The notes under the pieces are model-generated. The model ran no database searches. It worked only from the letters and a program-made list of their open reading frames with translations, and had not been told where the DNA came from. Both the position numbers and the translations under genes were made by a program. From Candidatus Omnitrophota bacterium (GTDB lineage: Bacteria > Omnitrophota > Gorgyraeia > Tantalellales > Tantalellaceae): a stretch of 64,000 bases of DNA. Shown here in pieces: positions 1-64,000 of this stretch. The stretch covers positions 1,882 to 65,881 of the forward strand of contig SLID01000099.1 of the NCBI GenBank assembly GCA_007135805.1. Direction: 5' to 3'. Positions within the stretch are counted from its first letter, which is position 1, and every line of letters starts with the position of its first letter.

Positions 1-1979
1 GCCTTCTTGAGTGGGCCCAGTATAAAAAACCGGAGGTCTTGGAACACGTCCGAGGACTCGTATCCGCCGGCCAGGTCGAGATAATGACTGGAGGCTTCTA
101 TGAACCGATACTGGTATCCATCCCCGAAGTAGACAGGCAGCTGCAGATAAGAATGCTGTCCGAATATGTAAAGAAAAATTTTTCCTATGAGCCCATAGGA
201 GCGTGGGTGGCGGAAAGGGTGTGGGAGCCGTCGCTATCCTCGACTTTCAGCGAAGCGGGTGTTAAGTACATAGTGCTGGACGATACGCATTTTATGTACG
301 CAGGGCTGAGGCGTGAGGAAGTCAGGGGTTATTATATAACCGAAGACAACTGGAAAAAAGTGGCGGTATTTCCCTCCGATAAAACTCTCCGGTACCATAT
401 CCCCTTTAAGTTGCCAGGGGAGAGCTTGGCTTATATGCGGCAAGCCGCGTCTGACAGGGAAGATGCCCTGTTCGTGTACGGAGATGACGGCGAAAAATTC
501 GGCGAATGGCCGGGTACCCACAAATGGGTTTTCGAGGAAAAATGGCTTGAAAATTTTTTCGACGAACTTATTAAAAATTCCGGGTGGTTGAGTACCGAAA
601 AACTTTCCGACTGCCTCTTGTCTAGAGCTCCCAGCGGCAGGATATATCTTCCTACATCGTCTTATGAGGAGATGCTCGAATGGTCCTTACCAGCCGATAT
701 GCAGGAGCAAATGAAGAACGTTACCGGCGAGATTATATACATGGGAAAAGAAAAAGAGTATAAACCGTTCATAAGAGGGGGGTTTTGGCGCAACTTTTTT
801 ACCAAGTATCCCGAGTCCAACCACATGAACAAGAAAATGGCGCATGTCTCGCGCAAACTGGATAAAATAAGGTCCGGGGATAAAGAAATTTTCAAAGACA
901 AAAAATTCAAGGAAGCCGAGCGCGAACTTTGTAAAGCGCAGTGTAACTGCGCCTACTGGCATGGGGTTTTCGGAGGGCTGTACCTGTATCACCTCAGAAA
1001 CGCGGTGTACGAGCACATTATCCGCTCGGAGTCCCTCGCGGATTCTCTGTTATACGGCAGCAAAGGCGGCATCCGGGTATATGCCGAGGATATTGACGCG
1101 GATGGCCGCGAGGACATTATCATGGAAAACAATGAGATCTCTCTTATCATAAGCCCATCCAGGGGTGGGGCCGTAAAAGAGATAGATTCGCGCGGGCTGT
1201 TCCAAAACTACGTTAATTCATTGTCGAGGAAAAAAGAGGCGTACCATAAGACCATCCTTGAGAAGATAAGGGAGACAGCTTCGGAAAACGGGGAGGTCAG
1301 GACGATCCACGACGGTATACAAACAGCCGACCCGGGGCTTAAGGACCATATGAGATACGACAGGTATCCCCGCCACTGTTTCATAGACCATTTCCTGGCG
1401 GAAGGGGTAGACATAAATTCCTTTGCCGCGTGCAGGTATGAGGAAAAATCGGATATCGCCCGTAAAGGATTTTCAGCGAAAACAAAAAAAACCGCCGGCG
1501 GGGCAAAACTTCTGATGTCCGCTGAAGTCAGTGTTCTGGGAAAAAATTTGCTGCTCGAGAAAAACATAACACTTCCCGTGAAAGGTGCCAGTTTCAGCGT
1601 CGATTACACTATCCATAACAAAAGCGCGTCCCGGCTTAAATCTGTGTTTGCTTCTGAATCCAATATCACTATGAGATATGCCGACTCGCCGTCTTATGAT
1701 CTTGATCTCGGAAAAAGTAAGATACACAAGCTCAGTGATATGACCCGCAAGGATATTTGTGAGCAAGTGAAGGTGAGCGATCAAGAGAATGGGGAAAGTC
1801 TAAGTTATTCTTTTAAAACACCTTGCGAGCTCTGGCACTTTCCTGTCAGAACGGTTTCACAGTCTGAAAAGGCGTATGAGTTGAATTATCAGTGTTCAGC
1901 CATAGTACCGGTATGGAAGATAGATATTGGCCCCGGGGAAAAAACAACGATATCCATCGAAATTAAATTGTGTCCCTAA
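1..1979 (+). CDS. Glycoside hydrolase family 57 protein (alpha-amylase/4-alpha-glucanotransferase-like), 5'-truncated at window edge
   Basis: Reading frame is open from position 3 to the stop at 1977-1979; the track ORF 39..1979 is its in-window part. Motifs typical of GH57 catalytic domain (VEIMTGGFYEPIL, WVAERVWEP, YIVLDDTHF). Followed by a second GH57 gene and glgC. Confidence 0.8.
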   Translation, partial: LLEWAQYKKPEVLEHVRGLVSAGQVEIMTGGFYEPILVSIPEVDRQLQIRMLSEYVKKNFSYEPIGAWVAERVWEPSLSSTFSEAGVKYIVLDDTHFMYAGLRREEVRGYYITEDNWKKVAVFPSDKTLRYHIPFKLPGESLAYMRQAASDREDALFVYGDDGEKFGEWPGTHKWVFEEKWLENFFDELIKNSGWLSTEKLSDCLLSRAPSGRIYLPTSSYEEMLEWSLPADMQEQMKNVTGEIIYMGKEKEYKPFIRGGFWRNFFTKYPESNHMNKKMAHVSRKLDKIRSGDKEIFKDKKFKEAERELCKAQCNCAYWHGVFGGLYLYHLRNAVYEHIIRSESLADSLLYGSKGGIRVYAEDIDADGREDIIMENNEISLIISPSRGGAVKEIDSRGLFQNYVNSLSRKKEAYHKTILEKIRETASENGEVRTIHDGIQTADPGLKDHMRYDRYPRHCFIDHFLAEGVDINSFAACRYEEKSDIARKGFSAKTKKTAGGAKLLMSAEVSVLGKNLLLEKNITLPVKGASFSVDYTIHNKSASRLKSVFASESNITMRYADSPSYDLDLGKSKIHKLSDMTRKDICEQVKVSDQENGESLSYSFKTPCELWHFPVRTVSQSEKAYELNYQCSAIVPVWKIDIGPGEKTTISIEIKLCP

Positions 1980-2003
1980 CTTCATGCCTCGCAAATATTT
2001 ATG

Positions 2004-2031
2004 TTGACAAAACCATCCATTAGGATATACA
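2004..2031 (+). promoter_or_regulatory. Sigma70-like promoter (TTGACA-16-TATACA) upstream of the DUF4912/GH57 branching enzyme genes
   Basis: -35 at 2004-09, -10 at 2026-31, in the 100-bp gap after the first GH57 gene. Confidence 0.5.
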
Positions 2032-2109
2032 ATTCGAATTAGGTTAGGAATTCACAAAACAATATCTCAAAATACGGCGGTGTCGGCCGGATCTAAAACG
2101 GAGAGTGAT

Positions 2110-2727
2110 ATGAAGGACTCTGGAGAACATATCCACCCGCAAAGATGTGATGAAAGAGATTTTGACATCCCCCTGCATTATGGTGACAACAAGATCGTTC
2201 TTATGGTACGTGATCCGTGGACGATCTTTTCTTATTGGGAAGTAAGGGGTGATGTTGAGAACGGTGTCAAGGCGCTTATCAGGGAAAGAGGCCTGACTCC
2301 TTCGAAAAGCGTTCTCAGGGTTTACAGGGCCGCCGGACCCATTGACGCTCCGGACCTTACTGTAATCAACGAATTTGAGCTGCGGGATTGGGTGGCAAGC
2401 TGGTACATACATGTTGATGAACCCGGCAACGAATGGATAGCTGACATAGGCATAATCGCGGACAATGGCGAATTCTTCTGTCTTGCGCGGTCCAATCGCG
2501 TAGCTACGCCTTCCAATTCCATGTCTGATACCGTAGAAGGCGAATGGGCATGTCCCGAAGAACTTTATTACAAGATATTCGCGGTTTCCGGCGGAGGTGA
2601 AGTAGGTAAAAGTTCGATGGAACTAAGGGAATTCATGGAAAGATATCTTAAACAATGGCTTTCCTCCGGGGGAGTTACCTCAGGGATATTTTCAAGTTCC
2701 GATCTGATAAAGAGGAGGAACGGGTAG
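2110..2727 (+). CDS. DUF4912-like conserved hypothetical protein (glycogen-cluster associated)
   Basis: Track ORF 2080..2727 (GTG). The more likely start is ATG 2110, preceded by GGAG. Motif IVLMVRDPWTIFSYWEV resembles DUF4912-type proteins often encoded next to GH57 branching enzymes. Assignment from memory, not searched. Confidence 0.55.
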   Translation: MKDSGEHIHPQRCDERDFDIPLHYGDNKIVLMVRDPWTIFSYWEVRGDVENGVKALIRERGLTPSKSVLRVYRAAGPIDAPDLTVINEFELRDWVASWYIHVDEPGNEWIADIGIIADNGEFFCLARSNRVATPSNSMSDTVEGEWACPEELYYKIFAVSGGGEVGKSSMELREFMERYLKQWLSSGGVTSGIFSSSDLIKRRNG

Positions 2728-2729
2728 TT

Positions 2730-4313
2730 ATGGCTAAAGGGTATCTGGCACTTGTTCTTCACGCGCATCTTCCTTTCATACGTCATCCTGAACATGAAAG
2801 TTTTCTGGAAGAGAACTGGCTTTTCGAGGCTATCACCGACACTTACATACCTCTCATAAACGTTTTTGACAGCCTCATTTCGGACGGCGTGGATTTTCGC
2901 ATAACGGTTTCACTCAGCCCGACATTGATGGCCATGCTCAGGGATGATCTGCTCATATCGAGGTATCACGCCCACATGGACAAGCTTATAACGCTGGCTC
3001 AGCTGGAAGTCGAGAGAACGCGGTCGGATAAAAGGGTCAACGATCTGGCGGTGATGTACCTCGAAAGGTTCCGCAACGCCAAGAGTGTTCTTTCCGACAA
3101 GTATGGCAACGACCTTCTATCAGCTTTCAAGAAATTTCAGGATCTAGGCAGGGTCGAGGTAATAACGTGTTGCGCCACTCACGGGTTTTTACCGTTGATG
3201 GATGTCGCAAGGTCTGCCGTCAGGGCTCAGGTGGAAGTAGCTGTAAAAGCTTACAAGGAAGTTTTCGGGCAACCTCCGAAGGGGATGTGGCTTCCCGAAT
3301 GCGCTTATCTTCCGGGCCATGACGAAATACTCAATGAGTTCGGAATAAGTTACTTTTTTGTTGAGACTCACGGCGTCCTTTTCGGGTCACCCCGTCCCAA
3401 GTATGGGGTCCACAGTCCCTATCTCTGCAAGTCGGGGACGGCGGTTTTCGCGAGGGACATGGAAAGCTCAAAAGCGGTATGGAGTTCCAAGGAAGGTTAC
3501 CCCGGTGATTATAACTACAGGGAGTACTACCGCGACATAGGTTTTGATCTGGATTACGACTATGTTAAGCCTTATATCAACGGTTGCGGTACCCGCGTGA
3601 ATACTGGTATAAAATACCACAAGATAACCGGTGACGCCGACCACAAAGACCTTTACGATCGGAACAGGGCGCTGGAGAGGGCCGCGGACCACGCCGGAAA
3701 TTTCATGTTCAACAGAGAAAAACAAGTGGAACATCTCTCGGAGATGATGGATAGGAAACCTGTGATAGTTTCGCCTTATGACGCTGAACTTTTCGGTCAT
3801 TGGTGGTTTGAGGGACCCGAATGGCTGGGATACCTTTTCAGAAAAATGCACTTTGACCAGGACAATTTGAAAAGCATCACGCCGGGAGATTTCCTGAAAC
3901 TTTACGACAGGTTCCCTGTAATAACGCCCTCGGCCTCGACCTGGGGTTACAAGGGATACAACGAGGTGTGGCTTGACGGTTGTAACGATTGGATATACAA
4001 ACATCTTCATAAGATGGCCGAGATAATGACAACGGACGCCCGCGATTACGAGGGTCCGACTCCCCTGGAAAGAAGAGTACTGAACCAGATGGCAAGAGAG
4101 CTTCTGCTGGCACAGTCCAGCGATTGGGCGTTTATAATGAAAACCGGGACTTTTGTGGAGTACGCTGTCAACAGGACACGGGAACACATAGGCAGGTTTC
4201 TTGCCCTTCATAAACAGCTCAGGGAGGGGGAAATAGACCAGGAAATGGTGGGAGAGGCCGAAAAAAAATTCACGGCTTTCCGTGATATAGATTACAGGGT
4301 CTATGCCGGATAG
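2730..4313 (+). CDS. 1,4-alpha-glucan branching enzyme, GH57 type
   Basis: ATG at 2730 is in frame with track ORF 2655..4313 and preceded by AGGAGGAA. The N-terminus MAKGYLALVLHAHLPFIRHPE is the hallmark start of GH57 branching enzymes (Thermus/Thermococcus type). 528 aa. Confidence 0.85.
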   Translation: MAKGYLALVLHAHLPFIRHPEHESFLEENWLFEAITDTYIPLINVFDSLISDGVDFRITVSLSPTLMAMLRDDLLISRYHAHMDKLITLAQLEVERTRSDKRVNDLAVMYLERFRNAKSVLSDKYGNDLLSAFKKFQDLGRVEVITCCATHGFLPLMDVARSAVRAQVEVAVKAYKEVFGQPPKGMWLPECAYLPGHDEILNEFGISYFFVETHGVLFGSPRPKYGVHSPYLCKSGTAVFARDMESSKAVWSSKEGYPGDYNYREYYRDIGFDLDYDYVKPYINGCGTRVNTGIKYHKITGDADHKDLYDRNRALERAADHAGNFMFNREKQVEHLSEMMDRKPVIVSPYDAELFGHWWFEGPEWLGYLFRKMHFDQDNLKSITPGDFLKLYDRFPVITPSASTWGYKGYNEVWLDGCNDWIYKHLHKMAEIMTTDARDYEGPTPLERRVLNQMARELLLAQSSDWAFIMKTGTFVEYAVNRTREHIGRFLALHKQLREGEIDQEMVGEAEKKFTAFRDIDYRVYAG

Positions 4314-4360
4314 CCGTACAGAGGTTAAACAAACTGGATAATACCAAGGAGGCAAGTAAG

Positions 4361-4660
4361 ATGGTAAAAAAAGCAGCTAAAAAAACAGTGAAAAAGGCGG
4401 CATCGGGGGCTTCAAAAGCCAAAACAGGGGCGAAGAAAGCACCTAAGAAAACGATGAAAAAGACCGTTTCGAAAAAGACTCCCGCTAAAAGATCATCCAA
4501 AAGGTCCATTTCGCTGAAAAATATGAGCGATGAACAGCTGTATGGGCTCATTTCGGAGAAGGCTTACGAGTTATATCTGAAAAGAGGCTCGAGCCACGGT
4601 AACGACCACTCCGACTGGTACAGAGCGGAAAGTTTTATCCTTTCCAAATACAAGAAGTAG
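4361..4660 (+). CDS. Histone H1-like lysine/alanine-rich protein with C-terminal DUF2934-like domain
   Basis: 99 aa. N-terminal KKAAKKTVKK low-complexity basic region. C-terminal YELYLKRGSSHGNDHSDWYRAE matches the DUF2934 pattern (AYElw..RG...G.dledWl.AE). RBS AAGGAGG 8 nt upstream. Confidence 0.6.
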   Translation: MVKKAAKKTVKKAASGASKAKTGAKKAPKKTMKKTVSKKTPAKRSSKRSISLKNMSDEQLYGLISEKAYELYLKRGSSHGNDHSDWYRAESFILSKYKK

Positions 4661-4767
4661 CAGGTCTACCGTTACTGTGACATGATCGCCTTGATCCCCG
4701 GTCAGGTTCCGTGTTTCTGGGCTTTCTGTCTTTCTGTTCGCGGGCTTTGCCCGAGAGGATATTACTG

Positions 4768-6024
4768 ATGAAGAAGGTTCTATCGGTCATACTCGGCGGA
4801 GGGCAGGGTACGCGGCTTTTTCCTCTTACGAAAGAGAGGTGTAAGCCGGCTGTGCCACTGCTTGGGAAATACCGTCTTATAGACATTCCTGTGAGCAATT
4901 GTCTTAATTCCGGTTTTAACAGGATATATGTGCTTACTCAGTTCCTTTCCGAATCGCTCAACAAACATATAAGCCGTACTTACAAAATGGACACTTTTTC
5001 CAAAGGTTTTATTGAAGTAATGGCGGCGGAACAGTCCATGGAGGATACGCATTGGTTCCAGGGTACCGCTGACGCGGTACGCAGATGCCTGAAACACTTC
5101 AACGACCCGGCAATACAGCATATCCTGGTGCTTTCCGGAGACCAGCTTTATAAGATGGATCTGGACGACATGTACAGATATCACCTTGAAAAGGACGCCG
5201 ACTTGACCGTAGCGTGTAATTATGTTCCCGAGAGCGAAGTAGGCGGTCTGGGAATAATGGGTATAGGGAAAGACAGTCGCATAAAACGTTTCAAGGAAAA
5301 ACCCGGGAGTGTTGATGACATCAGGGACATGGCCGTATCCGGCAAGTCTGGGGGGAAAAGTTTTCTGGGATCTATGGGAATATATCTTTTCAAAAAAGAA
5401 GCTCTGGTGGATCTTCTGGTAAACAGCAGGGAGGTAGATTTTGGAAGAGAGGTCATCCCAATAGCCATAGAGAAGAAAAACACCTACGCGTATCTTTTTG
5501 ACGGCTATTGGAGGGACATCGGAACGATAAAGAATTTTTATTCGGAGAACCTGGCCCTGGCGGGTCAAATCCCCCCCATGGATATGTTTGACGAAAAATG
5601 GCAGATCTTTACCCGTACGCGTTATTTGTCCCCGGCAAAGTTTGAGGATTGTTCCGTGGCCCAGAGCATTATCGCCGAGGGAAGTATAGTGCTTTCGGCC
5701 AGTATAAAAAATTCTGTAATAGGTTTGAGGTTCAGGGTCGAACCGGGAACAGTAATAGAGGACTGCGTAGTTATGGGGTGTGATTATTACCAAACCGCCG
5801 AACAGAACTCTTCCGATATCTCATCCTCTGTTCCAATTCTCGGGGTAGGGAAGAACTGTCACATAAGAAGGGCCATAATCGATAAGAACGTCCGTATAGG
5901 CGATAATGTGAAGATCCTCAACGAAGACAACGTCGAGCACGCCGACGGACCCAATTACTATATCCGGGAAGGCATAACCGTTATTCCCAAGAATGCAGTG
6001 GTAGAGCCCGGCACGGTCATATGA
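4768..6024 (+). CDS. glgC: Glucose-1-phosphate adenylyltransferase
   Basis: Track ORF 4711..6024. The in-frame ATG 4768 gives MKKVLSVILGGGQGTRLFPLT, the canonical NTP-transferase G-rich start. About 418 aa, with a C-terminal left-handed beta-helix region. Confidence 0.9.
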   Translation: MKKVLSVILGGGQGTRLFPLTKERCKPAVPLLGKYRLIDIPVSNCLNSGFNRIYVLTQFLSESLNKHISRTYKMDTFSKGFIEVMAAEQSMEDTHWFQGTADAVRRCLKHFNDPAIQHILVLSGDQLYKMDLDDMYRYHLEKDADLTVACNYVPESEVGGLGIMGIGKDSRIKRFKEKPGSVDDIRDMAVSGKSGGKSFLGSMGIYLFKKEALVDLLVNSREVDFGREVIPIAIEKKNTYAYLFDGYWRDIGTIKNFYSENLALAGQIPPMDMFDEKWQIFTRTRYLSPAKFEDCSVAQSIIAEGSIVLSASIKNSVIGLRFRVEPGTVIEDCVVMGCDYYQTAEQNSSDISSSVPILGVGKNCHIRRAIIDKNVRIGDNVKILNEDNVEHADGPNYYIREGITVIPKNAVVEPGTVI

Positions 6025-6599
6025 TAATAACAGCTATAAACGCGAGTCCCAGGAAAGGCGGCAATACCTCCGCGCTTGTCGAAAAGGTTCTTGAGGGGGC
6101 CCGCTCCGGCGGCGCCCAGGTCAGAAGGATAGACCTTTCGGACCTCAACATAAGGCCGCTCGGGGAGGAGGACTATGAGGGCACGCTCGAGGGAATACGC
6201 CGTGATCCTGAGGACGGCCTCAACTCGATAATAACCGCTATACAGGATTCGGACGTTGTTGTTCTGGCTTCTCCGGTATTTTTCGGAAGTTTGAGCGGTC
6301 AGTTGAAAAACATGATAGATCGCTTCCAGTTCGCCTGGCTTGAAAAGAACTTTCGAGGCAAAGAAGTTTTTTCCGGAGGGAAAAGAGGGGTTTTTATTTC
6401 GGTGCAGGCACAGAACAGGCAGGACTTTTTTGAAAATTCGGCGCGAATAGTAAAGCATTTTTTCGCCACATTAGATATCGAATACGCTGGAGAACTTCTT
6501 TTTATGGGGCTTGAGGGGAAGAACGACGCGGCCTCAAACCCCGCGCACATGGAAAAGGCTTTTAAGTTGGGGCGTGGTCTTGTCCTCGCCGAAACTTAA
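6021..6599 (+). CDS. Flavodoxin-fold NADPH-dependent FMN reductase family protein
   Basis: 192 aa. ATG overlaps the glgC stop (ATGA). Pattern INASPRKGGNTSALV...VVLASPVFFGSLSGQLKNMIDR is typical of the NADPH-dependent FMN reductase/iron-sulfur flavoprotein family. Confidence 0.6.
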   Translation: MIITAINASPRKGGNTSALVEKVLEGARSGGAQVRRIDLSDLNIRPLGEEDYEGTLEGIRRDPEDGLNSIITAIQDSDVVVLASPVFFGSLSGQLKNMIDRFQFAWLEKNFRGKEVFSGGKRGVFISVQAQNRQDFFENSARIVKHFFATLDIEYAGELLFMGLEGKNDAASNPAHMEKAFKLGRGLVLAET

Positions 6600-6688
6600 A
6601 GTCCTGTGATGTAACGGAGAAATCCCCCTGAAAACAGCAAATAAAAAAGTGTCATACGCGCGCGGCGTTTATTTAATGGAGGTGTGAT

Positions 6689-8134
6689 TTGAGTGGGATT
6701 TTCGGGGTAGTTTCAAAGGAAGATTGCGCGGAGCTTCTTCTATACGGGACAGACTATCACTCCCATATGGGTACGGAATACGGCGGTATGGCTCTTCTCG
6801 GAGACGAGTTCCAGAGGCAGATACACAACATAAGCCACGGACAGTTCAAATCCAAGTTTCACGAAGATACCTGCCGCATGAAGGGCAATAAGGGTATAGG
6901 CGTCATAAGCGACAGCAACGAACAGCCCATGTACCTGAATTCCAGGTTCGGGCCTTTCTGCATAGTGACTAACGGCCTGATCGATAATGCCGAAGAACTG
7001 GCCCGGGAACTCATGGCCCGGGGAGTTTCTTTCAGCGAGATGTGTGGAGATTCCGTCAACATCACGGAACTTATTTCCAAGATAATCTGCACGGGAGAAG
7101 ACCTGATAGACGGCATAAACGAGGTCTTTAAAAAAATAGAGGGCTCTTGTTCGATGCTCATACTTACCCACGAGGGTATCTACGCGGCGAGGGACCGTCT
7201 CGGGTATACACCCCTTGTAGTAGGTAGAAGGGAAGGAGCATGGGCCGTAACTTCTGAAACCACAGCATTCCCCAATAACCGTTTCGACCCGGTAAAGTAT
7301 CTCGGCCCTTCAGAAATAGTCCTGCTTACAGAGGATGGTATGGCTGCCTGTCAGGGTGAAAGCCAGGAAAAACAGGTCTGCGCGTTTTTATGGATATACT
7401 CCGGATTTCCCGCCTCAAGCTATGAAGGTATAAATACGGAAGTGGTAAGGGAGAGATGCGGCAAGGCCTTGGCGGCCCGCGACACAGACATCGAAGTAGA
7501 CCTTGTTTCAGGCATCCCTGACTCCGGTATAGGCCATGCGCTGGGTTATGCCATGGGGTCGGGTAAGCCTCTCAGGAGGCCTCTTGTAAAGTATACCCCC
7601 GGGTACGGCAGAAGCTATACCCCTCCTTTGCAAGGCAGGCGGGATCTTGTGGCGACAATGAAGCTTATACCCATAAAAGAGGTTGTTGACGGCAACAGAA
7701 TAGTTGTTTGTGAGGACTCTATCGTAAGGGGGACACAACTTAAGAATTTCACCGCCAAAAAGCTCTGGGATTCGGGAGCTAAGGAGATCCATGTAAGAGT
7801 GGCATGTCCTCCTTTGTTGTTCCCGTGCAGGTTCTGTTTATCTACGAGGACGATAGACGAACTTGCTGCCAGAAAAGCCATAAAAAGTCTCGAGGGCAGG
7901 GACATAGAAGATGTTTCTGAATATTCCGATCACACTTCCGGCAAGTACGCCGATCTTGTGGGCTGGATAAGGAAGGATATAGGCGTGACAACTCTCAGGT
8001 ACCAGACTATCGAGGATATGGTGCGGTCGGTCGGCCTTCCAAAAGAGCAGTTGTGTACTTACTGCTGGACAGGCGAGACTTGTTCCAGACGGGGTTCCGC
8101 CAGGCCGTGCTCTGCTGAGCGGGACTCGTTATGA
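6689..8134 (+). CDS. Amidophosphoribosyltransferase (PurF)-family protein: class-II Ntn glutamine amidotransferase domain plus type-I PRTase domain; no canonical start codon upstream of the TTG
   Basis: TTG start. C-terminal PRPP motif RIVVCEDSIVRGTQL and N-domain ARDRLGYTPLVVG match PurF. The first translated residues are M-S-G-I-F-G, whereas PurF has M-C-G-I-V-G. Upstream in frame: TAA TGG AGG TGT GAT then TTG. Confidence 0.7.
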   Translation: MSGIFGVVSKEDCAELLLYGTDYHSHMGTEYGGMALLGDEFQRQIHNISHGQFKSKFHEDTCRMKGNKGIGVISDSNEQPMYLNSRFGPFCIVTNGLIDNAEELARELMARGVSFSEMCGDSVNITELISKIICTGEDLIDGINEVFKKIEGSCSMLILTHEGIYAARDRLGYTPLVVGRREGAWAVTSETTAFPNNRFDPVKYLGPSEIVLLTEDGMAACQGESQEKQVCAFLWIYSGFPASSYEGINTEVVRERCGKALAARDTDIEVDLVSGIPDSGIGHALGYAMGSGKPLRRPLVKYTPGYGRSYTPPLQGRRDLVATMKLIPIKEVVDGNRIVVCEDSIVRGTQLKNFTAKKLWDSGAKEIHVRVACPPLLFPCRFCLSTRTIDELAARKAIKSLEGRDIEDVSEYSDHTSGKYADLVGWIRKDIGVTTLRYQTIEDMVRSVGLPKEQLCTYCWTGETCSRRGSARPCSAERDSL

Positions 8135-8191
8135 TACTGGGGCGGCAGGCAGATTTTTGTTCGCGAAAAAACAAAAAATCAGGGGCAGCTT

Positions 8192-8551
8192 ATGGATATA
8201 GCGCTTTACATGGCTTTGGGTCTACTGGCCGGGATAGCCGGAGGTTTTCTGGGTATTGGCGGAGGGTTGATCATTGTGCCGTTTCTGGTATATTTCTTCG
8301 GGCTTACGCAGCATCAGGCCCAGGGAACTACCCTCGCTCTTATGCTTCCCCCTGTAAGTCTTCTGGCCGTTCTTAAATATTACCAGCATGGTAATGTGGA
8401 TATTCGCGTCGCTGTTTTTGTCTCTCTTGGCTTCTTTTTCGGGGGCCTTGCGGGAGCATATCTCGTTGCGCCCGTTCCCGAACAGATACTTCGCAAGATA
8501 TTCGGTATTTTTCTGCTTAGCTTTGCCGTAAAAATGATCGTGGGAAAGTGA
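8192..8551 (+). CDS. TauE/SafE-type (DUF81) membrane protein, half-size form
   Basis: 119 aa, 4 predicted TM helices. Glycine-rich GIAGGFLGIGGGLIIVPFL motif is characteristic of sulfite exporter TauE/SafE family repeats. Confidence 0.55.
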   Translation: MDIALYMALGLLAGIAGGFLGIGGGLIIVPFLVYFFGLTQHQAQGTTLALMLPPVSLLAVLKYYQHGNVDIRVAVFVSLGFFFGGLAGAYLVAPVPEQILRKIFGIFLLSFAVKMIVGK

Positions 8552-8644
8552 GTTCTGCCGGAATTTTGCGGGTGTTTTTCTTCTGAGCTGTAACATCTCA
8601 GTCATCCGCGGAAATATAGCGTCTCAACGCCCGTCTTTGCGAAC

Positions 8645-8677
8645 CCGCCGAAGGCGGGTGAAGCAATCCCAATAAAC
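8645..8677. repeat. Second copy of hairpin motif TTGCGAACC-[CCCGCC gaa GGCGGG]-TGAAGCAATC
   Basis: Stem 8652-8668. Flanks are identical to the motif at 23265..23300, while the stem bases are swapped and still pair. The upstream 8610-8644 resembles a degenerate copy of the 61-bp unit. Confidence 0.75.
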
Positions 8678-8791
8678 AAATGTTGCCGGGTATTTTTCCC
8701 GCGCGTAATATTTTATCGGTCTCCCTCGGAAGTCTTCGCCACTGAAAACCCTCCGCCCCGCTCCCGGGACCAAAAACTTCCAAAAAACTGG

Positions 8792-8820
8792 TTGAACGTT
8801 ACGGCCCCAGGATATATAAT
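8792..8820 (+). promoter_or_regulatory. Sigma70 consensus-like promoter (TTGAAC-17-TATAAT) for gap-pgk-tpiA-secG
   Basis: -35 at 8792-97, -10 at 8815-20, 68 nt upstream of the gap ATG. Confidence 0.65.
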
Positions 8821-8872
8821 ACACATTCAAAATCCGGGGAAGTGTTCCTAAGGTAAGGTGAAAACAGGTTAA

Positions 8873-9886
<1,014 letters not shown>

Positions 9887-10022
9887 GTTCGCGCGTTTAA
9901 GCGCCGGGGATGGTACGGAAAAACCGTTCCGTTCCCGGTGTTGCGCTAAGGGATCCGGCAGGTCCCGGCGCTATGATCCCTACAGGTTTGATGACAGCTC
10001 TAATATTTACGGAGGTGGCTGA

Positions 10023-11204
10023 ATGAAAAAGACGATCGCGGATATGGATCTCAGGGGTAAAAGAGTCCTGATGAGGGTCGACTACAATGTGCCTCTTGAC
10101 GGTGACCGGAAAATAACCGATGACAGCAGGATACAGGCGTCTCTGCCTTCCGTAAAATATGCCCTGGAACAAGGTGCCCGGCTCATACTGATGAGTCATC
10201 TTGGCAGACCCAAAGGAGAGGTAAAAGCTGAATTTTCGCTTTCTCCGGTGGCTGAAAGATTGTCGTGTCTTCTGGAACGGGATGTCAGAAAACTTGATGA
10301 TTGCGTAGGGGAAAAGGTCAAAGAAGCGGTCAATTCCATGGAAGACGGTGACGTCGTATTGCTCGAGAATTTACGGTTTCATAAAGAGGAAACGGCAAAT
10401 GACCCCGGGTTCGCCGGTGAGCTTGCCTCGCTTGGCGACATTTTTGTCAATGACGCTTTTGGGACTTGTCACAGGGCTCACGCGTCCACAGAGGGAGTGA
10501 CCAGACATCTACCAAGTGTGGCGGGTTTCCTGGTGGATAAGGAAATAAAGTATTTTGAAAAAGTTACGGGAGACCCCGACAAGCCTTTCGCGCTGATACT
10601 GGGCGGGGCCAAGGTATCTGACAAGATACCGGTCATAGAGAACATGTTGGACAAGATAGACTATCTTCTCATAGGCGGGGCCATGGCATACACCTTCCTG
10701 AAGTCCCGACTGAAAGGGATAGGGCTTTCCAGGGTAGAAGACGATATGATGGATACGGTTGACAGGATATTTTCTCTTGCCAGCGCGAAAGAAGTAAGCA
10801 TATTCCTGCCGGAAGACCATGTAGTGGCCGACGAGATAAAGGAAACAGCAAAACGAAAGACGACTTCTGACGAGCACATACCGGACGGATACATAGGCCT
10901 CGATATAGGCCCCAGGACGATAAAAAGCTACCGTTCTGTGCTGGCTGAATCCAGGACCATAGTTTGGAACGGTCCGGTAGGTTTTTTTGAGATGAAACCA
11001 TTTTCAAAAGGGACGCGTGAGGTAGCTAAATTTATAGCGAAGCTGAAAGCTACAACGGTAATCGGGGGCGGAGATACCGCTGCCGCCGTAAACCAACTCA
11101 AGCTTGGCGATAAGATGTCGCATATGTCGACGGGCGGAGGCGCGTCTTTGGAGTATCTTGAGGGAAAAGAGCTGCCCGGTATAGCCGCGCTTAATGATAA
11201 GTAA
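10023..11204 (+). CDS. pgk: Phosphoglycerate kinase
   Basis: 393 aa. RVDYNVPL and MSHLGRPKG motifs. RBS GGAGGTGG upstream. Confidence 0.95.
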   Translation: MKKTIADMDLRGKRVLMRVDYNVPLDGDRKITDDSRIQASLPSVKYALEQGARLILMSHLGRPKGEVKAEFSLSPVAERLSCLLERDVRKLDDCVGEKVKEAVNSMEDGDVVLLENLRFHKEETANDPGFAGELASLGDIFVNDAFGTCHRAHASTEGVTRHLPSVAGFLVDKEIKYFEKVTGDPDKPFALILGGAKVSDKIPVIENMLDKIDYLLIGGAMAYTFLKSRLKGIGLSRVEDDMMDTVDRIFSLASAKEVSIFLPEDHVVADEIKETAKRKTTSDEHIPDGYIGLDIGPRTIKSYRSVLAESRTIVWNGPVGFFEMKPFSKGTREVAKFIAKLKATTVIGGGDTAAAVNQLKLGDKMSHMSTGGGASLEYLEGKELPGIAALNDK

Positions 11205-11332
11205 TGACAGGAATGTTTTACCCTGTGAAACAAAAAGAATATCTGTAATATGTAATATGAGGGTTGGCACGGAAAGCAAGATCTCTACACCGGTTCCGTT
11301 AAGGCCGTAAAAAAAAAGAAAGGGGCGGAATA

Positions 11333-12112
11333 ATGCGCAGACCTATAATATCAGGTAACTGGAAGATGTACAAGGATATCAACGAAGCCATAGAGCTTGC
11401 TAACGCCGTTAAACGCGGAGTTTTCGATGTCGAAAATGTTGAGATCGTGATATGTCCTTCTTTTACCAACCTGAGTGAATTAGGCGAAATGTTTGTAGGT
11501 TCAAACGTGAGTGTCGGGGGGCAGAACTGCTATTGGGAAAAAGAGGGGGCTTATACCGGAGAGATATCCGTCCCTATGCTTAAAAGCGTGGGATGTTCAT
11601 ACGTCATAGTGGGGCATTCCGAGAGAAGGAAATATTTTGGGGAAACGGATGAGACGGTAAACAGGAAAATAGCGGCGGTCCTTGAGGAGGAGCTTGTCCC
11701 CATAATGTGTGTAGGAGAGACACTCGAAGAAAGAGAAGCCGGGAAGACACTGGAAGTGGTCAAGGACCAGGTTGTCGGGGGCCTCCGAAACTTCCAGGAA
11801 ACGCAGCTTGAAACACTGGTTATAGCTTATGAACCTGTATGGGCTATAGGGACGGGTAAAACGGCTACTCCTGGACAGGCCCAGGAAGTACATGCCATGA
11901 TACGTTCTCTTATGGCGGAATGTTTTTCCCCGGCGTTTGCGGACGCCGTGCGCATACTTTACGGGGGAAGCGTCAAGCCGGACAATGTCGGGGAGTTGAT
12001 GGCAGAGAGGGACATCGACGGCGGCCTCATAGGCGGGGCGAGTCTGAAAGCCGAGGGTTTTGTGGATATGGTAAAAACAACGTCTCAGCTGTATGCTGAA
12101 AAGAAGGGATAA
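11333..12112 (+). CDS. tpiA: Triosephosphate isomerase
   Basis: 259 aa. SGNWKM, IVGHSERR and AYEPVWAIGTGKTAT motifs. Confidence 0.95.
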   Translation: MRRPIISGNWKMYKDINEAIELANAVKRGVFDVENVEIVICPSFTNLSELGEMFVGSNVSVGGQNCYWEKEGAYTGEISVPMLKSVGCSYVIVGHSERRKYFGETDETVNRKIAAVLEEELVPIMCVGETLEEREAGKTLEVVKDQVVGGLRNFQETQLETLVIAYEPVWAIGTGKTATPGQAQEVHAMIRSLMAECFSPAFADAVRILYGGSVKPDNVGELMAERDIDGGLIGGASLKAEGFVDMVKTTSQLYAEKKG

Positions 12113-12114
12113 TA

Positions 12115-12624
12115 ATGTATACTGTTCTGATATTACTGCACGTTGTCCTGTGTATAGTGCTTATAGTCACCATTCTGCTGCAGGCGGGAAGAGGGGGCGG
12201 CCTCACGGAGATGATGGGAGGCGATACAGCCCAGTCGGTGTTGGGTACGCAGGCTCCGGTCCTTTTGAAAAAGATAACCACGATAAGCGCGGTGGGATTT
12301 ATTGTGACTTCAATGGTGCTGGGTATGGTCACCGCCCGCCGAGGAAGGTCTTTGTTCGAAAGTCCGATCATGCATCATACACGACCGGAAGAAGATTTAG
12401 CGTTTCCTTTTACTCAGATCCCTGAGGCGGAGCCTCTGACTGAAAGGCCGGCGGACTGGCCGGTAGTCCCGGATCCGGATTTCACTCACGACCCGGAAGA
12501 AGTTGAAGAGAGAGAGGAATTTTTCCCGGAAGTAACGGAAGATGAGGCCGAACCTGTCGGTTTTTTTGAAGAGGACCTGCTGCCGGAGGCGCATGAGGAC
12601 AGTCAGGAAGAAGACGCCCGGTAA
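12115..12624 (+). CDS. secG: Preprotein translocase subunit SecG with long acidic C-terminal extension
   Basis: The N-terminal about 75 aa matches SecG (LLHVVLCIVLIVTILLQAGRGGG). Conserved gap-pgk-tpiA-secG order. The C-terminal about 90 aa are D/E/P-rich and low-complexity. Confidence 0.8.
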   Translation: MYTVLILLHVVLCIVLIVTILLQAGRGGGLTEMMGGDTAQSVLGTQAPVLLKKITTISAVGFIVTSMVLGMVTARRGRSLFESPIMHHTRPEEDLAFPFTQIPEAEPLTERPADWPVVPDPDFTHDPEEVEEREEFFPEVTEDEAEPVGFFEEDLLPEAHEDSQEEDAR

Positions 12625-14272
12625 AAAGTTCCGTTTTTCCGGATCGGTCAGGTATAAGAACAGAGGGCCATTGCCGATTTTGAGGGTAGTGGCCCTTTCT
12701 TTTGTATTTTTGTCTCACCCCGCGGTTGCTGTCGGGGAAGAGCCGGAAATAATCCCAAGGGACGCCTACGTGTCGGCCGGGATAGGAGACGCCAGGGTGC
12801 TTATACCTTTTCTCGCCGACGACGTGACATCCAGTTCCATATGCAACCTCGTATATAACGGACTGACAAAGGTGGACAAAGATCTTAATGTTGTTCCGGA
12901 TCTCGCCGAAAGCTGGGAGATCTCGGAAGACGGGCTGGAGATCGTTTTTCGCCTGAGAAAAGACGTTTACTGGCATGACGGAGAACCCTTCACCGCGGAT
13001 GATGTCAAGTTCACCTACGACCTTATCCTGGATCCGGTTACGGCCTGTCCATATGTATCAAGCTACAGCCAGATAAAGACCGTAGAGGTAGTGGATCAGA
13101 GTACTGTGCGCTTTGTTTACAGTGAACCGTACGCTCCGGCGATACTGAAGCTTGGGATGGGAATAGTACCCAAACATCTTTTTCGGGATGTAGAAGACCT
13201 TAGGCGAAGCGTTTATGCCAGAAAACCAGTTGGCACGGGGCCTTATAAGTTCGTGGAGTGGAAAACCGGAGAGTACATGGTGCTGGAAGCTAATGAAGAT
13301 TATTTTCTACATACTCCTCGCATCAAGCGTTATGTTTACCGCATAATCCCGGACCAGAGTGTGCAGTTTCTGGAGCTTGTAACGGGTGGGATCGATTCAA
13401 TGGAACTTAATCCCTATCAGTTCCTTTACCGCAGTGAGACCCCGGAGTTCCGAGAGAGGGTAAAAAAATACAGATACCTGTCACGTTCGTATACTTTTGT
13501 GGGATACAACCTTAACGATCCCATACTTGGTGACAAACGTGTGCGGCAGGCCCTGAGCTACGCGATAAACGAGAAGGACCTTATTGATTCGGTCATGCTG
13601 GGCCAGGCCGAACCCATATCCGGACCTTTTATAAAGGGATCCGCCTATTATAACCCGTTGGCCAGGGCGTATGATCACGATATCCTGAAAGCTGCCATGC
13701 TTTTGAGAGAAGCCGGGTGGGCTGACGTCGACGGGTCGGGTGTACTTTCAAAGGACGGGCGCCCGCTCCATATAGTTATAGCTACCAATCAGGGCAGCCA
13801 GGTCAGAGAGGACGTGGCTACGGTGATACAAAGCCACTGGGCGAAATTGGGTGTGAGCAGCGAGATACAGGTCATCGCCTGGTCGGCTTTTCTTAACCAG
13901 TTTATCGACAAGCGGAATTTTCAGGCGGTGATCCTCGGGTGGACCATACCAACAGATCCCGATATTTTCGCTGTCTGGCATTCAAGTTCAGCGGTTACCG
14001 GCGGCCTCAACTTTGTGTCTTTTTCCAATGAGGAAGTGGACGCCCTGATAGAGAGGGGCCGTAGGGAGTTCTGCCCTGAAGAAAGAAAAGAGATATACCA
14101 AAAAGCTCACGCCCTTATAGCTGAGGAGGCGCCTTATACTTTTCTTTTTTCCCCTTATTCTCTCCCGGCCGTAAGCCGTCGGGTGAAAGGCATAGTTCCC
14201 GCCCCGGCTGGTATAGGTTATAATCTTATCGAGTGGTATGTCCCGGAGGAAGAGATAAGGTACAGGTTTTGA
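12593..14272 (+). CDS. ABC transporter substrate-binding protein, family 5 (oligopeptide/dipeptide/nickel type)
   Basis: SBP_bac_5-like sequence with signal peptide LRVVALSFVFLSHPAVA. The start is uncertain: track 12542, ATG 12593, or TTG 12671 right before the signal peptide. The 5' end overlaps the secG tail. Confidence 0.8.
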   Translation: MRTVRKKTPGKKFRFSGSVRYKNRGPLPILRVVALSFVFLSHPAVAVGEEPEIIPRDAYVSAGIGDARVLIPFLADDVTSSSICNLVYNGLTKVDKDLNVVPDLAESWEISEDGLEIVFRLRKDVYWHDGEPFTADDVKFTYDLILDPVTACPYVSSYSQIKTVEVVDQSTVRFVYSEPYAPAILKLGMGIVPKHLFRDVEDLRRSVYARKPVGTGPYKFVEWKTGEYMVLEANEDYFLHTPRIKRYVYRIIPDQSVQFLELVTGGIDSMELNPYQFLYRSETPEFRERVKKYRYLSRSYTFVGYNLNDPILGDKRVRQALSYAINEKDLIDSVMLGQAEPISGPFIKGSAYYNPLARAYDHDILKAAMLLREAGWADVDGSGVLSKDGRPLHIVIATNQGSQVREDVATVIQSHWAKLGVSSEIQVIAWSAFLNQFIDKRNFQAVILGWTIPTDPDIFAVWHSSSAVTGGLNFVSFSNEEVDALIERGRREFCPEERKEIYQKAHALIAEEAPYTFLFSPYSLPAVSRRVKGIVPAPAGIGYNLIEWYVPEEEIRYRF

Positions 14273-14290
14273 GGGGTATTACGGAGTATC

Positions 14291-15271
14291 ATGAAAACAT
14301 ACGTAGTTAAACGGCTTCTTTTGATGGTTCCCATGCTTTTCGGCATTTCTCTGGTGATGTTCTTAATAATGCATCTCGCGCCCGGAGATCCCGCCAGTAT
14401 AAGATATGGCCTTAACCCCGAAGTCTCTGATACGGCGCGCGAAGCGTTCAGTGAGATGTACGGGCTCGACCGGCCGGTATTGGAACAGTATTTCATGTGG
14501 CTGAGAAGGTTTGTCACCATGGACTTCGGGCGGTCTCTCGTCGATGACAGGCCCGTAATAGCCAAGGTAATGGCCCATCTTCCCGCGACACTTCTTCTTC
14601 AGATATCTTCGATCCTGGTTATCTTTTTTGTAGCGCTTCCCATCGGAATAATAAGCGCCATAAAGAGGGATTCTCTTTTCGATAAAGCGTCCACGGTGTT
14701 CGTGTTCATAGGTTACGCCATGCCCACTTTCTGGCTGGCCATACTTCTTGTTTTCTTTTTTTCGTTCAAACTCGGCTGGCTTCCCGTTTCGGGCATGAGG
14801 CCGTGGTATGCCCAGTATCTGGATACCGGGGGGCAGGTACTGGATCTTTTAAGGCACTTGGCTCTACCCCTCATAGCCACGTCTTTCGGAGGGCTGGCCG
14901 CTCTTTCGAGATACGCCCGTTCGAGCATGGTAGAGGTGATGAAAGAAAATTATGTTCTTACGGCCAGGGCCAAGGGACTTTCGGAGAAGAGGGTAATGCT
15001 GGTCCATGTCCTGGGTAACGCGCTCTTACCGGTTGTAACGATACTTGGGCTTACACTGCCGGTGCTTATTTCGGGAAGCTTTATTTTTGAGACCATTTTT
15101 GCCTGGCCCGGAATGGGAAGATTGGGGTACGAGGCCATCATGCACTACGATTACCCAGTGGTGATGGGGGTTGGGGTAATAGCCACACTGTTGACGCTTC
15201 TGGGTATTTTTCTATCAGATATCGCTTATGTCATGATAGATCCCAGAATAAGGTTTGAAAGCCGCAAATAG
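14291..15271 (+). CDS. ABC transporter permease (OppB/DppB-like)
   Basis: 326 aa, 6 TM. Start MKTYVVKRLLLMVPMLFGISLVMF is typical of OppB. Confidence 0.85.
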   Translation: MKTYVVKRLLLMVPMLFGISLVMFLIMHLAPGDPASIRYGLNPEVSDTAREAFSEMYGLDRPVLEQYFMWLRRFVTMDFGRSLVDDRPVIAKVMAHLPATLLLQISSILVIFFVALPIGIISAIKRDSLFDKASTVFVFIGYAMPTFWLAILLVFFFSFKLGWLPVSGMRPWYAQYLDTGGQVLDLLRHLALPLIATSFGGLAALSRYARSSMVEVMKENYVLTARAKGLSEKRVMLVHVLGNALLPVVTILGLTLPVLISGSFIFETIFAWPGMGRLGYEAIMHYDYPVVMGVGVIATLLTLLGIFLSDIAYVMIDPRIRFESRK

Positions 15272-15301
15272 CGAAGGTCATAACGCTCGGAGGATCGAAA
15301 A

Positions 15302-16117
15302 ATGAATATGCGCCTGATATTCGGGATAGCGATAGTGGTATTTATGGGAGTGAGCGCCCTGCTGGCCCCTGTTATCGCTACGCATGATCCGCTTGAGGTA
15401 GATCTTTCAGCCGAAGCTCGTCTTCAGCCTCCGTCGATGAAACATTTTTTCGGCACGGATAATCTGGGAAGGGACGTTTACAGCAGGATGGTATACGGCG
15501 CCAGGGTATCCTTAAGCGTCGGGTTCATAGCCGTGGCCATATCTCTCCTGATAGGTTTGACGCTTGGCGGAATAAGCGGTTATTACGGGGGATGGGTGGA
15601 CGGGGTCATAATGCGGATGGTCGAGATAATGTATTGTTTTCCCACGTTCTTTCTGATAATGATGGTCATAACTTTTCTGGGTCCCAGTATAGTCAATGTC
15701 ATGATCGTGATAGGACTGACAAGCTGGGCCGGCCTGTGCCGGCTGGTGCGGGCGGAGTTTCTTACTCTCAGAGAGCGTGATTTTGTTTTTTCGGCCAGAG
15801 TACAGGGAGTCTCTCATTCCAGGATAATTTTCCGCCACATATTGCCCAACGCCATGGCTCCGGTATATGTCAGCGCGACTTTGAGCGTTGGAGGCGCCAT
15901 TCTTGTGGAAAGCGCTCTATCATTTCTTGGGCTTGGCGTTCAGATACCCGCTCCGAGCTGGGGGAATATACTCACGTCGGGCAAGGGGTACATGGATTAT
16001 GCCTGGTGGCTTACGCTATACCCCGGTCTCGCGATCCTTATAACGGTATTGAGCTTTAATCTGATTGGCGAAGGACTGAGGGATATCCTTGATCCCAAAA
16101 TGAGCAGGGCCCGGTAG
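15302..16117 (+). CDS. ABC transporter permease (OppC/DppC-like)
   Basis: 271 aa. Conserved binding-protein-dependent transport EAA-like region. Confidence 0.85.
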   Translation: MNMRLIFGIAIVVFMGVSALLAPVIATHDPLEVDLSAEARLQPPSMKHFFGTDNLGRDVYSRMVYGARVSLSVGFIAVAISLLIGLTLGGISGYYGGWVDGVIMRMVEIMYCFPTFFLIMMVITFLGPSIVNVMIVIGLTSWAGLCRLVRAEFLTLRERDFVFSARVQGVSHSRIIFRHILPNAMAPVYVSATLSVGGAILVESALSFLGLGVQIPAPSWGNILTSGKGYMDYAWWLTLYPGLAILITVLSFNLIGEGLRDILDPKMSRAR

Positions 16118-16148
16118 AAACGAAAGGGCAGGACATAGAGAGAGAGGA

Positions 16149-16958
16149 ATGGCAGAAGACAAAAAGATACTCAGGATAGAGGATCTCAGTGTGGAAATCG
16201 CCGGGAGGCAAGTTATAGACGGCGTTTCTCTGGGGGTGGACAAGGGAGAGGTACTGGCCATCGTAGGGGAGTCCGGCAGCGGAAAAACATTGACCGGTCT
16301 TGCCATAATGGACCTGTTACCGGACTCGGCCGTTCGGCGGTCAGGGAGGGTGTTTTTCCGCGATGATGACATTTTCTCTATGGGAAATAAAGCGAAAAGA
16401 AAAATAAGGGGCAAAGACATCGCCATGGTCTTCCAGGAGCCTTTCACGGCCATGAATCCCGTTATGAAGGTCGGGCATCAGATCGGTGAAGTTATAGACG
16501 CGCATTTTCGCGTTGCAAAAGAGCAAAAAAAAGCTCGGGTAGAGGAGCTTCTGGGTACGGTAAAGCTTTCAGTTGACGTGATGGACAGCTATCCTCACGA
16601 GCTTTCGGGAGGTATGCGCCAGAGGGCGATAATTGCCATGGCTCTCGCTTGCGGTCCGGAGGTGCTCATACTTGACGAGCCGACTACGGCGCTTGATGTA
16701 TCCATTCAGAAGGAAGTGATTGATCTTATACGGAATCTGCAGAAGGAGCGAGATTTTGCCGCTTTTTTCATAACGCATGATTTTTCAGTGGTCAACCTGG
16801 TGGCAGATACTGTCGCGGTGATGAGGTACGGTAAAATAATAGAATATGGCGTTAAAGAAAATGTGCTTAGAAACCCAAAAGAGCGGTATACGAGGCATCT
16901 GATCGACTGTGTGCCCAGAATGGGAGATAAACGTAAAAGGCTTGGCGCGGATGTTTAA
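16149..16958 (+). CDS. ABC transporter ATP-binding protein (OppD-like)
   Basis: Walker A GESGSGKT, signature LSGGMRQR, Walker [13 protein letters not shown]. Confidence 0.9.
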
Positions 16959-17685
16959 CACGGCGGAGATAAGGGACGTAAAAAAGTATTTTACTTCTGG
17001 CGGTTTTTTCGGCCCTGCCAGGGATGTCGTTAAGGCGGTGGACGGCGTAAGCTTTTACTGCCAGAAAGGCAGGACTTTCGGGCTTGTAGGGGAGTCTGGA
17101 TCAGGGAAATCCACCATTGCCAAACTGGTGGCAGGTATATTGAGGCCCGATCATGGCAAAGTCACCGTGCATGGCGAGAAAGATATAGTGTTCCAGGATC
17201 CCTACAGTTCACTCAATCCCCGGATGACCGTGAGGCAGATAGTGGTAGAGCCTCTTTTTGTCAGAGGTGTCGACAAACAGGAAATATCAGAGAGGGCCGA
17301 GGCGGTATTAAGCAAAGTTAGATTGGACGCCGGATCCTGTTTTTTTAAATATCCGCACCAGTTCTCAGGCGGGGAACGCCAGAGGATAGCTATAGCCAGA
17401 TCCCTTATAAAAGAGCCCGATCTTCTGGTGCTTGACGAACCGGTATCCAGCCTGGACGTTTCTATACAGGCGGATATACTGAACCTTCTAAAGGATCTGC
17501 AGGAAGAGCTTTCTCTTTCCTACCTGTTCATTTCCCACGATCTAAGGGTGGTCGAATTCATGTCTGATACTGTGGGCGTGATGAAAAGCGGACGCGTCGT
17601 GGAAGTAGCGGACAGTGAAGCGCTGTACAGATATCCCAAAGACCCCTATACGAAAAAGCTTTTCGAGGCGATCCCATCGTTTTAG
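16951..17685 (+). CDS. ABC transporter ATP-binding protein (OppF-like)
   Basis: Track ORF begins at GTG 16909. The ATG at 16951 ([14 protein letters not shown]) better fits OppF N-termini and overlaps the OppD stop by 8 nt. Walker A GESGSGKST, FSGGERQR, LLVLDEPVSSLD. Confidence 0.85.
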   Translation: MFNTAEIRDVKKYFTSGGFFGPARDVVKAVDGVSFYCQKGRTFGLVGESGSGKSTIAKLVAGILRPDHGKVTVHGEKDIVFQDPYSSLNPRMTVRQIVVEPLFVRGVDKQEISERAEAVLSKVRLDAGSCFFKYPHQFSGGERQRIAIARSLIKEPDLLVLDEPVSSLDVSIQADILNLLKDLQEELSLSYLFISHDLRVVEFMSDTVGVMKSGRVVEVADSEALYRYPKDPYTKKLFEAIPSF

Positions 17686-17851
17686 GCCGGCATGAGTGTC
17701 GCGGATCTCGGCTCCGGGCAGTGCCGCATACGCAGGCCTGTTACTCTTTTTTGAGGTGTCCGGCCCGTGAGGTAACGAATTGTTTGATATGGCACCCCCC
17801 TTCTCGGCGGGGATCTTGCGAATGGAAATACGAGGCCTCTCAACAAGCCGA

Positions 17852-17880
17852 TTGATTTTAGCAAAGAAATCTGATAGACT
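17852..17880 (+). promoter_or_regulatory. Candidate promoter (TTGATT-17-TAGACT) for leuCDB with a structured ~130-nt leader
   Basis: -35 at 17852-57, -10 at 17875-80. Leader 17890-18014 contains nested GC hairpins (CTGCCGG...CCGGCAG enclosing GTCCCG-accag-CGGGAC). Confidence 0.45.
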
Positions 17881-18014
17881 GGCAAATCATGAACGGAGGG
17901 GAGTATGGCGCCGGGCTGGGTTTTGTCCGGATCCGTAGATACCTGCCGGCGATCAAGGGCGGGTCCCGACCAGCGGGACGCGGGTGAGTCCGGCAGATGC
18001 CAAGGAGAATAACT

Positions 18015-19295
18015 ATGGGATATACTATAACCGAAAAAATACTGCTTTCACATTCCAGGGGGACCAGGAGCATAGCTCCTGGAGACTTTGTAATGGCTGA
18101 CGTGGATCTGTGTTTGGGGAATGATGTAACAAGCCCTATAGCCATAAAGGAGTTCAGGGAACTAGGTTTCGACAGGGTGTTCAACAGTAAGAGAGTCCTG
18201 CTTGTGCCAGATCATTTTCTGCCCGCCAAGGATATGAAAAGCGCCAACCAGGCCCGGTTGCTTAAGGATTTCGCGGAAGAGTTTAAGATCGATAACTATT
18301 TCGAACTCGGGGAAATGGGTGTAGAGCATGCCCTTTTGCCTGAGAGAGGGATCATACTTCCCGGGGATCTTATGATAGGCGCCGACTCGCATACATGCAC
18401 ACACGGCGCTCTTGGGGCCTTCGCGACAGGTGTCGGGTCCACCGACCTTGGTTACGCGATGGCTTTCGGGGAATGCTGGCTTAAGGTTCCGGAGACCATA
18501 AAGATCGTTCTTACGGGAAAACCTCGAAAGTGGGTAGGGGGCAAAGATATAATCTTGCATATAATCTCGGACCTTGGGGTTTCGGGGGCTCTCTACAAAG
18601 CGATGGAATTCGCGGGGGACACTTTACAATACCTGGATATGGATGACAGGTTTAGCATATGCAACATGGCTGTTGAAGCCGGGGCCAAGAACGGTATAGT
18701 CCCGCCGGACAAGATCACGGAAAGCTATGTGAAGGCCGCGATAAGAAAGTACAAGCCTTCGCGCAAGACTTATAAGGCCGTCAAGAGTGATAAGGACGCG
18801 GTTTACTCGGAGACCAGAGAGTACAACGTGTCAAAATTGGAGCCCGTGGTGGCCGCTCCCGATCTCCCGTCGAACGGAAAGCCGGTAAGCGGCTATAAGA
18901 ATGTCAAGGTTGACCAGGTTGTCGTGGGTTCTTGCACTAACGGGCGGATAAGCGATCTAAAGACAGCGGCCTCTGTTCTGAAAGGAAAAAGAGTTTCGCC
19001 TGATGTGCGTCTGGTGGTAATACCCGCGACCCAGGATGTGTACAGGGAGGCGGTCAAACAGGGGTATGCCGAGATATTCGTAAAAGCGGGTGGGACTTTT
19101 TGTACGCCCAGCTGCGGACCGTGCCTCGGAGGCCATATGGGTATACTTTCGGAGGGAGAGGTCGCGTTAGCTACGACCAACCGGAACTTTGTGGGACGTA
19201 TGGGGCATCCCAAAAGCCTGGTTTACCTGTCTAACCCGGCTATTGCCGCCGCTTCGGCGGTGAAGGGTATTATAGCCCATCCATCCGACCTTTAA
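18015..19295 (+). CDS. leuC: 3-isopropylmalate dehydratase large subunit (type 2/archaeal-like aconitase-family large subunit)
   Basis: ATG 18015 with AAGGAG 7 nt upstream gives MGYTITEKILLSHS. About 426 aa (short LeuC/HACN type). Followed by the small subunit and leuB. Confidence 0.85.
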   Translation: MGYTITEKILLSHSRGTRSIAPGDFVMADVDLCLGNDVTSPIAIKEFRELGFDRVFNSKRVLLVPDHFLPAKDMKSANQARLLKDFAEEFKIDNYFELGEMGVEHALLPERGIILPGDLMIGADSHTCTHGALGAFATGVGSTDLGYAMAFGECWLKVPETIKIVLTGKPRKWVGGKDIILHIISDLGVSGALYKAMEFAGDTLQYLDMDDRFSICNMAVEAGAKNGIVPPDKITESYVKAAIRKYKPSRKTYKAVKSDKDAVYSETREYNVSKLEPVVAAPDLPSNGKPVSGYKNVKVDQVVVGSCTNGRISDLKTAASVLKGKRVSPDVRLVVIPATQDVYREAVKQGYAEIFVKAGGTFCTPSCGPCLGGHMGILSEGEVALATTNRNFVGRMGHPKSLVYLSNPAIAAASAVKGIIAHPSDL

Positions 19296-19389
19296 CGCGC
19301 CGGGACCGTTGTCCGGCGCTACTATGATGTAACGGCAAAAAAGGACAGGAAAGATTTATTCTCCTGCCCGTAAATCAGAGGTGGACCAG

Positions 19390-19893
19390 ATGAAGTTCAA
19401 AGGAAAGGTACATAAGTTCGGGGATAATGTGAATACCGATGAGATAATACCCGCGCGATACCTTAATACGTCAGACCCCGAGGAGTTGGCGAAGCATTGC
19501 ATGGAAGACGCCGACCCCGAATTCGTTGAAAAAGCGGTTGAGGGAGACATTATTTTCGGTGGTGAAAATTTTGGATGCGGATCTTCCAGAGAACACGCCC
19601 CAATAGCCATAAAGGCTTTTGGTGTTTCATGCGTCGTAGCTAAAAGTTTCGCCCGTATATTCTACCGCAACGCCATCAACATAGGACTGCCGATATTCAC
19701 GAGTGAAGATGCCGTGCGGGATATAAAGACGGGCGATAAGGTCGAAGTTGACGCGGTTAAAGGACAGATAAAAAAGGTCGGCAGAAAAGGGTCTTTCAAT
19801 GTTGAGGTCTTCCCGAAATTCATAAAGGAAATAGTTGCAAGCGGAGGACTCATGGGATACGCCGCGAAAAAGGCCAGGCGGGTAAAACAGTAA
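19390..19893 (+). CDS. leuD: 3-isopropylmalate dehydratase small subunit (type 2)
   Basis: MKFKGKVHKFGDNVNTDEIIPARYL is the type-2 LeuD start. GAGGTGG RBS. Track ORF starts at GTG 19381. Confidence 0.85.
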   Translation: MKFKGKVHKFGDNVNTDEIIPARYLNTSDPEELAKHCMEDADPEFVEKAVEGDIIFGGENFGCGSSREHAPIAIKAFGVSCVVAKSFARIFYRNAINIGLPIFTSEDAVRDIKTGDKVEVDAVKGQIKKVGRKGSFNVEVFPKFIKEIVASGGLMGYAAKKARRVKQ

Positions 19894-19919
19894 TGAGAAA
19901 AAAAGACTTTGGAGGCGAA

Positions 19920-20981
19920 ATGTATAAGATAGCTGTTCTCCCGGGGGACGGGACCGGCCCCGAGGTGGTAAAAGAAGGGCTGAAAGTAATGGAGGCGGCG
20001 TCTCAGAAAGCGGGATTCAGGTATGAGACCGTTACATATGACCTTGGCGGTGAACGTTATATGAAAACGGGAGAAATACTTCCCGAAAGCGTTCTTGAAG
20101 AGCTCAAGACTTTTGACGCGATATATCTGGGCGCTATCGGCCATCCTGACGTGAAGCCGGGTATTCTCGAGAAGGGGCTTCTCCTCGCGCTCAGGTTTGA
20201 ACTCGACCAGTATATCAATCTTCGTCCTGTTAAACTGTATCCCGGTGTGTATACTCCGGTCAAGGACAAGGGGCCTGAGGACATAGATTTCGTGGTAGTG
20301 CGCGAGAACACTGAAGGATTGTATACGGGTACAGGGGGGGCTCTCAAGAAGGGTACGTCCGAGGAAGTGGCCATACAGACATCGGTCAATACCCGTAAAG
20401 GAGTGGAAAGGTGTTTAAGGTACGCCTTTGAGTACACCAAAAGGCGCGGCAAAAGAAATACGCTTACCCTGGTGGGTAAAACTAACGTGCTTACACATGC
20501 TTTTGACTTGTGGGAGAGAGCTTTCAACGAAATAGGCGATGACGAGTTCGGTGAAATAAAAAGGGAATACGCCCATGTTGACGCGACATGCATGTGGATG
20601 GTGAAGAATCCAGAATGGTTCGATGTCATTGTCACGGATAACATGTTCGGGGATATAATAACCGATCTCGGGGCTATGATACAGGGAGGTATGGGCATAG
20701 CCGCGGGAGGCAATATAAATCCCAAAGGTGTTTCTATGTTCGAGCCCATCGGTGGTTCGGCGCCCAAATATACTGGCAAGAATGTGATCAACCCCCTGGC
20801 CGCGATTTGCGCGGCAGGCATGATGTTCGATACGCTCGGCCAGCATGAAGCGGCCGATACAATAGAAAAAGCGGTCATGGCGGTGACCGCCGGCAAACTT
20901 GAAAGCCTTTCCGCCGGTAAAATGGGGTATTCAACCGAAGAGGTCGGGGACCTGGTGGTCGACGCTCTCGGGGGTGTTTAA
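19920..20981 (+). CDS. leuB: 3-isopropylmalate dehydrogenase
   Basis: MYKIAVLPGDGTGPEV start with GGAGG 5 nt upstream. Isocitrate/isopropylmalate DH family. Position after leuCD supports leuB. Confidence 0.85.
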   Translation: MYKIAVLPGDGTGPEVVKEGLKVMEAASQKAGFRYETVTYDLGGERYMKTGEILPESVLEELKTFDAIYLGAIGHPDVKPGILEKGLLLALRFELDQYINLRPVKLYPGVYTPVKDKGPEDIDFVVVRENTEGLYTGTGGALKKGTSEEVAIQTSVNTRKGVERCLRYAFEYTKRRGKRNTLTLVGKTNVLTHAFDLWERAFNEIGDDEFGEIKREYAHVDATCMWMVKNPEWFDVIVTDNMFGDIITDLGAMIQGGMGIAAGGNINPKGVSMFEPIGGSAPKYTGKNVINPLAAICAAGMMFDTLGQHEAADTIEKAVMAVTAGKLESLSAGKMGYSTEEVGDLVVDALGGV

Positions 20982-20993
20982 AGTAAGGAGCTG

Positions 20994-22046
20994 GTGATGA
21001 TAAAGAAGAAGGAAAAATACAATGTCGCGGTGATGGGAGCTACGGGAGCGGTAGGGAACCAGATGCTCTGGATACTTGAGGAAAGAGCTTTTCCCATTGA
21101 CGAGATACGTCTTCTGGCGAGCGAAAGGTCGTCAGGTAAAAAACTTGAATTCGGAGGCAGAGAAATACCCGTACAGGTCCTTTCCAGGGATTCTTTCGAA
21201 GGCATAGATATAGTACTCGCTTCGGCGGGAGGGGCAAGAAGTAAGGAGTTCTTGCCCCATGCTGTGGAGTCCGGAGCTGTGTGCATTGACAATTCAAGCG
21301 CTTTCAGGATGGATCCGGAAGTTCCCCTGGTAGTGCCCGAGGTCAATCCCGCGGCAATAGAACTCAACAAGGGGATCATAGCCAACCCGAACTGTTCGAC
21401 CATACAGATGGTTCTACCGTTAAAGGCGATCGATGATATAAGCAGAATAAAGAGGGTGGTCGTCACTACTTTTCAGTCTGTTTCCGGAGCTGGACAACAG
21501 AATATAATCGAGATGGAAGCCCAGGTCATGCGCCTCAGCAAAAAAGAGTCTCATTACGGTGTGGGTGAGCATACTGTACCCCCAGGGATGGTGAACAAAT
21601 TTGCCCACCAGATCGCTTACAACCTCATACCTCATATTGATGTGTTCACTGACGGCCTGTATACCAATGAAGAGATGAAAATGATCCGGGAGACACATAA
21701 AATAATGGGGCGCGGCGATATAAGGGTAACGTCAACGTGCGTGAGGGTGCCTGTTTATTACGCGCACTCGGAAAGCATCAACGTAGAGACCGAGTCAAAG
21801 ATCTCCCGGGCTGAGGCGATCGAAGCTATGCGGGATTTTCCGGGCATAACCATTGTGGACGACCCCGCCAGCGGCAAGTATCCGATGCCCATAGAGGCCG
21901 AGGGTAAAGACGATGTTTTCGTGGGTAGGGTTCGGGAGGACGCGTCGGTGGAGTGCGGCTTGAACCTGTGGGCCGTGGCGGATAACCTGAGAAAAGGCGC
22001 CGCTCTGAATGCCGTGCAGATAGCGGAACGGCTCATTGGGAAGTAG
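20994..22046 (+). CDS. asd: Aspartate-semialdehyde dehydrogenase
   Basis: 350 aa. VAVMGATGAVG NAD-binding start. Conserved NPNCSTI active-site Cys region. Confidence 0.9.
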   Translation: MMIKKKEKYNVAVMGATGAVGNQMLWILEERAFPIDEIRLLASERSSGKKLEFGGREIPVQVLSRDSFEGIDIVLASAGGARSKEFLPHAVESGAVCIDNSSAFRMDPEVPLVVPEVNPAAIELNKGIIANPNCSTIQMVLPLKAIDDISRIKRVVVTTFQSVSGAGQQNIIEMEAQVMRLSKKESHYGVGEHTVPPGMVNKFAHQIAYNLIPHIDVFTDGLYTNEEMKMIRETHKIMGRGDIRVTSTCVRVPVYYAHSESINVETESKISRAEAIEAMRDFPGITIVDDPASGKYPMPIEAEGKDDVFVGRVREDASVECGLNLWAVADNLRKGAALNAVQIAERLIGK

Positions 22047-22064
22047 CGGTATACATAGCGCGGC

Positions 22065-22799
22065 ATGAGGAACGTAAAACTGACTATCGCTTACGACGGC
22101 ACAGCCTACAAAGGCTGGCAGGTACAGAAAAACGGCCGGACCGTACAGGCCGAGATAGAAAAAGCTATAGCCAGGGTGATAGGATCAAAACACACGGTAC
22201 ACGGCGCGGGACGTACGGACGCGGGAGTTCATGCCATAGCACAGGTCGCTAATTTCAAAGCCCCCATAAACTTTGATGTTGCCAGGATACCCCCCGCCCT
22301 TAATACCGTTCTTCCCGGGGACATAGCCGTAAAAAAAGCGGAAGAAGTTCCGCCGGATTTTCACTCCAGATTCGACGCCAGGGCTAAAGTCTACAGTTAC
22401 AGGATAGTCGTGAGCCGCGCGCGCGATCCCTTTTCCGAAAGATATGTCTGGAGGTTGCCGTACGCCCTTGATGAAAGAATTATGAGAGAAGAGGCCCGTG
22501 TTCTTATTGGGAAACATGATTTCAAGAGTTTTCAGGCCTCGGACAAGAGGGAGCGTTCATCGGTCCGTACGATCAAGAGCATAAGCATCCAGAGGACCGG
22601 AAGCAATATTACCTTAGACATCGAGGGTGACGGATTTCTTTACAACATGGTCCGCAGTATAGCGGGAACCCTGGTGGACATAGGAAGAGGTTATCTTCTT
22701 CCGGGGAGTATGACGGATATACTTGCCTCCCGTGATCGAAAAAAAGCCGGTCCCACTGCCCCCGCCAAGGGTTTATTCCTTGTCAAAGTGAAGTACTGA
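22065..22799 (+). CDS. truA: tRNA pseudouridine(38-40) synthase
   Basis: 244 aa. IAYDGTAYKGWQ start and GAGRTDAGVHA catalytic Asp motif. Confidence 0.9.
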   Translation: MRNVKLTIAYDGTAYKGWQVQKNGRTVQAEIEKAIARVIGSKHTVHGAGRTDAGVHAIAQVANFKAPINFDVARIPPALNTVLPGDIAVKKAEEVPPDFHSRFDARAKVYSYRIVVSRARDPFSERYVWRLPYALDERIMREEARVLIGKHDFKSFQASDKRERSSVRTIKSISIQRTGSNITLDIEGDGFLYNMVRSIAGTLVDIGRGYLLPGSMTDILASRDRKKAGPTAPAKGLFLVKVKY

Positions 22800-22889
22800 A
22801 TATAGACCGCTCCCGGCATGCGGCAATTTCCTTATTTGCCCCGGCAGCGGGAGTCTTTATGTACCTTCTATCTTGCTTTTTATCCCGCT

Positions 22890-23015
22890 TCCGGCGCCTT
22901 ACTGGCGCGGTCATTGTGAAGCTTTCGCGGTGAATGACTGATATTCCCTTTGAGGGACGCTCGGTTTTCCCAGCGCGGAAATCATCGCTGGGCGGACTCC
23001 CTCGCTCTTTCTGCT
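22890..23015. repeat. Dispersed ~125-nt intergenic sequence element, copy A
   Basis: About 80% identical over about 100-125 nt to 42191..42315. Shared blocks CATTGTGAAG(C)TTTCGCG(R)TGAAT ... GATATTCCCTT(Y)GAGGG(R)CGCTCG ... TCCTCGCTCTT. Confidence 0.7.
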
Positions 23016-23022
23016 CGGGACA

Positions 23023-23277
23023 CATCGCGAACCATGCCCGCTCGGCGAACATTTCATTTATACGCGGGAACTTTCAGTCCCGTCATCGCGAACCATGCCC
23101 GCTCGGCGAACATTTCATTTATACGCGGGAACTTTCAGTCCCGTCATCGCGAACCATGGCCGTTCGGCGAACATTTCATTTATCCGCGGTAACTTTCAAT
23201 CCCGTCATCGCGAACCATGGCCGTTCGGCGAACATTTCATTTATCCGCGGTAACTTTCAATCCCGTCATCGCGAACC
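23023..23277. repeat. Tandem direct repeat, 61-bp unit x 4.2 copies
   Basis: Units start at 23023, 23084, 23145 and 23206, with a partial unit at 23267. Units 1-2 are identical and units 3-4 are identical; the two subtypes differ at a few positions. There are no spacers, so it is not a CRISPR array. Confidence 0.95.
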
Positions 23278-23300
23278 CCGCGAAGCGGGGTGAAGCGATC
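23265..23300. repeat. Conserved hairpin motif CGCGAACC-[CCCCGC gaa GCGGGG]-TGAAGCGATC terminating the tandem array
   Basis: 7-bp GC stem (23275-23291) with GAA loop. The same motif, with compensatory stem changes, is at 8645..8677. Confidence 0.8.
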
Positions 23301-23560
23301 TCAGTTTAAAAACATTTAGTTTTTCCGGAAACAATCGATATGCTGAAAGTCGCCTTGTTACAGAGGAAAGTACAAAGCTCCTTAAAGTTATAAGGAGCCT
23401 TCCGTAAACAGTCTCTCTCCGAGATGTTTCAATTTGATGGCATCACTTCGCCGCCCCCTTCGGGGCGCCCTCGTGATCGTGTCGTTTAGATTTACCGCAG
23501 ATGAGTGATGGTTGCTTTCGGCATTCCTCATCAGGCGATAATACTTTTTTAGTCCCTAAT

Positions 23561-23602
23561 TTGACAAGTATAAATACTTGCTGTATACTTGTTGTGTACT
23601 TG
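23561..23602 (+). promoter_or_regulatory. Sigma70-like promoter (TTGACA-17-TATACT) with three TACTTG direct repeats phased at 11 bp
   Basis: -35 at 23561-66 and -10 at 23584-89. TACTTG at 23575, 23586 and 23597, each preceded by TGT(A/G). The repeats overlap the -10 and the start site, as an operator would. Confidence 0.65.
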
Positions 23603-23626
23603 TAAAAGTTTTGTTGAGAGGTTGAT

Positions 23627-23797
23627 ATGGCCAGAAAGAGGGGATTCAAATTCTATTCCACTGTATCGGACCGGGGGCAGATATTTATACCCAAAGTCCT
23701 GCAGGATTATTTTGGTATACGTAAGCGCGATAAGGTGGAGTTTATTGTGAAAGACGACGGGAGCATAGTGTTCGCAAAGAAGGAGGGGAAAGAGTGA
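23627..23797 (+). CDS. AbrB/MazE/SpoVT-family swapped-hairpin DNA-binding protein (56 aa)
   Basis: Not in the ORF track (below 60 aa). MARKRGFKFYSTVSDRGQIFIPKVLQDYFGIRKRDKVEFIVKDDGSIVFAKK fits the SpoVT/AbrB domain pattern (..rGQvtIPk.iR..lgi..GDkvef.v.ddg.ivl.k). GAGAGG RBS 5 nt upstream, consensus promoter upstream. Confidence 0.7.
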   Translation: MARKRGFKFYSTVSDRGQIFIPKVLQDYFGIRKRDKVEFIVKDDGSIVFAKKEGKE

Positions 23798-23973
23798 AGA
23801 AAAAAAACAGGACCCATTCGCACAAGGTGACGATCAATGATCAGCGGCGGGTAAACAAGATGGCCTCGGATCTAGGCAGCAAACCCGTTTCGAAAAAGGT
23901 CGTACACAATGTATTCGAGACATATTACAAGAATCAGGTAAAAGCTCTTTACCGGGCTGTTCTTGGAGAATAA
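23794..23973 (+). CDS. Small basic hypothetical protein (59 aa), translationally coupled to the AbrB-like gene
   Basis: GTG start overlaps the upstream stop (GTGA). Strong SD AAGGAGG lies 7 nt upstream, inside the upstream gene. Product VKKKNRTHSHKVTINDQRRVNKMASDLGSKPVSKKVVHNVFETYYKNQVKALYRAVLGE has no family I recognise. Alternative ATG at 23860. Confidence 0.4.
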   Translation: MKKKNRTHSHKVTINDQRRVNKMASDLGSKPVSKKVVHNVFETYYKNQVKALYRAVLGE

Positions 23974-24106
23974 AGGCTTTTTGTCCGGCCGGGATAGAAA
24001 CAAAGGAACATACTTCCGAGGGGGCCAACTTTTACAGTTTGCTGGATAGCGTCGTGTCTTCTGAAAGAAAGTCCTGGAATTCTCTTGACTCCTTGTTAAA
24101 ATGCCC

Positions 24107-24133
24107 TTGACAAGCAAAGCCGAATGTGATAAT
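24107..24133 (+). promoter_or_regulatory. Sigma70-like promoter with extended -10 (TTGACA ... TGtGATAAT) for rplM-rpsI
   Basis: TTGACA at 24107-12. TGnGATAAT at 24125-33 (15-17 bp spacing depending on the hexamer chosen). About 75-nt leader before rplM. Confidence 0.55.
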
Positions 24134-24209
24134 TTTAGCATTCTATTCAGGCGGTGAGCGTGTTCACGCAGCACCGAGGGTTTATTATGTCCAATAAAAG
24201 ATTTAATGA

Positions 24210-24668
24210 ATGAAGGCAATTATGAAAACAAAAATGGTGAAACATAAAGAGACTTCTCATGAATGGTTTGTGATGGATGTCGAAGGACAGGTATTAGGTA
24301 GGGCAGCCAGCGAGATCGCGACGCTTTTGAGCGGAAAGTACCGACCCGATTTCACTCCGAATGTGGATAATGGAGCGGGGGTGATTGTGCTTAACTGCGG
24401 AAAGGTTAGGATAACTGGAAAGAAAGCTGAACAAAAATTTTACAAGAGGTTTTCGGGATATCCGGGTGGACAGAAAGTCACAAGGTACGACAAGATGATG
24501 GAAAAGGATCCCACTTATGCTCTAAGGCACGCGGTCAGAGGTATGCTGCCCAAGAACAAGCTGGCTACGCTTATGCTGCGGAGACTCAAGCTATACGTTG
24601 GGACAGAACACCCCCACGAGGCCCAGAAACCCGTGGAGAGGAAAATACAAGACGGAGATGAAAGATGA
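24210..24668 (+). CDS. rplM: 50S ribosomal protein L13
   Basis: [36 protein letters not shown] and [19 protein letters not shown] match L13. The start may be the ATG at 24222. Confidence 0.9.
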
Positions 24669-25060
24669 GCGAGAAAACAGTAAAAATAGTTATCGGACGG
24701 CGCAAGGAATCAGTAGCGAGGGTGCGTCTGGTAGAGGGTAACGGTAAGGTTCGGGTAAACAAAAGGCTCTTTGAGGATTATTTCCCGAGAGAAACCCACA
24801 GGATAGTTGTGATGCAGCCAATGGAAGCTACGGGGACAGTCGGTAAATACGACGTTCTGGCTACCGTTTCCGGTGGGGGAATAAGCGGACAGGCCGGAGC
24901 GCTGAAGCACGGCATAGCCAGAGCGCTTCTTGAAGTGGACAGTTCAGCCCGGACAGCCCTGAGGAACGGAGGCTTCCTTACACGGGATCCCAGGGCCAAG
25001 GAACGGAAGAAATACGGCCAGAAACGCGCCCGCAAAAAATTCCAGTTCTCAAAAAGATAA
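24665..25060 (+). CDS. rpsI: 30S ribosomal protein S9
   Basis: 131 aa. [24 protein letters not shown] and C-terminal [25 protein letters not shown]. Confidence 0.95.
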
Positions 25061-25080
25061 GTTTTCAGCGTATACCCGCA

Positions 25081-25111
25081 AAAGCCACGCTCATAGAGCG
25101 TGGCTTTTTTT
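25081..25111 (+). terminator. Rho-independent terminator after rpsI
   Basis: AAAGCCACGC-tcataga-GCGTGGCTTT stem (10 bp) followed by a T7 run. Confidence 0.85.
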
Positions 25112-25405
25112 GTAGATATTATTTGAAATCCCCATCTTGAACCCAAGATCCCAGATAGAAACATCAGAAATCCCAGAGGAATATACGCCATTGCCGTCAA
25201 TAGGCCTGTTCTTCGGCCGCGTTTTCAGGCCATAATTAAAAGGCGCGACGCGAATTTGTACCAGTCGCTCATATGTTATTTTGAATGGCGCTCCGTGACA
25301 GTCTCATATTGTTTATTTGATAGGGGCGGTCATCCAGGGATGGGGAGAGGTTATTTTCAACAGCGAGCGCTGGGAAGATCTTACGGGATGTATCAGGGGT
25401 TTTTC

Positions 25406-25434
25406 TTGACACTCACATATATTTATCTTATACT
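25406..25434 (+). promoter_or_regulatory. Sigma70-like promoter (TTGACA-17-TATACT) for the arg operon, giving a ~180-nt 5' UTR
   Basis: -35 at 25406-11, -10 at 25429-34. A hairpin CCGGGAATAT-ggaagaa-ATATTCCGG at 25551-25580 lies within the UTR, before argC ATG 25625. Confidence 0.6.
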
Positions 25435-25624
25435 CGGGGTTTTAGCTTAAGGTCTGTGCCTCATGTCGCAATAGTGCGCTCAATGACGAGGTGAGGGGCG
25501 GGCGGCGGTCAATAAAGGGTATGGGGCTTTAAGGGTGGATTTTTGTCCCAAAGCCGGGAATATGGAAGAAATATTCCGGTAAAGAGTCAGTTATCATATA
25601 AACTCTCATAGGAAGGACTTTATT

Positions 25625-26638
25625 ATGATCAAAGTAGCCGTAGTCGGCGCGACGGGGTATACGGGCGAGGAACTTGTCGAGGTGCTTAATAAGAACCCGG
25701 AGGTTGAGATAACCTCGCTTTCGGCAATCGTTGACAGGGAAAGGCCTTTCGGGGAGATGTTCCCGCGTTTTGGGAAAAAAATATCGCTGCCCTGTGAGAA
25801 ACTCGATGTTGATAAGGTCGCCTCAGCATGTGATATAGTGTTCCTGGCGCTTCCTCATACGGTCTCCATGAAATTCGCGCCTGTTTTCCTCTCCAAAGGA
25901 AAAAAGGTAGTGGATCTTAGCGCTGATTACCGCCTTCCCCAAGATGTATATGAGAAATGGTACGGCTTAGAGCATTCCGACGCGGCCGGCATCAAGGAAG
26001 CTGTTTACGGACTGCCTGAACTTAACAGGTCCCGCTTAAGGGACGCGCGGCTTGTAGCCAACCCGGGATGTTATCCCACAAGTGTCATCCTGGCGCTGAT
26101 GCCGTTAGCCCGGGACATAGCTGAGAAGGGACCGGATGTAGTGGTAGACTCAAAAAGCGGGGCTACGGGAGCGGGGCGTAAGGCGGCGATACCTCTTGCC
26201 TTCGGAGAGGTTGACAGCAATATGAAATGTTATAAGGCCAACGCGCATCAGCATATGCCCGAAATGGAACACATACTTTCGGTGTCTTCGGGTAAAGATT
26301 TCAGGTTAAATTTTACGCCGCATCTTGTTCCAATGCGCAGGGGGATACTCTCGACCATTTATGTAAAACACGCGTCTCTTCCACGAGAAGAGGAGATATA
26401 CAGTATGTATCTGGAAAAATACGATAGCGAGCCTTTTGTCCGGGTAAGGCCTCCGGGAGAAATCCCCGAGCTAAAAGACGTAGCGGGAACCAATTTTTGC
26501 GACATCGGGTTCACGGTCGCATCCGGGATGCTGGTGGTAGTGTCTGTTATCGATAATCTCTTGAAAGGGGCCAGCGGACAGGCCGCGCAGAATATGAACA
26601 TAATGTGTGGATTTGACGAAAGACAGGGGTTATTGTGA
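25625..26638 (+). CDS. argC: N-acetyl-gamma-glutamyl-phosphate reductase
   Basis: 337 aa. VAVVGATGYTGEEL start and NPGCYPTS active-site Cys motif. Confidence 0.9.
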   Translation: MIKVAVVGATGYTGEELVEVLNKNPEVEITSLSAIVDRERPFGEMFPRFGKKISLPCEKLDVDKVASACDIVFLALPHTVSMKFAPVFLSKGKKVVDLSADYRLPQDVYEKWYGLEHSDAAGIKEAVYGLPELNRSRLRDARLVANPGCYPTSVILALMPLARDIAEKGPDVVVDSKSGATGAGRKAAIPLAFGEVDSNMKCYKANAHQHMPEMEHILSVSSGKDFRLNFTPHLVPMRRGILSTIYVKHASLPREEEIYSMYLEKYDSEPFVRVRPPGEIPELKDVAGTNFCDIGFTVASGMLVVVSVIDNLLKGASGQAAQNMNIMCGFDERQGLL

Positions 26639-27840
26639 GAAGATCCGGGGATAAGGGGATAGATGTCCCTATTGGTTTTTCGGCCGGTGGTATGCATTGC
26701 GGGGCCAAGCGGAAAAGAAAGGACCTGTCTTTGATCTTCTCGGTCAAAGGTTGTACATCCGCCGCGCTTTTTACCAGAAACACTGTTAAGGCCGCTCCGC
26801 TGGTGAGGGGTATGGCCCAGATGAAAGCCGGTAACCGTCTCCGGGCTGTTGTGGTCAATAGCGGCAACGCGAATTGCATGACCGGCGAAAGAGGTCTCAA
26901 GGATGCTGAGAAGATGGCCAATGTGACGGCAGAAGCCCTCGGCGTTCCTCCGGGAGAGGTTTTTGTATCTTCTACAGGTATAATAGGCCAGTATATGGAT
27001 ATGGGGCCTATACTGAGCGGGATAAGAACACTTTCCGGGAATATTTCCCCCAACGGGTTTGAGTCCGCGGCCGACGGCATAATGACCACCGATGGTTTCA
27101 GGAAGATGTCCTCGAGAAAGTTCCGTGTGAACGGCCGGGAAATAACCATGACCGGTATAGCCAAGGGGGCCGGCATGATAAAACCCGATATGGCCACCAC
27201 GTTGGTCTTCGTGATAACGGACGCGGCGATAAGCCGCGGGGCTCTGGCTAAAGCTTTATCCCTTTCTACGGAAAGGTCTTTTAATTCCATAACCGTTGAC
27301 GGTGATATGAGTACCAATGATACTGCGCTTATCATGGCCAACGGAATGGCGTGTAACCCGAGGATATCCTTATCCTCCGGGAGTTTTGAAAAATTTACGT
27401 CTGAACTCGGAGCCCTGATGCTGGAATTGGCGGCTATGGTGGTAAGGGATGGCGAGGGGGCCGGCAAATTCATAGAGGTAAGGGTCAAAGGAGCCCGTAA
27501 GGATGCCGAAGCGAAAAAAGCGGCTGAGACCGTGGCTGATTCGCTTCTCGTTAAATGCGCCGCTTCCGGGGAGGACCCCAATTGGGGGAGAATAGCTTCT
27601 TCGGTAGGGGCGAGCGGGGTGAGGTTCGATCCGGGAAAAATGACCATAAAGCTCGACGGAGTGGCTTTTTTCAGGAAAGGAAAACCCGTACTCCGGGCTA
27701 AACGTCTCGAAAGCCCTGTTTTTAAGGGGAAGGACATCCTTATTGAGGTTGACCTGGCTTCGGGTAAAGGTAGTTCCGTGTTTTATTCGTGCGACATAAC
27801 TACAAAATATATTGACCTGAACTCGTTTTACACGACGTAG
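26635..27840 (+). CDS. argJ: Bifunctional glutamate N-acetyltransferase / amino-acid acetyltransferase
   Basis: 401 aa. ArgJ-family pattern with the self-cleavage region KPDMATTLVFV. Start overlaps the argC stop. Confidence 0.85.
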   Translation: MRRSGDKGIDVPIGFSAGGMHCGAKRKRKDLSLIFSVKGCTSAALFTRNTVKAAPLVRGMAQMKAGNRLRAVVVNSGNANCMTGERGLKDAEKMANVTAEALGVPPGEVFVSSTGIIGQYMDMGPILSGIRTLSGNISPNGFESAADGIMTTDGFRKMSSRKFRVNGREITMTGIAKGAGMIKPDMATTLVFVITDAAISRGALAKALSLSTERSFNSITVDGDMSTNDTALIMANGMACNPRISLSSGSFEKFTSELGALMLELAAMVVRDGEGAGKFIEVRVKGARKDAEAKKAAETVADSLLVKCAASGEDPNWGRIASSVGASGVRFDPGKMTIKLDGVAFFRKGKPVLRAKRLESPVFKGKDILIEVDLASGKGSSVFYSCDITTKYIDLNSFYTT

Positions 27841-27909
27841 TGACCGGGTAGATGAGGCCGGGGTAAAACAAGAGTAGACCGGGCAAGAGGGTTTTTCGGA
27901 GGGAATGGT

Positions 27910-28761
27910 ATGGAAGAAGCCATAAGGAAGAGCGCGATACTTATAGAAGCTCTGCCGTACATAAAGAAATTCTTCAACAAAATAGTTGTCATAAAGTTTG
28001 GAGGAAGCTCTCTAAACGATGAAAAAGTGCGGTCCATGGTCCTGCAGGACATTGTTTTTATGCGTTACGCGGGCATGAAACCCGTTCTCGTTCACGGGGG
28101 CGGTCCCGATATAAATAGACGGCTTTTGGAATCCAACATCGACACCAAATTCGTTGACGGGTTGAGGGTGACATGCGAGGCCTCAATGGGCATTGTGGAT
28201 TCCGTCCTTGTTGAAGTCAATCGTCTGCTCGTGTCGGAGATCAACGGTTTTGGAGGAGAAGCTTTCGGTTTGAGCGGTAAAGAGAACAATATGATACAGG
28301 CGATTAAACGGGATGGCCCCGACCTGGGTTGTGTCGGTTCCGTCGGCGCCATAGACACCACAATATTGAAACGGCTTACTGACACCAACATAATACCTGT
28401 TATTTGCCCCGTCGGAAAAGGAGAGGACGGAAAATTGTACAATATAAATGCCGACGAGGCCGCTTCAAATATAGCCATAGCTTTGGACGCGGAGAAATTC
28501 GTGGTACTCACGAATGTCAGGGGTGTGATGAGGGACAAGGATGACCCCGGGTCGCTTTTTCATTCACTGACGATAGAGACAGTGGACCATCTTATTGAGA
28601 CTGGGGTCATAGAAGGTGGAATGGTTCCTAAGATAATGTCGTGCCTTACCGCGTTAAGGGGGGCTGTAAGAAAGGCCCATATCGTTGACGCGAACCTCAC
28701 GCACGCGCTTCTGCTTGAGATATTCACGGACAAAGGTATCGGTACGGAAATAGTACATTGA
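27910..28761 (+). CDS. argB: Acetylglutamate kinase
   Basis: 283 aa. VIKFGGSSL and VLVHGGGP amino-acid kinase motifs. GGAGGG RBS. Confidence 0.9.
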   Translation: MEEAIRKSAILIEALPYIKKFFNKIVVIKFGGSSLNDEKVRSMVLQDIVFMRYAGMKPVLVHGGGPDINRRLLESNIDTKFVDGLRVTCEASMGIVDSVLVEVNRLLVSEINGFGGEAFGLSGKENNMIQAIKRDGPDLGCVGSVGAIDTTILKRLTDTNIIPVICPVGKGEDGKLYNINADEAASNIAIALDAEKFVVLTNVRGVMRDKDDPGSLFHSLTIETVDHLIETGVIEGGMVPKIMSCLTALRGAVRKAHIVDANLTHALLLEIFTDKGIGTEIVH

Positions 28762-28795
28762 ATCTACGGCCCGCGGCGCAGACTATACCGCGCTA

Positions 28796-30010
28796 ATGCC
28801 GTTAACAAGTAAAAACAAGGTGTTTGAAATGGGGATCAGCGAGATAAAAGATATGTACGAGAAATACGTTCTTTCTACTTACACCAGAGGAGATATCTGC
28901 CTTGTGAAGGGGGAAGGCTCCAGGGTCGAGGATTCTGAAGGGAACAGGTATCTCGACTTTTTCCCCGGGTGGGCGGTAAGCGGGGTGGGACACAGGCATC
29001 CCAGGGTTATCGGCAGGATAGAGCGGCAGCTTGAGCGGATATTGCATGTATCCAACAATTTTTACAACGAACTACAGCCTGTTCTTGCCCGCAAGATAAT
29101 AGAACATTCTTTTCCGGGCAGGGTCTTTTTCTCCAACAGCGGCGCGGAAGCCAATGAGGGAGCGATAAAATTCGCGCGAAAGTACGGCCGGGGTGAGCGG
29201 TATGAGATAATCACCATGGAAAGGTCCTTTCACGGCAGGACCCTGGCAACGCTTACTGCCACAGGACAGGAAAAGATCAAGGAAGGGTTCTATCCTCTGC
29301 CGGAGGGTTTCAAGCATGTACCTTTCAACGATATAGGGGCCTTAAAGGACGCCATAACCGACAGGACTGTCGCGGTTATGATGGAGCCCGTTCAAGGCGA
29401 AGGGGGAATAAACGTTCCCGGAAGGGATTATATGCGGGAACTCGGGGCTCTCTGCTCGGAACGGGATATTCTCCTCATAATGGACGAGGTCCAGACATGT
29501 ATGGGGCGTACTGGCGAGATGTTCGCTTACAGGCACTTCGGGGTCGAACCCGACGCTATGACACTTGCCAAGTCTCTCGGTGGAGGATTGCCCGTAGGAG
29601 CTTTGGTGGTAAAGGAAAAGCATAAAGACGTTCTTGGCCCGGGCTCGCACGCTTCTACATTCGGAGGAAGTCCCATAGTCTGCGCGGCCGGTTTAGGGGT
29701 TTTTGAGGCCATAGAGGAAGAAGACCTTCTTGATAACGCCGTCAAAATGGGAAATTATCTTGCCGGAAAATTAAGAGAGCTTGGCGAAAAGTTCCCGGTA
29801 ATTGAAGAAGTCCGGGGGTTGGCCCTTATGATCGGAATAAAGATGGGGCTTGAGGATGCCTCTCCCTTTGTGGGGAGCCTGGCGTCCAGAGGGGTTCTAA
29901 TAAACTGCACCCAGGGGAATGTCCTCAGGATGATGCCTCCTCTCACTGTCAATCGTGAACAGATAGACGAGGCAACTCAAAAATTTGCGGAAATTCTGGA
30001 GAAGATGTGA
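28796..30010 (+). CDS. argD: Acetylornithine aminotransferase
   Basis: Class-III PLP aminotransferase (SNSGAEANE, DEVQTCMGRTG). An alternative start ATG 28829 is possible. Confidence 0.85.
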   Translation: MPLTSKNKVFEMGISEIKDMYEKYVLSTYTRGDICLVKGEGSRVEDSEGNRYLDFFPGWAVSGVGHRHPRVIGRIERQLERILHVSNNFYNELQPVLARKIIEHSFPGRVFFSNSGAEANEGAIKFARKYGRGERYEIITMERSFHGRTLATLTATGQEKIKEGFYPLPEGFKHVPFNDIGALKDAITDRTVAVMMEPVQGEGGINVPGRDYMRELGALCSERDILLIMDEVQTCMGRTGEMFAYRHFGVEPDAMTLAKSLGGGLPVGALVVKEKHKDVLGPGSHASTFGGSPIVCAAGLGVFEAIEEEDLLDNAVKMGNYLAGKLRELGEKFPVIEEVRGLALMIGIKMGLEDASPFVGSLASRGVLINCTQGNVLRMMPPLTVNREQIDEATQKFAEILEKM

Positions 30011-30011
30011 T

Positions 30012-30929
30012 ATGAGGAAGAAAAAAGATCTGGTATCGCTGAGGGACCTTGACCGCGGGGAAGTGTTTAACATACTGAAAATGGCCAGGAAACTGAAAAA
30101 AAGGCCCCTTCTATGCAAAACCTCATGCGGAGATAAGACGTTGGCGCTCCTTTTTCAAAAACCTTCCAACCGGACAAGGATATCCTTTGAAGTAGCCATG
30201 GTGCATCTTGGCGGGTATGTCCTTTATCTTAGCCCGTCAGAGATAGATATGGGGGGACGGGAACCGGTGAAGGATGTGGGAAGGGTGGTGTCAAGATATG
30301 TTGATGGGATAGTGGCGAGGGTTTTTTCACATAATGACGTGCAGGACCTGTCGGTTTATTCGGATGTTCCTGTAATAAACGGTCTTTCTGATATGGCGCA
30401 TCCCTGCCAGGCGCTGAGCGATGTTTTTACGGTAATGGAGGCGAAAGGGTTGAAAAAAGTAAAACTCGCTTACGTGGGCGACGGTAACAATGTTTTAAAC
30501 TCACTTGTAATGGCGGCGGCTAAAACGGGCCTGAACATGAGTATCGCTACACCCGCGGGATATGAGCCGGATGCCGAGAATTTTGATGAAGCTGTCAGGG
30601 AAGCCCGCCTTTCAAAGGCCGCTATATGGAAGTGTAACGACCCGTTCGAGGCGGTCCGGGACGCCGATGTTGTTTACACGGATGTGTGGGTAAGTATGGG
30701 GCAGGAACAGGACAGGGAAAAACGGCTCAAAGATTTCAGGCCTTTTCAGGTCAATGACAGGCTGATGAAGGCGGCAAAGCCTGATGCCCTCATAATGCAT
30801 TGTTTGCCGGCCCACAGGGGCGAGGAAATAACGGACGTAATAGACGGTAAGAATTCCATAGTTTATGATCAGGCGGAAAACAGGATGCACGTGCAGAAAG
30901 CTGTCCTGTTGAAATTGATGAGTTCCTGA
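30012..30929 (+). CDS. argF: Ornithine carbamoyltransferase
   Basis: ATG 30012 (MRKKKDLVSLRDL) is in frame with track ORF 29985. STRTR carbamoyl-phosphate motif (SNRTRISFE) and HCLPAHRGEE motif. Confidence 0.9.
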   Translation: MRKKKDLVSLRDLDRGEVFNILKMARKLKKRPLLCKTSCGDKTLALLFQKPSNRTRISFEVAMVHLGGYVLYLSPSEIDMGGREPVKDVGRVVSRYVDGIVARVFSHNDVQDLSVYSDVPVINGLSDMAHPCQALSDVFTVMEAKGLKKVKLAYVGDGNNVLNSLVMAAAKTGLNMSIATPAGYEPDAENFDEAVREARLSKAAIWKCNDPFEAVRDADVVYTDVWVSMGQEQDREKRLKDFRPFQVNDRLMKAAKPDALIMHCLPAHRGEEITDVIDGKNSIVYDQAENRMHVQKAVLLKLMSS

Positions 30930-30990
30930 TACCCGCCGCTGAGGCTGTTTCGGGCGGGAGACGGCCGGGTATAAAAAAGAGGAGAAGGAA

Positions 30991-32163
30991 ATGTCTAAGA
31001 AAAAGGTCGTCCTGGCCTATTCCGGCGGATTGGACACCTCGGTCATCATACGCTGGCTTATGGACCGGGGGTATGAGGTCATATGCTACATGGGTGATGT
31101 GGGCCAGGGATCCGACACTGAAAGCGCCCGGGAAAGGGCCATGCGTATAGGGGCGTCAAAGTGCATAGTCGGGGATCTTAAGCGGGAATTTGTCAAAGAA
31201 TACGCTTTCAGGGCACTTAAGGCCGGGGCGTTATACCAGGGAAAATATAATCTCGCCACAGCCCTTTCGCGCCCGATAATAGCCGATGCTATGGTCCGGG
31301 AAGCTGTCAGACAAAAAGCTTCGGCGCTGGCGCATGGATGTACTGGTAAGGGGAATGACCAGGTAAGGTTTGAAGTTACTTTTCATGTCAAAGCCCCCGG
31401 GATCAAGGTTATAGCGCCGGTCAGGGAGTGGGAGCTTACAACACGTGAATCCGAGATAGACTACGCTATTTCAAATAAGATCCCTGTCGAACAAACGCGG
31501 GAAAAACTTTACAGCATAGACAAGAACCTCTGGGGTATAAGTGTCGAAGGAGGGGATCTGGAGGATCCGTGGAAGGAACCGGGCGAAGACACTTACATAA
31601 GCGTTAAGCCCGCGCGGAAAACCCCTGACGTTCCAAAGAATGTCACACTCAAGTTTTCGGGAGGGATCCCGGTCGCCCTGGATGGAAAAAAATATCGGCC
31701 TGTCGAACTTATTGAAAAACTTAACGCCCTGGGCGGTAAGCACGGCGTGGGGCGGGTAGATATGATAGAGGACCGCCTTGTGGGGATAAAGTCCCGCGAG
31801 ATTTATGAGGCTCCCGCGTCAGCCATACTTTACGCCGCTCACACAGCGCTTGAGGAAATGGTGCTTGATAGGGCTACAAGGGAATACAAGGCTCTTCTTG
31901 CCCAGCGCTACTCAGAACTGGTCTACAACGGGTTGTGGTTCACCCCTCTGAGGGAATCGATAGACGCTTTTGTTGACAGCACCCAGAAGTCCGTTTCAGG
32001 TGAGGTAAGACTCAAACTTTACAAGGGCAGTGTTTCTGTCTCTGGCAGAAAAAGCGCCAGGTCGCGTTACAAGCTGGCTTTGGCAACATACGGGGAGGGT
32101 GATGTTTTTGACCAGTCTCTGGCCAAGGGCTTTATAGACCTGTGGGCGATGCCTTACAGGTGA
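30991..32163 (+). CDS. argG: Argininosuccinate synthase
   Basis: 390 aa. VVLAYSGGLDTS PP-loop start. Confidence 0.95.
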   Translation: MSKKKVVLAYSGGLDTSVIIRWLMDRGYEVICYMGDVGQGSDTESARERAMRIGASKCIVGDLKREFVKEYAFRALKAGALYQGKYNLATALSRPIIADAMVREAVRQKASALAHGCTGKGNDQVRFEVTFHVKAPGIKVIAPVREWELTTRESEIDYAISNKIPVEQTREKLYSIDKNLWGISVEGGDLEDPWKEPGEDTYISVKPARKTPDVPKNVTLKFSGGIPVALDGKKYRPVELIEKLNALGGKHGVGRVDMIEDRLVGIKSREIYEAPASAILYAAHTALEEMVLDRATREYKALLAQRYSELVYNGLWFTPLRESIDAFVDSTQKSVSGEVRLKLYKGSVSVSGRKSARSRYKLALATYGEGDVFDQSLAKGFIDLWAMPYR

Positions 32164-32235
32164 CCGCGTGAAGCGATCTGTCCCGAGGGCTAAATTCTGC
32201 CCAGAGGGTCGGGCAGAAGAAGAGTGGGAGGAATT

Positions 32236-33609
32236 ATGGGAAAATTATGGGGAGGTAGATTTTCGGGCCAGAGCATGGACCCGGAAGTGCTTGAGTTCTC
32301 TTCCAGTATTGACATAGATAAGGTGCTGGCGGAATATGATTGTCGTTCCAGCGGTGTCCATGTTGAGATGCTGGAGAAATGCGGATACATCTCAGATGTA
32401 GAGAAACAAGTCCTTTCCGTGGCTCTCAAGGAGATCCTGGACGAGATAGCCGCCGGCTGTTTTGAAAGTGGGGGGTTCGAGGATATCCATTCCGCCATAC
32501 AAGACCGTATGGAAAAAAAATGCCCCGATGAGGCAAAAAAGCTTCATACCGCGAGGTCGAGAAACGAGCAGGTAGTCAACGATGTAAGGTTATATGCCAA
32601 AGACAAGGCCGATGAAGCTGTCGAGCTGATAAGAGAATTGCAAAAAAGCTTTTTATGTCTGGCCGACCGGAACCGCGACGCCATAATACCGGGATATACC
32701 CATCTTAACAGAGCTCAGCCGGTACTTTTTTCCCACCTCGCGCTTGCTTATATGGAGATGCTTGAACGGGACAGGGGAAGGATAATTGACGCCCGAAAAC
32801 GCCTGGATTTAAGCGTAATGGGATCGGGGGCCATAGCAGGATCGGCCCTCGCGCTTGACCGCGGGTTTGTGTCCGGCAAGCTGGGTTTCAGCGATATTTC
32901 CGCGAACAGTATAGATTCGGTGAGTGACAGGGATTTCATGGCGGAGCTTATGGCGGCTTTCAGCATACTTGTTGTCCACCTTTCCCGGATAAGCGAGGAC
33001 CTCATACTTTACAGTATCCCTGAATTCGGGTTTATATCGATGGACGAAAAGTTCACGACTGGGAGCTCCCTTATGCCTCAGAAAAAGAATCCCGATGTTC
33101 TTGAGCTGATAAGAGGCAGATCCGCGGGTATAATCGGGGACCTTAACTCGATACTGGTGCTTCTCAAAGCCCAACCTCACGCTTACAACCGGGACCTTCA
33201 GGAGGATAAGAGGTTCTTTTTCAGGTCGGTCGAGACTGTTTTTGGTTGTCTCCGGGTGTTCGCCCCTCTGGTCTTGTCAATATCCGTAGACACTGTCGCC
33301 TCCGGGAAGGCGCTTTCTGACGAGTTTATATACGCTACGGACATAGCCGAACATCTTGTGGCCAAAGGAGCCGCTTTTTCGGAAGCTCACAGAATAGTCG
33401 GCAACATGGTGGGATACTGTACGAAAAAAAACATTAATATATCAGGATTGTCCCTGACTGAACTGAAGGCCTTTTCAGAACTTCTGGATGAAAGTGTTTT
33501 CTCTCTTCTTTCAGCCGGTTCCTCGGTATCCGGGAAAAAGACAGAGGGGAGTACCAATCCTGAAATGGTGTACAGGCAGATCGAACTGTGGAAGAAAAAG
33601 GTCAAGTAA
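32236..33609 (+). CDS. argH: Argininosuccinate lyase
   Basis: ATG 32236 gives the canonical MGKLWGGRFSG start. Fumarate-lyase signature GSSLMPQKKNPD. Confidence 0.9.
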   Translation: MGKLWGGRFSGQSMDPEVLEFSSSIDIDKVLAEYDCRSSGVHVEMLEKCGYISDVEKQVLSVALKEILDEIAAGCFESGGFEDIHSAIQDRMEKKCPDEAKKLHTARSRNEQVVNDVRLYAKDKADEAVELIRELQKSFLCLADRNRDAIIPGYTHLNRAQPVLFSHLALAYMEMLERDRGRIIDARKRLDLSVMGSGAIAGSALALDRGFVSGKLGFSDISANSIDSVSDRDFMAELMAAFSILVVHLSRISEDLILYSIPEFGFISMDEKFTTGSSLMPQKKNPDVLELIRGRSAGIIGDLNSILVLLKAQPHAYNRDLQEDKRFFFRSVETVFGCLRVFAPLVLSISVDTVASGKALSDEFIYATDIAEHLVAKGAAFSEAHRIVGNMVGYCTKKNINISGLSLTELKAFSELLDESVFSLLSAGSSVSGKKTEGSTNPEMVYRQIELWKKKVK

Positions 33610-33649
33610 GGGGCCGGGACTTTTTCCGCGGTGACCGCCGGTCACTGTT

Positions 33650-34933
33650 ATGCCGCCGGATACGGTCTTAAATGAAATGGAGTATGACATGCATGAATTC
33701 AATTACAGGAAGAATATCCTTTATTGCGAAGACATAGCGGTGCCTGATATCGTGAAGGAACATGGGACGCCGTTTTACCTGTACAGTTTAAAGACCGTGC
33801 TCGGTCATTTAGAAAGGATAAAGGAAGCTTTCAGCGAGCTTGATCCCCTGATATGTTTTTCAATGAAATCCAACTCCAATCTTACTTTGTGCCGGGCCCT
33901 GGTTTCATCGGGAGCCGGACTTGACATAGTTTCCGGAGGGGAGCTTTACAAAGCCCTGAAGGTGGGGTGCCCGCCGGAGCGCATAGTATACGCCAGCGTC
34001 GGAAAGACGGTATCCGAAATACGCCAGGCGATAAATGAAGAGATACTCCTGTTCAATGTGGAGTCTGTTCCCGAACTCATAATGATAGACTCTGCGGCTA
34101 AAAAGCTCAAGAGGAAGGTGGATGTCGCGATAAGGGTTAACCCGGACGTAACCCCGGAAACGCATGACTACATAACGACCGGTTCAGGGGAAAAGAAATT
34201 CGGCATAGATTTTAAGACGGTTGAGGAGATCTTTGACAACAGCAACAAGTATTCCCATGTGTCGCTCAAGGGGCTTCATGTTCACATAGGGTCGCAGATA
34301 ACCGACCCGAGCCCTTTCTCGGAAGCTCTTGTAAAGGTCCTGGAATTTATCGACAAAAGCGGTATAGAACCTGAATGGCTTAATATCGGCGGAGGGTTCG
34401 GCATCGACTATGGGCCCGAAAGAGCGGCTGAAGCCGCCGACATAGCGGCAGCTATCGTTCCTTTGTTGAGGGACAGGCCTTATAAGATCATACTGGAACC
34501 CGGAAGGTTCATCATGGGGAATAGCGGTATTCTAGTGACAAAAGTGATTTACGTAAAAACCAATCCCAGCGGGAAAAAATTCGCGATCGTTGACGCCGGT
34601 ATGAACGATCTTTTAAGACCCAGCCTTTACAGGGCATATCATGACATTGTGCCGGTTTCTCAAAGGGACGCTTCATCGGACATCTATGACATAGTCGGAC
34701 CCATCTGTGAAAGCGGGGATTACCTGGGGCTGAAGAGGGAACTTCAGGAGCTTATCCCAGGAGAATGTCTGGCGGTGATGGGAGCCGGAGCGTACGGTTT
34801 CACCATGGCTTCTAACTACAATTCCAGGCCGAAACCCGCCGAGATAGTTGTAATAGGCGGCCAGGCCAGGGTGGCGAGGCGAGCGGAAACGCACAGGGAT
34901 CTGATAAGGGGAGAAAAGATAATACTGCCATAG
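33650..34933 (+). CDS. lysA: Diaminopimelate decarboxylase
   Basis: Fold-III PLP decarboxylase (CFSMKSNSNL, EPGRFIMGNSG, CESGD). Alternative starts 33677 and 33689. Confidence 0.9.
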   Translation: MPPDTVLNEMEYDMHEFNYRKNILYCEDIAVPDIVKEHGTPFYLYSLKTVLGHLERIKEAFSELDPLICFSMKSNSNLTLCRALVSSGAGLDIVSGGELYKALKVGCPPERIVYASVGKTVSEIRQAINEEILLFNVESVPELIMIDSAAKKLKRKVDVAIRVNPDVTPETHDYITTGSGEKKFGIDFKTVEEIFDNSNKYSHVSLKGLHVHIGSQITDPSPFSEALVKVLEFIDKSGIEPEWLNIGGGFGIDYGPERAAEAADIAAAIVPLLRDRPYKIILEPGRFIMGNSGILVTKVIYVKTNPSGKKFAIVDAGMNDLLRPSLYRAYHDIVPVSQRDASSDIYDIVGPICESGDYLGLKRELQELIPGECLAVMGAGAYGFTMASNYNSRPKPAEIVVIGGQARVARRAETHRDLIRGEKIILP

Positions 34934-34988
34934 GAACCTCGGAAGTAATGTACGGAAATACGTAAAATAAAAGCTAAGGAGCGTAGAG

Positions 34989-35810
34989 GTGCCGGAAAGA
35001 TACGGTTTGTTTTTTTCAAAGTATGTGGCAAGCGGAAACGACTTCATAATACTTGATAACATCTCGGGAGAGATCGATACAATGTGTCTGGATCTCGGGG
35101 ATGTCGCCAGGGATATATGCCGCCGCCGCCTTTCGGTCGGAGCGGACGGTCTTTTGGTCCTTGAAAGTTCCGCCCGGGCTGATATCCGGATGAGAATAAT
35201 AAACCCCGATGGTTCGGAAGCCAGTATGTGCGGTAACGGCGCGAGATGCGCGGCGCTTTACGTTTCAGATAATGGGGCAGGGAGCGATCTGAAAATTGAG
35301 ACCGGTGCCGGCATCATAGGGGCTTCCGTCGCGGGAGACAATGTAAAGGTCCGGATGAGCGATCCTCACGGCATAGAACTTGGTCTCAAGCTGGGAGTGG
35401 GAGACACTATAGCCACTGTTCACAAAATAAATACCGGGGTGCCTCATGCTGTGCATATGGTCGAGGATATAGAGAATTTTCCCGTCGAGGAGTACGGCAG
35501 AAAGATAAGAGAACACAGCGCGTTCAGCCCCCAAGGGACAAACGTGAATTTTGTGGGAGATCCAAAAAACAATTTGGCGCCGCTTAGGACATATGAGAGA
35601 GGTGTTGAATCGGAGACCCTTTCATGCGGAACGGGTACCGTGGCCTCGGCGGTGGTGCTGGGTCTCCTGGGGCAGGCGGAGAGTCCGGCCGGAATAAGGA
35701 CGAGGAGCGGTGAGATCCTTACGGTTTATTTCAGAATATTCCCCGGGCACATTGTCAGGGATGTGTACCTGGAAGGCTCCGCGAGAAAAGCCTATGAAGG
35801 CAAAGTATAA
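34989..35810 (+). CDS. dapF: Diaminopimelate epimerase
   Basis: GTG start. FSKYVASGNDFIILDN and catalytic MCGNGARC / SCGTGT cysteines. Confidence 0.9.
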   Translation: MPERYGLFFSKYVASGNDFIILDNISGEIDTMCLDLGDVARDICRRRLSVGADGLLVLESSARADIRMRIINPDGSEASMCGNGARCAALYVSDNGAGSDLKIETGAGIIGASVAGDNVKVRMSDPHGIELGLKLGVGDTIATVHKINTGVPHAVHMVEDIENFPVEEYGRKIREHSAFSPQGTNVNFVGDPKNNLAPLRTYERGVESETLSCGTGTVASAVVLGLLGQAESPAGIRTRSGEILTVYFRIFPGHIVRDVYLEGSARKAYEGKV

Positions 35811-35842
35811 TTTCAAAGATAAGAAAAAAAGGAGTTGATTAT

Positions 35843-36724
35843 ATGTTTAAAGGCGCATTTGTGGCTTTGGTAACGCCGTTCAGGGACGGAAAAGTGGATG
35901 AAAAAAAGTACAGACAGCTGATCGAATTTCAGATAGAGAAAGGTATCGACGGGATCGTTCCCTGCGGCTGTACCGGCGAGGCGGCAACGTTGAACGCCGC
36001 CGAACAGAAACGGCTTATCAAGGTGGCTGTCGAAACGGTTGACGGCCGGGTTCCCGTGGTAGCGGGTACAGGGTCGAACTGCACCCGGGAAGCGGTGGAC
36101 CTTACTTCCTCCGCCGCGAAGGCTGGATGCGACGGGGCACTCGTCATAACTCCCTATTACAATAAACCCACTCCTGAAGGACAGTACCGGCATTACAGGG
36201 AAATCGCCGCCTCCGCCGACATCCCTATAATGCTTTATAACGTGCCATCACGGACCGGAATATCGCTATCCCCGGCGACCGTGGCGCGCTTGTCTAGGAT
36301 AGATAACATAACTTCTATTAAAGAAGCTTCCGGTTCGGTGCAGCAGGTGACGGACATTCTGTCTCTTTGCGATATAACAGTGCTGAGCGGAGATGACTCT
36401 AATACGCTTCCTTTCATGTCGGTTGGGGCAAAAGGGGTGGTGAGTGTGGCGGCCAATATAATACCGGAAAAAATACACGCGCTAACACAGTTTTACCTGG
36501 CGGGCAATCATGAAAAGAGCCGCCGGATGCACTACGAGATAGCGGAACTCTGCGCGGCGATGTTCATAGAAACGAATCCTATACCGGTAAAAACGGCGTT
36601 GAGCCTGATGAAAATGGTGGACGAGGAATGGCGTATGCCGCTTTGTGAAATGCGGAAAGACAACAGGGATAAGCTTAAGGCGATCCTCGGAAAGTATAAG
36701 CTGATACGTTCACGGCGTCCGTGA
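35843..36724 (+). CDS. dapA: 4-hydroxy-tetrahydrodipicolinate synthase
   Basis: 293 aa. GAFVALVTPF start, GCTGEAATL motif and YNVPSRTG. Confidence 0.9.
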   Translation: MFKGAFVALVTPFRDGKVDEKKYRQLIEFQIEKGIDGIVPCGCTGEAATLNAAEQKRLIKVAVETVDGRVPVVAGTGSNCTREAVDLTSSAAKAGCDGALVITPYYNKPTPEGQYRHYREIAASADIPIMLYNVPSRTGISLSPATVARLSRIDNITSIKEASGSVQQVTDILSLCDITVLSGDDSNTLPFMSVGAKGVVSVAANIIPEKIHALTQFYLAGNHEKSRRMHYEIAELCAAMFIETNPIPVKTALSLMKMVDEEWRMPLCEMRKDNRDKLKAILGKYKLIRSRRP

Positions 36725-36868
36725 CATGTTCTGCCCTGTATCTTTACGGTCACGGCGGACCGGACAGCGGCCGCGCCGGTTGGGTTTAGAAATGCCGGGA
36801 TACGCCGGATCCTCGTGGAGTCGCGAATAACTGAAAAGCTCGGATCCTTGTCCTGAAAGGAGGAGACT

Positions 36869-37609
36869 ATGGTTAAAATATGCGTAGCGGGCGCCTGCGG
36901 GAAAATGGGCAGGCGTATAGCGGATCTCGCGGGCAAAGACCCTGAGATAAAGATAGTGTCGCTTTTAGAGAGTCCCGATTGTCCTCATGTGGGTGAAACA
37001 GTTGAAAAGGTTCCGGGATCAGGCGACAGCGTGATAAGCGTCATATCAGAGTCGGGAGAGGCCTTCTCCGGGGTCGACTGCGTTATTGATTTCACCTTAC
37101 CCGAACCTACCCTGGAACATCTTCAGGAATGTGTGAAGAGATCCGTGGGTATTGTTATCGGCACCACTGGTTTTTCCCCGGAATCTGAACTCAGTATCCG
37201 CGAAGCCTCGCGCGAAATTCCCATAGTTTTTTCCCCGAACATGGCTGTAGGGGTAAATATTGTTTTCAAGGTGGTTTCTGATATTTGCGGAGCAATGGGT
37301 AAGGGCCTCAGAGTCAAGGTGGACGAGACCCATCATGTCCACAAAAAGGATTCACCCAGCGGTACGGCAAAAAAAATAGTGTCTTGTATAAAGGAAACAT
37401 GCGGGGTAGAACCCCGGGTAGAGGTTTTCCGGGAAGGAGAGGTAATAGGAGAGCATGGTATTGTTTTCGACAGTGAGTTCGAGAAAATAGAGCTGCGTCA
37501 TTCCGCAAAGGATAGGGATGTTTTTGCCGCGGGGGCATTGCGCGCGGCAAAATTCGTCAAAGGAAAGCCACCAGGGCTTTATAGCATGGCGGATGTACTG
37601 GGCATATAG
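36869..37609 (+). CDS. dapB: 4-hydroxy-tetrahydrodipicolinate reductase
   Basis: 246 aa. KICVAGACGKMGRRI start and ETHHVHKKDSPSGTA motif (E.HH..K.D.PSGTA). Confidence 0.9.
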   Translation: MVKICVAGACGKMGRRIADLAGKDPEIKIVSLLESPDCPHVGETVEKVPGSGDSVISVISESGEAFSGVDCVIDFTLPEPTLEHLQECVKRSVGIVIGTTGFSPESELSIREASREIPIVFSPNMAVGVNIVFKVVSDICGAMGKGLRVKVDETHHVHKKDSPSGTAKKIVSCIKETCGVEPRVEVFREGEVIGEHGIVFDSEFEKIELRHSAKDRDVFAAGALRAAKFVKGKPPGLYSMADVLGI

Positions 37610-37681
37610 CGCGGGCGTGACGGCATTATAAAAAAGTAGTTTCATGTAAGACCGCGTCGGCGGTGAAAAGGAGAAATTAGC

Positions 37682-38848
37682 ATGGCAGAAATAGCTGAAA
37701 GATTGAAAAAACTTCCACCGTATCTTTTTGAGGAAATCGATAAAGCCAAACAACAGGCGATACAGCAGGGTAGACCGGTCATTGACCTGGGTGTCGGCGA
37801 TCCTGATATGCCAACGCCCGGGTTCGTTGTGGAAAGTCTCAGGGAGGCGGTTAAGGACCCTTCCAACCATAAATACCCTTTTAATAAAGGGATAGCTTCC
37901 CTTCGAAAGGAGATGGCCGTCTGGTATAAGAGACGCTTTGGTGTCGAACTGGATCCCGAAAAGGAGATTTTACCCCTCCTGGGCTCAAAGGAGGGCATAG
38001 CTCATATACCTCTGGCTTTCATCAACCCAGGGGATGAAGTCCTTGTCCCCGATCCCGGGTATCCGCCTTATGCTTCCGGTTCCATGTTTTCCGGCGCCAA
38101 GGTCACTTTTATGCCTCTCGTGTGTGAAAATAATTTTCTGCCGGACCTGGAAGCTATTGCCCCCGCGTCAGCCGCGAAGTGTAAACTCATGCACCTCAAT
38201 TATCCCAATAATCCCACGGGAGCGGTCTGTGACAAGGAGTTCTACCGGAGTGTGGTCAGTTTTGCCAGGGAACACGGGATAGTGGTTTGTTCTGACGCCG
38301 CTTACACCGAGATAAGTTATGACGGGTATGTGCCTCCCAGCTTTCTGGAAGCTGAAGGCGCCATGGAAGTAGGTGTAGAGTTCCATTCTTTGTCAAAAAC
38401 TTTCAATATGACCGGATGGAGGGTAGGGATGGCGGTCGGTAACGCCGATATCATAGCGGCTCTGTCTAAGGTAAAGGCTAATGTGGATTCGGGTATCTTC
38501 ACGCCCGTACAAGTAGCCGCCGTTGAAGCGCTGAAACGCTCAGAGGAGATCAAGTCGTCTATGTCCGGCGTATACCAATCCAGACGCGATGTCCTGGTCA
38601 AAGGGCTGAGGTCAGCGGGATGGGATGTGCCCGAGATAAAGGCCTCTTTTTATCTATGGATACCGGTCCTGGAAGGTTTCACTTCGGTCTCCATGGCGAA
38701 AGCCATGCTCGAGCAAGCTGATATTATAGTTACACCCGGTAACGGATTCGGGCCTTCCGGAGAGGGTTATATACGAATGGCTCTGACGGTTGGTGAGGAA
38801 AAACTGGAACAAGCTGTTGATCGGGTGAAAAAGGTTTTTGCCCGCTAG
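37682..38848 (+). CDS. dapL: LL-diaminopimelate aminotransferase (class I aminotransferase)
   Basis: 388 aa. Start LKKLPPYLFEEID is typical of DapL. SLSKTFNMTGWRVG PLP-lysine region. Context of dapA/dapB/dapF/lysA without dapD/dapE supports the DapL route. Confidence 0.7.
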   Translation: MAEIAERLKKLPPYLFEEIDKAKQQAIQQGRPVIDLGVGDPDMPTPGFVVESLREAVKDPSNHKYPFNKGIASLRKEMAVWYKRRFGVELDPEKEILPLLGSKEGIAHIPLAFINPGDEVLVPDPGYPPYASGSMFSGAKVTFMPLVCENNFLPDLEAIAPASAAKCKLMHLNYPNNPTGAVCDKEFYRSVVSFAREHGIVVCSDAAYTEISYDGYVPPSFLEAEGAMEVGVEFHSLSKTFNMTGWRVGMAVGNADIIAALSKVKANVDSGIFTPVQVAAVEALKRSEEIKSSMSGVYQSRRDVLVKGLRSAGWDVPEIKASFYLWIPVLEGFTSVSMAKAMLEQADIIVTPGNGFGPSGEGYIRMALTVGEEKLEQAVDRVKKVFAR

Positions 38849-38857
38849 GGATCTTAC

Positions 38858-39361
38858 ATGGCCACGGTTTACATGGGGATAGGTTCCAATCTCGGGTCGA
38901 GACGTGACAATTGCCTTGAATCCCTGAGAAGGATAAACGCGCTAGCCGGCGTGGAGGTAAGAGAGTGTTCAAGTTTCTACGAGACGATCCCGGTAGGGGG
39001 CCCTCCCCAGCCTGTGTATTTGAATGGAGTGGCGCGAATTGAGACTGACATCGCGCCCTTCGCTCTTCTGAAAAGTTTCAAGGAGATCGAAAAAGAAATG
39101 GGCCGGGAAGATACCGGTTCAAAGAATCAGCCCCGTGTCATAGACCTGGACATCCTTTTGTACGGCGACTTAGTGATAAAATCCCGGGAGATAACCGTAC
39201 CTCATCCTGAAATGCACAGGAGGTATTTTGTTTTAAAGGGGCTTGCCGAAATATCGCCGGATGTTACGCACCCGGTTATAAAAAAAACCGCTCTCGAGCT
39301 TTTAAAGCTGGCTATATGTCCGGAAGACGCTTTTCAGACGAGACGAGGAACAGGAAAGTGA
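38858..39361 (+). CDS. folK: 2-amino-4-hydroxy-6-hydroxymethyldihydropteridine pyrophosphokinase
   Basis: 167 aa. VYMGIGSNLG start and QPRVIDLDILLYGD motif. Confidence 0.85.
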   Translation: MATVYMGIGSNLGSRRDNCLESLRRINALAGVEVRECSSFYETIPVGGPPQPVYLNGVARIETDIAPFALLKSFKEIEKEMGREDTGSKNQPRVIDLDILLYGDLVIKSREITVPHPEMHRRYFVLKGLAEISPDVTHPVIKKTALELLKLAICPEDAFQTRRGTGK

Positions 39362-40227
39362 ATGTAATAGTATCCCCAGAGGAAATGAAAAGATTTTCAC
39401 AAGCATGTCGGGACTCGGGAAAGCGTATAGGCCTTGTCGCTACTATGGGCTCTCTTCACGAGGGACATCTCAGTCTTGCGCGTTCATCACTGTCTGAATG
39501 TGACGTTACGGTTGTAAGCGTATTCGTGAATCCCTGCCAGTTCTGTCCGGGTGAAGATCTTGAAAAATACCCCAGAGATATGGAGAAAGACAGAGCTTTG
39601 CTGGAGAAGGAGGGGGTAGACGTTCTTTTCGCGCCCGATGAAAGCGAGATGTACCCCGGGGGGTACTCCACTTTCGTCGAAGTAAAAGGGCCTGTGTCTG
39701 AAGCGTTGTGCGGAGCTTCACGGCCGGGTCATTTCAGCGGAGTATCAACTGTTGTGGCCAAACTTTTCAATATCACATCTCCGCATATAAGTTATTTCGG
39801 ACGGAAAGACGCCCAGCAGGCCGCGGTCATAATCCGCATGGTCAGGGACCTCGATATCGATGTCGATATCCGGGTTATGCCTGTTGTAAGGGAATCTGAC
39901 GGACTGGCGATGAGTTCGCGTAACAATTATCTTTCGGAAGAGGAGAGGGGACGGGCTTCTGTGGTGTATAGGGCCCTGGAAAAAGGCAGGAAAATGGCGG
40001 TATCGGGAGAAACAAAGGCCGGGAAGATACTCGAGAAAGTGAAGGATGTGATAATGACAGAAAAGGGGATCTCGATAGATTATGTTGAAATGGTCGATTC
40101 TCTTGAAATGACCCCTTTGGAAAAGCTTGAGACCAGGGCCCTTATAGCCGTCGCGGTCAGGATCGGGCAGACCAGACTTATAGACAATGTGATAATCGAC
40201 GCGCCGAACCAGGGAGGGAAGAATTGA
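39358..40227 (+). CDS. panC: Pantoate--beta-alanine ligase
   Basis: GTG 39358 overlaps the folK stop (GTGA). ATMGSLHEGHLSLAR HIGH-type motif. Confidence 0.85.
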   Translation: MNVIVSPEEMKRFSQACRDSGKRIGLVATMGSLHEGHLSLARSSLSECDVTVVSVFVNPCQFCPGEDLEKYPRDMEKDRALLEKEGVDVLFAPDESEMYPGGYSTFVEVKGPVSEALCGASRPGHFSGVSTVVAKLFNITSPHISYFGRKDAQQAAVIIRMVRDLDIDVDIRVMPVVRESDGLAMSSRNNYLSEEERGRASVVYRALEKGRKMAVSGETKAGKILEKVKDVIMTEKGISIDYVEMVDSLEMTPLEKLETRALIAVAVRIGQTRLIDNVIIDAPNQGGKN

Positions 40228-41162
40228 TCAGACCGGAATTTGACGCGAAATACAAGGAACACCTGCAAAGAAAGATAAAAGAGCTTAAGAAGTCCTGCGG
40301 AGCGCTACTGGTAGCCCATAACTATCAGCGTGACGAAATACAGGAAATAGCGGATATTGTGGGCGATTCCTACGCTCTTGCCCGTGACGTGAAACTCGCC
40401 CCGGAGAAAACGATAGTTTTTTGCGGAGTGAAATTTATGGCGGAAAGCGCCGCTATGCTCAGCCCCGAAAAAACGATACTGCTTCCCGTGGAGGAGGCGG
40501 GTTGTCCTCTGGCCGATATGGCGACTGCCGACAAACTGCGCAAGAAAAGGGAACAATATCCCGAGGCCGCGGTTGTGTGTTATGTGAACTCGACGGCGGC
40601 GGTTAAAGCTGAAAGTGATATTTGCTGTACTTCGTCGAACGCCATACAGGTAGTAAAGTCTATGAAAGAGGATAAGATCATATTTGTGCCCGACAAGAAC
40701 CTTGGACGGTATGTGCGTGAACATGTTCCCGAGAAGGAACTTATACTGTGGGACGGCTATTGTGTGGTCCATATGCGTCTTACTCGCGAAGAGGTTATCA
40801 CAACAAAACAGCTTTATCCCGGAGCCGAGTTCATCGCCCACCCTGAATGCCGGCGGGAAGTCCTGGAAGAGGCGACCTATGTCGGCAGTACGGCCGGTAT
40901 GCTCAAGTACGTCGGGGAAAGCCCCTCTGAAGAATTCATAGTAGGTACTGAGCCCGGGATAATCTACAGGATGAAAAGGAACAATCCCGAAAAAAAATTC
41001 TATATTCCGACTGACCAGTTTATCTGCGCCAATATGAAACTTACGACGCTTGGTTGGGTAGCGCGTTCTCTTGAGAAACAGATATACAAGATAGAAGTCC
41101 CGGAAAATGTCGTGAAAAAAGCCCGCCGGACACTCGAACGCATGATAGAGGTGGTTAAATGA
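40224..41162 (+). CDS. nadA: Quinolinate synthase
   Basis: TTG start. LVAHNYQRDEIQEIADIVGDS and Fe-S cysteine pattern. 312 aa. Confidence 0.85.
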   Translation: MIRPEFDAKYKEHLQRKIKELKKSCGALLVAHNYQRDEIQEIADIVGDSYALARDVKLAPEKTIVFCGVKFMAESAAMLSPEKTILLPVEEAGCPLADMATADKLRKKREQYPEAAVVCYVNSTAAVKAESDICCTSSNAIQVVKSMKEDKIIFVPDKNLGRYVREHVPEKELILWDGYCVVHMRLTREEVITTKQLYPGAEFIAHPECRREVLEEATYVGSTAGMLKYVGESPSEEFIVGTEPGIIYRMKRNNPEKKFYIPTDQFICANMKLTTLGWVARSLEKQIYKIEVPENVVKKARRTLERMIEVVK

Positions 41163-41974
41163 CAAAGAAAAAAATTATTGGTATCGTGGGATGCGGGTCG
41201 ATTGGCTCAGCCCTGGCCTTGAAAGCCGACGAGTCTATGTCAGACAGGGTTTCGGCCCTGGTGCTTTTCGATAAGGACGCGCCTAAGGCATTGGAACTGG
41301 CTTCGGCTGTCGAGAGGTCCGAAACCGCGGGTTCGGCGTCACGCGTCGCTGAAATATCGGACATCGTGGTGGAGGCGGCGCATCCGGACGCGGCCCCGGG
41401 AGTGCTGGATCTTGCCGTAAAAGCCGGTAAGGACGCCATGATACTCAGTATCGGGGGGCTCATCGGACATGAACGGCTTCTCGCCGCTGCGTCCTCCGCT
41501 GGGATAACGGTCATAATGCCTTCAGGGGCCGTGGCGGGAATAGACGCGGTCAAAGCCGCTAAAATAGCCGGAATAAGTTCTGTAACGCTTACCACGCGGA
41601 AATCTCCGGCTTCCCTGGAAGGAGCGCCCTACATAAGGGATAAGGGCATAGACATCGGTTCTATAAAAGGAGAGACCCTTATATTTGAAGGCAGTGCCCT
41701 GGAGGCCGTCGCGGCTTTCCCCCGCAACATAAATGTTTCGGCCCTGCTGTCTATTGCCGGTATGGGTCCCGAGCAAACAAAAGTGCGGATAGTGACATCC
41801 CCGGAATATAGCCGCAACACCCATGAGATAAGGGTCCAATCTGCCGCCGGCAAATTCACTTTTATCACGGAGAACGTACCTTTTCCATCAAATCCCAAAA
41901 CCAGCCATCTGGCCGCGCTTTCGGCTATAGCCGCGCTGGAAGAATACCTTTCGGGAATACATATCGGAACATAA
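41159..41974 (+). CDS. nadX: L-aspartate dehydrogenase
   Basis: 271 aa. IGIVGCGSIGSALA NAD-binding start. Start overlaps the nadA stop. Confidence 0.75.
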   Translation: MTKKKIIGIVGCGSIGSALALKADESMSDRVSALVLFDKDAPKALELASAVERSETAGSASRVAEISDIVVEAAHPDAAPGVLDLAVKAGKDAMILSIGGLIGHERLLAAASSAGITVIMPSGAVAGIDAVKAAKIAGISSVTLTTRKSPASLEGAPYIRDKGIDIGSIKGETLIFEGSALEAVAAFPRNINVSALLSIAGMGPEQTKVRIVTSPEYSRNTHEIRVQSAAGKFTFITENVPFPSNPKTSHLAALSAIAALEEYLSGIHIGT

Positions 41975-42190
41975 AAAATAAGGATAGCGACCGTTTTTTG
42001 AGGTCAAAGGTTACTGGTTCGGAGAAAGCCCCCCCGAAACGGCTAAAGTAGGGTGTAATTCTAATTAGATCCTCCGCCAGGCGTAATTTTATAAAAAGAA
42101 GTTTTCAAAGGCCATGTGACAACTTCCTTTGCGGTGACAAGGAACGACGGGATCTGCTACATGGTTTCTCATTTTATCTCTATCACGCTG

Positions 42191-42315
42191 CCGGCATCTT
42201 ATTAGCGGCGGCATTGTGAAGTTTCGCGATGAATAGCGGATATTCCCTTCGAGGGGCGCTCGATTTCCCCGGCGAGGAGATCTTCGCGCGACGCACTTCC
42301 TCGCTCTTATAAAGG
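42191..42315. repeat. Dispersed ~125-nt intergenic sequence element, copy B
   Basis: Aligns to 22890..23015 (see copy A). Lies between the nadX stop and the promoter of the Na/Pi cotransporter gene. Confidence 0.7.
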
Positions 42316-42366
42316 TTGTGATCTTCTTGCGACGGGATCTAGTTAGAGATCAGAGATCAAATATTC

Positions 42367-42395
42367 TTGACACCGTAAAAACTCCATGATAAGTT
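42367..42395 (+). promoter_or_regulatory. Candidate sigma70 promoter (TTGACA-17-TAAGTT) upstream of the Na/Pi cotransporter gene
   Basis: -35 at 42367-72. Weak -10 at 42390-95, preceded by TG. Confidence 0.4.
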
Positions 42396-42486
42396 ATGCC
42401 TGCCCAGAGCGTAATTTTCAAAAAACTCAAATATCATCGGGGTAAAAACCATCGTTCTTAATCTTGCTTTCAACATAATAGGCGGC

Positions 42487-44169
42487 TTGGGCCTCTTCTT
42501 TTTGGGCATGCAGACAATGTCCGAGGGGCTCAAGAATATGGCCGGTGCCCGTCTCAAGGGTATACTCAACATGGTCACAAAAGTGCCCATAATGGGTGTC
42601 TTCGTGGGTGTCCTGGTCACTACTCTTGTTCAGTCTTCCAGCGCCACTACCGTGCTTGTGGTAGGGTTTGTGAACGCGGGTCTCCTGGTACTCAGGCAGG
42701 CCATAAGCGTGATAATCGGGGCCAATATCGGCACTACGGTCACCGCGTGGCTGGTTTCCACCATTTCTGTTATAAACATAACGCATTATGCTTTGCCCGC
42801 CATTGGGATAGGTTTCGGCATGCAGACACTGGGCAGGACCAAGCGATTAAGGTTTTTCGGCCAGGTTCTTACGGGTTTCGGTATGCTCTTTATGGGGCTT
42901 GGTTTCATGAAGGACGGTTTCGAGCCTTTCCGGCAGAGCGAGTATGTCAAGGATCTTTTCATGACTTTCGGGGACAGGCCCATGCTCGGGATCGTTGCGG
43001 GTACCGTAGTCGCCATGATCATACAGAGTTCCAGCGCGACCATAGCCATTGTGCAGGTAATGGCTTTCAACGGACTTATAGGTTTTCCCGCGGCTATAAC
43101 GCTTATGCTGGGAAGTGACATCGGTACTACCATAACCGCCCAGCTGGCGTCCATAGGCAGTAATCTTGATGCCAGGAGGGCCGCGATGGCGCATACATTG
43201 TTCAACCTCATCGGTGTAGCGGTAATAATGGTCTTCGTTTACAACGGAATGTTCATAAGAGCGATAAGGTTTGTTTTCCCGGGGGAAATAACTCCGGTGA
43301 ACGTGATGTTTTACATAGCTGTAGCCAATTCTCTTTTCAAACTTATAAGCGCGATGATCTTTCTGCCGCTTTTAGGATACTTGGAGAAAGCGGTTATCTT
43401 TCTGGTCCCAAGGAAGAAGGGCGCAATAGATGTGGGGCCGAAATATCTCGACAAATATCTTCTGGATACGCCCCCTATAGCCGTTGAACAGGCCAGAAAG
43501 GAGACAGTGCGCATGTTGAATCTGGCCGGCCGGTCCGTTTCTACCGCCATGAGGGCCTTTTTTGATAACGATTCTTCCGTTTCAAAATCCATAGAGACAT
43601 TTGAACAGGCCGTGGACAACCTTCAGGCCGCTGTGACCCAGTACCTTGTGACACTTTCCCAGAGAGACCTTTCCGAAGAGATATCCGAGCAGCTCCCCGT
43701 TCTTATTCACAGCGTTAACGATATCGAAAGGATAGGGGACCATGCAGAAAACATAATGGAGTTGGTGGAAAGAAAGGTGGAGGGAAAGCTTCCTTTTTCG
43801 GACGATGCTATAAGGGAACTCAGGATGATGTGGAATGAACTTTCCGGCATGATCCTTGAGACCGAAGATTCCCTCGAGAAAAACGATCCCGAGAGTGCCT
43901 TAAAAGTCCTGGATAGGGAGCGGAACATCAACGGCTACCAGGAAAGCCTTAAAAAAGCTCATGTCGACAGGTTGAACACCGCTTGCTGTCAGGTAATATC
44001 GGGGGTTGTTTTCATGGATCTTGTCGACAACCTTGAGAAAATAGGCGATCACCTTACCAATGTGGCGCAAGGCGTTATCGGTGAGATGCGCTGGCATGGG
44101 AAAGGTACGGGTTTCAAGTCCGAGATGATCCGCGATGCCTCAGCAGGGAAAAGTCCGGCTCCAGCCTAA
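42487..44169 (+). CDS. Na+/phosphate cotransporter family protein with C-terminal PhoU-like domains
   Basis: Two GANIGTT/GSDIGTT NptA repeats plus C-terminal PhoU-type helices. The only start codon in the open frame is TTG 42487; an upstream in-frame TAA lies at 42412. Confidence 0.8.
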   Translation: MGLFFLGMQTMSEGLKNMAGARLKGILNMVTKVPIMGVFVGVLVTTLVQSSSATTVLVVGFVNAGLLVLRQAISVIIGANIGTTVTAWLVSTISVINITHYALPAIGIGFGMQTLGRTKRLRFFGQVLTGFGMLFMGLGFMKDGFEPFRQSEYVKDLFMTFGDRPMLGIVAGTVVAMIIQSSSATIAIVQVMAFNGLIGFPAAITLMLGSDIGTTITAQLASIGSNLDARRAAMAHTLFNLIGVAVIMVFVYNGMFIRAIRFVFPGEITPVNVMFYIAVANSLFKLISAMIFLPLLGYLEKAVIFLVPRKKGAIDVGPKYLDKYLLDTPPIAVEQARKETVRMLNLAGRSVSTAMRAFFDNDSSVSKSIETFEQAVDNLQAAVTQYLVTLSQRDLSEEISEQLPVLIHSVNDIERIGDHAENIMELVERKVEGKLPFSDDAIRELRMMWNELSGMILETEDSLEKNDPESALKVLDRERNINGYQESLKKAHVDRLNTACCQVISGVVFMDLVDNLEKIGDHLTNVAQGVIGEMRWHGKGTGFKSEMIRDASAGKSPAPA

Positions 44170-44236
44170 GCTTATTTCCTATCCAGAACGCGGAAATAAA
44201 GGCCTCGAACTCTTGAAAAAGGCAGTATCGAGCGGG

Positions 44237-44265
44237 TTGACAAACCCTATCCCCTTTAGTATTAT
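44237..44265 (+). promoter_or_regulatory. Sigma70-like promoter (TTGACA-17-TATTAT)
   Basis: -35 at 44237-42, -10 at 44260-65. GGAGG RBS before ATG 44317. Confidence 0.6.
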
Positions 44266-44316
44266 ATCCATCAAACATTATCATATTTAGCGCGGCCAAC
44301 ACGAACGGAGGTCTCA

Positions 44317-45477
44317 ATGGGGATGTGGGTAGGTATAGGGAGAAAAGCTAGAAGAAGTTACGGGTTTGACGAGGTCGCGCTCGTGCCTGGCGAACTTACC
44401 ATAAATCCTAACGATGTGGACACTTCCTGCGAGATAGGAGGTATAAAACTACAGGCCCCGATAATGGCTTCTTCGATGGACGGGGTCGTTGACGTCGATT
44501 TTGCCATCGCTATGGGCAAGCTGGGAGGTATGGCGGTGCTGCATCTGGAGGGTATAGCTACGAGGTATGAGGATCCTGCCGCCGCGATCGACAAGATAGT
44601 GAACTGCGACACCAACGAGTCCACCGAGATAATACAGAAAGTCTATTCCGCTCCGGTAAAAAAAGAGCTCATCCAGAAAAGAATAAAAGAGATCAAGAAA
44701 GCGAAAGTTCCTGCTGTTGTAAGCTGTAATCCTCAGGTGGCTGGTAAGTTCGGGCCTATCTCAAGGGATGCGGGTTGTGATATTTTCATTATACAGTCGA
44801 CGGTCATAAGTGTGCGCCACGAGTCTACGGAATACAAACCACTGGATCTCAAGAAGTTCTGCAAAGAAATGGAAATGCCCGTACTTTTAGGCAATTGCGT
44901 TGATTATAACGCCGCGTTGTCACTTATGGATACCGGGTGTCAGGGGCTTTTCGTCGGTATAGGCCCCGGAACGGCCTGTACATCCCGCGGGGTTCTCGGA
45001 ATAGGGGTTCCCCAGATAACGGCCACATGCGATTGCGCCGCCGCCAGGGATTTTTACTACAAAAGAACGGGAAGGTATGTTCCCATAATAACTGACGGCG
45101 GTATGGCTACGGGAGGAGATATCTGTAAGGCTTTCGCCATCGGCGCGGACGCTGTCATGCTTGGTAACGCTTTTGCCAGGGCCGAGGAGGCCCCAGGAAG
45201 GGGATATCATTGGGGAATGGCCCTTCCTCATCCCTCTTTGCCCAGAGGAACACGAATACAGGTAGGCACTTCAGGAACTCTCGAAGAAATACTCTACGGG
45301 CCCGCCCGTCTTGACGACGGCACTCAGAACCTGGTAGGGGCTCTGGCTACCAGTATGGGGAATCTCGGTGCCCGCGACATACGGGAGATGCAGCAGGTCA
45401 ACATGGTGATAGCCCCTTCTATACAGACGGAGGGGAAAGTCTATCAGACCGCCCAGCGCGTTGGGATGAGAAAGTAG
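44317..45477 (+). CDS. IMP dehydrogenase/GMP reductase family protein (short form)
   Basis: 386 aa. GFDEVALVPG start and IAMGKLGGMAVLH. TIM-barrel IMPDH family; family-level call only. Confidence 0.7.
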   Translation: MGMWVGIGRKARRSYGFDEVALVPGELTINPNDVDTSCEIGGIKLQAPIMASSMDGVVDVDFAIAMGKLGGMAVLHLEGIATRYEDPAAAIDKIVNCDTNESTEIIQKVYSAPVKKELIQKRIKEIKKAKVPAVVSCNPQVAGKFGPISRDAGCDIFIIQSTVISVRHESTEYKPLDLKKFCKEMEMPVLLGNCVDYNAALSLMDTGCQGLFVGIGPGTACTSRGVLGIGVPQITATCDCAAARDFYYKRTGRYVPIITDGGMATGGDICKAFAIGADAVMLGNAFARAEEAPGRGYHWGMALPHPSLPRGTRIQVGTSGTLEEILYGPARLDDGTQNLVGALATSMGNLGARDIREMQQVNMVIAPSIQTEGKVYQTAQRVGMRK

Positions 45478-45540
45478 CGCTCCCCGTTGGATCCGGTTTT
45501 TGCCCCTGTTTTTTGATCTTGAACCTTCCAAAATTTGTCT

Positions 45541-48500
45541 ATGAAAACCGCTAAACAGTCTGACTTCGTGCATCTGCACGTCCATACTCAGTTCAGTCTT
45601 CTTGACGGCGCGTGCCGTCTAGATGATCTTGTAGCTATGTCAAAAGAATATGGCATGACCTCCTGCGCCATAACCGATCACGGCAACATGTTCGGCGCCG
45701 TCGAATTCTATGAGAAAGCCCTCAGCGCCGGAATAAAACCTATAATAGGTTGTGAGGTATATGTAGCGCCTGAAAGCAGGTTTGATAAGACCAGCCACGG
45801 CATAAGAGGGGCGGGCTATCACCTGGTGCTTCTGGCAAAGAACAATACCGGTTACAGGAACCTGATGGAGATCGTTTCGCTTGGATACCTTGAGGGATTT
45901 TATTACAAGCCCAGGGTAGATAAAGAAGTGCTTTCCAGTTGTTCGAAGGGGCTCATAGCGCTTTCCGCCTGTCTCAAGGGAGAGGTTGCCCACTTCCTGG
46001 CGTCCGACCAGTGGGACGAGGCGAAACGAGTCGCCGCGGAATACTCGAATATCTTTGGTAAAGATAATTTCTACCTTGAACTGCAGGATAACCAGATCGA
46101 TGAGCAGAAAAAGGTCAACCAGGCGCTTATACGCCTCTCCGAGGCGACTGGCATAGACATAGTGGCGACTAGTGATGTCCACTATATCGACAGGAAAGAC
46201 GCCAAGGCGCACGACGCGCTTTTGTGTATCCAGACCCAGACCACTGTCGAGGATCCCAACAGGATGAGATTCCAGACCGACCAGATGTATTTCAAATCCC
46301 CGGCGGAGATGGAAGAACGGTTCTCTTTCGCACCCCAGGCGTTGAGGAATACTGTCAGGATAGCGGAAAGATGTAATGTTGAGATGGATTTCAACGAGAC
46401 ACACCTGCCCGCTTTTGACCCTCCGGAGGGGAAAGACACCGATGTTTTTTTTGGAGAGCTTGTCGCCTCGGGTATAAAAAAACGCTACGGAAAGGTCACT
46501 CCCGAGATAAAAAAACGGGTCGACCACGAGATAAAGATAATAAAGGATTCGGGGTATACCAGCTATTTTCTGATAGTCTGGGATTTTATCCGTTATGCCA
46601 GGACGCGTGATATCCCGGTCGGGCCCGGTAGGGGGTCGGCGGCGGGCAGTATCGTAAGCTACGCTCTGGGCATAACTGACCTCGACCCGTTGAAGTACGG
46701 GCTTATTTTTGAGCGGTTCCTGAATCCGGACAGGGTTTCCATGCCTGATATAGACATAGATTTCTGTTTTGAAAGAAGAAGTGAAGTTATAGAGTATGTA
46801 ATTGAAAAATATTCCAAAAGCAATGTCGCGCAGATAATAACCTTCGGTTCGATGATGGCTAAAGGCGTACTCAGGGATGTGGGAAGGGTAATGGGCGTTC
46901 CTTACGCGGAAGTCGACCGCATAGCCAAACTTGTTCCTAATGATCCCGGCATTACTCTTGAAAAGGCCCTGGAAATAGAACCCGAACTTAAAACAAAGTA
47001 CGAAGAAGACCCTGTGGTCAGACAGGTCATCGATATTTCCCGTAGATTGCAGGGCCTCAACAGGCACGCTTCCACACATGCCGCGGGTGTTGTTATATCG
47101 GATAAACCTCTCATAAAGCGCATCCCGCTTTTCAAGACGGCGGACGACCAGGTAACGACCGGTTTCGCGATGAATTCACTTGAGAAGATCGGTATGCTTA
47201 AAATGGATTTTCTAGGGCTTAAGACGCTTACGGTCATAGATCAGGCGGTAAAGATCATAAAGAGGACTCGCGGGATCGAGGTAGATCCCGAAAGTATACC
47301 TCTAGATGACGGCCCTACATTCGATCTTCTGGCAAGGGCTGATACAGGGGGCGTTTTCCAGCTTGAGTCGGGGGGGATGAGGGATTTGTTGAGAAAACTC
47401 GTCCCAGGACGTTTCGAAGACCTTATAGCCATTCTGGCCCTCTATCGTCCCGGACCTATGGGCAGCGGCATGATAGACGATTTTATAAAGAGGAAACAGG
47501 GCGATATTAAGGTGGTGTATGACCATCCCATCCTTGAGCCTGTTTTGAACGAGACCTACGGTATAATCGTTTTTCAGGAACAGGTCATGCGCATAGTTTC
47601 GGATATGGGTGGGTTCACCATGGCCGAAGCCGATAGTGTGCGTAAGATAATGGGCAAGAAGATAAAGGATCCCGACAAGCTTGATGAGATACGGTCCAAA
47701 TTCCTGTCCGGCGCTTTAAAAAGGAAGGTTGACGTTTCCACCGCCGGCAAGGTATGGGACTTTATCTCACATTTCGCGGGCTATGGTTTCAACAAGTCGC
47801 ATTCCGCCGCTTACTCGATGATAAGTTACAGGACGGCGTATCTCAAAGCGAATTATCCCGTTGAATTCATGACAGCGCTTCTTACGAGTGAAAAAGACAA
47901 CAGCGACAAAATATCCAGTTATATAAACCAATCTGTGCGGATGGGTATAGACATTTTGCCTCCCGATGTAAATGAGAGTTTCAGGGATTTTACGGTAGTG
48001 GGAGGAGACATAAGGTTTGGTTTGTCAGCGGTAAAGAACGTCGGGGAAGGGTCCGCCGACGCGATCATTGCCACCAGGAAGGAAACCGGACGGTACGAAT
48101 CCATATTTGATTTCGCCATGAAAGTTGACCCGAGGTCGGTGAATCGTAAGGTTCTGGAAAGCATGATAAAGTGTGGGGCTTTCGATTCTACCGGGATAAA
48201 ACGCAGCCAGGCCATGGCCGTACTGGATAAAGTGATGGATGTGGCACAGAAAGCTAATAAGGACAGGAACACCGGACAACTTTCATTTTTTGACGATGGG
48301 GTGGCTGACGACAGCTTCAAGGACACCTTTTACGATGTGCCTGATATTGAGGAATGGCCCGAGCATGAACTCCTTAACAACGAAAAAGAAATGCTCGGAT
48401 TTTACATTACTAAACATCCCCTTGCACGGTTCGAAAAATTGCTTAACGCTTATTCCACATGCAGGATACCTGAGATGGTTTCCATGTCCGACGGCCAGGA

Positions 48501-49002
48501 GATCCTTCTTGGAGGTATAATAAACAAGGTCAAGGTGACCGTTACGCGGAAAAAGGGCGAGAAAATGGCCATATTCGCTCTCGAGGACCTCAACAATTTT
48601 GTAGAGGTACTGGCTTTTCCAAGGACATATGCTAAATTCCCCGACATGATCAAGGAAGATGCCCTTGTCTATGTGTACGGAAAGGTCAACCGCAGAGAAG
48701 AGGAACCAAAAGTGATCGCGGAAGACATAATCCCCTTGGAAAAGGTGAAAGAAAAGTACACGAGATCCGTATTGATAAAACTTTCCACCACAGGTCTGGA
48801 AGAGAATATGATGATGAGGATAAAGTTCTGTATACAGAAATTCACGGGCAAGATACCTGTGCTCGTGGACCTTTTTTCTCCTGACGGCCGCAAGATAAGG
48901 ATTTCCGTGGATGAGGGGCTTTTTGTAAATCCCACCGATGAGCTTTTGACATCATTGGAGAACATAGTTGGGTCTGGCAATGTCAAATACCTTACCAGGT
49001 AA
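45541..49002 (+). CDS. dnaE: DNA polymerase III subunit alpha
   Basis: About 1153 aa. PHP domain start FVHLHVHTQFSLLDGA. ATG 45541 is two codons inside the track ORF. Confidence 0.95.
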   Translation: MKTAKQSDFVHLHVHTQFSLLDGACRLDDLVAMSKEYGMTSCAITDHGNMFGAVEFYEKALSAGIKPIIGCEVYVAPESRFDKTSHGIRGAGYHLVLLAKNNTGYRNLMEIVSLGYLEGFYYKPRVDKEVLSSCSKGLIALSACLKGEVAHFLASDQWDEAKRVAAEYSNIFGKDNFYLELQDNQIDEQKKVNQALIRLSEATGIDIVATSDVHYIDRKDAKAHDALLCIQTQTTVEDPNRMRFQTDQMYFKSPAEMEERFSFAPQALRNTVRIAERCNVEMDFNETHLPAFDPPEGKDTDVFFGELVASGIKKRYGKVTPEIKKRVDHEIKIIKDSGYTSYFLIVWDFIRYARTRDIPVGPGRGSAAGSIVSYALGITDLDPLKYGLIFERFLNPDRVSMPDIDIDFCFERRSEVIEYVIEKYSKSNVAQIITFGSMMAKGVLRDVGRVMGVPYAEVDRIAKLVPNDPGITLEKALEIEPELKTKYEEDPVVRQVIDISRRLQGLNRHASTHAAGVVISDKPLIKRIPLFKTADDQVTTGFAMNSLEKIGMLKMDFLGLKTLTVIDQAVKIIKRTRGIEVDPESIPLDDGPTFDLLARADTGGVFQLESGGMRDLLRKLVPGRFEDLIAILALYRPGPMGSGMIDDFIKRKQGDIKVVYDHPILEPVLNETYGIIVFQEQVMRIVSDMGGFTMAEADSVRKIMGKKIKDPDKLDEIRSKFLSGALKRKVDVSTAGKVWDFISHFAGYGFNKSHSAAYSMISYRTAYLKANYPVEFMTALLTSEKDNSDKISSYINQSVRMGIDILPPDVNESFRDFTVVGGDIRFGLSAVKNVGEGSADAIIATRKETGRYESIFDFAMKVDPRSVNRKVLESMIKCGAFDSTGIKRSQAMAVLDKVMDVAQKANKDRNTGQLSFFDDGVADDSFKDTFYDVPDIEEWPEHELLNNEKEMLGFYITKHPLARFEKLLNAYSTCRIPEMVSMSDGQEILLGGIINKVKVTVTRKKGEKMAIFALEDLNNFVEVLAFPRTYAKFPDMIKEDALVYVYGKVNRREEEPKVIAEDIIPLEKVKEKYTRSVLIKLSTTGLEENMMMRIKFCIQKFTGKIPVLVDLFSPDGRKIRISVDEGLFVNPTDELLTSLENIVGSGNVKYLTR

Positions 49003-49042
49003 GGGGCGGGCAAGAACGGACAGGCCGACGCGGCATAAAAAG

Positions 49043-49071
49043 TTGACACAAAGTGTAACCCGTGATAGCAT
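49043..49071 (+). promoter_or_regulatory. Sigma70-like promoter (TTGACA-17-TAGCAT) upstream of hup
   Basis: -35 at 49043-48, -10 at 49066-71. Confidence 0.5.
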
Positions 49072-49139
49072 AAGGACTTAAGTTTTTAGAGTGGATCGGC
49101 AGCGACTTAAAAAGAGAAAATCGAAGGGAGGTAGAAAGG

Positions 49140-49424
49140 ATGACCAAGAAAGACATAATACTGAAAATATCCGAGGAGACGGGTTTCAAACAGGTGGACG
49201 TGAAAGAGGTCGTACAAAGGACCTTCGACACCATAGTCGACAGCCTGAGTGCCGGAGATAAGGTGGAGCTCAGAAATTTCGGTATTTTCAAAGTGAAGAC
49301 CAGGAAGGGCAGAATGGGGCGAAACCCCAGGACCGGCGACGGGGTCTCTATCCCCGACAAGAAGGTAGTATCTTTCAAAGCCGGCATGAAAATGAAAGTA
49401 GATGTTGAAGCTCCAAAAGCTTGA
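49140..49424 (+). CDS. hup: HU/IHF-family DNA-binding protein
   Basis: 94 aa. LRNFGIFKVKTRKGRMGRNPRTGDGVSIPDKKVVSFKAG matches the HU arm region. Confidence 0.9.
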   Translation: MTKKDIILKISEETGFKQVDVKEVVQRTFDTIVDSLSAGDKVELRNFGIFKVKTRKGRMGRNPRTGDGVSIPDKKVVSFKAGMKMKVDVEAPKA

Positions 49425-49460
49425 CATTTTCCGGTACTTTTATAAGGGAGAGGAAGTGAA

Positions 49461-50720
49461 GTGGGAGAGCTGAAGTACAGGTCCCTGAGGGGAATGCCCG
49501 ATATTATGCCGGAACGCGCCGGCAGAATGCGTTTAGTTGAAGATACCGCTAGAAAGATCTTCAAGCTCTACGGATATCGTGAGATCAGCACACCTATACT
49601 CGAAGCCACCGAGGTTTTTACCACCGGTATCGGTGAGGATACCGACATAGTCGAAAAAGAGATGTATACTTTCAGCGACAGGGGAGGTAAAAGCGTATCT
49701 CTGAGACCCGAAGGGACCGCGCCTATGATAAGGGCTTTCATTGAAAACGGTTTCGGGAACACGCCTGACATTTTCAGGTTTTTTTATTCCGGTCCGATGT
49801 TCAGGGGAGAGCGGCCTCAAAAGGGCAGGCTCAGGCAGTTCCACCAGATAGGGGCGGAGATAATCGGCTCCTATGATCCCTACGCTGACGCGGAACTGAT
49901 ACTTACCCTGGAGAAGATATTACGCCGTTTAAAGGTTGAAGGACATCAGATCCTTATTAACTCTCTGGGGTGCGCGTCGGATAGAAAAGAGTATGCCAAA
50001 ATATTGGCCGGCCATTTCAACCGGCATATAGGGAAACTCTGCGAGGATTGTGTGAGGAGAGCTTCCGGTAATGTGCTTCGGGTGCTTGACTGTAAAGCGG
50101 CGGGTTGCAAAGAGGTTTCCCGGGAGGCGCCGGAGATAACGGGATATCTCTGCGGCGATTGCGAGAGCTCATACAGGGATATCAGGGATATATTGGCCCG
50201 GGAGGGTGTGCCTTTCGTAGAGAGAACGAGCCTGGTAAGAGGATTGGACTACTATACGGGAGTCATATTTGAGGTGATCCATCCGGCCCTCGGCGCTCAG
50301 GATGCGCTCGCGGCCGGGGGACGTTACGACGGTCTTTGTTCCAGGATGGGCGGGCCCAGTGTGGGAGCGACCGGCTACGCTGTGGGAGTTGAACGTCTCA
50401 TAATGGCTGTCCCGGAAGAACAATGTGAGACAGGTTCTCCGGGTATCTTCATTATTCCCTTGGAGGAAAGTTTCAAACCGGCGGCTTTCAGGCTTGTGGA
50501 AAAATTCAGGGAGATGGCCGTATCATGCGACATGGACCTTACCGGACGTTCTGTCAGGGCCCAGATGCGGAAAGCGGGTAAAGAGGAGAGGGACATTGTT
50601 ATTTTTGTCGACGAGGCCCTGGAAACAGACGGCAGGGTCTCAGTGAAAAGTATGGTTTCAGGCGAACAGTATGATACCGGGGTCGATGATCTTGTGGAAA
50701 AAATCAGGAAGGACCAGTAA
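49461..50720 (+). CDS. hisS: Histidine--tRNA ligase
   Basis: GTG start. RGMPDIMPE near the N-terminus (HisRS motif). Class II motifs present. Confidence 0.9.
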   Translation: MGELKYRSLRGMPDIMPERAGRMRLVEDTARKIFKLYGYREISTPILEATEVFTTGIGEDTDIVEKEMYTFSDRGGKSVSLRPEGTAPMIRAFIENGFGNTPDIFRFFYSGPMFRGERPQKGRLRQFHQIGAEIIGSYDPYADAELILTLEKILRRLKVEGHQILINSLGCASDRKEYAKILAGHFNRHIGKLCEDCVRRASGNVLRVLDCKAAGCKEVSREAPEITGYLCGDCESSYRDIRDILAREGVPFVERTSLVRGLDYYTGVIFEVIHPALGAQDALAAGGRYDGLCSRMGGPSVGATGYAVGVERLIMAVPEEQCETGSPGIFIIPLEESFKPAAFRLVEKFREMAVSCDMDLTGRSVRAQMRKAGKEERDIVIFVDEALETDGRVSVKSMVSGEQYDTGVDDLVEKIRKDQ

Positions 50721-50724
50721 AAGT

Positions 50725-52503
50725 ATGATAAGGACGCATAATTGCGGAGAATTAGGCGATAAAGATCAGGGGCAAGAAGTTGTGCTTGCCGGGTGGGTAG
50801 CTTCCCGAAGGGATCACGGTGACATAATTTTCATGGATCTAAGGGATGAGCACGGTGTGACGCAGATAGTCTTTGATCCCAACAGGAACAGCGCCGCGCA
50901 CGCTACCGCGCATGAGTTGAGAAATGAGTACTGTGTCAAGGTCACTGGTAAAGTTTCACCTCGTCCCGAGGGTACGGTGAATACTGGTATCAGTACGGGG
51001 TTGATCGAGGTGGATGTGGAAAAAGTCGAGATATTGTCAGCTTCGGGAACCCTTCCTTTCGAGATCAAGGACATATCAACGGTTTCGGAAGATATACGTT
51101 TAAAGTACAGGTACCTTGATCTCAGGCGGGCTCCCATGAGAAACAAGTTAAAGATACGCCACAATGTGTCCCGGTGCGTGTATGAATTTCTGGACAGCGA
51201 AGGTTTTATCTCTGTTGAAACCCCCATGCTGACGCGGTCTACTCCGGAGGGGGCGAGAGATTACGTCGTTCCCTCACGTCTGCAGCAGGCAAGTTTTTAT
51301 GCGCTTCCTCAGTCTCCCCAGATATTCAAACAGCTTCTTATGGTAGCGGGTGTGGAAAAATATTTCCAGATCGCCCGTTGTTTCCGGGATGAGGATCTCA
51401 GGGCCGACAGGCAGCCCGAGTTTACCCAGATAGATATGGAGATGTCTTTTGTGGAACAGGACGATGTGCTTGATGTGTGCGAGCGCATGTTCAAAAAGAT
51501 CTTCACGGATGTGGCAGGCAAGGATATCGAGTTGCCTTTCAGGCGTATGGGTTATAGCGAGGCTATGGACATTTACGGTACAGACAAGCCGGACACAAGG
51601 TTCAATGTGCTGATAAGTGATATAACTGATGACGTGAAAGCCTGCGATTTCAAGGTTTTCAGGTCGGTCGTGGACTCCGGTGGAAGCATAAAGGCCCTGG
51701 CCGCCCCCGGCTACGGGTCAATAAGCCGTAAAGAGATTGACGGCCTGATCTCTTTTGTCTCGGAATACGGCGCGAAAGGACTGGCTTATTTCAAGGTTGA
51801 GGAGGGCGGTCTTTCTTCCCAGATATCCAAGTTTTTCAGTGAACAGGAACTGCGGGCCGTAAAGGAGCGGACCGGCGCTTCGCCTGGCGATATGATATTT
51901 ATCGTAGCCGACCGGAAAGAGGTGGTCTGCGCTTCTTTGGCGGCTCTCCGGCTCAAGATAGGAAGGGACGCCGGACTTATCGACAGTTCGAGGCATGACT
52001 TCCTATGGATAGTGGATTTCCCGCTTTTCCAGTTCAGTGAGGACGAGAAAAAATGGGTCTCGGAACATCATCCTTTTACCTCGCCCGCTCCGGAAGACCT
52101 GTGTTTTCTTGACAGCGGTGATCTCGGGAAGATAAGGTCAATGTCATATGACCTGGTCCTTAACGGCAGCGAAATAGGTTCAGGGAGTATAAGGATACAC
52201 AACAGGGATATCCAGGAAAAGGTTTTTTCAGCGCTTGGCCTGAGCGAGCAAGAGCGGCGCGAGAAATTCGGGTTTCTGCTCGACGCTTTCGGATATGGGG
52301 CGCCCCCGCACGGAGGCGTAGCTTTTGGTATGGACCGGCTCATAACGCTTTTTACGGGGGACGGTTCTATACGCGAGGTCATCCCGTTTCCCAAGACCCA
52401 GAAAGGTGTTTGTCCCCTCACAGGGGCCCCCTCAGGGGTCTCTGATACCCAGTTGAGGGATCTTGGCATAAAGATGCGCAGGGTGAAAAGCGAGGACTGT
52501 TAG
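50725..52503 (+). CDS. aspS: Aspartate--tRNA ligase
   Basis: ATG 50725 (MIRTHNCGEL) is in frame with the track ORF. FRDEDLRADRQPEFTQIDME class II motif. Confidence 0.95.
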   Translation: MIRTHNCGELGDKDQGQEVVLAGWVASRRDHGDIIFMDLRDEHGVTQIVFDPNRNSAAHATAHELRNEYCVKVTGKVSPRPEGTVNTGISTGLIEVDVEKVEILSASGTLPFEIKDISTVSEDIRLKYRYLDLRRAPMRNKLKIRHNVSRCVYEFLDSEGFISVETPMLTRSTPEGARDYVVPSRLQQASFYALPQSPQIFKQLLMVAGVEKYFQIARCFRDEDLRADRQPEFTQIDMEMSFVEQDDVLDVCERMFKKIFTDVAGKDIELPFRRMGYSEAMDIYGTDKPDTRFNVLISDITDDVKACDFKVFRSVVDSGGSIKALAAPGYGSISRKEIDGLISFVSEYGAKGLAYFKVEEGGLSSQISKFFSEQELRAVKERTGASPGDMIFIVADRKEVVCASLAALRLKIGRDAGLIDSSRHDFLWIVDFPLFQFSEDEKKWVSEHHPFTSPAPEDLCFLDSGDLGKIRSMSYDLVLNGSEIGSGSIRIHNRDIQEKVFSALGLSEQERREKFGFLLDAFGYGAPPHGGVAFGMDRLITLFTGDGSIREVIPFPKTQKGVCPLTGAPSGVSDTQLRDLGIKMRRVKSEDC

Positions 52504-52531
52504 CGGTTCCCGCAAAAACAGGAGGTTATCT

Positions 52532-52924
52532 ATGAAAAGAAACATTTTTTTCGCTTTGCTGGCAGTTGTTTTTATGGCGGCCTTTCTTGTCGAGACCGCC
52601 GCGGGAGTCGATATATATACTTTCAGAAGGGAACGCGTTGATCAGGAACTTGAGGGGAACCGGGGATATATCGTAGGCAGTCCTCCTCCCGTTGAGGAAA
52701 GGGGGCCCAGAAAACGCACGTTGATAGGCATCGACATAGAATTGCCTTTTTTCTGGCGCAGAGATCCTGGTGAGGAGGCATATGTTGAGGCCGATAAGGC
52801 GCCTCTCACTAAGGAAACCGCTTTGGTGGGCGAAACCCCTGTTACGGAGCGGGATGTCCAGGAGGAGAAAGACAGGTGGGAAGATATTGACGACGGCTGG
52901 ATAGATGACGACTGGATCAAATAA
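52532..52924 (+). CDS. Hypothetical secreted acidic protein (130 aa)
   Basis: Signal peptide MKRNIFFALLAVVFMAAFLVETAAG followed by a D/E/W-rich C-terminus (DIDDGWIDDDWIK). GGAGG RBS. No recognisable family. Confidence 0.5.
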   Translation: MKRNIFFALLAVVFMAAFLVETAAGVDIYTFRRERVDQELEGNRGYIVGSPPPVEERGPRKRTLIGIDIELPFFWRRDPGEEAYVEADKAPLTKETALVGETPVTERDVQEEKDRWEDIDDGWIDDDWIK

Positions 52925-52934
52925 CGGATCTGCA

Positions 52935-53894
52935 ATGGCTGAAGTTCTAATAAAAATAAGTGACGATTCGGAAGCCAGAAGTTTCTTCGGGAAACATGAC
53001 GAGAACCTCAGGATGGTAGAAGCTTCTACGGGAGTGAGGACTTTTTTCAGAGAAGGTACGCTCAAGATCACCGCGGATGATCCCGAGGCTCTTTCAAGAG
53101 CGGCAGGTATGGTGAGGGGTATGCTTGAGGTAGTCAGAAGAGGGGGGTGTTTTTCGCGTGAGGATATGGCCCGGGCTGTCCGCTCTTACAGCGAGGAAAA
53201 GGGATTGGAGAATGTATTTACCGACCGGATAGAGGTGAGTTCGAAAAAAGCGCATGTCAAACCGCGAAGCGCCGGGCAGAAAAGATATATAGACGCTATC
53301 AGGAAAAATGATATCGTCTTCGCGATAGGGCCGGCAGGCACCGGTAAGACTTATCTTGCCATGGCCATGGCGGTCAACGCTCTTCGTAAGGACCTGGTAT
53401 CACGCATAATCCTGACGCGCCCCGCGGTGGAAGCGGGCGAGAGTCTGGGGTTTCTTCCCGGGGACATATACGAGAAAGTAAACCCGTACCTCAGGCCTCT
53501 CTACGATGCGCTATACGATATGATGGATCCCCATACGATAAAAGAGCATATCGCCGAGGGAATTATAGAGGTCGCTCCGCTGGCTTACATGAGGGGACGT
53601 ACTCTGAACGATTCTTTTATCATAATGGACGAGGCGCAGAATTCAACGCCTGATCAGATGAAAATGTTCCTTACTCGTCTGGGATTTGATTCAAAGACGG
53701 TAATAACCGGGGATGTGACCCAGAGTGACCTTCCGAGGGGGAAGAAATCGGGGCTTTTGAACGCCAGGGATATCCTTGACAATATACCCGGGATAAAGTT
53801 CGCGTTCCTGAAAGGGGAGGATGTTGTCAGGCATGAGCTTGTGCAGAAGATCATCGAGGTATACAAAAAAGAAGGCGGGGATATCGGTGGCTAA
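52935..53894 (+). CDS. phoH: PhoH-like ATPase (PhoH/YbeZ family)
   Basis: Walker A GPAGTGKTYLA and Walker B IIMDEAQN. ATG 52935 lies after the stop of the preceding ORF. Confidence 0.9.
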   Translation: MAEVLIKISDDSEARSFFGKHDENLRMVEASTGVRTFFREGTLKITADDPEALSRAAGMVRGMLEVVRRGGCFSREDMARAVRSYSEEKGLENVFTDRIEVSSKKAHVKPRSAGQKRYIDAIRKNDIVFAIGPAGTGKTYLAMAMAVNALRKDLVSRIILTRPAVEAGESLGFLPGDIYEKVNPYLRPLYDALYDMMDPHTIKEHIAEGIIEVAPLAYMRGRTLNDSFIIMDEAQNSTPDQMKMFLTRLGFDSKTVITGDVTQSDLPRGKKSGLLNARDILDNIPGIKFAFLKGEDVVRHELVQKIIEVYKKEGGDIGG

Positions 53895-56199
53895 AGAAAA
53901 GGTTAAGGACAGATCGGTGGCTAAACCTGGCGTGTCGGGGAAAAAAGGCTGGCAGGCGCGTGTATGGGGATTTGTTTCAAGTAAAGAGTTTTTGTCGGGA
54001 GCCATTATCTTTGTCTTTTTCTCGGGAGCCCTTTTAAGCATGTTCATTAATCCCCAGTTCCATCAGGTGGGCCTGTATGAAGGTGATGTGGCCCTGAAAG
54101 ACGTTTTCGCGCCGTATGACTTCGTATACTCATGGGGGGTGGACCAGGCAAAGACCGATGACATCAAAAGGGACGCGGCCCGCGCGGTGCCGTATGTTTT
54201 CGTAAAGGACCTTTCAGCGGAAGAAAAAACATTTGCCGGACTTAAAGGGTTCTTCAGTACAGTGGAAAAGGAAAAAGCCCTTGATATTCCGATGACGGAA
54301 AAGATCAGGTCAATACGGGATATCTCGGTTGACGACCTTACGGAAAGGGACATAAGGAACCTTCTGGAGTTCCAGGAGACAGATACTCTTGCCCGGGGGG
54401 CCTTATCTGTAGCGGAGAAAGTCTTTCAAGCGGGTTATTCTTCCGCTGAAGACCTGGAGGATGCCAGGAAAGCGGGGTTTTCCCGAATCGTTATAAAGGA
54501 CGAGCGTACCGGTACCGAGACCGAACGTCCGGTGGAAAAGTTGATAACGAAGGAGGAACTGGTCAGTGTCGTTGAAAACCAGGTCGATCTGCTCTTTCCG
54601 GGAGAACGAAGGATAAGGCAGCCGATGGTCACCGTAATAGAGTCGAAGCTTGTTCCCAACATAACCGGGGATAAGGGGCGTACCACGAAAAGGATAGACG
54701 CCGCGATCGCCGCCGTAAAACCTGTTCCCAAGGAATCGGAAGTCAGAAAGAATGAGATAATAGTCGCTAAAGGGCAAAGAATTACCGCTCAGGATATGGC
54801 CCAGCTCAAGCATATCAGCGGATTTTTAAGGCAGGGTACCACTTTGGGCTCGTTTATTGGCTCGGTTATTTTCTTTTTTCTCATAGGGTTGCTGGCGTTC
54901 GCGTATCTATCCTTTTCCAGGGAAAAAAATTTTTTCAAAGACGTCAAAAATACTGCCATAGTTGTATTAAACATGTCCATAGCCCTGGTCCTCGCGGAGA
55001 TGGTACTGCGGTCACCCCAACCCAGCTACTTTATGCCGCTGGCTTTTATGGGCATGATAATAACGCTGCTTGTCGGAGTGAACGTGGGTTTTCTGAGCCT
55101 TATGCTTATGAGCGTTTTTCTTTCGGTGATTTCCGGGGGGAACGTGGAAGTGATGTTCGTTCTTTTTGCCGCCGGAACCGTCGGGATATATTCTATCCGG
55201 GATTGCCGCAGACGTTCGGATATATTGCGAGCGGGGCTTTTTGTGGGTATCGCCAAACTTGTGGCTATAGTGAGCGTGGGGCTTATGAACAATCTGGAAG
55301 CTGAGATATTCATAAGGGACGGGTTCTGGGGAATGGCCAGCGGCGCGTTTTCCGCTTTTCTGGTCATGGGCCTGCTTCCGGTGTTTGAGTATCTGTTCAA
55401 GGTTCCAACCAACATAACGCTTCTGGAATTGTCCGACCTAAACCACCCGCTTCTTAAAAAACTCTCCATAGAAGCCCCTGGTACATACCACCACAGCATA
55501 CTGGTCGGTAATCTCGCCGAAGCCGCCTGCGACGCTGTGGGGGCCAACAGCCTTCTCGCCAGGGTAGGCGCGTACTATCATGACATAGGGAAAATACCCA
55601 AAGCCGAATATTTCAGCGAGAACGAAATGGGCGCTCCTTCGCGCCATGACAAGCTTTTGCCTTCCATGAGCGCTCTCATAATATCCAATCATGTGAAAGA
55701 GGGCGTAGAGATGGCTAAGAAGCACAAACTGCAGCGCAACATCGTCGACCTCATAGGGCAGCACCATGGTAACAGTCTCATAGCTTACTTTTACAAAAAG
55801 GCCCTGGAAAAGTCCAGTGACAAATCACAGCTGAAGGAGGCAAATTTCAGGTATCCCGGTCCCCGGCCCCAGACCCGGGAAAGCGCTATCATATTGTTGG
55901 CGGATTCAGTGGAAGCGTCCTGCCGGGCTCTTGAGGAACCCACGTCCGCGGGTATAAGGATGCTGGTAAAAAAGATAATAAACAACAAGTTCATAGACGG
56001 ACAGCTTGATGAATGCGACCTTACCCTGAAGGGAATAGAAAAGATAGCGTCCAGTTTTGAGAGAGTACTCATAGGCATATACCACACGCGTCTCAACTAT
56101 CCGTCTTCCCCGACAGAGAAGGAGACCGCTAACGGGAAACGCTCTGATGCGAATAAGCGTGGAAGATCAAAATCCGACAAGGAAAACAGACCTCAATGA
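53887..56199 (+). CDS. pgpH: 7TM receptor with intracellular HD hydrolase domain (YqfF/PgpH-like)
   Basis: GTG 53887 overlaps the phoH stop by 8 nt. N-terminal extracellular region, 7 TM helices, and a C-terminal HD domain (HHSILVGNLAE...YHDIGK). Conserved phoH-pgpH-ybeY-dgkA order. Confidence 0.8.
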   Translation: MAKEKVKDRSVAKPGVSGKKGWQARVWGFVSSKEFLSGAIIFVFFSGALLSMFINPQFHQVGLYEGDVALKDVFAPYDFVYSWGVDQAKTDDIKRDAARAVPYVFVKDLSAEEKTFAGLKGFFSTVEKEKALDIPMTEKIRSIRDISVDDLTERDIRNLLEFQETDTLARGALSVAEKVFQAGYSSAEDLEDARKAGFSRIVIKDERTGTETERPVEKLITKEELVSVVENQVDLLFPGERRIRQPMVTVIESKLVPNITGDKGRTTKRIDAAIAAVKPVPKESEVRKNEIIVAKGQRITAQDMAQLKHISGFLRQGTTLGSFIGSVIFFFLIGLLAFAYLSFSREKNFFKDVKNTAIVVLNMSIALVLAEMVLRSPQPSYFMPLAFMGMIITLLVGVNVGFLSLMLMSVFLSVISGGNVEVMFVLFAAGTVGIYSIRDCRRRSDILRAGLFVGIAKLVAIVSVGLMNNLEAEIFIRDGFWGMASGAFSAFLVMGLLPVFEYLFKVPTNITLLELSDLNHPLLKKLSIEAPGTYHHSILVGNLAEAACDAVGANSLLARVGAYYHDIGKIPKAEYFSENEMGAPSRHDKLLPSMSALIISNHVKEGVEMAKKHKLQRNIVDLIGQHHGNSLIAYFYKKALEKSSDKSQLKEANFRYPGPRPQTRESAIILLADSVEASCRALEEPTSAGIRMLVKKIINNKFIDGQLDECDLTLKGIEKIASSFERVLIGIYHTRLNYPSSPTEKETANGKRSDANKRGRSKSDKENRPQ

Positions 56200-56611
56200 G
56201 ATAAAGCGTGTGGCCGATAAAGCTGTGAGGAGCGTATTCGGTAAAGCGTCTTTTGAGCTGAATATAGTCCTCGTGACAGACGCCAGGATAAAGGCCATGA
56301 ATAGAAAATATCTCAACGAGAACAGGGTAACGGATGTTCTGGCTTTCCCGGGACCGGGCTCAGATGGCAGAAGCGGCATGTTCGGCAGCGATCGGGCGAA
56401 ATTTCTTGGAGATATAGCTATTTCGTCGGATCGCGCCGCCCGTAACGCGGTGCTTTACGGTGTTCCTTTCAACGAGGAGGTGGCCCGGTATGTAGTTCAC
56501 GGAGTGCTGCACCTGGCGGGCTATGATGACGCTTCACGGTCCGGAAAAGAAAAAATGACCGAGAAAGAGGATGATATACTTGAAGAGGCCTTCAAGAAAA
56601 AACAAAAATGA
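56147..56611 (+). CDS. ybeY: Endoribonuclease YbeY (rRNA maturation)
   Basis: 154 aa. HGVLHLAGYDD zinc-binding motif. The start may lie downstream of 56147; the ORF overlaps the pgpH 3' end. Confidence 0.85.
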   Translation: MRISVEDQNPTRKTDLNEIKRVADKAVRSVFGKASFELNIVLVTDARIKAMNRKYLNENRVTDVLAFPGPGSDGRSGMFGSDRAKFLGDIAISSDRAARNAVLYGVPFNEEVARYVVHGVLHLAGYDDASRSGKEKMTEKEDDILEEAFKKKQK

Positions 56612-56675
56612 TTTTTTAGCGAGTTTCAGTTTCGCCCTGGACTGAATTGTCCATACCCTCAGGTCGGAAAGGAAC

Positions 56676-57299
56676 ATGCGTATACATTTTCTGCTGGGTT
56701 TTCTGGTCCTGGTGGGCGGCATATACCTGAGTCTGTCTCCCCTCGAATTCATGTTGCTCAGCGTGACAGTCTGCTTTGTTCTCATAACTGAAATGTTCAA
56801 TACCGCGATCGAGCACGTGGTTGACCTGGTTGAGACAACCCATAACCCTCTGGCCAAGATAATAAAGGATGTGGCGGCAGGGGCTGTGTTCGTCGCCGCG
56901 GTGAACGCGGCGATAGTCGGCTATTTGATAGCCGTCAGGCAGGTGGACTGGTCTTCGGGGCCGGTCATGGCGGACCGTCTCAGGAATTCGCCGTGGCATA
57001 TCACACTCATAGCTCTTATCGTGGTGGTGGGTCTCGTCTTTGCCATAAAGGTCATCCGCCACGAGAAGACGCTTTTGAGCGGAGGCATGCCGAGCGGACA
57101 TGCCGCGGTATCCTGTTCCATTTGGGTGGCAGTATCTTTTGTTACGGGTAACTCTCTTGTGTCTATTATGGTGTTTTTCATGGCGCTTCTTGTCACGAGA
57201 AGCCGTGTGACCATGGGTGTTCACAACGTATGGGAAGTGGTAGCGGGCGCTCTTTTAGGAGCCCTGGTCACATTGCTTGTTTTTCAGTGGGTGGGATGA
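56676..57299 (+). CDS. dgkA: Fusion protein: DgkA-type (undecaprenol/diacylglycerol kinase) domain plus PAP2 phosphatase domain
   Basis: The N-terminal 85 aa MRIHFLL...MFNTAIEHVVDLV...AKIIKDVAAGAVFVAAVNAAIVG match DgkA. The C-terminal half has PAP2 motifs PSGH and SR(x5)H(x3) (SRVTMGVHNVWEV). An in-frame stop lies immediately upstream of the ATG. Confidence 0.7.
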   Translation: MRIHFLLGFLVLVGGIYLSLSPLEFMLLSVTVCFVLITEMFNTAIEHVVDLVETTHNPLAKIIKDVAAGAVFVAAVNAAIVGYLIAVRQVDWSSGPVMADRLRNSPWHITLIALIVVVGLVFAIKVIRHEKTLLSGGMPSGHAAVSCSIWVAVSFVTGNSLVSIMVFFMALLVTRSRVTMGVHNVWEVVAGALLGALVTLLVFQWVG

Positions 57300-57375
57300 C
57301 GGGTTGACGCCGTGCCTCATCAAGTCCCCCAAAAAACCGGAAAACGTCACGGATGTGTCATTTACGGAGGAAAAG

Positions 57376-58008
57376 ATGAAAAAAGCGTTCAACAAGCTTG
57401 TCGTGTACTTCTTCAACGGGATAGTTATTATTCTGCCGGTAGCTGTGACAGTGGCTCTTTTGCGTTTCCTGGTATCAAGTCTCAATAACCTGGTACTGGA
57501 GCCGCTTATGCGTTTCGCGGCGCCCCTTGCCGAAGGATTGAGAGTTTACACGGTTAAAACCGTTATTTTTATCGCTGTAATACTGGTAGTGGCTTCGATA
57601 GGCTGGGGCGCCCGGATAATATTCATAAACAGGATATTTACCCTGGCCGAGCGGTTGCTGCTCAGGGTGCCTTTCATGGGAAGGATATATAACGCGTCAA
57701 AACAGATTTTTTCCTCACTTTTCGGGCAGGGTAAAACGGTTTTCAAACAGGTCGTACTTGTGGAGTATCCGCGAAAAGGGCTTTTTTCCGTGGGTTTTAC
57801 AACGGGTGTGACAAAGGGTGAGTTGCATGCTCTCATCGGCGGAGCCATAAATGTTTTTGTGCCGACAACGCCGAACCCTACCAGCGGCATTTTCATAGTT
57901 GTCCCCAGGGAAGATGTTCGGTTCCTGAAGATGACCGTTGAGGACGGGATGAAACTTATAATATCGGGCGGGTCGGTGTCGCCTGAATATCAACTTGCCG
58001 GGGAATGA
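57376..58008 (+). CDS. DUF502 family membrane protein
   Basis: ATG 57376 with GGAGG RBS. RIYNASKQIFSSL and VVLVEYPRKGLFSVGFTT are DUF502 hallmarks. Confidence 0.75.
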   Translation: MKKAFNKLVVYFFNGIVIILPVAVTVALLRFLVSSLNNLVLEPLMRFAAPLAEGLRVYTVKTVIFIAVILVVASIGWGARIIFINRIFTLAERLLLRVPFMGRIYNASKQIFSSLFGQGKTVFKQVVLVEYPRKGLFSVGFTTGVTKGELHALIGGAINVFVPTTPNPTSGIFIVVPREDVRFLKMTVEDGMKLIISGGSVSPEYQLAGE

Positions 58009-58012
58009 CCTG

Positions 58013-58774
58013 ATGGGTGTTTTAGAGGCGGAAGGTATCGTTCTCAGGAAATATTATTTAAGGGAAACAAGCTATATTCTTGTCCTATATACCAGGGAGT
58101 TCGGAAAGGTGAGGGGAGTTCTGAAAGGGGTCAGAAAACCTTTTCCGCAGTTCGCCGCTAATTTTGAGATGTTGTCGCTTTGCCGGGTGCTTTTTTATAA
58201 AAAGAAAAAAAGCGTCCTCGACCTAATAACGCATTGCGAGGCAAAAGACTACCACCGAGCTCTGCGTTCAAGCCTTGAAAAGCTTGTTTATGCAAGTTAC
58301 TTCGTGGAACTTGTTGACTCGGTTACACAGGACCACGACCCTAATCCCCTTATTTTCGATATATTGAGGGGAAGCTTGGACATGCTGGGACGCGCCGGCG
58401 GAGCGAAAAGGGTGCGCAGGGTATTCGAGATAAAGTTCCTGGGCGCTCTCGGGTTCAGTCCTCAGGTGGACAGATGTGTGAAGTGTTCCTCTGATGTGGA
58501 AGGAAAGTCCTTTTTTAGCGCCGCCTCAGGTGGTATAATGTGCGGGGGTTGTCGCGATGATAAGAACGGAGGTATGCCGGTCTCATTGGGGACGGCGAAA
58601 TTCATCAGCAAGATCCAACGCAGTGAGATGGACAGAGCGGAACATATAAAGTTGAGCCGTGAAGTCGGCCTCGAGATAGAAAAAATGCTCGACAGTTTCA
58701 TAAGGTACCACATAGGACGTCCGGTGAGATCTTTAAAATTGCTCGGGGATCTTTCGCGTTCAGGGATGGCATAG
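58013..58774 (+). CDS. recO: DNA repair protein RecO
   Basis: Start EAEGIVLRKYYLRETSYILVLYTREFGKVRGVLKG is RecO-like. C-terminal zinc-finger cysteines (CVKCS...CGGCRDD). Confidence 0.85.
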   Translation: MGVLEAEGIVLRKYYLRETSYILVLYTREFGKVRGVLKGVRKPFPQFAANFEMLSLCRVLFYKKKKSVLDLITHCEAKDYHRALRSSLEKLVYASYFVELVDSVTQDHDPNPLIFDILRGSLDMLGRAGGAKRVRRVFEIKFLGALGFSPQVDRCVKCSSDVEGKSFFSAASGGIMCGGCRDDKNGGMPVSLGTAKFISKIQRSEMDRAEHIKLSREVGLEIEKMLDSFIRYHIGRPVRSLKLLGDLSRSGMA

Positions 58775-58845
58775 ATCTTTTTCAGACGCTGTTGCTTTGT
58801 GTTATGGCGGGATAACGGAAACTTTTGAATGGAAAGGCAAGATCA

Positions 58846-60189
58846 ATGAATGATGTAAAAGATACATCCGGCGGCGAAGTAATAACGAACGTTGCCCTCA
58901 AGGATATAGCGAATCTTTCAAAGCGCAGGGGGTTCATCTTCCAGAATTCCGAGATATACGGCGGGATAGGGAGTGTATGGGATTACGGCCCTCTCGGCAT
59001 TGAACTCAAGAACAATGTCAAAGCCGAGTGGTGGAAAAGCATGGTCTACGACCGGGACGATGTGGAGGGGCTTGACGCGGCGATAATAATGAACCCCGAA
59101 ACATGGAAAGCGTCGGGGCATGTGTCTTCTTTTGCCGATCTTCTCGCCGACTGTCTTGAATGTAAGAAGAGGTTCAGGACCGACAAGATACAAGGGGAAT
59201 CCTGTCCCGAGTGCGGGGGTAAACTTACCGAGCCCAGAAGTTTTGATCTTATGTTCAAGACGCGGGTCGGTTCGGTGGAGGGAGAGGCTCTTGATATTTA
59301 CCTGAGACCCGAGACGGCCCAGGGTATCTTTGTCAATTTTTCCAACATATTGAACTCGTCAAGGCAAAAACCGCCTTTTGGCGTTGCCCAGATAGGCAAA
59401 TCTTTCCGGAACGAGATAACCACCGGTAACTTTACGTTCCGCAGCAGAGAGTTTGAACAGATGGAGCTGGAGTTCTTTGTCAAACCCGGAGAAGATGAAC
59501 AGTGGTATGAGTACTGGGTAGAGGCCAGGTTCAACTGGTATATCGGCCTCGGCATTAAAAAAGAGAACCTGCGCCTCAGGGAACATGCCCCGGACGAGCT
59601 GGCGCATTACGCCAAGAAATGCCACGACGTGGAGTTCCTTTTCCCCATGGGATGGTCTGAACTTGAAGGTATAGCTAACCGTACGGATTACGACCTTAAG
59701 CAGCATTCTTCTCTCAGCGGCCAGGAACTCAACTATTTTGACGACGCTACGGGGGAAAGGTACGTGCCTTATGTGATAGAGCCCTCGGGAGGCGTGGACA
59801 GAGCCGTCCTGGCGTTCCTTATCAACGCTTACAGGACAGAAACGGTACGAGACAGGAAAAGGACATATCTTTCATTTGATAACCGCCTGGCGCCGATAAA
59901 AGCGGCTGTGCTCCCGCTTCTTAAGAACAAACCGGAGATAGTGGAAATGGCTCACCGGATAAGGGATGACATAAGAGGCGTTTACAGGGTCGTATATGAC
60001 GACACCGCTTCGATAGGCAGATTATACAGGAGACAGGACGAGATAGGGACGCCGTATTGTATTACGGTAGACGTCGAATCGCTCGAGGACGGAAAAGTGA
60101 CCGTAAGGGAAAGGGACAGCATGGACCAGGTCCGCCTGGAGGCGTCGGCGCTCAAGAATTTTTTAAAGGACAAACTGGAGAACTGTTAA
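58846..60189 (+). CDS. glyQS: Glycine--tRNA ligase (alpha2 dimeric, archaeal/eukaryotic-like type)
   Basis: ATG 58846 is in frame with track ORF 58825. RRGFIFQNSEIYGG and FRNEITTGNFTFRSREFEQMELEFF class II motifs. Confidence 0.9.
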   Translation: MNDVKDTSGGEVITNVALKDIANLSKRRGFIFQNSEIYGGIGSVWDYGPLGIELKNNVKAEWWKSMVYDRDDVEGLDAAIIMNPETWKASGHVSSFADLLADCLECKKRFRTDKIQGESCPECGGKLTEPRSFDLMFKTRVGSVEGEALDIYLRPETAQGIFVNFSNILNSSRQKPPFGVAQIGKSFRNEITTGNFTFRSREFEQMELEFFVKPGEDEQWYEYWVEARFNWYIGLGIKKENLRLREHAPDELAHYAKKCHDVEFLFPMGWSELEGIANRTDYDLKQHSSLSGQELNYFDDATGERYVPYVIEPSGGVDRAVLAFLINAYRTETVRDRKRTYLSFDNRLAPIKAAVLPLLKNKPEIVEMAHRIRDDIRGVYRVVYDDTASIGRLYRRQDEIGTPYCITVDVESLEDGKVTVRERDSMDQVRLEASALKNFLKDKLENC

Positions 60190-60213
60190 CCAAAGAAGGA
60201 GGAAACGAGAGAG

Positions 60214-62997
60214 ATGGTAAAGAAAACAGCGATCAAGAAAACAGCATCAAAGACGGGAAAAAGTTCCAAAACTAAACATGTGTATTTCTTCGGGGGTGGC
60301 AGTGCCGACGGCAACGGGTCCATGAAGAATCTGCTTGGTGGAAAGGGAGCCAATCTTGCCGAGATGGCGGGGCACCCTTCGCTTAAACTGCCTGTTCCGC
60401 CCGGATTCACCATAACCACAGACGTCTGCACCCACTTCTACAAGTCGGGCAAAAAGTACCCCTCGGGCCTTGTTGAGCAGGTCGACGGGGCGATGAGAAA
60501 GATCGAGAAGGTCATGGGCAAGAAGTTCGGGAACCCGGAAAACCCCCTTCTTGTTTCCGTGAGGTCGGGCGCCAGGATATCGATGCCGGGTATGATGGAG
60601 ACGGTGCTCAATGTAGGGCTCACTACCAAGACCATACCGGGTCTTATAAAAAAGACCGGTAACGAAAGATTTGTATATGACGCGTACCGGCGTCTCATGA
60701 CCATGTATTCTGACGTGGTTATGGAAAAAAGCGCCGGTATCGAACCGGCCGAGGGTAAAGGTATAAGGCAGCAGCTCGAAAAAATACTTGAGGCCGCGAA
60801 AAAAGCCAAAGGTGTGGAGCTGGATACCGACCTTGACACGGAAGACCTCAAAAAGATCTGCGCTAAATACAAGGCCAAGATCAAACAGGTCATCGGCAAA
60901 GATTTTCCTGACACCGCGGAAGAACAGCTTTGGGGCGGTATAGGAGCGGTTTTTTCATCGTGGAACGGCAAAAGGGCCAAATCTTACCGGCAGATAGAGA
61001 ACATTCCCCACGAGTGGGGCACCGCGGTCAATGTTCAGTCCATGGTATTCGGCAACATGGGTAAAAACTCCTCCACCGGAGTAGCTTTCACCCGTAATCC
61101 CGGAAACGGCGATAACAAGTTTTACGGTGAGTACCTTGTCGATGCCCAGGGCGAGGATGTCGTTGCCGGAACAAGGACCCCGGGCCCTATCAACGTAAAT
61201 TCGCTCAATGATCAGAATAGGAAAGAACCTATGCTTGAGAAGATCATGCCGGCGGCTTATAAGGAGCTCGACAAGATACAGAAACGCCTGGAAAAACATT
61301 ACCGTGACATGCAGGACCTGGAATTCACCATTGAGAACGGTGAGCTTTTTATCCTGCAGACCAGAGTGGGAAAGAGGAACGGTCCCGCCGCTATCAAGAT
61401 AGCGGTGGATATGGTAAAAGAAAAGTTGATATCGAAAGAAGTGGCAGTAATGAGAGTGAAACCGTCCCAGCTTGACGAGATGCTTCATCCCATTATTGAC
61501 CCCAAGGTAGAAAAGAAAGAGAAACCCTTTGTGAAAGGCCTTCCGGCCGGTCCGGGCGGAGCTTCGGGCACCATAGTTTTTGATTCGGACGTGGCTGTTG
61601 AAGAAGCCGCCAAAGGTAAAAAGGTGATACTTGTAAGAGAAGAGACCAACCCTGAGGATGTTGAAGGCATGAGAGCCGCTGTGGCTATCCTTACCGCGAG
61701 AGGGGGGATGACAAGTCACGCTGCCCTGGTTGCCAGAGGGTGGGGTAAATGCTGTATAGTCGGCTGCGGCGACCTTAAAATAGACTCTAAGGCGAAGACC
61801 GTCAAGGTCGGAGATATCGTTCTGCGCAAAGGCGACAGCATAACTCTTAACGGCACCAAAGGGCTTGTGTACCGTGGGACGCTTCCCATGATAGACGCCA
61901 CTAAAGAGAACCGTTCCCTGAACGACTTTCTCAGTATATGTGACTCTGTCAGAAAGCTGCGGATAAGGACCAATGCCGATACTCCCGAGGATGCCCGCAA
62001 AGCCCGAGAGTTCGGCGCCGAAGGTATAGGTCTTTTCAGGATGGAACACATGTTCTACGGCGAAGGTTCGGACGTGCCTCTTTTCAAGCTCCGGAAGATG
62101 ATACTTTCCGATACTGAAAAAGAAAGAAGAGCGGCGCTGAAGGGACTTTTCTCCCACATGAAGAGCGATATTAAAAAGACGCTCAAGGCAATGGACGGTT
62201 TTCCCGTGACCATACGTCTTCTGGACCCTCCTCTTCATGAATTCGTTCCCCATCAGAAAGAACAGCTCGCGGAATTGGCGAAGAGCCTTAAGGTGGACCG
62301 GAAGACCCTGGGTGACAGGATCGCGAAACTTAAGGAAAGTAACCCCATGATGGGACACAGGGGTGTACGTCTCGGAGTAACATACGCGGAGGTCACGGAG
62401 ACAGAGGCCAGGGCTATTCTTGAGGCCACGGCGGAACTTCTGGCCGCTAAATGCAGGGTATCTCCAGAGATAATGATACCGGTGGTGAGCGTGGACGCCG
62501 AGATAGTTGACCAGGAAGCGATAATAAGGCGTGTGTACAAGGAAGTTTGCGAAAAGTACGGAGTAAAGAAACTTCCCGTGATGGTGGGGACTATGATAGA
62601 GATCCCCCGAGCGGCTCTTACCGCCGGCAAGATCGCGAACGTGGCCGAGTTCTTTTCTTTCGGGACCAACGACCTTACCCAGATGTCGTACGGATTTTCA
62701 CGGGACGACATGGGAGGGTTTCTCGTGCCTTACCTTGAGAAAAAAATACTCAAGGAAGACCCTTTCCAGTCCCTTGACCAGGAAGGTGTTGGCGAACTCA
62801 TAAGTATCGGCATAGAGCGCGGAAGAAAGACCCGTCCGGGCCTTAAGGTCGGTATTTGCGGTGAGCACGGCGGGGATCCGGCTTCCATAAATTTCTGTTA
62901 CAAAGCCGGTATGGATTACGTAAGCTGTTCTCCGTTCCGCGTGCCCATAGCGCGGCTTGCCGCGGCTCAGGCCAGTGTTTCGGAAAAAGCGGGATAA
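60214..62997 (+). CDS. ppdK: Pyruvate, phosphate dikinase
   Basis: 927 aa. VYFFGGG...GNGSMKNLLGGKGANLAEM start, catalytic His region GGMTSHAALVARGWG, PEP-utilising C-terminus. Carries a 20-aa lysine-rich N-terminal extension. Confidence 0.95.
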   Translation: MVKKTAIKKTASKTGKSSKTKHVYFFGGGSADGNGSMKNLLGGKGANLAEMAGHPSLKLPVPPGFTITTDVCTHFYKSGKKYPSGLVEQVDGAMRKIEKVMGKKFGNPENPLLVSVRSGARISMPGMMETVLNVGLTTKTIPGLIKKTGNERFVYDAYRRLMTMYSDVVMEKSAGIEPAEGKGIRQQLEKILEAAKKAKGVELDTDLDTEDLKKICAKYKAKIKQVIGKDFPDTAEEQLWGGIGAVFSSWNGKRAKSYRQIENIPHEWGTAVNVQSMVFGNMGKNSSTGVAFTRNPGNGDNKFYGEYLVDAQGEDVVAGTRTPGPINVNSLNDQNRKEPMLEKIMPAAYKELDKIQKRLEKHYRDMQDLEFTIENGELFILQTRVGKRNGPAAIKIAVDMVKEKLISKEVAVMRVKPSQLDEMLHPIIDPKVEKKEKPFVKGLPAGPGGASGTIVFDSDVAVEEAAKGKKVILVREETNPEDVEGMRAAVAILTARGGMTSHAALVARGWGKCCIVGCGDLKIDSKAKTVKVGDIVLRKGDSITLNGTKGLVYRGTLPMIDATKENRSLNDFLSICDSVRKLRIRTNADTPEDARKAREFGAEGIGLFRMEHMFYGEGSDVPLFKLRKMILSDTEKERRAALKGLFSHMKSDIKKTLKAMDGFPVTIRLLDPPLHEFVPHQKEQLAELAKSLKVDRKTLGDRIAKLKESNPMMGHRGVRLGVTYAEVTETEARAILEATAELLAAKCRVSPEIMIPVVSVDAEIVDQEAIIRRVYKEVCEKYGVKKLPVMVGTMIEIPRAALTAGKIANVAEFFSFGTNDLTQMSYGFSRDDMGGFLVPYLEKKILKEDPFQSLDQEGVGELISIGIERGRKTRPGLKVGICGEHGGDPASINFCYKAGMDYVSCSPFRVPIARLAAAQASVSEKAG

Positions 62998-63008
62998 ACC
63001 CGCGTTAC

Positions 63009-63044
63009 CCCGAGCGTATCCCGGCTGGCCGGGATACGCTCGGG
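63009..63044. other. Perfect 17-bp inverted repeat hairpin immediately 3' of ppdK
   Basis: CCCGAGCGTATCCCGGC-tg-GCCGGGATACGCTCGGG. There is no U-tract on either strand. Confidence 0.8.
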
Positions 63045-63068
63045 AAAACAATAAGAGAGGGGAAAAAG

Positions 63069-63932
63069 ATGGATGCCATAAAACTTTATCTTAAGGATAT
63101 CCGGGACCTTCCTCTTCTTACGGCTGAGGAGGAGAAAGAACTGGCCTTGAAAATAAGGAAAGGCAACAAGAAAGCCCGCCAGAAGATGATAAAAAGTAAC
63201 CTGAGGCTCGTCATCAACATAGCGAAAAAATACAGTTACCTCGGGGTTCCCATGCTTGACCTTATAGAAGAGGGTAACCTTGGCCTCATGAAAGCCGTGA
63301 CCAAGTATGATCCGGACAGGGGATACCGCTTCAGCACTTACGCGGCGTGGTGGATAAAACAGTACATAACCAGGGCCGTGGCCAACCAGGGTAAGACCGT
63401 TCGCATCCCTGTATATGTCATGGAAATGCTGATGAGGTTCCAGAAGGTCAAGAAGCAACTTGCCCAGAAACACAAGAGCGCTCCCCAGATGAAAGATATC
63501 GCGAAAAAGATGAAGCTTCCCCTTTCGCGTGTAAAACAGCTCAACCATATGGCCTCGAGCGTAGCCAGCCTGAACGCGCCGATAGGGGAATCGGGAGATT
63601 CCGAGTTCATGGACCTCATAGAGGACGAAAGCATAGTCAACTCGGTAGATGAACTGTCCAAATTCATGCTCCATGAAAGGATAGAGGGCCTTCTTCAAAA
63701 GATGACGGACAGGGAAAGAAAGATACTCACCCTCAGGTTCGGCCTGGGCGAGGACGGAGCCACCCATACCTTGAGGGACACTGCCAAACATTTCGGCATA
63801 ACCCGCGAAAGGGTAAGGCAGATAGAGGTATCCTGCATGCAGAAACTCCGGAAGATGATGGAAGAACAGGAGAAAAAATCTCTGGAGAAGATGCGTAAGA
63901 AGTCTAAAAAAACAAAAAGATCTTCCCGGTAA
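63069..63932 (+). CDS. RNA polymerase sigma factor, sigma-70 family (regions 2-4 only, short form)
   Basis: 287 aa. Region 2 motifs LIEEGNLGLMKAVTKYDPDRGYRFSTYAAWWIKQYI. Region 4 HTH TLRDTAKHFGITRERVRQIEVSCMQKL. Lysine-rich C-terminal tail. Confidence 0.85.
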   Translation: MDAIKLYLKDIRDLPLLTAEEEKELALKIRKGNKKARQKMIKSNLRLVINIAKKYSYLGVPMLDLIEEGNLGLMKAVTKYDPDRGYRFSTYAAWWIKQYITRAVANQGKTVRIPVYVMEMLMRFQKVKKQLAQKHKSAPQMKDIAKKMKLPLSRVKQLNHMASSVASLNAPIGESGDSEFMDLIEDESIVNSVDELSKFMLHERIEGLLQKMTDRERKILTLRFGLGEDGATHTLRDTAKHFGITRERVRQIEVSCMQKLRKMMEEQEKKSLEKMRKKSKKTKRSSR

Positions 63933-64000
63933 CGGCCCAGGCCGCGCGTAGATCTCGGAAAATCCAGAACAACAGAAATGCTAGATGTGATATATCGCCC

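What the first reader, a model, noticed from the sequence alone, without database searches (positions are those of the whole stretch)
8645..8677. Conserved hairpin motif with compensatory base changes at three loci (8.65 kb, 23.27 kb, partial 32.17 kb)
TTGCGAACC-CCCGCC-gaa-GGCGGG-TGAAGCAATC at 8645-8677 and ATCGCGAACC-CCCCGC-gaa-GCGGGG-TGAAGCGATC at 23265-23300 have identical flanks and loop. The stem sequence differs at two base pairs and both changes preserve pairing, which argues the secondary structure is selected as RNA or cruciform DNA. The sequence upstream of the 8.65-kb copy (TCAGTCATCCGCGGAAAT) also resembles the 61-bp repeat unit, so this locus looks like a third, degenerate member of the same family. 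The 3' flank GTGAAGCGATC recurs a third time immediately after the argG stop (32164-32180). None of the copies has a U-tract, so it is not a classical terminator. It could be an RNase/processing site, a protein recognition hairpin, or the terminus of a mobile/repetitive element.
Basis: seen in the sequence. Interest (0 to 1): 0.5.

Follow-up and report, generated by a model that had tools for sequence, protein, structure and literature searches.

The report
REP-like hairpin inside a miniature transposon
The two matching hairpins are real copies of a small palindromic repeat, a relative of the known "CGTC-tagged" REP elements; here it sits in the arms of a miniature transposon of an Omnitrophota bacterium, so it is ordinary mobile repetitive DNA rather than a gene-specific regulatory signal.

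Summary
Each unit reads CGTC, then a 4-5 bp outer stem, a GA/GAA internal loop, a 7 bp inner stem and a GAA loop, then a CYC tail. The two copies differ by three compensatory base pairs.

A scan of 185,579 species genomes found 107 matches. Of these, 84 also carry a head or tail that the search did not ask for. About half come from one Omnitrophota MAG; the rest come from Bacteroidota, Planctomycetes, Proteobacteria, Chloroflexi and Spirochaetota. Covariation is strong: 92-93% of cells are paired against 78-80% in shuffles, and 7-9 of 12 pairs show changes on both sides.

In the Omnitrophota MAG and in this window, the unit sits inside the arms of a miniature transposon (MITE). Its terminal inverted repeat is GTAACATYTCAG, and ten copies in the MAG have exact 8 bp target duplications. 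The 61 bp tandem repeat is an amplified piece of a MITE arm. Three more units lie 1.4 kb beyond the window.

The closest known kind is the CGTC-tagged REP superfamily (Di Nocera 2013), but none of its four families matches. There was no Rfam hit, no U-tract and no associated transposase. Verdict: a new member of a known kind, of modest interest.

The parts
8590..8631 (+). Terminal inverted repeat and arm of a MITE (GTAACATCTCAGTCATCCGCGGAAATATAGCGTCTCAACGCC). This is a solo left arm: no right TIR or target duplication was found.
   Evidence: Searches show 85-95% identity to about 25 left arms of the Omnitrophota MAG JBAYES01. One search found no partner TIR or 8 bp duplication downstream.
8632..8670 (+). 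CGTC-type palindromic unit, copy 1. Head CGTC 8632-8635; outer stem 8637-8640 with 8663-8666; internal loop GA 8641-8642 and GAA 8660-8662; inner stem 8643-8649 with 8653-8659; loop GAA 8650-8652; tail 8668-8670.
   Evidence: One search scores it at 60.5 bits, E 1.6e-14.
23023..23277 (+). 61 bp tandem array (4.2 units). Each unit is an amplified piece of the MITE left arm: the TIR-like GAACATTTCATTTATCCGCGG, the CGTC head CGTCATCGCGAACC, and 13 nt.
   Evidence: The public contig has 2.2 units.
23264..23302 (+). CGTC-type palindromic unit, copy 2. Head 23264-23267; outer stem 23268-23272 with 23295-23299; GA 23273-23274 and GAA 23292-23294; inner stem 23275-23281 with 23285-23291; loop 23282-23284; tail 23300-23302.
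   Evidence: One search scores it at 66.1 bits, E 4.4e-16.
23303..23438 (+). Central spacer of MITE-like element 2.
   Evidence: The whole-element fold pairs the two arms.
23439..23482 (-). Right-arm unit of element 2, a diverged variant: GATCAC-GA-GGGCGCCCC-GAA-GGGGGCGGC-GAA-GTGAT. Its outer stem TCAC/GTGA is compensatory relative to TTGC/GCAA.
   Evidence: In one search the minus strand folds at -13.0 kcal/mol (z -2.8) and the plus strand at -8.9 (z -1.4). The region 23406-23508 as a whole is 75-79% identical to JBAYES01 right arms.
23483..23515 (-). Degenerate right terminal inverted repeat of element 2 (GCAACCATCACTCATCTGCGGTAAATCTAAACG on the minus strand).
   Evidence: One search aligns it with the JBAYES01 right-arm TIR. 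One search shows terminal pairing in the fold.
32168..32179 (+). Isolated 12 nt match to the 3' tail of copy 2 (GTGAAGCGATCT), starting 5 nt after the argG stop. It may be a relic; this is unproven.
   Evidence: It is not detected by the model.

Best explanation
The hairpin is one unit of a family of REP-like palindromic repeats. Its form is 5'-CGTC, then a short outer stem (AT[T/C]GC), a conserved purine internal loop (GA on one side, GAA on the other), an inner hairpin of variable sequence usually closed by C-GAA-G, the return strand GC(A/G)AT, and a CYC tail.

In this organism, a relative of the Omnitrophota MAG JBAYES01, the unit is the subterminal module of both arms of a non-autonomous transposon (MITE).

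Shown:
- The MITE has terminal inverted repeats GTAACATYTCAG... and is 180-600 bp long.
- Copies in the related MAG have 8 bp target-site duplications, and no coding capacity was seen in the elements read (no systematic check).
- The unit keeps its pairing across many sequence variants and across phyla.
- Copy 1 is a solo left arm. Copy 2 lies in a fuller element whose left arm has been amplified into the 61 bp array.

Inferred:
- Copies arrived by transposition in trans, by a DDE-type transposase not present in the data, and by local duplication.
- Pairing is kept because the folded single strand carrying CGTC is what the propagation machinery or a host protein recognises.
- Effects on neighbouring transcripts (3'-end protection, partial termination) would be secondary consequences, not the reason the copies exist.
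For: Family membership:
- Of 107 matches in the genome scan, 84 carry a head (GTCNTN) and/or a tail (RATC) that the search did not ask for. The 23 matches with neither are mostly unpaired in the free positions.

Covariation:
- 33 distinct units: 92.9% paired against 80.1% in shuffles, 7 of 12 pairs with changes on both sides, 0 of 500 shuffles as high.
- 103 distinct model hits: 92.1% against 78.2%, 9 of 12 pairs.
- Ten different perfectly paired inner stems occur.
- Units not selected by the search pattern still keep GTC, GA, GAA and the tail C in 42-43 of 43 cases, with inner hairpins 7-40 nt long.

Strand-specific fold:
- Tandem G.A/A.G mismatches number 46, against 7 T.C/C.T on the CGTC strand.

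MITE:
- TIR pairs with exact 8 bp target duplications occur in 10 elements, and with one mismatch in 2 more.
- Both arms are homologous over about 85 nt, including the unit.
- The window arms are 75-95% identical to the JBAYES01 arms.

Same genome and independent insertions:
- Three more units lie 1.4 kb past the window end.
- The gap upstream region of JBAYES01 carries a different cluster at a different site and in the opposite orientation, which shows independent insertion.

Genomic position:
- Units avoid divergent intergenic regions (6 of 66 single units). Di Nocera et al. report the same for REPs (PMC3733652).
Against: - No transposase with these TIRs was found in the window, in 28 JBAYES01 loci, or in a metagenome scan for the TIR.
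- Neither window element shows a target duplication, and no clean empty site could be aligned. Mobility is therefore shown for the relatives and only inferred for the window copies.
- In other phyla the same unit occurs as inverted dimers without this TIR and without duplications. The MITE therefore cannot be the unit's only vehicle.
- Why the hairpin itself is conserved is not shown.
Confidence: 0.75

Rival explanations
1. The unit is a REP/REPIN in the strict sense: a single-stranded DNA hairpin with a 5' tetranucleotide tag. It would be cut and moved by a still unidentified HUH/Y1 (RAYT-like) or other dedicated enzyme, and the Omnitrophota MITE would merely carry or capture it.
For: - The architecture, a head tetranucleotide plus a hairpin plus a short tail, is that of tagged REPs (PMC3733652).
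- Outside Omnitrophota the units occur as inverted dimers without a TIR or target duplication.
- Fold features are strand-specific: purine loops and G.A tandems appear only on the CGTC strand.
- The core is identical across phyla.
Against: - No recurrent gene of any kind lies near the units in 95 loci.
- Di Nocera et al. also found no transposase associated with CGTC repeats.
- In this lineage the copies have a TIR and 8 bp duplications, which is the signature of a DDE transposon and not of HUH transposition.
Confidence: 0.15
2. The hairpin is a host-selected RNA element, such as a 3'-end stabiliser, processing site or weak terminator. It would act on transcripts of the upstream gene, and its repetition would reflect repeated recruitment.
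For: - Both window copies lie downstream of co-oriented genes (tauE, truA) and upstream of the next promoter.
- Three further copies follow a tRNA-Arg on the same strand.
- Single units show a mild orientation bias: 47 co-oriented against 25 opposed to the upstream ORF.
- The purine-rich loops are on the sense strand.
Against: - Every complete MITE and dimer carries the unit in both orientations.
- There is no U-tract.
- G:U against A:C mismatches are balanced once the outermost pair is set aside, 11 against 10.
- In JBAYES01 a cluster sits in the 5' UTR of gap.
- There is no conserved gene context across genomes and no Rfam family.
- The orientation count uses crude ORF calls and non-independent copies.
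Confidence: 0.08
3. The compensatory changes are a mutational by-product. Template switching within a quasi-palindrome would copy one arm onto the other, with no selection on structure, or the match of the two loci would be chance.
For: Quasi-palindrome correction is an established mutational process (general knowledge). The data cannot separate it from selection for any single pair flip.
Against: - It does not explain why the unpaired head, the GA/GAA internal loop, the GAA loop and the tail are conserved across phyla.
- It does not explain the strand asymmetry of G.A tandems.
- Chance is excluded: the exact pattern occurred 0 times in 100 shuffles of the window (my own count for the corrected pattern), and model E-values are about 1e-14.
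Confidence: 0.02

Closest known systems
CGTC-tagged REP superfamily (Di Nocera, De Gregorio and Rocco 2013, BMC Genomics 14:522; PMC3733652)
   Same: - An unpaired 5' head CGTC (or TGTC).
- The stem starts with AT directly after the head.
- A short unpaired 3' tail starting with C.
- Tens of copies per genome.
- Inverted dimers with the heads facing outward.
- An extragenic position, mostly between tandem or convergent genes.
- No associated transposase gene.
- Occurrence in several phyla.
- Sometimes embedded in longer palindromic sequences.
   Different: - The four described families have one continuous stem of 8-9 bp and a loop of 4-5 nt. CGTC-1 is CGTCATTCCCGCGAAAGCGGGAATC and CGTC-3 is CGTCATTGCCGGGCTTGACCCGGCAATC, as I back-translated them from the peptides in Additional file 3.
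- Here the stem is in two parts, 4-5 bp and 7 bp. They are separated by a conserved GA/GAA internal loop, and the loop has 3 nt.
- The inner hairpin varies freely in sequence and length.
- Omnitrophota, Planctomycetes and Chloroflexi are not among the phyla listed for CGTC repeats.
- Here the unit travels inside a transposon with a TIR and target duplications.
GTAG-tagged REPs / REPINs with RAYT transposases (E. coli, Pseudomonas)
   Same: A short tagged palindrome, inverted doublets, an intergenic position, and a strand-specific hairpin.
   Different: The head is CGTC, not GTAG. No RAYT or other Y1 gene was found near any copy. The copies in this lineage have a TIR and 8 bp duplications.
Bacterial MITEs and mosaic repeats (Correia/NEMIS, RPE, ERIC, E. 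coli BIMEs)
   Same: They are non-coding, 100-600 bp, have TIRs and target duplications, are built of reusable modules, lie in intergenic regions and can be co-transcribed.
   Different: The TIR sequence GTAACATYTCAG... and the arm structure are specific to this Omnitrophota lineage: the metagenome scan hit one sample only. Terminal pieces are often amplified in tandem with periods of 39, 48 or 61 bp.
IS66 family insertion sequences (possible source of the transposase)
   Same: The TIR starts with GTAA and the target duplication is 8 bp. PMC11946415 cites IS66 IRs starting GTAAGCG and 8 bp direct repeats.
   Different: The TIR is GTAACAT, not GTAAGCG. No IS66 genes were seen. This is a lead, not a test.
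Intrinsic (Rho-independent) terminators
   Same: A GC-rich hairpin downstream of a gene.
   Different: There is no U-tract, and the terminator scan found none at either site.

Membership tests
CGTC-tagged REP superfamily (Di Nocera 2013) | Unpaired 5' tetranucleotide CGTC (variants TGTC, CCTC) | tested here: met
   Both window copies start with CGTC. GTC is present in 43 of 43 distinct units not selected by the pattern, and C or T at position 1 in 38 of 43.
CGTC-tagged REP superfamily (Di Nocera 2013) | Stem begins with complementary A-T residues at the first and second positions | tested here: met
   Copy 2 has AT...AT. Copy 1 has TT...AT, so its first position is mismatched. In the family the pairs are A-U 65, G-U 16 and other 12 at pair 1, and U-A 90 of 92 at pair 2.
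CGTC-tagged REP superfamily (Di Nocera 2013) | Short unpaired 3' tail (consensus CCA) | tested here: met
   The tails are CCC and CTC. The first tail base is C in 43 of 43 and 55 of 56 distinct units, and CCA also occurs.
CGTC families 1-4 (Di Nocera 2013) | Continuous stem of 8-9 bp and loop of 4-5 nt | tested here: not met
   The stem has two parts, 4-5 bp and 7 bp, separated by a 2x3 internal loop, and the loop has 3 nt. The unit is therefore not filed under any of the four families.
CGTC-tagged REP superfamily (Di Nocera 2013) | Repeated many times per genome, mostly as inverted dimers | tested here: inconclusive
   At least 52 model hits fall in 28 loci of the related MAG. Dimers occur in other phyla. 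For the window's own genome, only 5 class-I units plus one diverged right-arm unit on 84 kb could be seen.
CGTC-tagged REP superfamily (Di Nocera 2013) | No dedicated transposase gene flanked by the repeats | tested here: met
   No recurrent ORF family lies near the units, and the ORFs read from the largest clusters did not look like transposases by eye; they were not scanned against a domain library.
MITE (non-autonomous TIR transposon) | Terminal inverted repeats | tested here: met
   GTAACATYTCAGT... is present at both ends of the JBAYES01 copies. In the window, element 1 has the left TIR only, and element 2 has a degenerate right TIR plus amplified left TIR copies.
MITE (non-autonomous TIR transposon) | Target-site duplication of fixed length | tested here: inconclusive
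   Exact 8 bp duplications occur in 10 copies of the related MAG, and near-exact ones in 2 more. None was found for the two window elements.
MITE (non-autonomous TIR transposon) | Autonomous partner with the same TIR | tested here: not met
   None was found in the fetched loci or in the metagenome scan. The one 1.7 kb TIR pair was a false match inside recJ. The collections hold only one relative, so absence is weak evidence.
GTAG REP / RAYT system | GTAG head and a RAYT gene flanked by units | tested here: not met
   The head is CGTC, and no Y1 transposase lies near any copy.
Intrinsic terminator | GC-rich hairpin followed by a T/U run | tested here: not met
   Searches report no terminator-like site at either unit. 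The 3' flanks are GAAGCAATCCCAATAAAC and GAAGCGATCTCAGTTTAA.
Any Rfam 15 RNA family | Match at or near the gathering score | tested here: not met
   The window gave 0 hits at gathering score. Permissive scans returned only chance hits, E 0.37 or worse and about 17 bits or less. In 18 related loci only tRNAs were found.

The most novel reading that the evidence does not exclude
The unit could be a structured element conserved across phyla. The head CGTC, the outer stem ATTGC/GCAAT, the purine GA/GAA internal loop and the C-GAA-G cap are nearly invariant from Bacteroidota to Omnitrophota, while the inner helix covaries freely. On this reading it is the recognition site of a widespread protein that nobody has identified. 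That protein would be the missing mobilising or processing enzyme of the whole CGTC repeat superfamily, whose propagation has been an open question since 2013. The Omnitrophota MITE would be one of several vehicles.
Probability: 0.15. Interest if true: 0.6.

Novelty: new member of a known kind. Interest (0 to 1): 0.3.

Why it matters
For annotation, the result means these hairpins, the 61 bp array and the neighbouring odd sequence should be masked as repeats. They should not be read as regulators of gap, truA or argG.

More broadly, CGTC-tagged palindromes are common across bacteria, yet nobody knows how they spread. Here a CGTC-type unit rides inside an element with clear inverted termini and 8 bp target duplications. 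That gives one concrete and testable route of spread.

The same core also recurs in cultured Bacteroidota such as Sphingobacterium and Echinicola. Those are organisms in which the binding protein or mobilising enzyme could actually be looked for.

The gain is modest, because repeats of this general kind are well known.

Tried and rejected
- My first pattern had a wrong spacer length and found nothing. I corrected it.
- Rfam at gathering and at permissive thresholds gave nothing, both on the window and on 18 related loci.
- Literature searches by sequence strings (GTCATTGCGA, GAAGCAATC, CATTGCGAGG, FARNDK and others) returned only chance primer matches. No paper links Omnitrophota with MITEs.
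- I considered a kink-turn or sarcin-ricin reading of the GA/GAA loop by inspection and dropped it. The 3' strand reads GAA-GC, not the GA required after a three-base bulge.
- All-against-all comparison of 1,451 ORFs from the loci showed no associated transposase. The largest clusters are housekeeping genes.
- The metagenome scan for the TIR returned only the sample from which the JBAYES01 MAG came. The single distant TIR pair lay inside recJ.
- The empty-site comparison with JBAYES01 at the truA/mazE locus failed, because the intergenic regions are filled with different repeats.
- The viral contig scan gave 2 matches without the family flanks.
- The G:U against A:C test for RNA-level selection showed no asymmetry apart from the outermost pair.

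Full report
**Observation.** The two hairpins are in the sequence. The exact frame GCGAA-N6-GAA-N6-TGAAGC occurs only at 8639-8664 and 23271-23296; matches with up to three mismatches are at the chance level.

The perfect inner stem has 7 bp: ACCCGCC/GGCGGGT in copy 1 and ACCCCGC/GCGGGGT in copy 2. There is also an outer stem, TTGC/GCAA against ATCGC/GCGAT, which adds a third compensatory change. Between the two stems lies a fixed internal loop, GA on the 5' side and GAA on the 3' side.

Both copies fold much better than shuffled sequence, as RNA (z about -3.2) and as DNA (z -3.1 and -3.9). Neither has a T-run. The third site is only the 12 nt tail GTGAAGCGATCT, starting 5 nt after the argG stop. 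It does not score with the family model, so I leave it as a possible relic.

**The family.** I scanned one genome from each of 185,579 species with GCGAACC-N4-GAA-N4-GGTGAAGC. The scan returned 95 stretches holding 107 matches. I estimate about 17 matches by chance.

- 84 matches also have sequence the search did not ask for: GTCNTN directly upstream and/or RATC downstream. Of these, 55 have all four free stem positions paired.
- The 23 matches without either flank are mostly unpaired.
- About half of the true matches come from one MAG, 'Candidatus Omnitrophota bacterium SO_2016_CLC_T2_83' (JBAYES01).
- The rest come from other Omnitrophota, Planctomycetia, Bacteroidota (including cultured Sphingobacterium, Echinicola, Robertkochia, Olivibacter and Ekhidna), Alpha-, Gamma- and Deltaproteobacteria, Chloroflexi and Spirochaetota.

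The general form is CGTC-AT(T/C)GC-GA-[inner hairpin]-GAA-GC(A/G)AT-CYC.

**Covariation.**

| Set | Cells paired | Shuffled | Pairs changed on both sides | Shuffles reaching the observed % paired |
|---|---|---|---|---|
| 33 distinct 39 nt units | 92.9% | 80.1% | 7 of 12 | 0 of 500 |
| 103 distinct model hits | 92.1% | 78.2% | 9 of 12 | 0 of 500 |

Slid controls in the first set pair at 26-46%. A covariance model built from the 33 units found 216 matches (E up to 1) in 752 kb of fetched loci.

Ten different perfectly paired inner stems occur. The window's two stems are the two commonest, and each is present in several phyla. The 'compensatory changes' therefore separate two old sub-lineages rather than recording local divergence.

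The 43 distinct units that the original pattern did not select have inner hairpins of 7-40 nt, including the minimal GCGAAGC. They still keep GTC, GA, GAA and the tail C in 42-43 of 43 cases; the model does bias this somewhat.

G:T and A:C mismatches are balanced once the outermost pair is set aside. Tandem G.A/A.G mismatches, however, are far commoner than T.C/C.T on the CGTC strand, 46 against 7. The fold that matters is therefore that of the CGTC strand, whether as DNA or as RNA.

**Context: a miniature transposon.** In JBAYES01 the unit lies about 45 nt inside a terminal inverted repeat, GTAACATYTCAGTYNTCCGCGGAAAT.

- Outermost TIR pairs lie 180-600 bp apart. They are flanked by exact 8 bp duplications in 10 elements and by duplications with one mismatch in 2 more.
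- Both arms are homologous over about 85 nt. Each carries a unit, and the right arm carries a variant, CGTCGTCAC-GA-GGAGCCCCCGAAGGGGGCGAC-GAA-GTGAT, whose outer stem is again compensatory.

The window holds the same element family.

- **Element 1.** Position 8590 starts a perfect TIR, followed by copy 1. Identity to the JBAYES01 left arms is 85-95%. No right end or duplication is present, so this is a solo arm, a form that recurs in the MAG.
- **Element 2.** Copy 2 closes a left arm whose TIR-plus-CGTC-head segment has been amplified into the 61 bp array. After a spacer come a diverged right-arm unit on the minus strand (23439-23482) and a degenerate right TIR ending at 23515.

Similar terminal amplifications with periods of 39, 48 and 61 bp occur in the MAG.

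The public contig that encodes the same proteins (ENA ERZ27301263 k141_454202) is identical here but has 2.2 instead of 4.2 units. On that contig, 1.4 kb beyond the window end, three more units follow a tRNA-Arg. They combine the stem of copy 1, the outer stem of copy 2 and an AGA loop.

**Relatedness and independent insertion.** The window shares 68-73% nucleotide identity with JBAYES01 over gap-pgk and over an 8 kb block, so the organism is a relative of that MAG. Upstream of gap, the MAG carries a different cluster of units in the opposite orientation. That cluster lies between the conserved promoter and the start codon, whereas the window copy lies upstream of the promoter. These are independent insertions.

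**What it is not.**

- It matches no Rfam family, at gathering or permissive thresholds.
- It is not an intrinsic terminator.
- No protein family recurs next to the units, and no transposase was seen in the loci.
- A metagenome scan for the TIR found only the sample from which JBAYES01 was binned.
- Viral contigs do not carry the family.

**Comparison with what is known.** Di Nocera et al. (2013, PMC3733652) defined two superfamilies of tagged REPs, GTAG and CGTC. Their CGTC repeats have these features:

- an unpaired CGTC head;
- a stem starting with AT and a three-base tail;
- a tendency to form inverted dimers;
- a position between tandem or convergent genes;
- occasional embedding in longer palindromes;
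- occurrence in five phyla, with no dedicated transposase.

The present unit meets the head, AT-start, tail, dimer, location and no-transposase criteria. It does not fit any of their four families, which have one continuous 8-9 bp stem and a 4-5 nt loop. Examples I back-translated from their supplementary peptides are CGTCATTCCCGCGAAAGCGGGAATC and CGTCATTGCCGGGCTTGACCCGGCAATC. The authors themselves note that members with bulges may have escaped detection.

The MITE's GTAA start and 8 bp duplication recall IS66, but that is a lead only.

**Mechanism.**

- *Shown:* the family is large, structurally constrained and strand-asymmetric. In this lineage it is carried by an element with transposon hallmarks that has inserted independently in related genomes.
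- *Inferred:* the window copies arrived by transposition in trans and by local duplication. The hairpin is kept because the folded CGTC strand is recognised by whatever propagates or tolerates it.

An RNA role is the main functional rival. Both window copies and the three tRNA-adjacent copies are co-oriented with the upstream gene. Single units show a 47:25 bias, and only 6 of 66 lie in divergent regions. Against this, each full element carries the unit in both orientations, wobble statistics are symmetric, and the gene context is not conserved.

**Verdict.** The finding is real. It is a new family-level member of a known kind of repeat, and interest is modest. The one non-trivial point is that a CGTC-type unit, whose mode of spread is unexplained in the literature, is seen here inside a bona fide TIR and target-duplication element. 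In addition, its core is conserved across phyla, including in culturable bacteria.

Noticed in passing
window 22866-23009 and 42166-42308: This is a second repeat family of about 145 nt at 71-80% identity, found in two intergenic regions. Its 65 nt core (22943-23007) is also repeated in the Omnitrophota MAG (L059, L068, L084, L096), and MITEs there have inserted into it. It has no Rfam match.
   Followed up: partly
window 23023-23277 compared with L117 3959-4091: The public ENA contig with identical flanks has 2.2 units of the 61 bp repeat where the window has 4.2, a difference of exactly 122 bp. This is either true copy-number variation or collapse of the repeat during assembly.
   Followed up: yes
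L116 12239-12953 (same contig, about 1.2-1.9 kb beyond the window end): A tRNA-Arg(CCT) is followed by a 264 bp tandem repeat. Each of its 2+ units contains a copy of the 3' half of the tRNA and one CGTC unit with an AGA loop. It resembles serial integration or duplication at a tRNA gene.
   Followed up: partly
window 23561-23973: A strong sigma-70-like promoter (TTGACA-17-TATACT, 23561-23589) drives a 56 aa MazE/PrlF-like ORF (23627-23797) and an overlapping 59 aa ORF with no Pfam match. This is a possible toxin-antitoxin pair between truA and rplM. The promoter and first ORF are conserved in JBAYES01.
   Followed up: partly
window 8192-8551: The TauE/SafE ORF is only 119 aa and matches positions 2-109 of the 237-position Pfam profile. 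It ends 38 nt before the solo MITE arm. It is either a natural half-size protein or a gene truncated by a deletion that also removed the other half of the element.
   Followed up: no
window 63009-63044: A perfect 16 bp palindrome (CCCGAGCGTATCCCGG-CTGG-CCGGGATACGCTCGGG) lies between the stop of the pyruvate phosphate dikinase gene and the sigma-70 gene.
   Followed up: no
L017 2300-2620 (JBAYES01): A cluster of four to five CGTC units and partial units sits between the conserved gap promoter and the gap start codon, in the 5' UTR, in the opposite orientation to the window copy.
   Followed up: partly
JBAYES01 loci, for example L013 1550-1625 and L031 2413-2611: Many left-arm units are split exactly between GAAGC and AATC by one to three tandem copies of a 62 nt module (CCTTCGTATCGTGATAAATGCTATGGCTCAGGATTTCGGCAGACTTGGCATAGGGCCGAAGC). 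The module repeats the GAAGC at its end. The window copies are not split.
   Followed up: no
L021 6513-6589 (Deltaproteobacteria MAG): An inverted dimer of units may lie inside an open reading frame, judging by eye from coding-like flanking sequence; I did not list the ORFs there. It would resemble the intragenic CGTC REPs listed by Di Nocera et al.
   Followed up: no

Follow-up and report, generated by a model that had tools for sequence, protein, structure and literature searches.

We found that two similar intergenic stretches within 64,000 nt of Candidatus Omnitrophota DNA (referred to here as the window) are each the left part of a repeat unit that probably belongs to a new family of non-coding, MITE-like (ERIC/BOX-like) interspersed repeats. 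An earlier, sequence-only reading of the window had treated a 125-nt stretch as a self-contained element; the true unit is about 175 nt long and that stretch is only its left part. Dispersed copies were recovered three times from ~74 kb of one genome and twice from related Candidatus Omnitrophota contigs, and all of them are intergenic. Candidatus Omnitrophota is an uncultured phylum that is known from metagenomes only, and we found no description of small interspersed repeats in the literature on it. That an intergenic repeat is unexpected in such a window had been overstated, given that species-specific repeats were reported in 97% of 613 prokaryotic species (PMC3372372).

Two intergenic loci in the window share a similar stretch

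The similarity of positions 22890-23015 and 42191-42315, as first reported, is real and far above chance. With blastn, window positions 22881-23009 (copy A) align over 129 nt with 42181-42308 (copy B); the alignment has 79% identity and a single 1-nt indel (E = 5e-26), a repeat search within the window gave 80% identity over 87 ungapped nt, and every one of the conserved blocks that had been listed is visible in a MAFFT alignment. Weaker homology between the copies reaches left to approximately 22862 and 42163, and on the right the similarity ends abruptly at 23009 and 42308, in the sequence …CTCGCTCTT. Copy A starts 82 nt past the stop codon of truA (22065-22799; PseudoU_synth_1), and copy B starts 207 nt past the stop codon of an Asp_DH/NadX-type gene (41159-41974), upstream of a Na/Pi-cotransporter-PhoU gene. 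The promoter that had been placed just downstream of copy A lies 550 nt off, at 23561-23589. We also confirmed that both stretches are intergenic and non-coding, since there is no Shine-Dalgarno (SD) sequence and no open reading frame conserved across the five copies described below. Neither blastn nor the repeat search detected a further copy besides A and B inside the 64-kb window. The count of two loci therefore holds within the window but not beyond it, where a third copy lies on the same contig, 9 kb past the window's right end.

Further copies occur in the same genome and in relatives

The third copy (copy C; E = 3e-24) lies on the minus strand at 18990-18848 of L083, which is the same contig continued (window position 64000 corresponds to position 10932 of L083). 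Its neighbors, an Alginate_exp gene on one side and a MamF-like gene on the other, are both encoded on the + strand, so that copy C is inverted relative to them. After copy C comes sequence with homology to the linker and the beginning of the 61-nt repeat unit found in copy A. Two more copies were found in relatives. Copy R occupies the oppF-leuC spacer of L089 (5736-5904), a contig whose TruA is 69% identical to that of the window, and was detected at E = 1.4e-8 with a profile of three copies and at 1e-16 with a better profile. Copy S occupies the oppC-oppD spacer of L092 (3760-3936; TruA 65% identical to that of the window) and was detected at E = 2e-10, later at 7e-16 with a better profile. 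In addition, L086 carries the right module of the unit only, a fragment complementary to copy B. Nucleotide and profile searches thus extended the family by copies C, R, and S, and the ends of the unit could be defined by terminal inverted repeats (TIRs).

Beyond these copies, searches with a covariance model and with nhmmer, in 261 kb and 1.3 Mb of sequence, respectively, returned none; a covariance model of the 140-nt piece matched only copies A, B, and C over the 261 kb. The window belongs to a metagenome contig of 84.6 kb, and its TruA assigns the organism to Candidatus Omnitrophota. The nearest TruA relatives of the window's TruA are at most 71% identical to it, and the exact TruA was found on one contig only. 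Exact-pattern scans gave 0 matches in genome representatives (one conserved block), 0 and 0 in JGI metagenomes (two blocks), and 1 and 6 in IMG/VR (two blocks), the latter confined to the pattern and so attributable to chance; an exact pattern for the hairpin module H described below gave 0 matches in IMG/VR. Since the scanned blocks are not invariant in relatives, exact-pattern scans were the wrong tool for this family. Among annotated phages and plasmids, blastn found nothing similar.

The comparison across lineages bears on two structures that are invariant in the three copies of this genome. One is the TCCC-loop-GGGR hairpin, which had been described as conserved in both window copies and is indeed invariant in copies A, B, and C. 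Because it is absent from the relatives' copies R and S, it is not the defining structure of the family. The other is the palindrome TCCCTTYGAGGGA, which might suggest that the copies are clusters of binding sites for one regulator that arose by immobile segmental duplication of a regulatory region; copies A and B do lie upstream of + strand genes, as such a duplication would have it. However, copies R and S lack the palindrome, copy C is inverted, and the neighboring genes are functionally unrelated (a prlF-like regulator pair, a Na/Pi transporter, and a MamF-like protein). Conservation also spans 130-180 nt with TIRs, well beyond an operator, and the true prlF promoter/operator lies elsewhere and is conserved in relatives that lack the element. 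We therefore regard a duplicated regulatory region as highly improbable.

Terminal inverted repeats delimit the complete unit

Complete units are 170-186 nt long, are bounded by TIRs of 19-42 nt, and follow one order: left TIR, two-helix core, variable GC hairpin, right module, and right TIR. Their GC content is 0.53-0.60 compared to 0.50 for the window, so they are not AT-rich. The TIRs are highly significant against shuffled sequences (P < 0.001) in copy C (GCAAATGACAGACATTCCC … GGGAATGTCTGCCATTTGC; 19 nt, 95% identity, z = 10.0), copy S (42 nt, 76% identity, z = 10.2), and copy R (34-39 nt, z = 9.0). In copy A, the left TIR TTCGCGGTGAATGACTGATATTCCC (22924-22948, + strand) pairs with GGGAACTTTCAGTCCCGTCATCGCGAA (23067-23093) over 27 nt with two gaps (z = 2.3, P = 0.047), and it is positionally homologous to the TIRs of C, R, and S. 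Between lineages, the bases at the very ends of the TIRs vary, which is not typical of ends bound by a transposase. We also observed that the unit ends carry …ACAGACATT… and …AATGTCTG….

The first full unit of copy A spans 22924-23093 on the + strand, from left TIR to right TIR. Its two-helix core (22952-23009), both helices of which RNAalifold recovers from the five copies, has a sharp right edge at CTCGCTCTT; an outer helix pairs GAGGGA (22952-22957) with TCCCTC (22998-23003), and an inner helix pairs GGTTTTC (22963-22969) with GGAAATC (22977-22983) around the apical loop CCAGCG. The linker and the first right module follow at 23010-23093 and end in the right TIR. Copy B, in turn, consists of the left TIR and the two-helix core only (42223-42308, + strand), with covariance-model and nhmmer matches over the full core. 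No inverted partner for its left arm was found downstream (TIR test z = -0.2), and copy B is thus a unit truncated on the right, in which the right module and the right TIR are missing.

Approximately 60 nt upstream of the left TIR are common to copies A, B, and C, and are missing from R and S. In copy A, this upstream segment (22862-22923, + strand; delimited by three-way alignments) consists of a T-rich leader, then hairpin 1, which is GC-rich (22891-22910), and last the part of hairpin 2 at 22911-22923, namely its 5' arm and loop; in copy B, alignments place hairpins 1 and 2 within 42163-42222 on the + strand. Hairpin 1 differs in sequence in copy C with its pairing kept. Hairpin 2 (22911-22933 in copy A) folds on the + strand only, at -8.6, -8.4, and -4.7 kcal/mol in A, B, and C (z = -3.7 in copy B). 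The segment does not significantly resemble the right module or the H modules, and we dropped the idea that it is a relic of the right end of a neighboring unit for this reason.

Adjoining loci are mosaics of repeat modules

Copy A had been described as fused to a tandem array, and this link is real. The array (23023-23280, + strand; 4.2 units of 61 nt in the repeat search) contains the right TIR arm again at 23067-23079 and 23128-23140, and the 61-nt module shares homology with the right-hand portions of copies C and R and with the L086 fragment (nhmmer E = 1e-10 to 1e-13). Since each 61-nt unit carries the right TIR, the array is the right end of copy A, tandemly duplicated. In ENA ERZ27301263 (k141_454202, the same contig), the locus is identical except that the array is two units shorter (2.2 vs 4.2).

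The array is closed by the H hairpin (23267-23305, + strand; CGTCATCGCGAACC-CCGC-GAAG-GCGGGG-TGAAGCGATCTC), which was detected by nhmmer with a profile of five copies at E = 1e-21 to 1e-28. H modules occur in the window at 23231-23328 and, as a solitary module outside the ~175-nt unit, at 8587-8688 on the + strand (nhmmer E = 3e-21), and three more lie in L083 after tRNA-Arg or its duplicated 3' halves. A relative in L084 has changes in both stems (z = 6.4). The H hairpin belongs to a separate REP-like family. Upstream of copy B, we identified another hairpin-forming module, M (42112-42175, + strand; CATGTGACAACTTCC...ACATGG). It is homologous to approximately 12985-13040 of L083 (local alignment z = 11.9), where it is followed by a hairpin-1-like stem only, and resembles the sequence upstream of copy A only marginally (P = 0.02). 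Overall, several repeat modules are combined at these loci into mosaics like those of BIMEs.

Spacers that hold a unit are short or empty in relatives

The gene order truA, PrlF/MazE-like gene, small ORF, rplM, rpsI, argC is kept in L085, L086, L087, L089, L091, and L092. The truA-prlF spacer measures 92, 114, 175, and 203 nt in L085, L086, L087, and L089 compared to 827 nt in the window, and the prlF promoter/operator with its ATACTTGT repeats is kept at the distal end of the spacer in relatives. Because the relatives' spacers are short and the promoter is conserved distally, approximately 650-750 nt of the spacer, copy A included, are specific to this lineage. We had considered that the MazE/PrlF-like pair might itself be part of a recent insertion; this was wrong, since relatives retain the pair together with its promoter.

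Similar evidence comes from the opp genes. The oppC-oppD spacer is 0-31 nt long in L086, L087, L089, and the window contig compared to 192 nt in L092, where the 177 nt of copy S fill it from 3 nt after the oppC stop codon to the AGGAGG of oppD. The oppF-leuC spacer is empty in L087, holds the right module only in L086, and holds a full unit in L089, and the TruA proteins of L086 and L089 are 82% identical. The sites of the unit are thus non-orthologous between lineages, and they are short or empty in other relatives.

The ends of the copies had been proposed as a place to look for target-site duplications, and none was recognized at A, C, R, or S: direct repeats are not evident at these ends, and the empty sites are too diverged for base-level resolution. 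The filled-versus-empty comparison for copy S likewise gave no target-site duplication, the empty site there being diverged. The gene tables of ~74 kb of this genome and ~20 kb per relative contain no transposase or other autonomous partner, and the same sequence contains no RAYT and no REP pairs in alternating orientation.

Folding, covariation, and strand

We found that whole units fold far more tightly than expected. The folding energies of the four whole units are -78.1, -80.7, -67.7, and -65.7 kcal/mol (z = -5.6, -8.3, -6.4, and -3.2), the last being copy A (22921-23097), and for each of them 0/200 dinucleotide shuffles were as stable. Pairing of the unit ends creates a long stem that closes the unit and encloses two or three hairpins. 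Folded alone, the ~150-nt piece is unremarkable on either strand (z = -0.1 to -1.6).

Within the unit, RNAalifold on the five copies predicts a core with an outer helix GAGGGA/UCCCUC around an inner helix GC..GAUUUCC/GGAAAUC..GC and the apical loop CCAGCG. In this core, 85.6% of cells pair compared to 41-58% when the 3' partners are slid. Core pair 15-42 is C-G in three copies, U-A in one, and G-C in one, pair 23-33 is C-G in three copies, U-G in one, and U-A in one, and all six one-sided changes in the core helices preserve a wobble pair on the + strand. The covariation score was equalled by 10/500 shuffles; the covariation statistics are weak because only five copies are known, and covariation from five related sequences is moderate evidence. 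An earlier RNAalifold fold of two copies, with four 'compensatory' pairs, was rejected, as its covariation was not significant and the fold changed with the third copy.

On the minus strand, folding of the whole units is equally or more stable (-66.7, -89.2, -83.1, and -101.3 kcal/mol), and transition mismatches counted from the TIR alignments favor the minus strand, about 10 vs 4. The family has no net strand preference. We had read the + strand as the sense strand on account of hairpin 2 and the six wobble-preserving changes; this reading was withdrawn, as the minus-strand folds and the TIR mismatches oppose it.

These structures raise the question of whether the copies are genes for a structured non-coding RNA, or a cis-acting RNA motif, in which the inverted ends would form the closing helix. 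That helix persists even though its sequence differs between lineages, and the exchanges at the two core pairs together with the six wobble-preserving changes would fit an RNA, as would folding z-scores down to -8. The left arm and the core also retain ~60% nucleotide identity (the core higher) across lineages whose TruA proteins are only 65-69% identical. On the other side, Rfam matched no family: Rfam 15 gave 0 matches at the gathering score across the whole window, only noise over both loci even at E ≤ 10, and over the copy C region tRNA only. In crude consensus scans, no sigma-70-like promoter was found directly upstream of A, B, or C, and terminator-like sites are weak and lie inside the core only (22990-23007 in copy A, and likewise in copy C). 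Copy S leaves no space for such signals, as it takes up the gap from a stop codon to the SD of the next gene, and copy C is antisense to its neighbors. Truncated forms (copy B and L086) and tandemly amplified forms (copy A) are typical of repeats rather than of RNA genes, and an RNA gene is also at odds with the lack of a net strand preference. Taken together, these data make an RNA gene or cis-acting motif unlikely. Of the three possibilities that had been offered for the two stretches, a miniature mobile-element remnant is best supported: the stretch makes up the left two-thirds of the TIR-bounded unit together with ~60 nt of upstream hairpins, and copy B, truncated on the right, is such a remnant. 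An independent small RNA gene is not supported; the third, a REP-like element, is taken up in the Discussion.

Coding potential of the copies

We also asked whether the copies could be a family of small protein genes, encoding the peptide MTDIPFEGRS(I/V)(S/F)PARKSSL..LPRS preceded by a regulatory hairpin. An ATG is found at the same position in A and C, the frame stays open in all three copies of this genome, and its pN/pS of 0.30 is the lowest of the six frames (P = 0.0013 for the frame and 0.027 for the best of six, from 3000 neutral simulations). All frames of the copies are similar, as expected at 80% DNA identity. However, copy B has ATA in place of the ATG, and copies R and S have no ATG. 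No copy has an SD core compared to 30/38 genes on the contig with one, and the C-terminal parts (119, 38, and 41 codons) are unrelated. The frame is broken by indels in copies R and S, with 7-nt and 1-nt indels in copy R where the nucleotide sequence and the helices are kept. The + frame has no homologue among 5.8 billion clusters, an exhaustive search returning only the ORF itself (P0123), and the minus frame has none among 1.84 billion representatives. Base-pair-preserving transitions can mimic synonymous changes, and this is probably the source of the coding-like substitution pattern. As judged from copies R and S, the small-protein reading is largely refuted, and we consider that there is very little chance of it.

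Discussion

Our data point to a repeat family whose closest likeness is to MITEs, for which the listed features are small size, lack of coding sequence, TIRs, tight folding, dispersed copies, and presence or absence at a site (PMC3049150). Like Correia/NEMIS of Neisseria, RUP of Streptococcus pneumoniae, and Nezha of cyanobacteria, the Omnitrophota unit is shorter than 200 nt, non-coding, intergenic, and multi-copy, has TIRs that pair and a tight fold, shows presence or absence at orthologous sites, and has truncated derivatives. It differs from them in that no target-site duplication was recognized, in that its outer TIR bases are variable, and in that it is not AT-rich, which is a frequent though not universal feature of MITEs. 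It also has no matching IS or transposase in the sequence covered and no known sequence similarity to any described family.

ERIC/IRU elements of enterobacteria are imperfect palindromes of ~127 nt that lie in transcribed intergenic regions in either orientation and are conserved across genera. The Omnitrophota unit resembles them in size class, in its occurrence in transcribed spacers including one within an operon (copy S), in its occurrence in either orientation, in its nucleotide-level conservation across fairly distant relatives, and in forming one long imperfect hairpin. It differs in that it is longer, internally branched, and accompanied by extra modules (the upstream hairpins, M, and H). 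No sequence relationship between the two is known, the organism is of a different phylum, and we do not claim membership.

BOX elements of S. pneumoniae and Streptococcus suis have the structure boxA-(boxB)n-boxC, in S. suis with large end modules of 115-133 nt, and target-site duplications are reported for them (PMC3049150). Copy A is similar in architecture only, with a left module, 4.2 copies of the 61-nt module, and the H hairpin, and the loci are alike in their variable sizes and in the differing combinations of modules between them. In the Omnitrophota repeat, the module that is repeated is the right end with its right TIR rather than an internal one, and the phylum is different; here too, we do not claim membership. 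REP/BIME elements (PMC2817692) are GC-rich imperfect palindromes of 20-40 nt that are present in very many copies and mobilized by RAYT. The ~175-nt unit does not answer to the REP description, since it is 170-186 nt long with a branched fold; only the H module fits, as a GC-rich imperfect palindrome of 34-40 nt with at least five copies in 74 kb that forms a mosaic with other motifs. The locus overall is a BIME-like mosaic.

We favor the following model for this MITE-like repeat. When single-stranded, the unit would close via its pairing ends into a very stable, multi-branched hairpin. The spread of the units may be due to transposition in trans or else to repeats recombining with one another. 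Copy A is a full unit whose right module has undergone tandem duplication, and copy B has lost its right half. In transcribed spacers, one of which lies within an operon, transcripts of the units would be expected to form strong hairpins, and these may incidentally affect the mRNA stability, termination, or translation of neighboring genes, as has been reported for BIME and BOX elements. A dedicated cellular function is not needed to explain the data.

The compensatory changes in the core and its invariant CCAGCG loop could nevertheless reflect selection for function and not only selfish spread. In that case, the unit would be a new, widespread structured RNA or single-stranded DNA motif of Omnitrophota, with the core and the CCAGCG loop being read by a factor of the host or of the element. 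We consider this quite unlikely. Such a motif might, for example, act within operons as a processing or stability signal, or it might be the hairpin recognized by a transposition system not yet described, one that inserts without duplicating its target site.

The MITE-like repeat family accounts together for the similar stretches, the 61-nt array, and a truA-prlF spacer expanded by 750 nt, and it probably explains why the assemblies of close relatives break just past truA. The family is new, but repeats of this kind are ordinary in bacteria. With its profiles, such repeats could be annotated, assembly-prone spots in Omnitrophota metagenome-assembled genomes could be flagged, and the transposase that moves the repeats could be sought. 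If it is true that the core is a functional intra-operon RNA signal, the family would offer a handle on regulation in organisms that have not yet been grown.

Hairpin modules and tandem repeats

The hairpins of the H module, a REP-like family separate from the approximately 175-nt MITE-like repeat, share the arrangement ATCGC-GAA-CCCGCC-loop-GGCGGG-TGAA-GCGAT and lie on the + strand throughout. We found them at 8587-8688 and 23231-23328 in the window, and at 12321-12431, 12588-12695, and 12870-12972 in L083, the same contig running past the window's right end. In the copy of the nearest relative (L084 5338-5394), both stems are swapped (ATCC…GGCC-AAA-GGCC…GGAT) while the GAA/UGAAG internal loop is retained. 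A weak H-like hairpin in inverted orientation is also present at 23427-23508.

The hairpin at 23231-23328 closes the 61-nt array of copy A, the copy of the 175-nt repeat that follows truA. This array comprises 4.2 units in the window (23023-23280), where ENA's assembly of this contig has 2.2 units (L001 10959-11094); outside the array, the two are identical in a 1-kb comparison. Either the number of units genuinely varies in the population, or the k141 assembler collapsed the array.

Two tandem repeats of 264/275 nt follow tRNA-Arg(CCT) approximately 1.3-2 kb past the window's right end (L083 12239-12972). Each contains the 3'-terminal 53 nt of the tRNA, giving weak tRNA matches in Rfam, along with an H hairpin and a segment of approximately 130 nt. 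The layout is reminiscent of attachment-site duplications stacked on one another, or of a tandem repeat linked to a tRNA. Adjoining these repeats is hairpin module M (CATGTGACAACTTCC…; L083 12985-13065), which also occurs at 42112-42175, upstream of copy B, the second window copy of the 175-nt repeat; in L083, only a hairpin-1-like stem follows M. Together, M and copy B are flanked by a 13-nt inverted pair (42060-42072 and 42335-42347, matching at 12 of 13 positions), which might be the boundary of a larger composite element. Separately, a near-perfect (94%) 36-nt palindrome between the PPDK and sigma-70 genes (63009-63044) is probably a bidirectional terminator.

Genes neighboring the repeats

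Between truA and rplM (23561-23973), the window encodes a PrlF/MazE(AbrB)-like protein and a small partner, and the pair has the same placement in Omnitrophota L085, L086, L087, L089, L091, and L092; across these contigs the two proteins measure 56-59 aa and 57-59 aa, respectively. Three ATACTTGT repeats, which probably serve as an operator for autoregulation, overlap the pair's conserved TTGACA promoter. The pair looks like a conserved, housekeeping-linked unit rather than a recently acquired toxin-antitoxin cassette.

Copy S, a diverged copy of the 175-nt repeat, occupies the oppC-oppD spacer of L092. A perfect AGGAGG directly follows its right inverted repeat, 6 nt upstream of the start codon of oppD (L092 3937-3951); compared to relatives, OppD is shortened by two codons at its N-terminus. 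On inserting, copy S may have supplied oppD with a new ribosome-binding site or made one necessary.

Repeat content of related contigs

Further, unrelated repeat families are present in the spacers of L092 (4746-4860, 7521-7677, 8759-8828, and 15721-15852; 17975-18102 and 19293-19419; 110-130 nt, partly palindromic) and L091 (76 nt; 2203-2277/3350-3424). Many L092 spacers span 130-190 nt, compared to 10-30 nt in other relatives. Small intergenic repeats seem to abound in this Omnitrophota clade. In each of the three closest relatives, the contig ends soon after truA (L084, 233 nt; L088, 278 nt; L090, 109 nt), as expected if repeats there break short-read assemblies.

Follow-up and report, generated by a model that had tools for sequence, protein, structure and literature searches.

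An apparently lineage-specific 61-bp tandem repeat made of parts of two dispersed elements, upstream of an AbrB-like operon in Candidatus Omnitrophota

In a genome of Candidatus Omnitrophota, four 61-bp units stand head to tail in the spacer that separates truA from a conserved operon with an AbrB-like gene. What is this array, how did it arise, and does it have a function of its own? The original prediction, made from the letters of a 64,000-nucleotide stretch of this genome (the window), had named three candidate roles: a repeat-containing non-coding RNA, a protein-binding array and a satellite-like expansion. The last of these is the best supported. Searches of Rfam, RNA folding and a search for promoter-like sites gave no evidence for the first, the promoter-like site search and others gave none for the second, and neither the functional-RNA nor the protein-binding reading has positive support. 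We consider it probable that the array is a lineage-specific minisatellite of the VNTR type without demonstrable function of its own, born by slippage at the junction of two dispersed elements, A and M. Slippage as the mechanism, and neutrality, are what we infer from the anatomy of the unit, the 11-mer that bounds it, the order of the units, the absence of the array from relatives and the difference in copy number between assemblies.

The array and its locus

TRF places the array at 23023-23277, with a period of 61, 4.2 copies, 97% matches and a score of 440, and finds no other array with a period above 15 in the 64-kb window. The units start at 23023, 23084, 23145 and 23206. All four open with the 11-mer CATCGCGAACC, which, as had been predicted, occurs once more as an 11-nt partial copy in front of the terminal hairpin, the unit boundaries being formed by this 11-mer direct repeat. 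Checking the units base by base gave the order A A B B, with no difference within the AA and BB pairs and 8% divergence between the two types (15 C/G, 19 C/T, 40 A/C, 46 G/T and 55 G/A). Period, copy number, the identity of units 1 and 2 and of units 3 and 4, the two subtypes and the terminal hairpin were thus as originally described, except that the subtypes differ at five positions and not at about six. Duplication of a 122-bp two-unit block, which had also been proposed, is excluded by the order of the units, since it would have given ABAB. The terminal hairpin (23268-23299) has AUCGC/GCGAU as its outer stem, within which lies a further stem of 7 bp; the folding energy of the hairpin is -21.1 kcal/mol (z = -3.9), and the other strand is equally stable.

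Table 1. Features of the array, of the surrounding spacer and of related copies in the window
Feature	Position	Strand	Basis or remark
Module H, 5' hairpin module of element A copy 1, just past the truA stop	22815..22862	+	Alignments; fold -21.1 kcal/mol
Core of element A copy 1 (A1), dispersed intergenic repeat	22880..23009	+	
Tail of element A1, TCTGCTCGGGACACATCGCGAACCATGCCCGCTCGG	23010..23045	+	Common to A3; extends 23 nt into unit 1
Units 1 and 2, type A, identical, 61 nt each	23023..23144	+	Direct reading, TRF
Units 3 and 4, type B, identical	23145..23266	+	Differ from A at 15, 19, 40, 46, 55
Terminal 11-mer CATCGCGAACC, second direct-repeat copy bounding the unit; 5' arm of M hairpin	23267..23277	+	
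Element M, plus-strand copy: 5' flank (last 31 nt of unit 4), hairpin 23268-23299, 3' flank	23236..23315	+	R1 90.9 bits
Diverged M-like copy, inverted, ~110 nt from M(+)	23424..23509	-	R1 26.3 bits, E ~0.005, compensated stems
M copy, 45 nt past the stop of plus-strand ORF 8192-8551	8597..8682	+	R1 44.9 bits, E ~1e-6
Element A copy 2 (A2): module H and core; without tail, array and M; 3' truncated	42108..42311	+	
A-to-A junction of array units			Diagnostic sequence ...CAGTCCCGTCATCGCGAACCATGCCCGC...
A-to-B junction of array units			Diagnostic sequence ...CAGTCCCGTCATCGCGAACCATGGCCGT...
B-to-B junction of array units			Diagnostic sequence ...CAATCCCGTCATCGCGAACCATGGCCGT...

The array sits in a non-coding spacer of 828 bp, and all neighbouring genes are on the plus strand. 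Upstream are an aconitase-family (leuC-like) gene, an isopropylmalate/isocitrate dehydrogenase gene, asd and truA (22065-22799); downstream follow the genes of a 56-aa AbrB/MazE-fold protein (23627-23797) and of a 59-aa basic protein, then rplM, rpsI, argC and argJ. The similarity of TruA places the organism in Candidatus Omnitrophota, although the nearest TruA among 5.8 billion proteins is just 71% identical. The AbrB-like protein has up to 89% identity in other Omnitrophota, and its gene occupies the same position between truA and rplM in the relatives examined, so that it is not a recent insertion. In relatives with the synteny truA / AbrB-like / rplM the truA-AbrB spacer measures 233 bp and is without the array. 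The sole part of the spacer that they have in common with the window is a promoter/operator (TTGACA-17-TATACT, 23561-23589), in a region (23561-23603) that includes the 11-nt repeat ATACTTGTTGT 2.7 times. The extra ~600 bp of the spacer, the array included, is, as judged from these sequences, specific to this lineage.

In the nearest GTDB relative rplM comes straight after truA, and the extra DNA between these two genes was at one point taken for a lineage-specific toxin-antitoxin insertion. This reading was wrong, because the AbrB-like pair is conserved at this place in many Omnitrophota and only the repeats are lineage-specific. The 56-aa and 59-aa proteins (23627-23973) do resemble a toxin-antitoxin pair. 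They are 70-89% identical across Omnitrophota, above the value for TruA (at most 71%), and are encoded upstream of rplM-rpsI in the relatives examined, which points to a conserved regulator more than to an addiction module. In a contig of a related member of the phylum (ENA ERZ926039, positions 1-378), the equivalent spacer upstream of the AbrB-like gene is occupied by an unrelated inverted repeat with 88-nt arms, 99% complementary and 202 nt apart; the spacer thus appears to collect different repeats in different lineages. A separate inverted repeat, in the window itself (63004-63049) and flanked on one side by the gene of a PEP-utilising enzyme and on the other by a sigma-70 gene, has 22-nt arms (91% complementary) and a 2-nt loop, and is probably a terminator.

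The open reading frames that run through the array had been regarded as artefacts, and we agree: they have no match in Pfam or PADLOC, an exact-product lookup finds no record of the 119-aa product, and the reading frame is not kept among the copies of element A, which differ by a 1-nt indel. Moreover, 61 is not a multiple of 3, hence any ORF through the array shifts frame at each unit. The ENA record annotates an 89-aa ORF on the minus strand (22783-23052), which covers element A entirely and extends into the 3' end of truA on one side and 30 nt into unit 1 on the other. This ORF matches no family and is probably a spurious call.

Elements A and M and the origin of the unit

The stretch 22815-23510 is a mosaic of dispersed modules, which follow one another as H, A core, A tail, array, M in plus orientation, a gap and M in minus orientation. 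Copies of these modules were sought in the 84 kb available for this genome, which include the window and, from contig k141_454202 of ENA ERZ27301263, 10 kb beyond its end, and it is from just these 84 kb of one genome that the families A and M are known. Element A is present in three copies and one 5' fragment. The second copy (A2, core ~42180-42311, plus strand) is ~80% identical to the A1 core over 42222-42308, is flanked by an aspartate dehydrogenase gene and a Na/Pi-cotransporter-PhoU gene, and has no array behind it; a promoter-like TTGACA...TAAGTT lies just downstream of it. The third copy (A3, on the minus strand at 18942-18850 of L098, a locus from k141_454202) is 82% identical to the A1 core, and its homology runs past the core into TTTCGCTCGGGACACAGCGTGAACCATACCCGCTCGG, which by manual count is identical to the corresponding TCTGCTCGGGACACATCGCGAACCATGCCCGCTCGG of the window at ~33 of 37 nt. 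Because the homology extends through TCTGCTCGGGACACATCGCGAACCATGCCCGCTCGG, the first 23 nt of the repeat unit are the tail of element A. Homologues of module H occur upstream of A2 and, as a fragment, at the tRNA-Arg locus, where the fragment stands right behind the third copy of M.

That the unit is linked to the end of element A had been predicted correctly. The resemblance cited for it, to GCGCGGAAATCATCGC in the A core, is at shuffle level (Smith-Waterman score 15, compared with 14.8 ± 2.4 in dinucleotide shuffles); the A tail, recognized through A3, lies 3' of the GCGCGGAAATCATCGC region. In a consensus fold of the three A copies three pairs are compensated and, on the plus strand, several are of the G-U type; going by this modelled structure, element A itself could be a small RNA. 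The start of the unit is complementary over 10 nt to TTCGCG(G/A)TGA of element A, a match no better than chance, which was discarded. Searches of GTDB genomes, JGI metagenomes, viral contigs, plasmids and phages found nothing. The element A pattern had no match in GTDB genomes and none in viral contigs; its four matches in JGI metagenomes were put down to chance, similarity not extending past the pattern. A 19-mer of the unit gave no match when searched, and comparison of the spacer with plasmids and phages by blastn gave none either.

Element M measures ~80 nt and consists of a hairpin of 12 bp between conserved flanks; it was found six times in the 84 kb, always between genes. The three copies behind the tRNA-Arg(CCT) gene read ...AAAAACTNTAANCNCCGTCATCGCGAACC-CGCCAGAGGCGG-GTGAAGCGATCT..., and the M that ends the array reads ...AACTTTCAATCCCGTCATCGCGAACC-CCGCGAAGCGGG-GTGAAGCGATCT..., with inner-stem changes that are compensated relative to the copies at the tRNA locus. 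From these four copies a covariance model (R1) was built, and searching with it detected two further copies in the window, at 8597-8682 and 23509-23424. In the model-fitted alignment of the six copies 98.6% of the hairpin cells are paired and 6 of the 12 pairs are changed on both sides, which none of 500 shuffles matched. The M hairpin is, on this comparative evidence, a genuine conserved element. A candidate copy at 32167 turned out to be a chance match. Also rejected was a hammerhead-like stretch on the minus strand near 23500 (CUGAUGAG...CGAAAG), in which stem II fails to form and for which there is no Rfam match; it belongs to the inverted M-like copy.

The tRNA-Arg(CCT) gene lies ~1.3-2 kb past the 3' end of the window (L098, 12239-12970) and is followed by a tandem repeat of its own, with a 264-nt period and 2.0 copies (95%). 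Within this repeat the last ~53 nt of the tRNA recur twice, as partial matches to the Rfam tRNA family, and M occurs three times; M is separated from each tRNA fragment by ~150 nt, which include a 14-bp hairpin and have no Rfam match. The arrangement is reminiscent of stacked att-site duplications or of another slippage product.

The 61-nt unit aligns to positions 1-41 of the M model, which means that its positions ~31-61 and the 11 nt after the unit correspond to the 5' flank and 5' stem arm of M. Each unit is therefore a chimera, with the A tail at positions 1-23 and truncated M in the remainder from ~31. This second dispersed element, which had escaped the original prediction, accounts for ~42 of the 61 nt and also for the terminal hairpin. 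The word CATCGCGAACC is present both in the A tail (as CAGCGTGAACC in A3) and in the 5' arm of M.

A simple course of events would account for this anatomy. In the ancestral spacer the A tail, ...GGGACA-CATCGCGAACC-ATGCCCGCTCGG..., would have adjoined an element M, the 5' flank of which, ...TTTATCCGCGGTAACTTTCAATCCCGT-CATCGCGAACC, led into the 12-bp hairpin; the un-duplicated ancestor would thus have carried two CATCGCGAACC words in direct orientation, 61 nt apart. Slipped-strand mispairing in replication, or unequal recombination, between these words would have doubled the 61-nt interval, each unit consisting of the A tail and of an M truncated before its hairpin, and the hairpin completing the last copy alone. 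When a short direct repeat bounds a duplicated interval and its word occurs once more at the end (here the 0.2 in 4.2 copies), slipped-strand mispairing or unequal exchange is the textbook explanation. The two copies may then have diverged at five sites, after which each would have been duplicated again to give A A B B. With 8% difference between A and B the first duplication is not new, and the identity within the AA and BB pairs makes the second round recent. Among the points against the minisatellite reading are that the first duplication survived long enough to gather five substitutions, and that AABB calls for two more duplications of 61 bp, independent of each other, once the copies had diverged, a less tidy course than a single event.

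The distribution of the substitutions was also considered. At positions 15 and 19 it is the A units, adjoining element A, that retain the state of A3, and at positions 40 and 55 the B units, adjoining the hairpin, that retain the M consensus; all four informative substitutions thus fall on internal, redundant copies (p ~0.06). This polarity is suggestive, and would fit intact A and M elements that are constrained or homogenised and an array interior that drifts.

Cutting and rejoining of single-stranded DNA by HUH/Y1 transposases has been proposed for REP clusters, and the array might likewise be the by-product of a RAYT-type enzyme acting at the foot of the M hairpin, and not of replication slippage. 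We regard this as unlikely, even though the unit boundary is at the 5' foot of a conserved hairpin element, M forms an inverted pair in this spacer, and close relatives carry a RAYT gene at the same locus, two genes downstream. The available 84 kb of this genome contain neither a RAYT nor a Y1 gene, and for slippage a direct repeat of 11 bp at a distance of 61 bp is enough. The RAYT of a related Omnitrophota contig (JGI Ga0643561_0001732, 3848-4865) is a 314-aa protein, in which the RAYT domain (NF047646, 84.5 bits with a cutoff of 80) is fused to a DnaA C-terminal domain. Its gene is inserted between a 57-aa gene and rplM, a position at which the window has none, and is flanked by 31-nt inverted repeats, 100% complementary, which contain the 11-mer GACATGTGACA. 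This 11-mer is also found in the arms of module H at the tRNA locus; it provides a link to H, not to M, and since its occurrence in the window with one mismatch allowed is at chance level, the link is a lead rather than a test. A limited search of the literature found no description of a REP/RAYT system in this phylum. The structured intergenic repeat families H/A and M, which are undescribed and carried by this genome, together with the RAYT-DnaA fusion of relatives, could support a study of REP/RAYT-type elements in Omnitrophota.

Functional readings and copy number

Is the array part of a functional RNA? A plus-strand non-coding RNA could be imagined to run from A1 through the array to the M hairpin and to serve as a sponge or decoy, or to be processed into unit lengths in the manner of ToxI, but this is very unlikely. 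There is a conserved structured element upstream of the array and a strong hairpin downstream. The differences at positions 15, 19 and 46 preserve, through G-U pairs on the plus strand only, a possible 5-bp helix (CCCGC/GCGGG in A, GCCGU/GCGGU in B), which was chosen post hoc and is absent from the MFE fold. The 461-nt region folds below its shuffles (z = -3.75 for the plus and -2.36 for the minus strand); however, any tandem repeat with hairpin elements on its flanks should give a low z when folded at this length. Single units and dimers, the folding of which had been suggested as a check, were on both strands indistinguishable from shuffles, with z values of -1.1 to +0.5 for units. Nor are GGA motifs conserved from one subtype to the other.

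Other searches for a transcript or a partner of it were likewise negative. Rfam gave no match at gathering score in the window and only chance-level matches (E at least 2) in a sensitive search of 22700-23700, and ARAGORN found no tRNA or tmRNA in the window. No promoter-like site was detected in the array or before it, and the one terminator-like site, at the end of the A core, is weak. No ToxN/AbiQ-like or other defence protein is encoded next to the array, and no toxin, cas, rep or reverse-transcriptase partner near it. The next genes, for the 56-aa AbrB-like and the 59-aa protein, have their own promoter ~290 nt further on, and in relatives these genes are kept without the array. We give very little credence to the specific form of the RNA reading in which A1, the four truncated M modules and the M hairpin make up one plus-strand transcript with functional repeats; these may, for example, be decoys, their 5' arms competing for the one 3' arm of the hairpin, a sponge, or a processed RNA like those of type III antitoxins. 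If it were true, copy number would set how strongly the downstream AbrB-like / ribosomal-protein operon is affected.

Assembly collapse and copy number had been pointed out as an issue, and the available assemblies prove it to be a genuine one. In the MEGAHIT contig k141_454202 (ERZ27301263) the array consists of one A and one B unit, 2.2 copies compared with 4.2 in the window. Outside the array this contig has no mismatch to the window in ~7.6 kb around the array and one in a separate stretch of 10.9 kb (identity >99.99%), by which we take it to be an independent assembly of a near-identical strain. Another run, SRR7083934, yielded a Logan contig that is 100% identical to 23248-25378 of the window. 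It begins at 23248, at the 30-mer CGGTAACTTTCAATCCCGTCATCGCGAACC, which has two successors in AABB. With k = 31, the value used by Logan, position 23248 is the out-branch point (k-1 = 30 nt) expected if a B unit precedes another unit, whereas AB has no branch at this k. The start of the contig thus points to at least one B-to-unit junction in independent reads. In the proposed comparison of copy number, the number differs between assemblies and the tandem structure finds support; the latter is, on these contigs, not peculiar to the window assembly.

It follows that an assembly artefact, with a true locus of two units (AB) or fewer, has to be weighed as well. Mis-joins or uncorrected loops can yield adjacent identical units, and the near-identical MEGAHIT contig has A and B alone. 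We nevertheless find this explanation highly improbable: de Bruijn assemblers collapse tandem repeats and do not expand them, exact repeats within AABB do not exceed 78 nt, so that it is unambiguous at k of at least 79, and the independent k = 31 contig starts at a branch point that exists only with a B-to-unit junction. The AB form in the ENA contig could be either a true allele or a collapse.

That the array is a set of operator- or iteron-like binding sites, e.g. for the adjacent AbrB-like regulator or a DnaA-domain protein, is hardly credible: each unit does contain the palindrome TCGCGA, B units also have CCGCGG and, in TTATCCGCG, a match to the DnaA box at 7 of 9 positions, and an AbrB-type DNA-binding protein is encoded ~350 bp downstream, but the motifs are not conserved between A and B units, the 61-bp period does not fit whole helical turns, the neighbourhood is free of replication genes, relatives retaining the AbrB-like protein are without the array, and the conserved promoter/operator with the ATACTTGTTGT repeat sits elsewhere.

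Biologically the array, which we read as a minisatellite, matters little as it stands. It is a worked example of how two dispersed repeats, where they meet, can give birth to a minisatellite, might be used for typing strains of this uncultured Omnitrophota population, and is a warning that the truA-AbrB spacer is assembly-sensitive.

Comparison with known repeat systems

CRISPR arrays, iterons and type III antitoxin RNAs were rejected as models, because in each case a defining feature is missing. The period of ~61 nt is within the range of a CRISPR repeat plus spacer; however, in agreement with the original prediction, there are no unique spacers. The five differences are scattered over the whole unit, and no cas gene occurs among the housekeeping flanks. 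Also as predicted, the period is unlike that of iterons, which are repeats of ~17-22 bp next to a replication initiator or origin, whereas the 61-bp unit has leuCDB, asd, truA, rplM, rpsI and argCJ for neighbours and no replication gene among them. The RNAs of type III antitoxins (ToxI, CptI, TenpI) resemble the array in being tandem short non-coding units that end at a hairpin upstream of small genes. In contrast to them, the array is not followed by a ToxN/AbiQ/CptN/TenpN-type gene but by those of the 56-aa AbrB/MazE-like protein and a 59-aa protein without family, for which PADLOC has no match; the unit has 61 nt instead of ~34-45 nt, no promoter stands in front, and the units are not individually structured.

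More is shared with REP sequences and REPINs. M is a short, conserved and compensated hairpin, an imperfect palindrome in multiple intergenic copies with one inverted doublet, and relatives encode a RAYT at a neighbouring position. It differs from typical REPs in its longer conserved flanks (~40 nt on the 5' side), and the dispersal seen amounts to six copies in 84 kb, with a single inverted pair. M thus has the hallmarks of a REP-like element, the defining feature of which, a cognate RAYT, was looked for in the 84 kb alone and not found in this part of the genome. The spacer as a whole is similar to the BIMEs of E. coli and the NIMEs of Neisseria in that it consists of several short dispersed modules (H, A and M), a conserved palindromic hairpin among them, which recur in combinations that vary from locus to locus: A is followed by M here, whereas behind tRNA-Arg M precedes a fragment of A. 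In sequence the modules are not similar to those families, and the tandem is a direct one, of a truncated hairpin element fused to the A tail, not one of alternating inverted REPs.

The closest parallel of the array itself is with minisatellites, direct head-to-tail repeats with units of ~10-100 bp, and with the MIRUs of mycobacteria, which are intergenic tandem repeats of 40-100 bp. Like these, it is composed of near-identical units of tens of bp, lies free of protein constraint in a non-coding spacer between co-oriented genes, and may vary in copy number, which differs between two near-identical assemblies. Unlike MIRUs, its whole unit is not dispersed to other loci, no second one being found in the window or in the 10 kb beyond; it is just the two parts of the unit, A tail and M, that recur elsewhere in the 84 kb. 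There is also no small ORF coupling it to the flanking genes, as there is in some MIRUs. The array fits the definition of a bacterial minisatellite, probably of the VNTR type, and the mosaic around it resembles the REP clusters of the BIME/NIME type.

Follow-up and report, generated by a model that had tools for sequence, protein, structure and literature searches.

A putatively self-regulated, multi-copy cassette encoding a SpoVT/AbrB-type protein and a small basic helical protein in Omnitrophota

Introduction

Is a pair of short overlapping genes, the first of which encodes an AbrB-like protein, a toxin-antitoxin (TA) module, or does it represent a regulatory system of a different kind? This question is raised by two small open reading frames, ORF1 and ORF2, located in a 64-kb stretch of DNA (64,000 nucleotides, hereafter the window) from a member of the Omnitrophota, a phylum of bacteria that have not been cultured, are often ultra-small and may depend on a host, and in which gene regulation is almost unstudied. 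A first-pass annotation, made from the sequence alone, described both frames as a single hidden two-gene module behind a near-consensus promoter with operator-like repeats, and considered that it could be TA-like.

The family that includes AbrB, Abh and SpoVT, the transition-state regulators of Bacillus, is characterized by DNA binding as a dimer of dimers and by autoregulation. No paper naming both Omnitrophota and AbrB was found in the literature, and a search combining Omnitrophica and antitoxin returned nothing relevant, as judged by titles and abstracts.

In this work we analyzed the ORF1-ORF2 locus and about 125 related loci by means of profile and structure searches, comparison of the regulatory region, and examination of the genomic neighbourhood.

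Results

Two overlapping genes that occur together

The positions given in the first-pass annotation were all reproduced (Table 1). The stop codon of ORF1 and the start codon of ORF2 share the sequence GTGA, giving a 4-nt overlap that is the commonest arrangement across the loci; this overlap, together with the AAGGAGG sequence placed 7 nt before the GTG, supports the translational coupling that had been suggested. Both products are basic.

An intact ORF2 was found beside ORF1 in all 79 evaluable loci; a broken ORF2 next to a retained ORF1 was seen in none of them, and no member of the ORF1 family was found alone (0/79). Three loci that had been taken as carrying only ORF1 (L051, L068 and L072) do have an intact ORF2, whose C-terminal motifs deviate from the pattern used for detection; a frameshift suspected in L051 was discarded. 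The two-gene module is real, as proposed, but it is not single, given that it belongs to a family with multiple copies that extends across the clade. ORF2 is a real gene and evolves under purifying selection, with non-synonymous differences of 0.15-0.33 versus saturated synonymous differences of 0.58-0.97; for ORF1, pN is 0.05-0.15 versus a saturated pS.

Table 1. Features of the ORF1-ORF2 cassette (positions in the window)
Feature	Position	Strand	Remarks
T-tract, possibly UP-element-like	23545-23550	+	T-rich here in 61 unique loci
-35 hexamer TTGACA	23561-23566	+	Invariant in 61 unique loci
Putative operator half-site 1, CAAGTA (inverted TACTTG)	23565-23570	+	Overlaps the -35; invariant across loci
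Putative operator half-site 2, TACTTG	23575-23580	+	In the promoter spacer
-10 hexamer TATACT	23584-23589	+	17-nt spacer after TTGACA
Putative operator half-site 3, TACTTG	23586-23591	+	Overlaps the -10; nearly universal
Putative operator half-site 4, TACTTG	23597-23602	+	Around the likely transcription start; facultative
Shine-Dalgarno GAGAGG for ORF1	23616-23621	+	Read from the sequence; 5 nt before ATG
ORF1	23627-23797	+	ATG start, 56 aa; SpoVT/AbrB swapped-hairpin domain on its own
Shine-Dalgarno AAGGAGG for ORF2, within ORF1	23780-23786	+	Read from the sequence; 7 nt before GTG
ORF2	23794-23973	+	GTG start, 59 aa, basic; type A of a new family

ORF1 is a stand-alone SpoVT/AbrB swapped-hairpin domain

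ORF1 scored 25.5 bits against PF04014 (cut-off 24.7) and 31.9 bits against TIGR01439 (cut-off 28.3); the PrlF model PF15937 gave 29.2, under its cut-off of 32, and a PHROG antitoxin family was also matched. A profile search against the PDB identified PhS018 (2glw), SpoVT and Abh, and the MraZ family was absent from the profile matches. The AlphaFold2 model, obtained for the monomer, has a pLDDT of 76, and no strand is assigned to its N-terminal hairpin. The best Foldseek matches of this model were the N-domains of SpoVT and AbrB, Sso7c4 and MazE, with probabilities of up to 1.00, TM values of 0.6-0.7 and rmsd of 1.5-2.3 Å; the very small size of the domain accounts for the weak E-values of these matches. 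For the Sso7c4-type proteins the TM is about 0.6-0.67 and the identity about 19-26%. The family models above their cut-offs and the structural model agree on the AbrB/MazE-type fold that had been recognized by eye.

The domain spans residues 9-51 of 56, and in nearly all homologues it is followed by a tail of 5-10 residues of mixed charge; an acidic or disordered segment of the kind that neutralises a toxin was looked for after the domain, and was absent. Twenty columns of the alignment are invariant, TVSxRGQIFIPKxLQ among them. The mean identity of ORF1 (72%) equals or exceeds that of the ribosomal proteins L13 (70%) and S9 (72%), and divergence correlates with that of housekeeping genes with a rho of 0.39 for ORF1 and 0.54 for ORF2.

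A nearly invariant promoter overlaid by TACTTG half-sites

The sequence TTGACA-17-TATACT is an 11/12 match and the top-scoring promoter of the region, in agreement with the near-consensus promoter claimed initially. The three direct TACTTG copies that begin at 23575, 23586 and 23597 have an exact 11-bp phasing, as had been noticed; however, the 10-mer TGTRTACTTG by which they were described holds for copies 2 and 3 but not for copy 1, which reads AAATACTTG. The operator-like character of these repeats is borne out by their conservation, but the fourth, inverted half-site had been overlooked (half-site 1 in Table 1). Half-sites 1 and 2 form the palindrome CAAGTAT-AA-ATACTTG. On both strands of the window TACTTG/CAAGTA occurs 31 times, which is the random expectation, and four of these occurrences lie within 38 bp at this place.

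The promoter hardly varies among 61 unique loci, in which it reads TTGACAAGTA-N4-TACTTG-N3-TATACTTG; an inverted half-site covers the -35, and two or three direct half-sites follow. This 31-bp motif is nearly invariant, whereas the adjacent genes are saturated at synonymous sites, and it is present exactly once per locus, always directly 5' of the cassette; paralogous copies hold one identical operator, with no divergence. The core conserved among relatives consists of the inverted site and the first two direct sites; half-site 4 is detected (at most one mismatch) in 20 of the 41 loci of type A, which are linked to rplM, and in 2 of the 28 loci of type B. In two loci (L031 and L056) half-site 2 is flipped in place to CAAGTA with its register kept, which argues for a half-site recognised by a protein. 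In approximately 690 kb of related DNA all the palindromic or phased TACTTG pairs were located in cassette promoters; this DNA is biased to the surroundings of the cassettes, so a wider regulon could have escaped detection.

From the sequence of these loci we infer that the operator is bound by ORF1, and not by ORF2 or some third factor, and that ORF1 acts as a repressor. The T-tract 5' of the -35 would function as an UP-element. That it could merely be the terminator of the upstream gene was considered and discarded, with a terminator-like hairpin at this position in just 17 of 74 loci.

ORF2 represents a candidate new family of small basic helical proteins

A profile search yielded 118 homologues of ORF2, more than 110 of them of 55-65 aa, and among 1.84 billion representative proteins just 68 clusters at 50% identity were obtained, nearly all of 53-83 aa. 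The long repeat proteins P0187 and P0215 were discarded as homologues, being low-complexity or repeat artefacts, and the name 'lysine/ornithine N-monooxygenase' that JGI gives to some homologues comes from sub-threshold Pfam noise. The AlphaFold2 model of the monomer is a helical hairpin of moderate confidence (pLDDT 79.5, pTM 0.38) that includes a disordered basic N-terminal arm, a helix at residues 14-29 (RRxNK...D) and a second helix at residues 34-57 (VFxTYYKxQVxALYRAV). No structural neighbours of this model were found, and searches for toxin families and folds, including MazF/Kid, PIN, YhaV, RelE/ParE, Doc and HicA, gave no match. The assertion that ORF2 resembles no recognised family holds after profile and structure searches, and ORF2 is best read as the founder of a new protein family, a putative small effector or co-regulator.

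The KVTIN segment and the two helices had suggested a ribbon-helix-helix (RHH) protein. This candidate was rejected: none of 111 members matched an RHH Pfam family at E<=1, the model is strandless, with two helices (16 and 24 residues) that exceed those of RHH proteins in length, no structural neighbour was found, and the KVTIN segment is missing from type B proteins. The ORF2 subtypes follow the genomic site. Behind the same promoter, ORF2 was found without ORF1 in 8 of 48 metagenome matches, the rplM slot included.

Genomic distribution and relation to the neighbouring operons

In dozens of Omnitrophota genomes the pair occupies the same slot between truA and rplM-rpsI, in the conserved order truA-[ORF1-ORF2]-rplM-rpsI-argC. 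Several copies of the cassette are present per genome, and the paralogues are located 5' of pfk, icd-like (Iso_dh)/guaA (GMP synthase), bioB, gatCAB (GatC), fabG and fusA-like (EF-G) genes. Synteny, multi-copy status, the presence/absence pattern, and the conservation and exclusivity of the operator are established by these comparisons; the cassette is best read as clade-specific and vertically inherited, in multiple copies. A defence-system or mobile origin was considered and rejected: PADLOC models include no family for ORF1 or ORF2, the promoter motif was absent from viral contigs, and ORF2 was absent from phages and plasmids. A hidden non-coding RNA in the 1.4-kb gap was likewise discarded, since Rfam searches gave no match at the gathering threshold in the entire window, and none at E<=1 between 22780 and 24230. 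The 61-bp tandem-repeat unit is not a dispersed element, since neither the rest of the window nor the fetched loci contain another copy.

The next downstream gene is co-directional in 57 of 68 loci and lies at a median distance of about 220 nt. Given that a terminator-like hairpin 3' of ORF2 occurs in only 10 of 76 loci, transcription may read through into the downstream genes. Nonetheless, each of the downstream genes rplM, pfk, icd-like, bioB and fusA has a conserved promoter of its own that is free of TACTTG sites. This weakens the proposal that the cassette is the promoter of the downstream operon, and it takes away the most straightforward explanation of why the cassettes keep their positions. 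In three loci (L017, L026 and L076) 1.2-3.2 kb are inserted between ORF2 and rplM.

Discussion

The reading that we favour, tentatively and at somewhat below an even chance, is that of a clade-specific, vertically inherited, multi-copy and self-contained autoregulated cassette that comprises the promoter-operator, ORF1 and ORF2. A very strong promoter of the sigma-70 type (T-tract, TTGACA, 17 nt, TATACT) would have three or four TACTTG half-sites superimposed on it, spaced one helical turn apart, the first of them inverted and covering the -35. ORF1 would form a dimer with a swapped-hairpin barrel, plus higher oligomers, and by occupying the half-sites along one face of the DNA it would occlude RNA polymerase and set the level of the whole cassette. 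All the paralogues have the same operator and the same DNA-binding residues in ORF1, which suggests that one shared pool of ORF1 governs all the copies. ORF2 would be the real cargo, produced in a fixed proportion to ORF1 by translational coupling, and the lone ORF2 genes placed behind the promoter are in line with this; the autonomy of the cassette is supported by the promoters that the downstream operons have of their own. As for the role of ORF2, its conserved C-terminal aromatic helix would most likely serve for dimerisation or partner binding, and its variable, position-specific basic N-terminal half may contact nucleic acid or ORF1. On this account ORF2 would be a co-regulator or a nucleic-acid-binding effector, and not a classical toxin.

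A bolder version of the favoured reading is conceivable, although we consider it to be on the unlikely side. In this version ORF2 founds an Omnitrophota-clade-specific family of small basic helical effectors, and with ORF1 it constitutes a new kind of distributed circuit, in which several cassettes fixed in position, each with the same operator and its own copy of a common repressor, would liberate ORF2 variants specific to their sites, all at the same time, beside core operons (translation, glycolysis, nucleotide, biotin and lipid). Such a circuit may be a global growth-state switch acting on neighbouring operons, or else a new class of toxin that resides in the core genome.

The TA-like character proposed in the first-pass annotation was weakened by the comparison, and we regard a type II TA system as unlikely. 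In such a system ORF1 would act both as an antitoxin of the AbrB type and as an autorepressor, and ORF2 would be a basic helical toxin of about 58 aa that targets for example nucleic acid or the ribosome; the pair would have been domesticated anciently and become fixed beside essential operons, and orphan copies of ORF2 would be neutralised in trans by a paralogous ORF1. The layout is the canonical one, with small co-directional overlapping genes (4 nt), the DNA-binding one first, and an operator over the promoter, as in MazE, PemI/Kis, PrlF and AbrB-type VapB, which share with ORF1 the N-terminal fold (PF04014/PF15937). In addition, PrlF/MazE antitoxin models and the PHROG antitoxin family are the best family matches of ORF1, there are several copies per genome, and the operator is found at the cassettes alone; a regulator whose sole detectable targets are its own promoters is typical of a TA or other selfish module. 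Against this, the pair is neither patchy nor mobile, as AbrB-type antitoxins are, but syntenic and vertical, with a slot that is retained throughout a deep clade, and the evolution of ORF1 is no faster than that of L13 and S9. With the domain at residues 9-51, ORF1 has no room for the C-terminal toxin-binding extension of AbrB-type antitoxins, and both proteins of the pair are basic. ORF2, of 59 aa, helical and basic, differs from the MazF, PIN and YhaV partners of these antitoxins and matches no toxin family or fold, and libraries of phages, plasmids, viruses and defence systems gave no match. The paralogues are not insulated from each other, with the operator and the DNA-binding surface being identical, and orphans occur the other way round from what a TA pair would give: ORF2, the presumed toxin, is found without ORF1, the presumed antitoxin (8/48), and the opposite never (0/79). 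The pair looks like an undescribed self-regulated module, and not like an ordinary mobile TA pair.

A second alternative, which we consider decidedly unlikely, is that the two products form an abundant nucleoid-associated, chromatin-like basic pair, ORF1 being analogous to Sso7c4, with strong feedback-controlled promoters that provide a high dosage. ORF1 has the size and the fold of Sso7c4 and of the 'histone-like protein' of entries 5itj/5itm, both proteins are small and basic, the promoter is of consensus type with a T-tract, there are multiple copies, and conservation matches that of ribosomal proteins. However, an invariant and specific operator implies sequence-specific recognition and not a general coating of DNA, and ORF2 subtypes that track the genomic position are unexpected for a generic architectural protein. 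Sso7c4, the 'histone-like' proteins of Sulfolobales and C68 of pSSVx are, like ORF1, basic proteins of about 55 aa in which the AbrB fold stands alone; in contrast to ORF1 they are archaeal or viral, and to our knowledge neither a conserved partner gene nor a specific operator accompanies them.

There is little probability that the cassette is a locus-specific regulator pair that controls the adjacent downstream operon, by read-through transcription or by the action of ORF2 on the neighbouring promoter or leader, with the ORF2 subtype as the determinant of target specificity. Its basis is the co-directional neighbour at a short median distance, the rarity of hairpins after ORF2, and the correlation between ORF2 subtype and downstream operon. 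Nonetheless, the downstream operons have their own conserved promoters devoid of TACTTG, the insertions of 1.2-3.2 kb separate ORF2 from rplM in three loci, and subtype B precedes unrelated operons (pfk, icd-like and bioB) whose promoters differ. Finally, that ORF2 is a chance open frame next to a lone AbrB-like regulator, as its short length and the GTG start in the window could suggest, has virtually no probability and is already refuted by conservation, considering the more than 110 homologues of constant length, the ATG starts of the relatives, the invariant motifs, the pN far under the saturated pS, the perfect Shine-Dalgarno sequence and the confident helical model.

The favoured self-regulated cassette can be placed among other systems with this fold. 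The N-domains of AbrB, Abh and SpoVT, of about 50 aa, are swapped hairpins like ORF1 and are its top Foldseek/PDB matches; ORF1 differs in lacking a C-terminal oligomerisation or sensor domain, in being always paired with ORF2, and in its multiple copies, and the putative operator is sharply defined and invariant, whereas AbrB sites are degenerate. MraZ, the product of the first dcw gene, also has an AbrB-like fold and heads a housekeeping cluster, and it represses its own promoter via direct repeats phased by approximately one helical turn. In contrast to ORF1, with 56 aa, one domain and truA/rplM as neighbours, MraZ has about 150 aa in two tandem domains and is encoded by a single-copy gene followed by rsmH; its repeat is TGGGN, it lacks an ORF2-like partner, and its homology to ORF1 is only at the superfamily level.

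These observations advise caution, since an AbrB-like gene followed by a small overlapping open reading frame is not automatically a TA module. In this clade of Omnitrophota a pair of small proteins conserved like ribosomal proteins, with a nearly invariant promoter-operator, is repeated at fixed sites by core operons. If ORF1 binds the operator, the cassette would provide the phylum with a tractable regulatory circuit made of a 31-bp DNA site and two proteins of less than 60 aa, and ORF2 would be a new family whose target could reveal a lineage-specific control of growth or a new type of toxin.

Results

Layout of the locus and architecture of the promoter region

The truA gene ends at position 22799 and rplM starts at 24210; the intervening 1.41 kb holds a 61-bp tandem repeat, two small ORFs and the promoter of rplM itself. 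The two ORFs, their promoter and the TACTTG repeats reported in the first-pass annotation were confirmed with small corrections, and together the promoter-operator, ORF1 and ORF2 are referred to here as the cassette. Neither the window nor the fetched loci contain a further copy of the 61-bp unit; in most relatives the truA-ORF1 gap is shorter than in the window.

Features of the truA-rplM intergenic region (window positions)
Feature	Position	Description
61-bp tandem repeat	23023-23277	4.2 copies, 97% matches, unit CATCGCGAACCATGCCCGCTCGGCGAACATTTCATTTATACGCGGGAACTTTCAATCCCGT; between truA and the cassette
Cassette promoter	23561-23589	TTGACA-17-TATACT, 11/12 in a consensus scan
Half-site 1	23565-23570	CAAGTA, inverted; overlaps the -35
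Half-site 2	23575	TACTTG
Half-site 3	23586	TACTTG
Half-site 4	23597-23602	TACTTG
ORF1	23627-23797	ATG start, 56 aa
AAGGAGG		7 nt ahead of the ORF2 GTG
ORF2	23794-23973	GTG start, 59 aa; overlaps ORF1 as GTGA
rplM promoter	24107-24135	TTGACA at 24107-24112, 17-nt spacer, TGaTAATTT, -10 at 24130-24135

The three direct TACTTG copies are spaced 11 bp apart, as had been read, but the inverted CAAGTA, which forms with the next TACTTG the palindrome CAAGTAT-AA-ATACTTG, had been missed. TACTTG or CAAGTA occurs 31 times in the 64-kb window, equal to random expectation; four of these occurrences lie here within 38 bp, and the original observation is therefore upheld. From 61 unique upstream regions anchored at the -35 we obtained the consensus tttttt..t..t...TTGACAAGTAt..aTACTTGyt.TATACTTGtta, in which the 24 specified positions hardly vary, among paralogues as among orthologues; the intergenic DNA flanking the operator is unalignable, and the cassette genes are saturated at synonymous sites. 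Practically all loci have half-sites 1-3, while half-site 4 is present in 20/41 copies with a type A ORF2 (the subtype of the window) versus 2/28 with type B. In two related loci (L031 and L056) half-site 2 is inverted to CAAGTA with its position unchanged, a flip that would be allowed for a half-site recognised by a protein and would not be required of a polymerase spacer. The motif is found exactly once per locus, invariably ahead of the cassette, and neither the palindrome nor a phased TACTTG pair was detected elsewhere in the window and approximately 690 kb of fetched DNA.

ORF1 and ORF2 proteins

ORF1 belongs to the SpoVT/AbrB domain superfamily, in agreement with its initial assignment: its scores exceed the curated PF04014 and TIGR01439 cut-offs and fall slightly short of that of the PrlF antitoxin model. 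The profile of its homologues matches PhS018 (2glw), the SpoVT N-domain and Abh in the PDB, and the AlphaFold2 monomer (pLDDT 76) superimposes at TM 0.6-0.7 on SpoVT/AbrB N-domains, Sso7c4, the 'histone-like' 5itj and MazE. The domain covers residues 9-51 of 56, which leaves no space for the C-terminal toxin-binding segment that is typical of MazE, VapB and PrlF. An alignment of 36 homologues has twenty invariant columns, TVSxRGQIFIPKxLQ among them, and pN is 0.05-0.15 with saturated synonymous differences.

ORF2 belongs to a new small-protein family. A profile search recovered 118 proteins, nearly all of 55-65 aa, the named ones all from Omnitrophota; an HMM search run exhaustively over 1.84 billion representative proteins gave only 68 clusters, nearly all of 53-83 aa, and its two long matches were discarded as repeat artefacts. 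No match was obtained in Pfam, NCBIfam, PADLOC, PHROGs or the PDB sequences, which bears out the early remark that the protein resembles no recognised toxin family. It is a real gene, with non-synonymous differences of 0.15-0.33 against a saturated pS of 0.58-0.97, and its start codon in relatives is ATG. AlphaFold2 (111 sequences, pLDDT 79.5) predicts a disordered basic arm (1-13) and two helices, 14-29 carrying the conserved RRxNK...D and 34-57 carrying VFxTYYKxQVxALYRAV; a ribbon-helix-helix fold, our initial guess, finds no support. The JGI name 'lysine/ornithine N-monooxygenase' on several homologues is a misannotation derived from sub-threshold PF13434 noise (19/111 members, best E 0.014).

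Distribution, descent and integrity of the cassette

What had been described as a single hidden module is one copy of an undescribed clade-wide, multi-copy and position-fixed cassette with an exceptionally conserved operator. The order asd-truA-ORF1-ORF2-rplM-rpsI-argC-argJ-argB was observed in every long homologue-bearing contig among the first ones opened, and a scan in which each species was represented by one genome gave 60 loci, all in Omnitrophota MAGs, some of them mislabelled Planctomycetia. Roughly half occupy the truA-rplM slot, and a genome often has two or three copies; the remainder are located upstream of the phosphofructokinase gene (pfk), of an isocitrate/isopropylmalate-dehydrogenase-like gene with GMP synthase, of bioB-bioF-bioC, gatCAB or fabG-fabF, and of an EF-G paralogue or an Rrf2 regulator. 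Type A ORF2 (HKVTIN..RRxNK) precedes rplM (33 loci), fabG (1) and gatC (1); type B (H.C..GGS.YGKK..KKVSP) precedes the icd-like gene (10), pfk (9), bioB (2), Rrf2 (1) and a YacP-like gene (1); type C, with a variant N-terminal half, precedes the fusA-like gene. Since the subtype tracks the site, the paralogues are old and positionally stable. In 33 unique rplM-linked loci mean identity to the window's copy is 72% for ORF1, 70% for L13, 72% for S9 and 51% for ORF2, and divergence proceeds in step with the housekeeping genes (rho 0.39 for ORF1, 0.54 for ORF2). The cassette is thus vertically inherited and not mobile; in keeping with this, searches of viral contigs, phages and plasmids found nothing.

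Many cassette MAGs were deposited as 'uncultured Planctomycetia bacterium' (binchicken and SRP series); given that their cassette and synteny are identical to those of Candidatus Omnitrophota MAGs, this is probably a labelling issue.

Scanning metagenomes by the promoter motif alone yielded 53 loci, 48 of them evaluable; ORF1 lies immediately downstream in 40/48, and in the other 8, among them L084/L108 and L095 in the rplM slot, an ORF2-like gene directly follows the promoter without ORF1. ORF2 was detected automatically in 76 of 84 unique ORF1 instances; in the three apparent ORF1-only loci with enough sequence it was intact on inspection, and the remaining five run off contigs. An ORF1 deprived of its partner, which would have spoken against a module, was accordingly not found among evaluable loci.

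Relation to the neighbouring genes

In 57/68 loci the next gene downstream has the same orientation (median gap ~220 nt), and a terminator-like hairpin follows ORF2 in only 10/76. The rplM, pfk, icd-like, bioB and fusA genes each have their own conserved promoter, none with TACTTG sites; that of rplM is strongly conserved at the equivalent position in loci L001-L071 (consensus CTTGACAAA...CAAATATGTTAATTTTAC, with a block of the spacer conserved as well). The cassette forms a transcription unit of its own; read-through may occur but is not its rationale.

The rplM leader of several relatives carries a hairpin with GGTTTTAAT behind it, possibly an attenuator or an element of L13/S9 feedback; no Rfam match was obtained. 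Behind type B cassettes (L034, L055), ~40 nt upstream of bioB, the promoter contains an inverted repeat, TTGTAAAC...N...GTTTACAA, that looks like a BirA-type bio operator. Three loci have insertions between ORF2 and rplM (L017 ~1.2 kb, L026 ~1.4 kb, L076 ~3.2 kb); the inverted repeats GGGGTCAGACCTTGACATGTGACATTTG ... CAAATGTCACATGTCAAGGTCTGACCCC bounding that of L017 suggest a small mobile element. In L042 the ORF2-rplM spacer holds a short tandem array of GTATTCA/GTATTTA repeats (...AGTATTCAGTATTCAGTATTCAGTATTCAGTATTTGGTATTTAGTATTTAG...).

Discussion

The cassette is best described as an AbrB-type, putatively autoregulated two-gene module. A stand-alone AbrB-type DNA binder, a strictly coupled small basic partner and invariant half-sites one helical turn apart point to autorepression, in which ORF1 oligomers aligned along one promoter face would cover the -35, the spacer, the -10 and the start. 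Because the operator and the recognition residues of ORF1 do not differ among the paralogues, the copies of one genome would be expected to draw on a single shared repressor pool. ORF2, always behind the promoter and site-specific in its N-terminal half, may be regarded as the cargo, either a co-regulator or a nucleic-acid-binding effector. We hold this overall model tentatively, as a serious possibility.

A classical toxin-antitoxin (TA) system, towards which the first-pass annotation leaned, is unlikely. The canonical gene layout, the antitoxin-like matches of ORF1 and an operator seen only at the cassettes themselves agree with it; against it, ORF2 belongs to no toxin family, ORF1 lacks a neutralising tail, both proteins are basic, the paralogues are non-insulated, synteny is deep with conservation at ribosomal-protein level, and the orphan pattern is reversed, ORF2 being the gene that occurs alone. 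The likeness to AbrB-type antitoxin operons is one of layout; in putative function the closest likeness is to AbrB-family autorepressors, and MraZ, the AbrB-like product of the leading gene in a housekeeping cluster, offers a parallel through its binding to phased direct repeats. The cassette belongs neither to MraZ nor to the MazEF, PrlF-YhaV and VapBC TA families, the RHH regulators or any PADLOC defence system; the features that define each of these were looked for and not found. That the cassette encodes a nucleoid protein is rather improbable, and that it is a locus-specific regulator slightly more so; both readings overlap with the autorepressor model.

Within the literature library searched, no paper connects Omnitrophota with AbrB. 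An undescribed multi-copy cassette together with a new protein family is of more interest than a single cryptic TA module.
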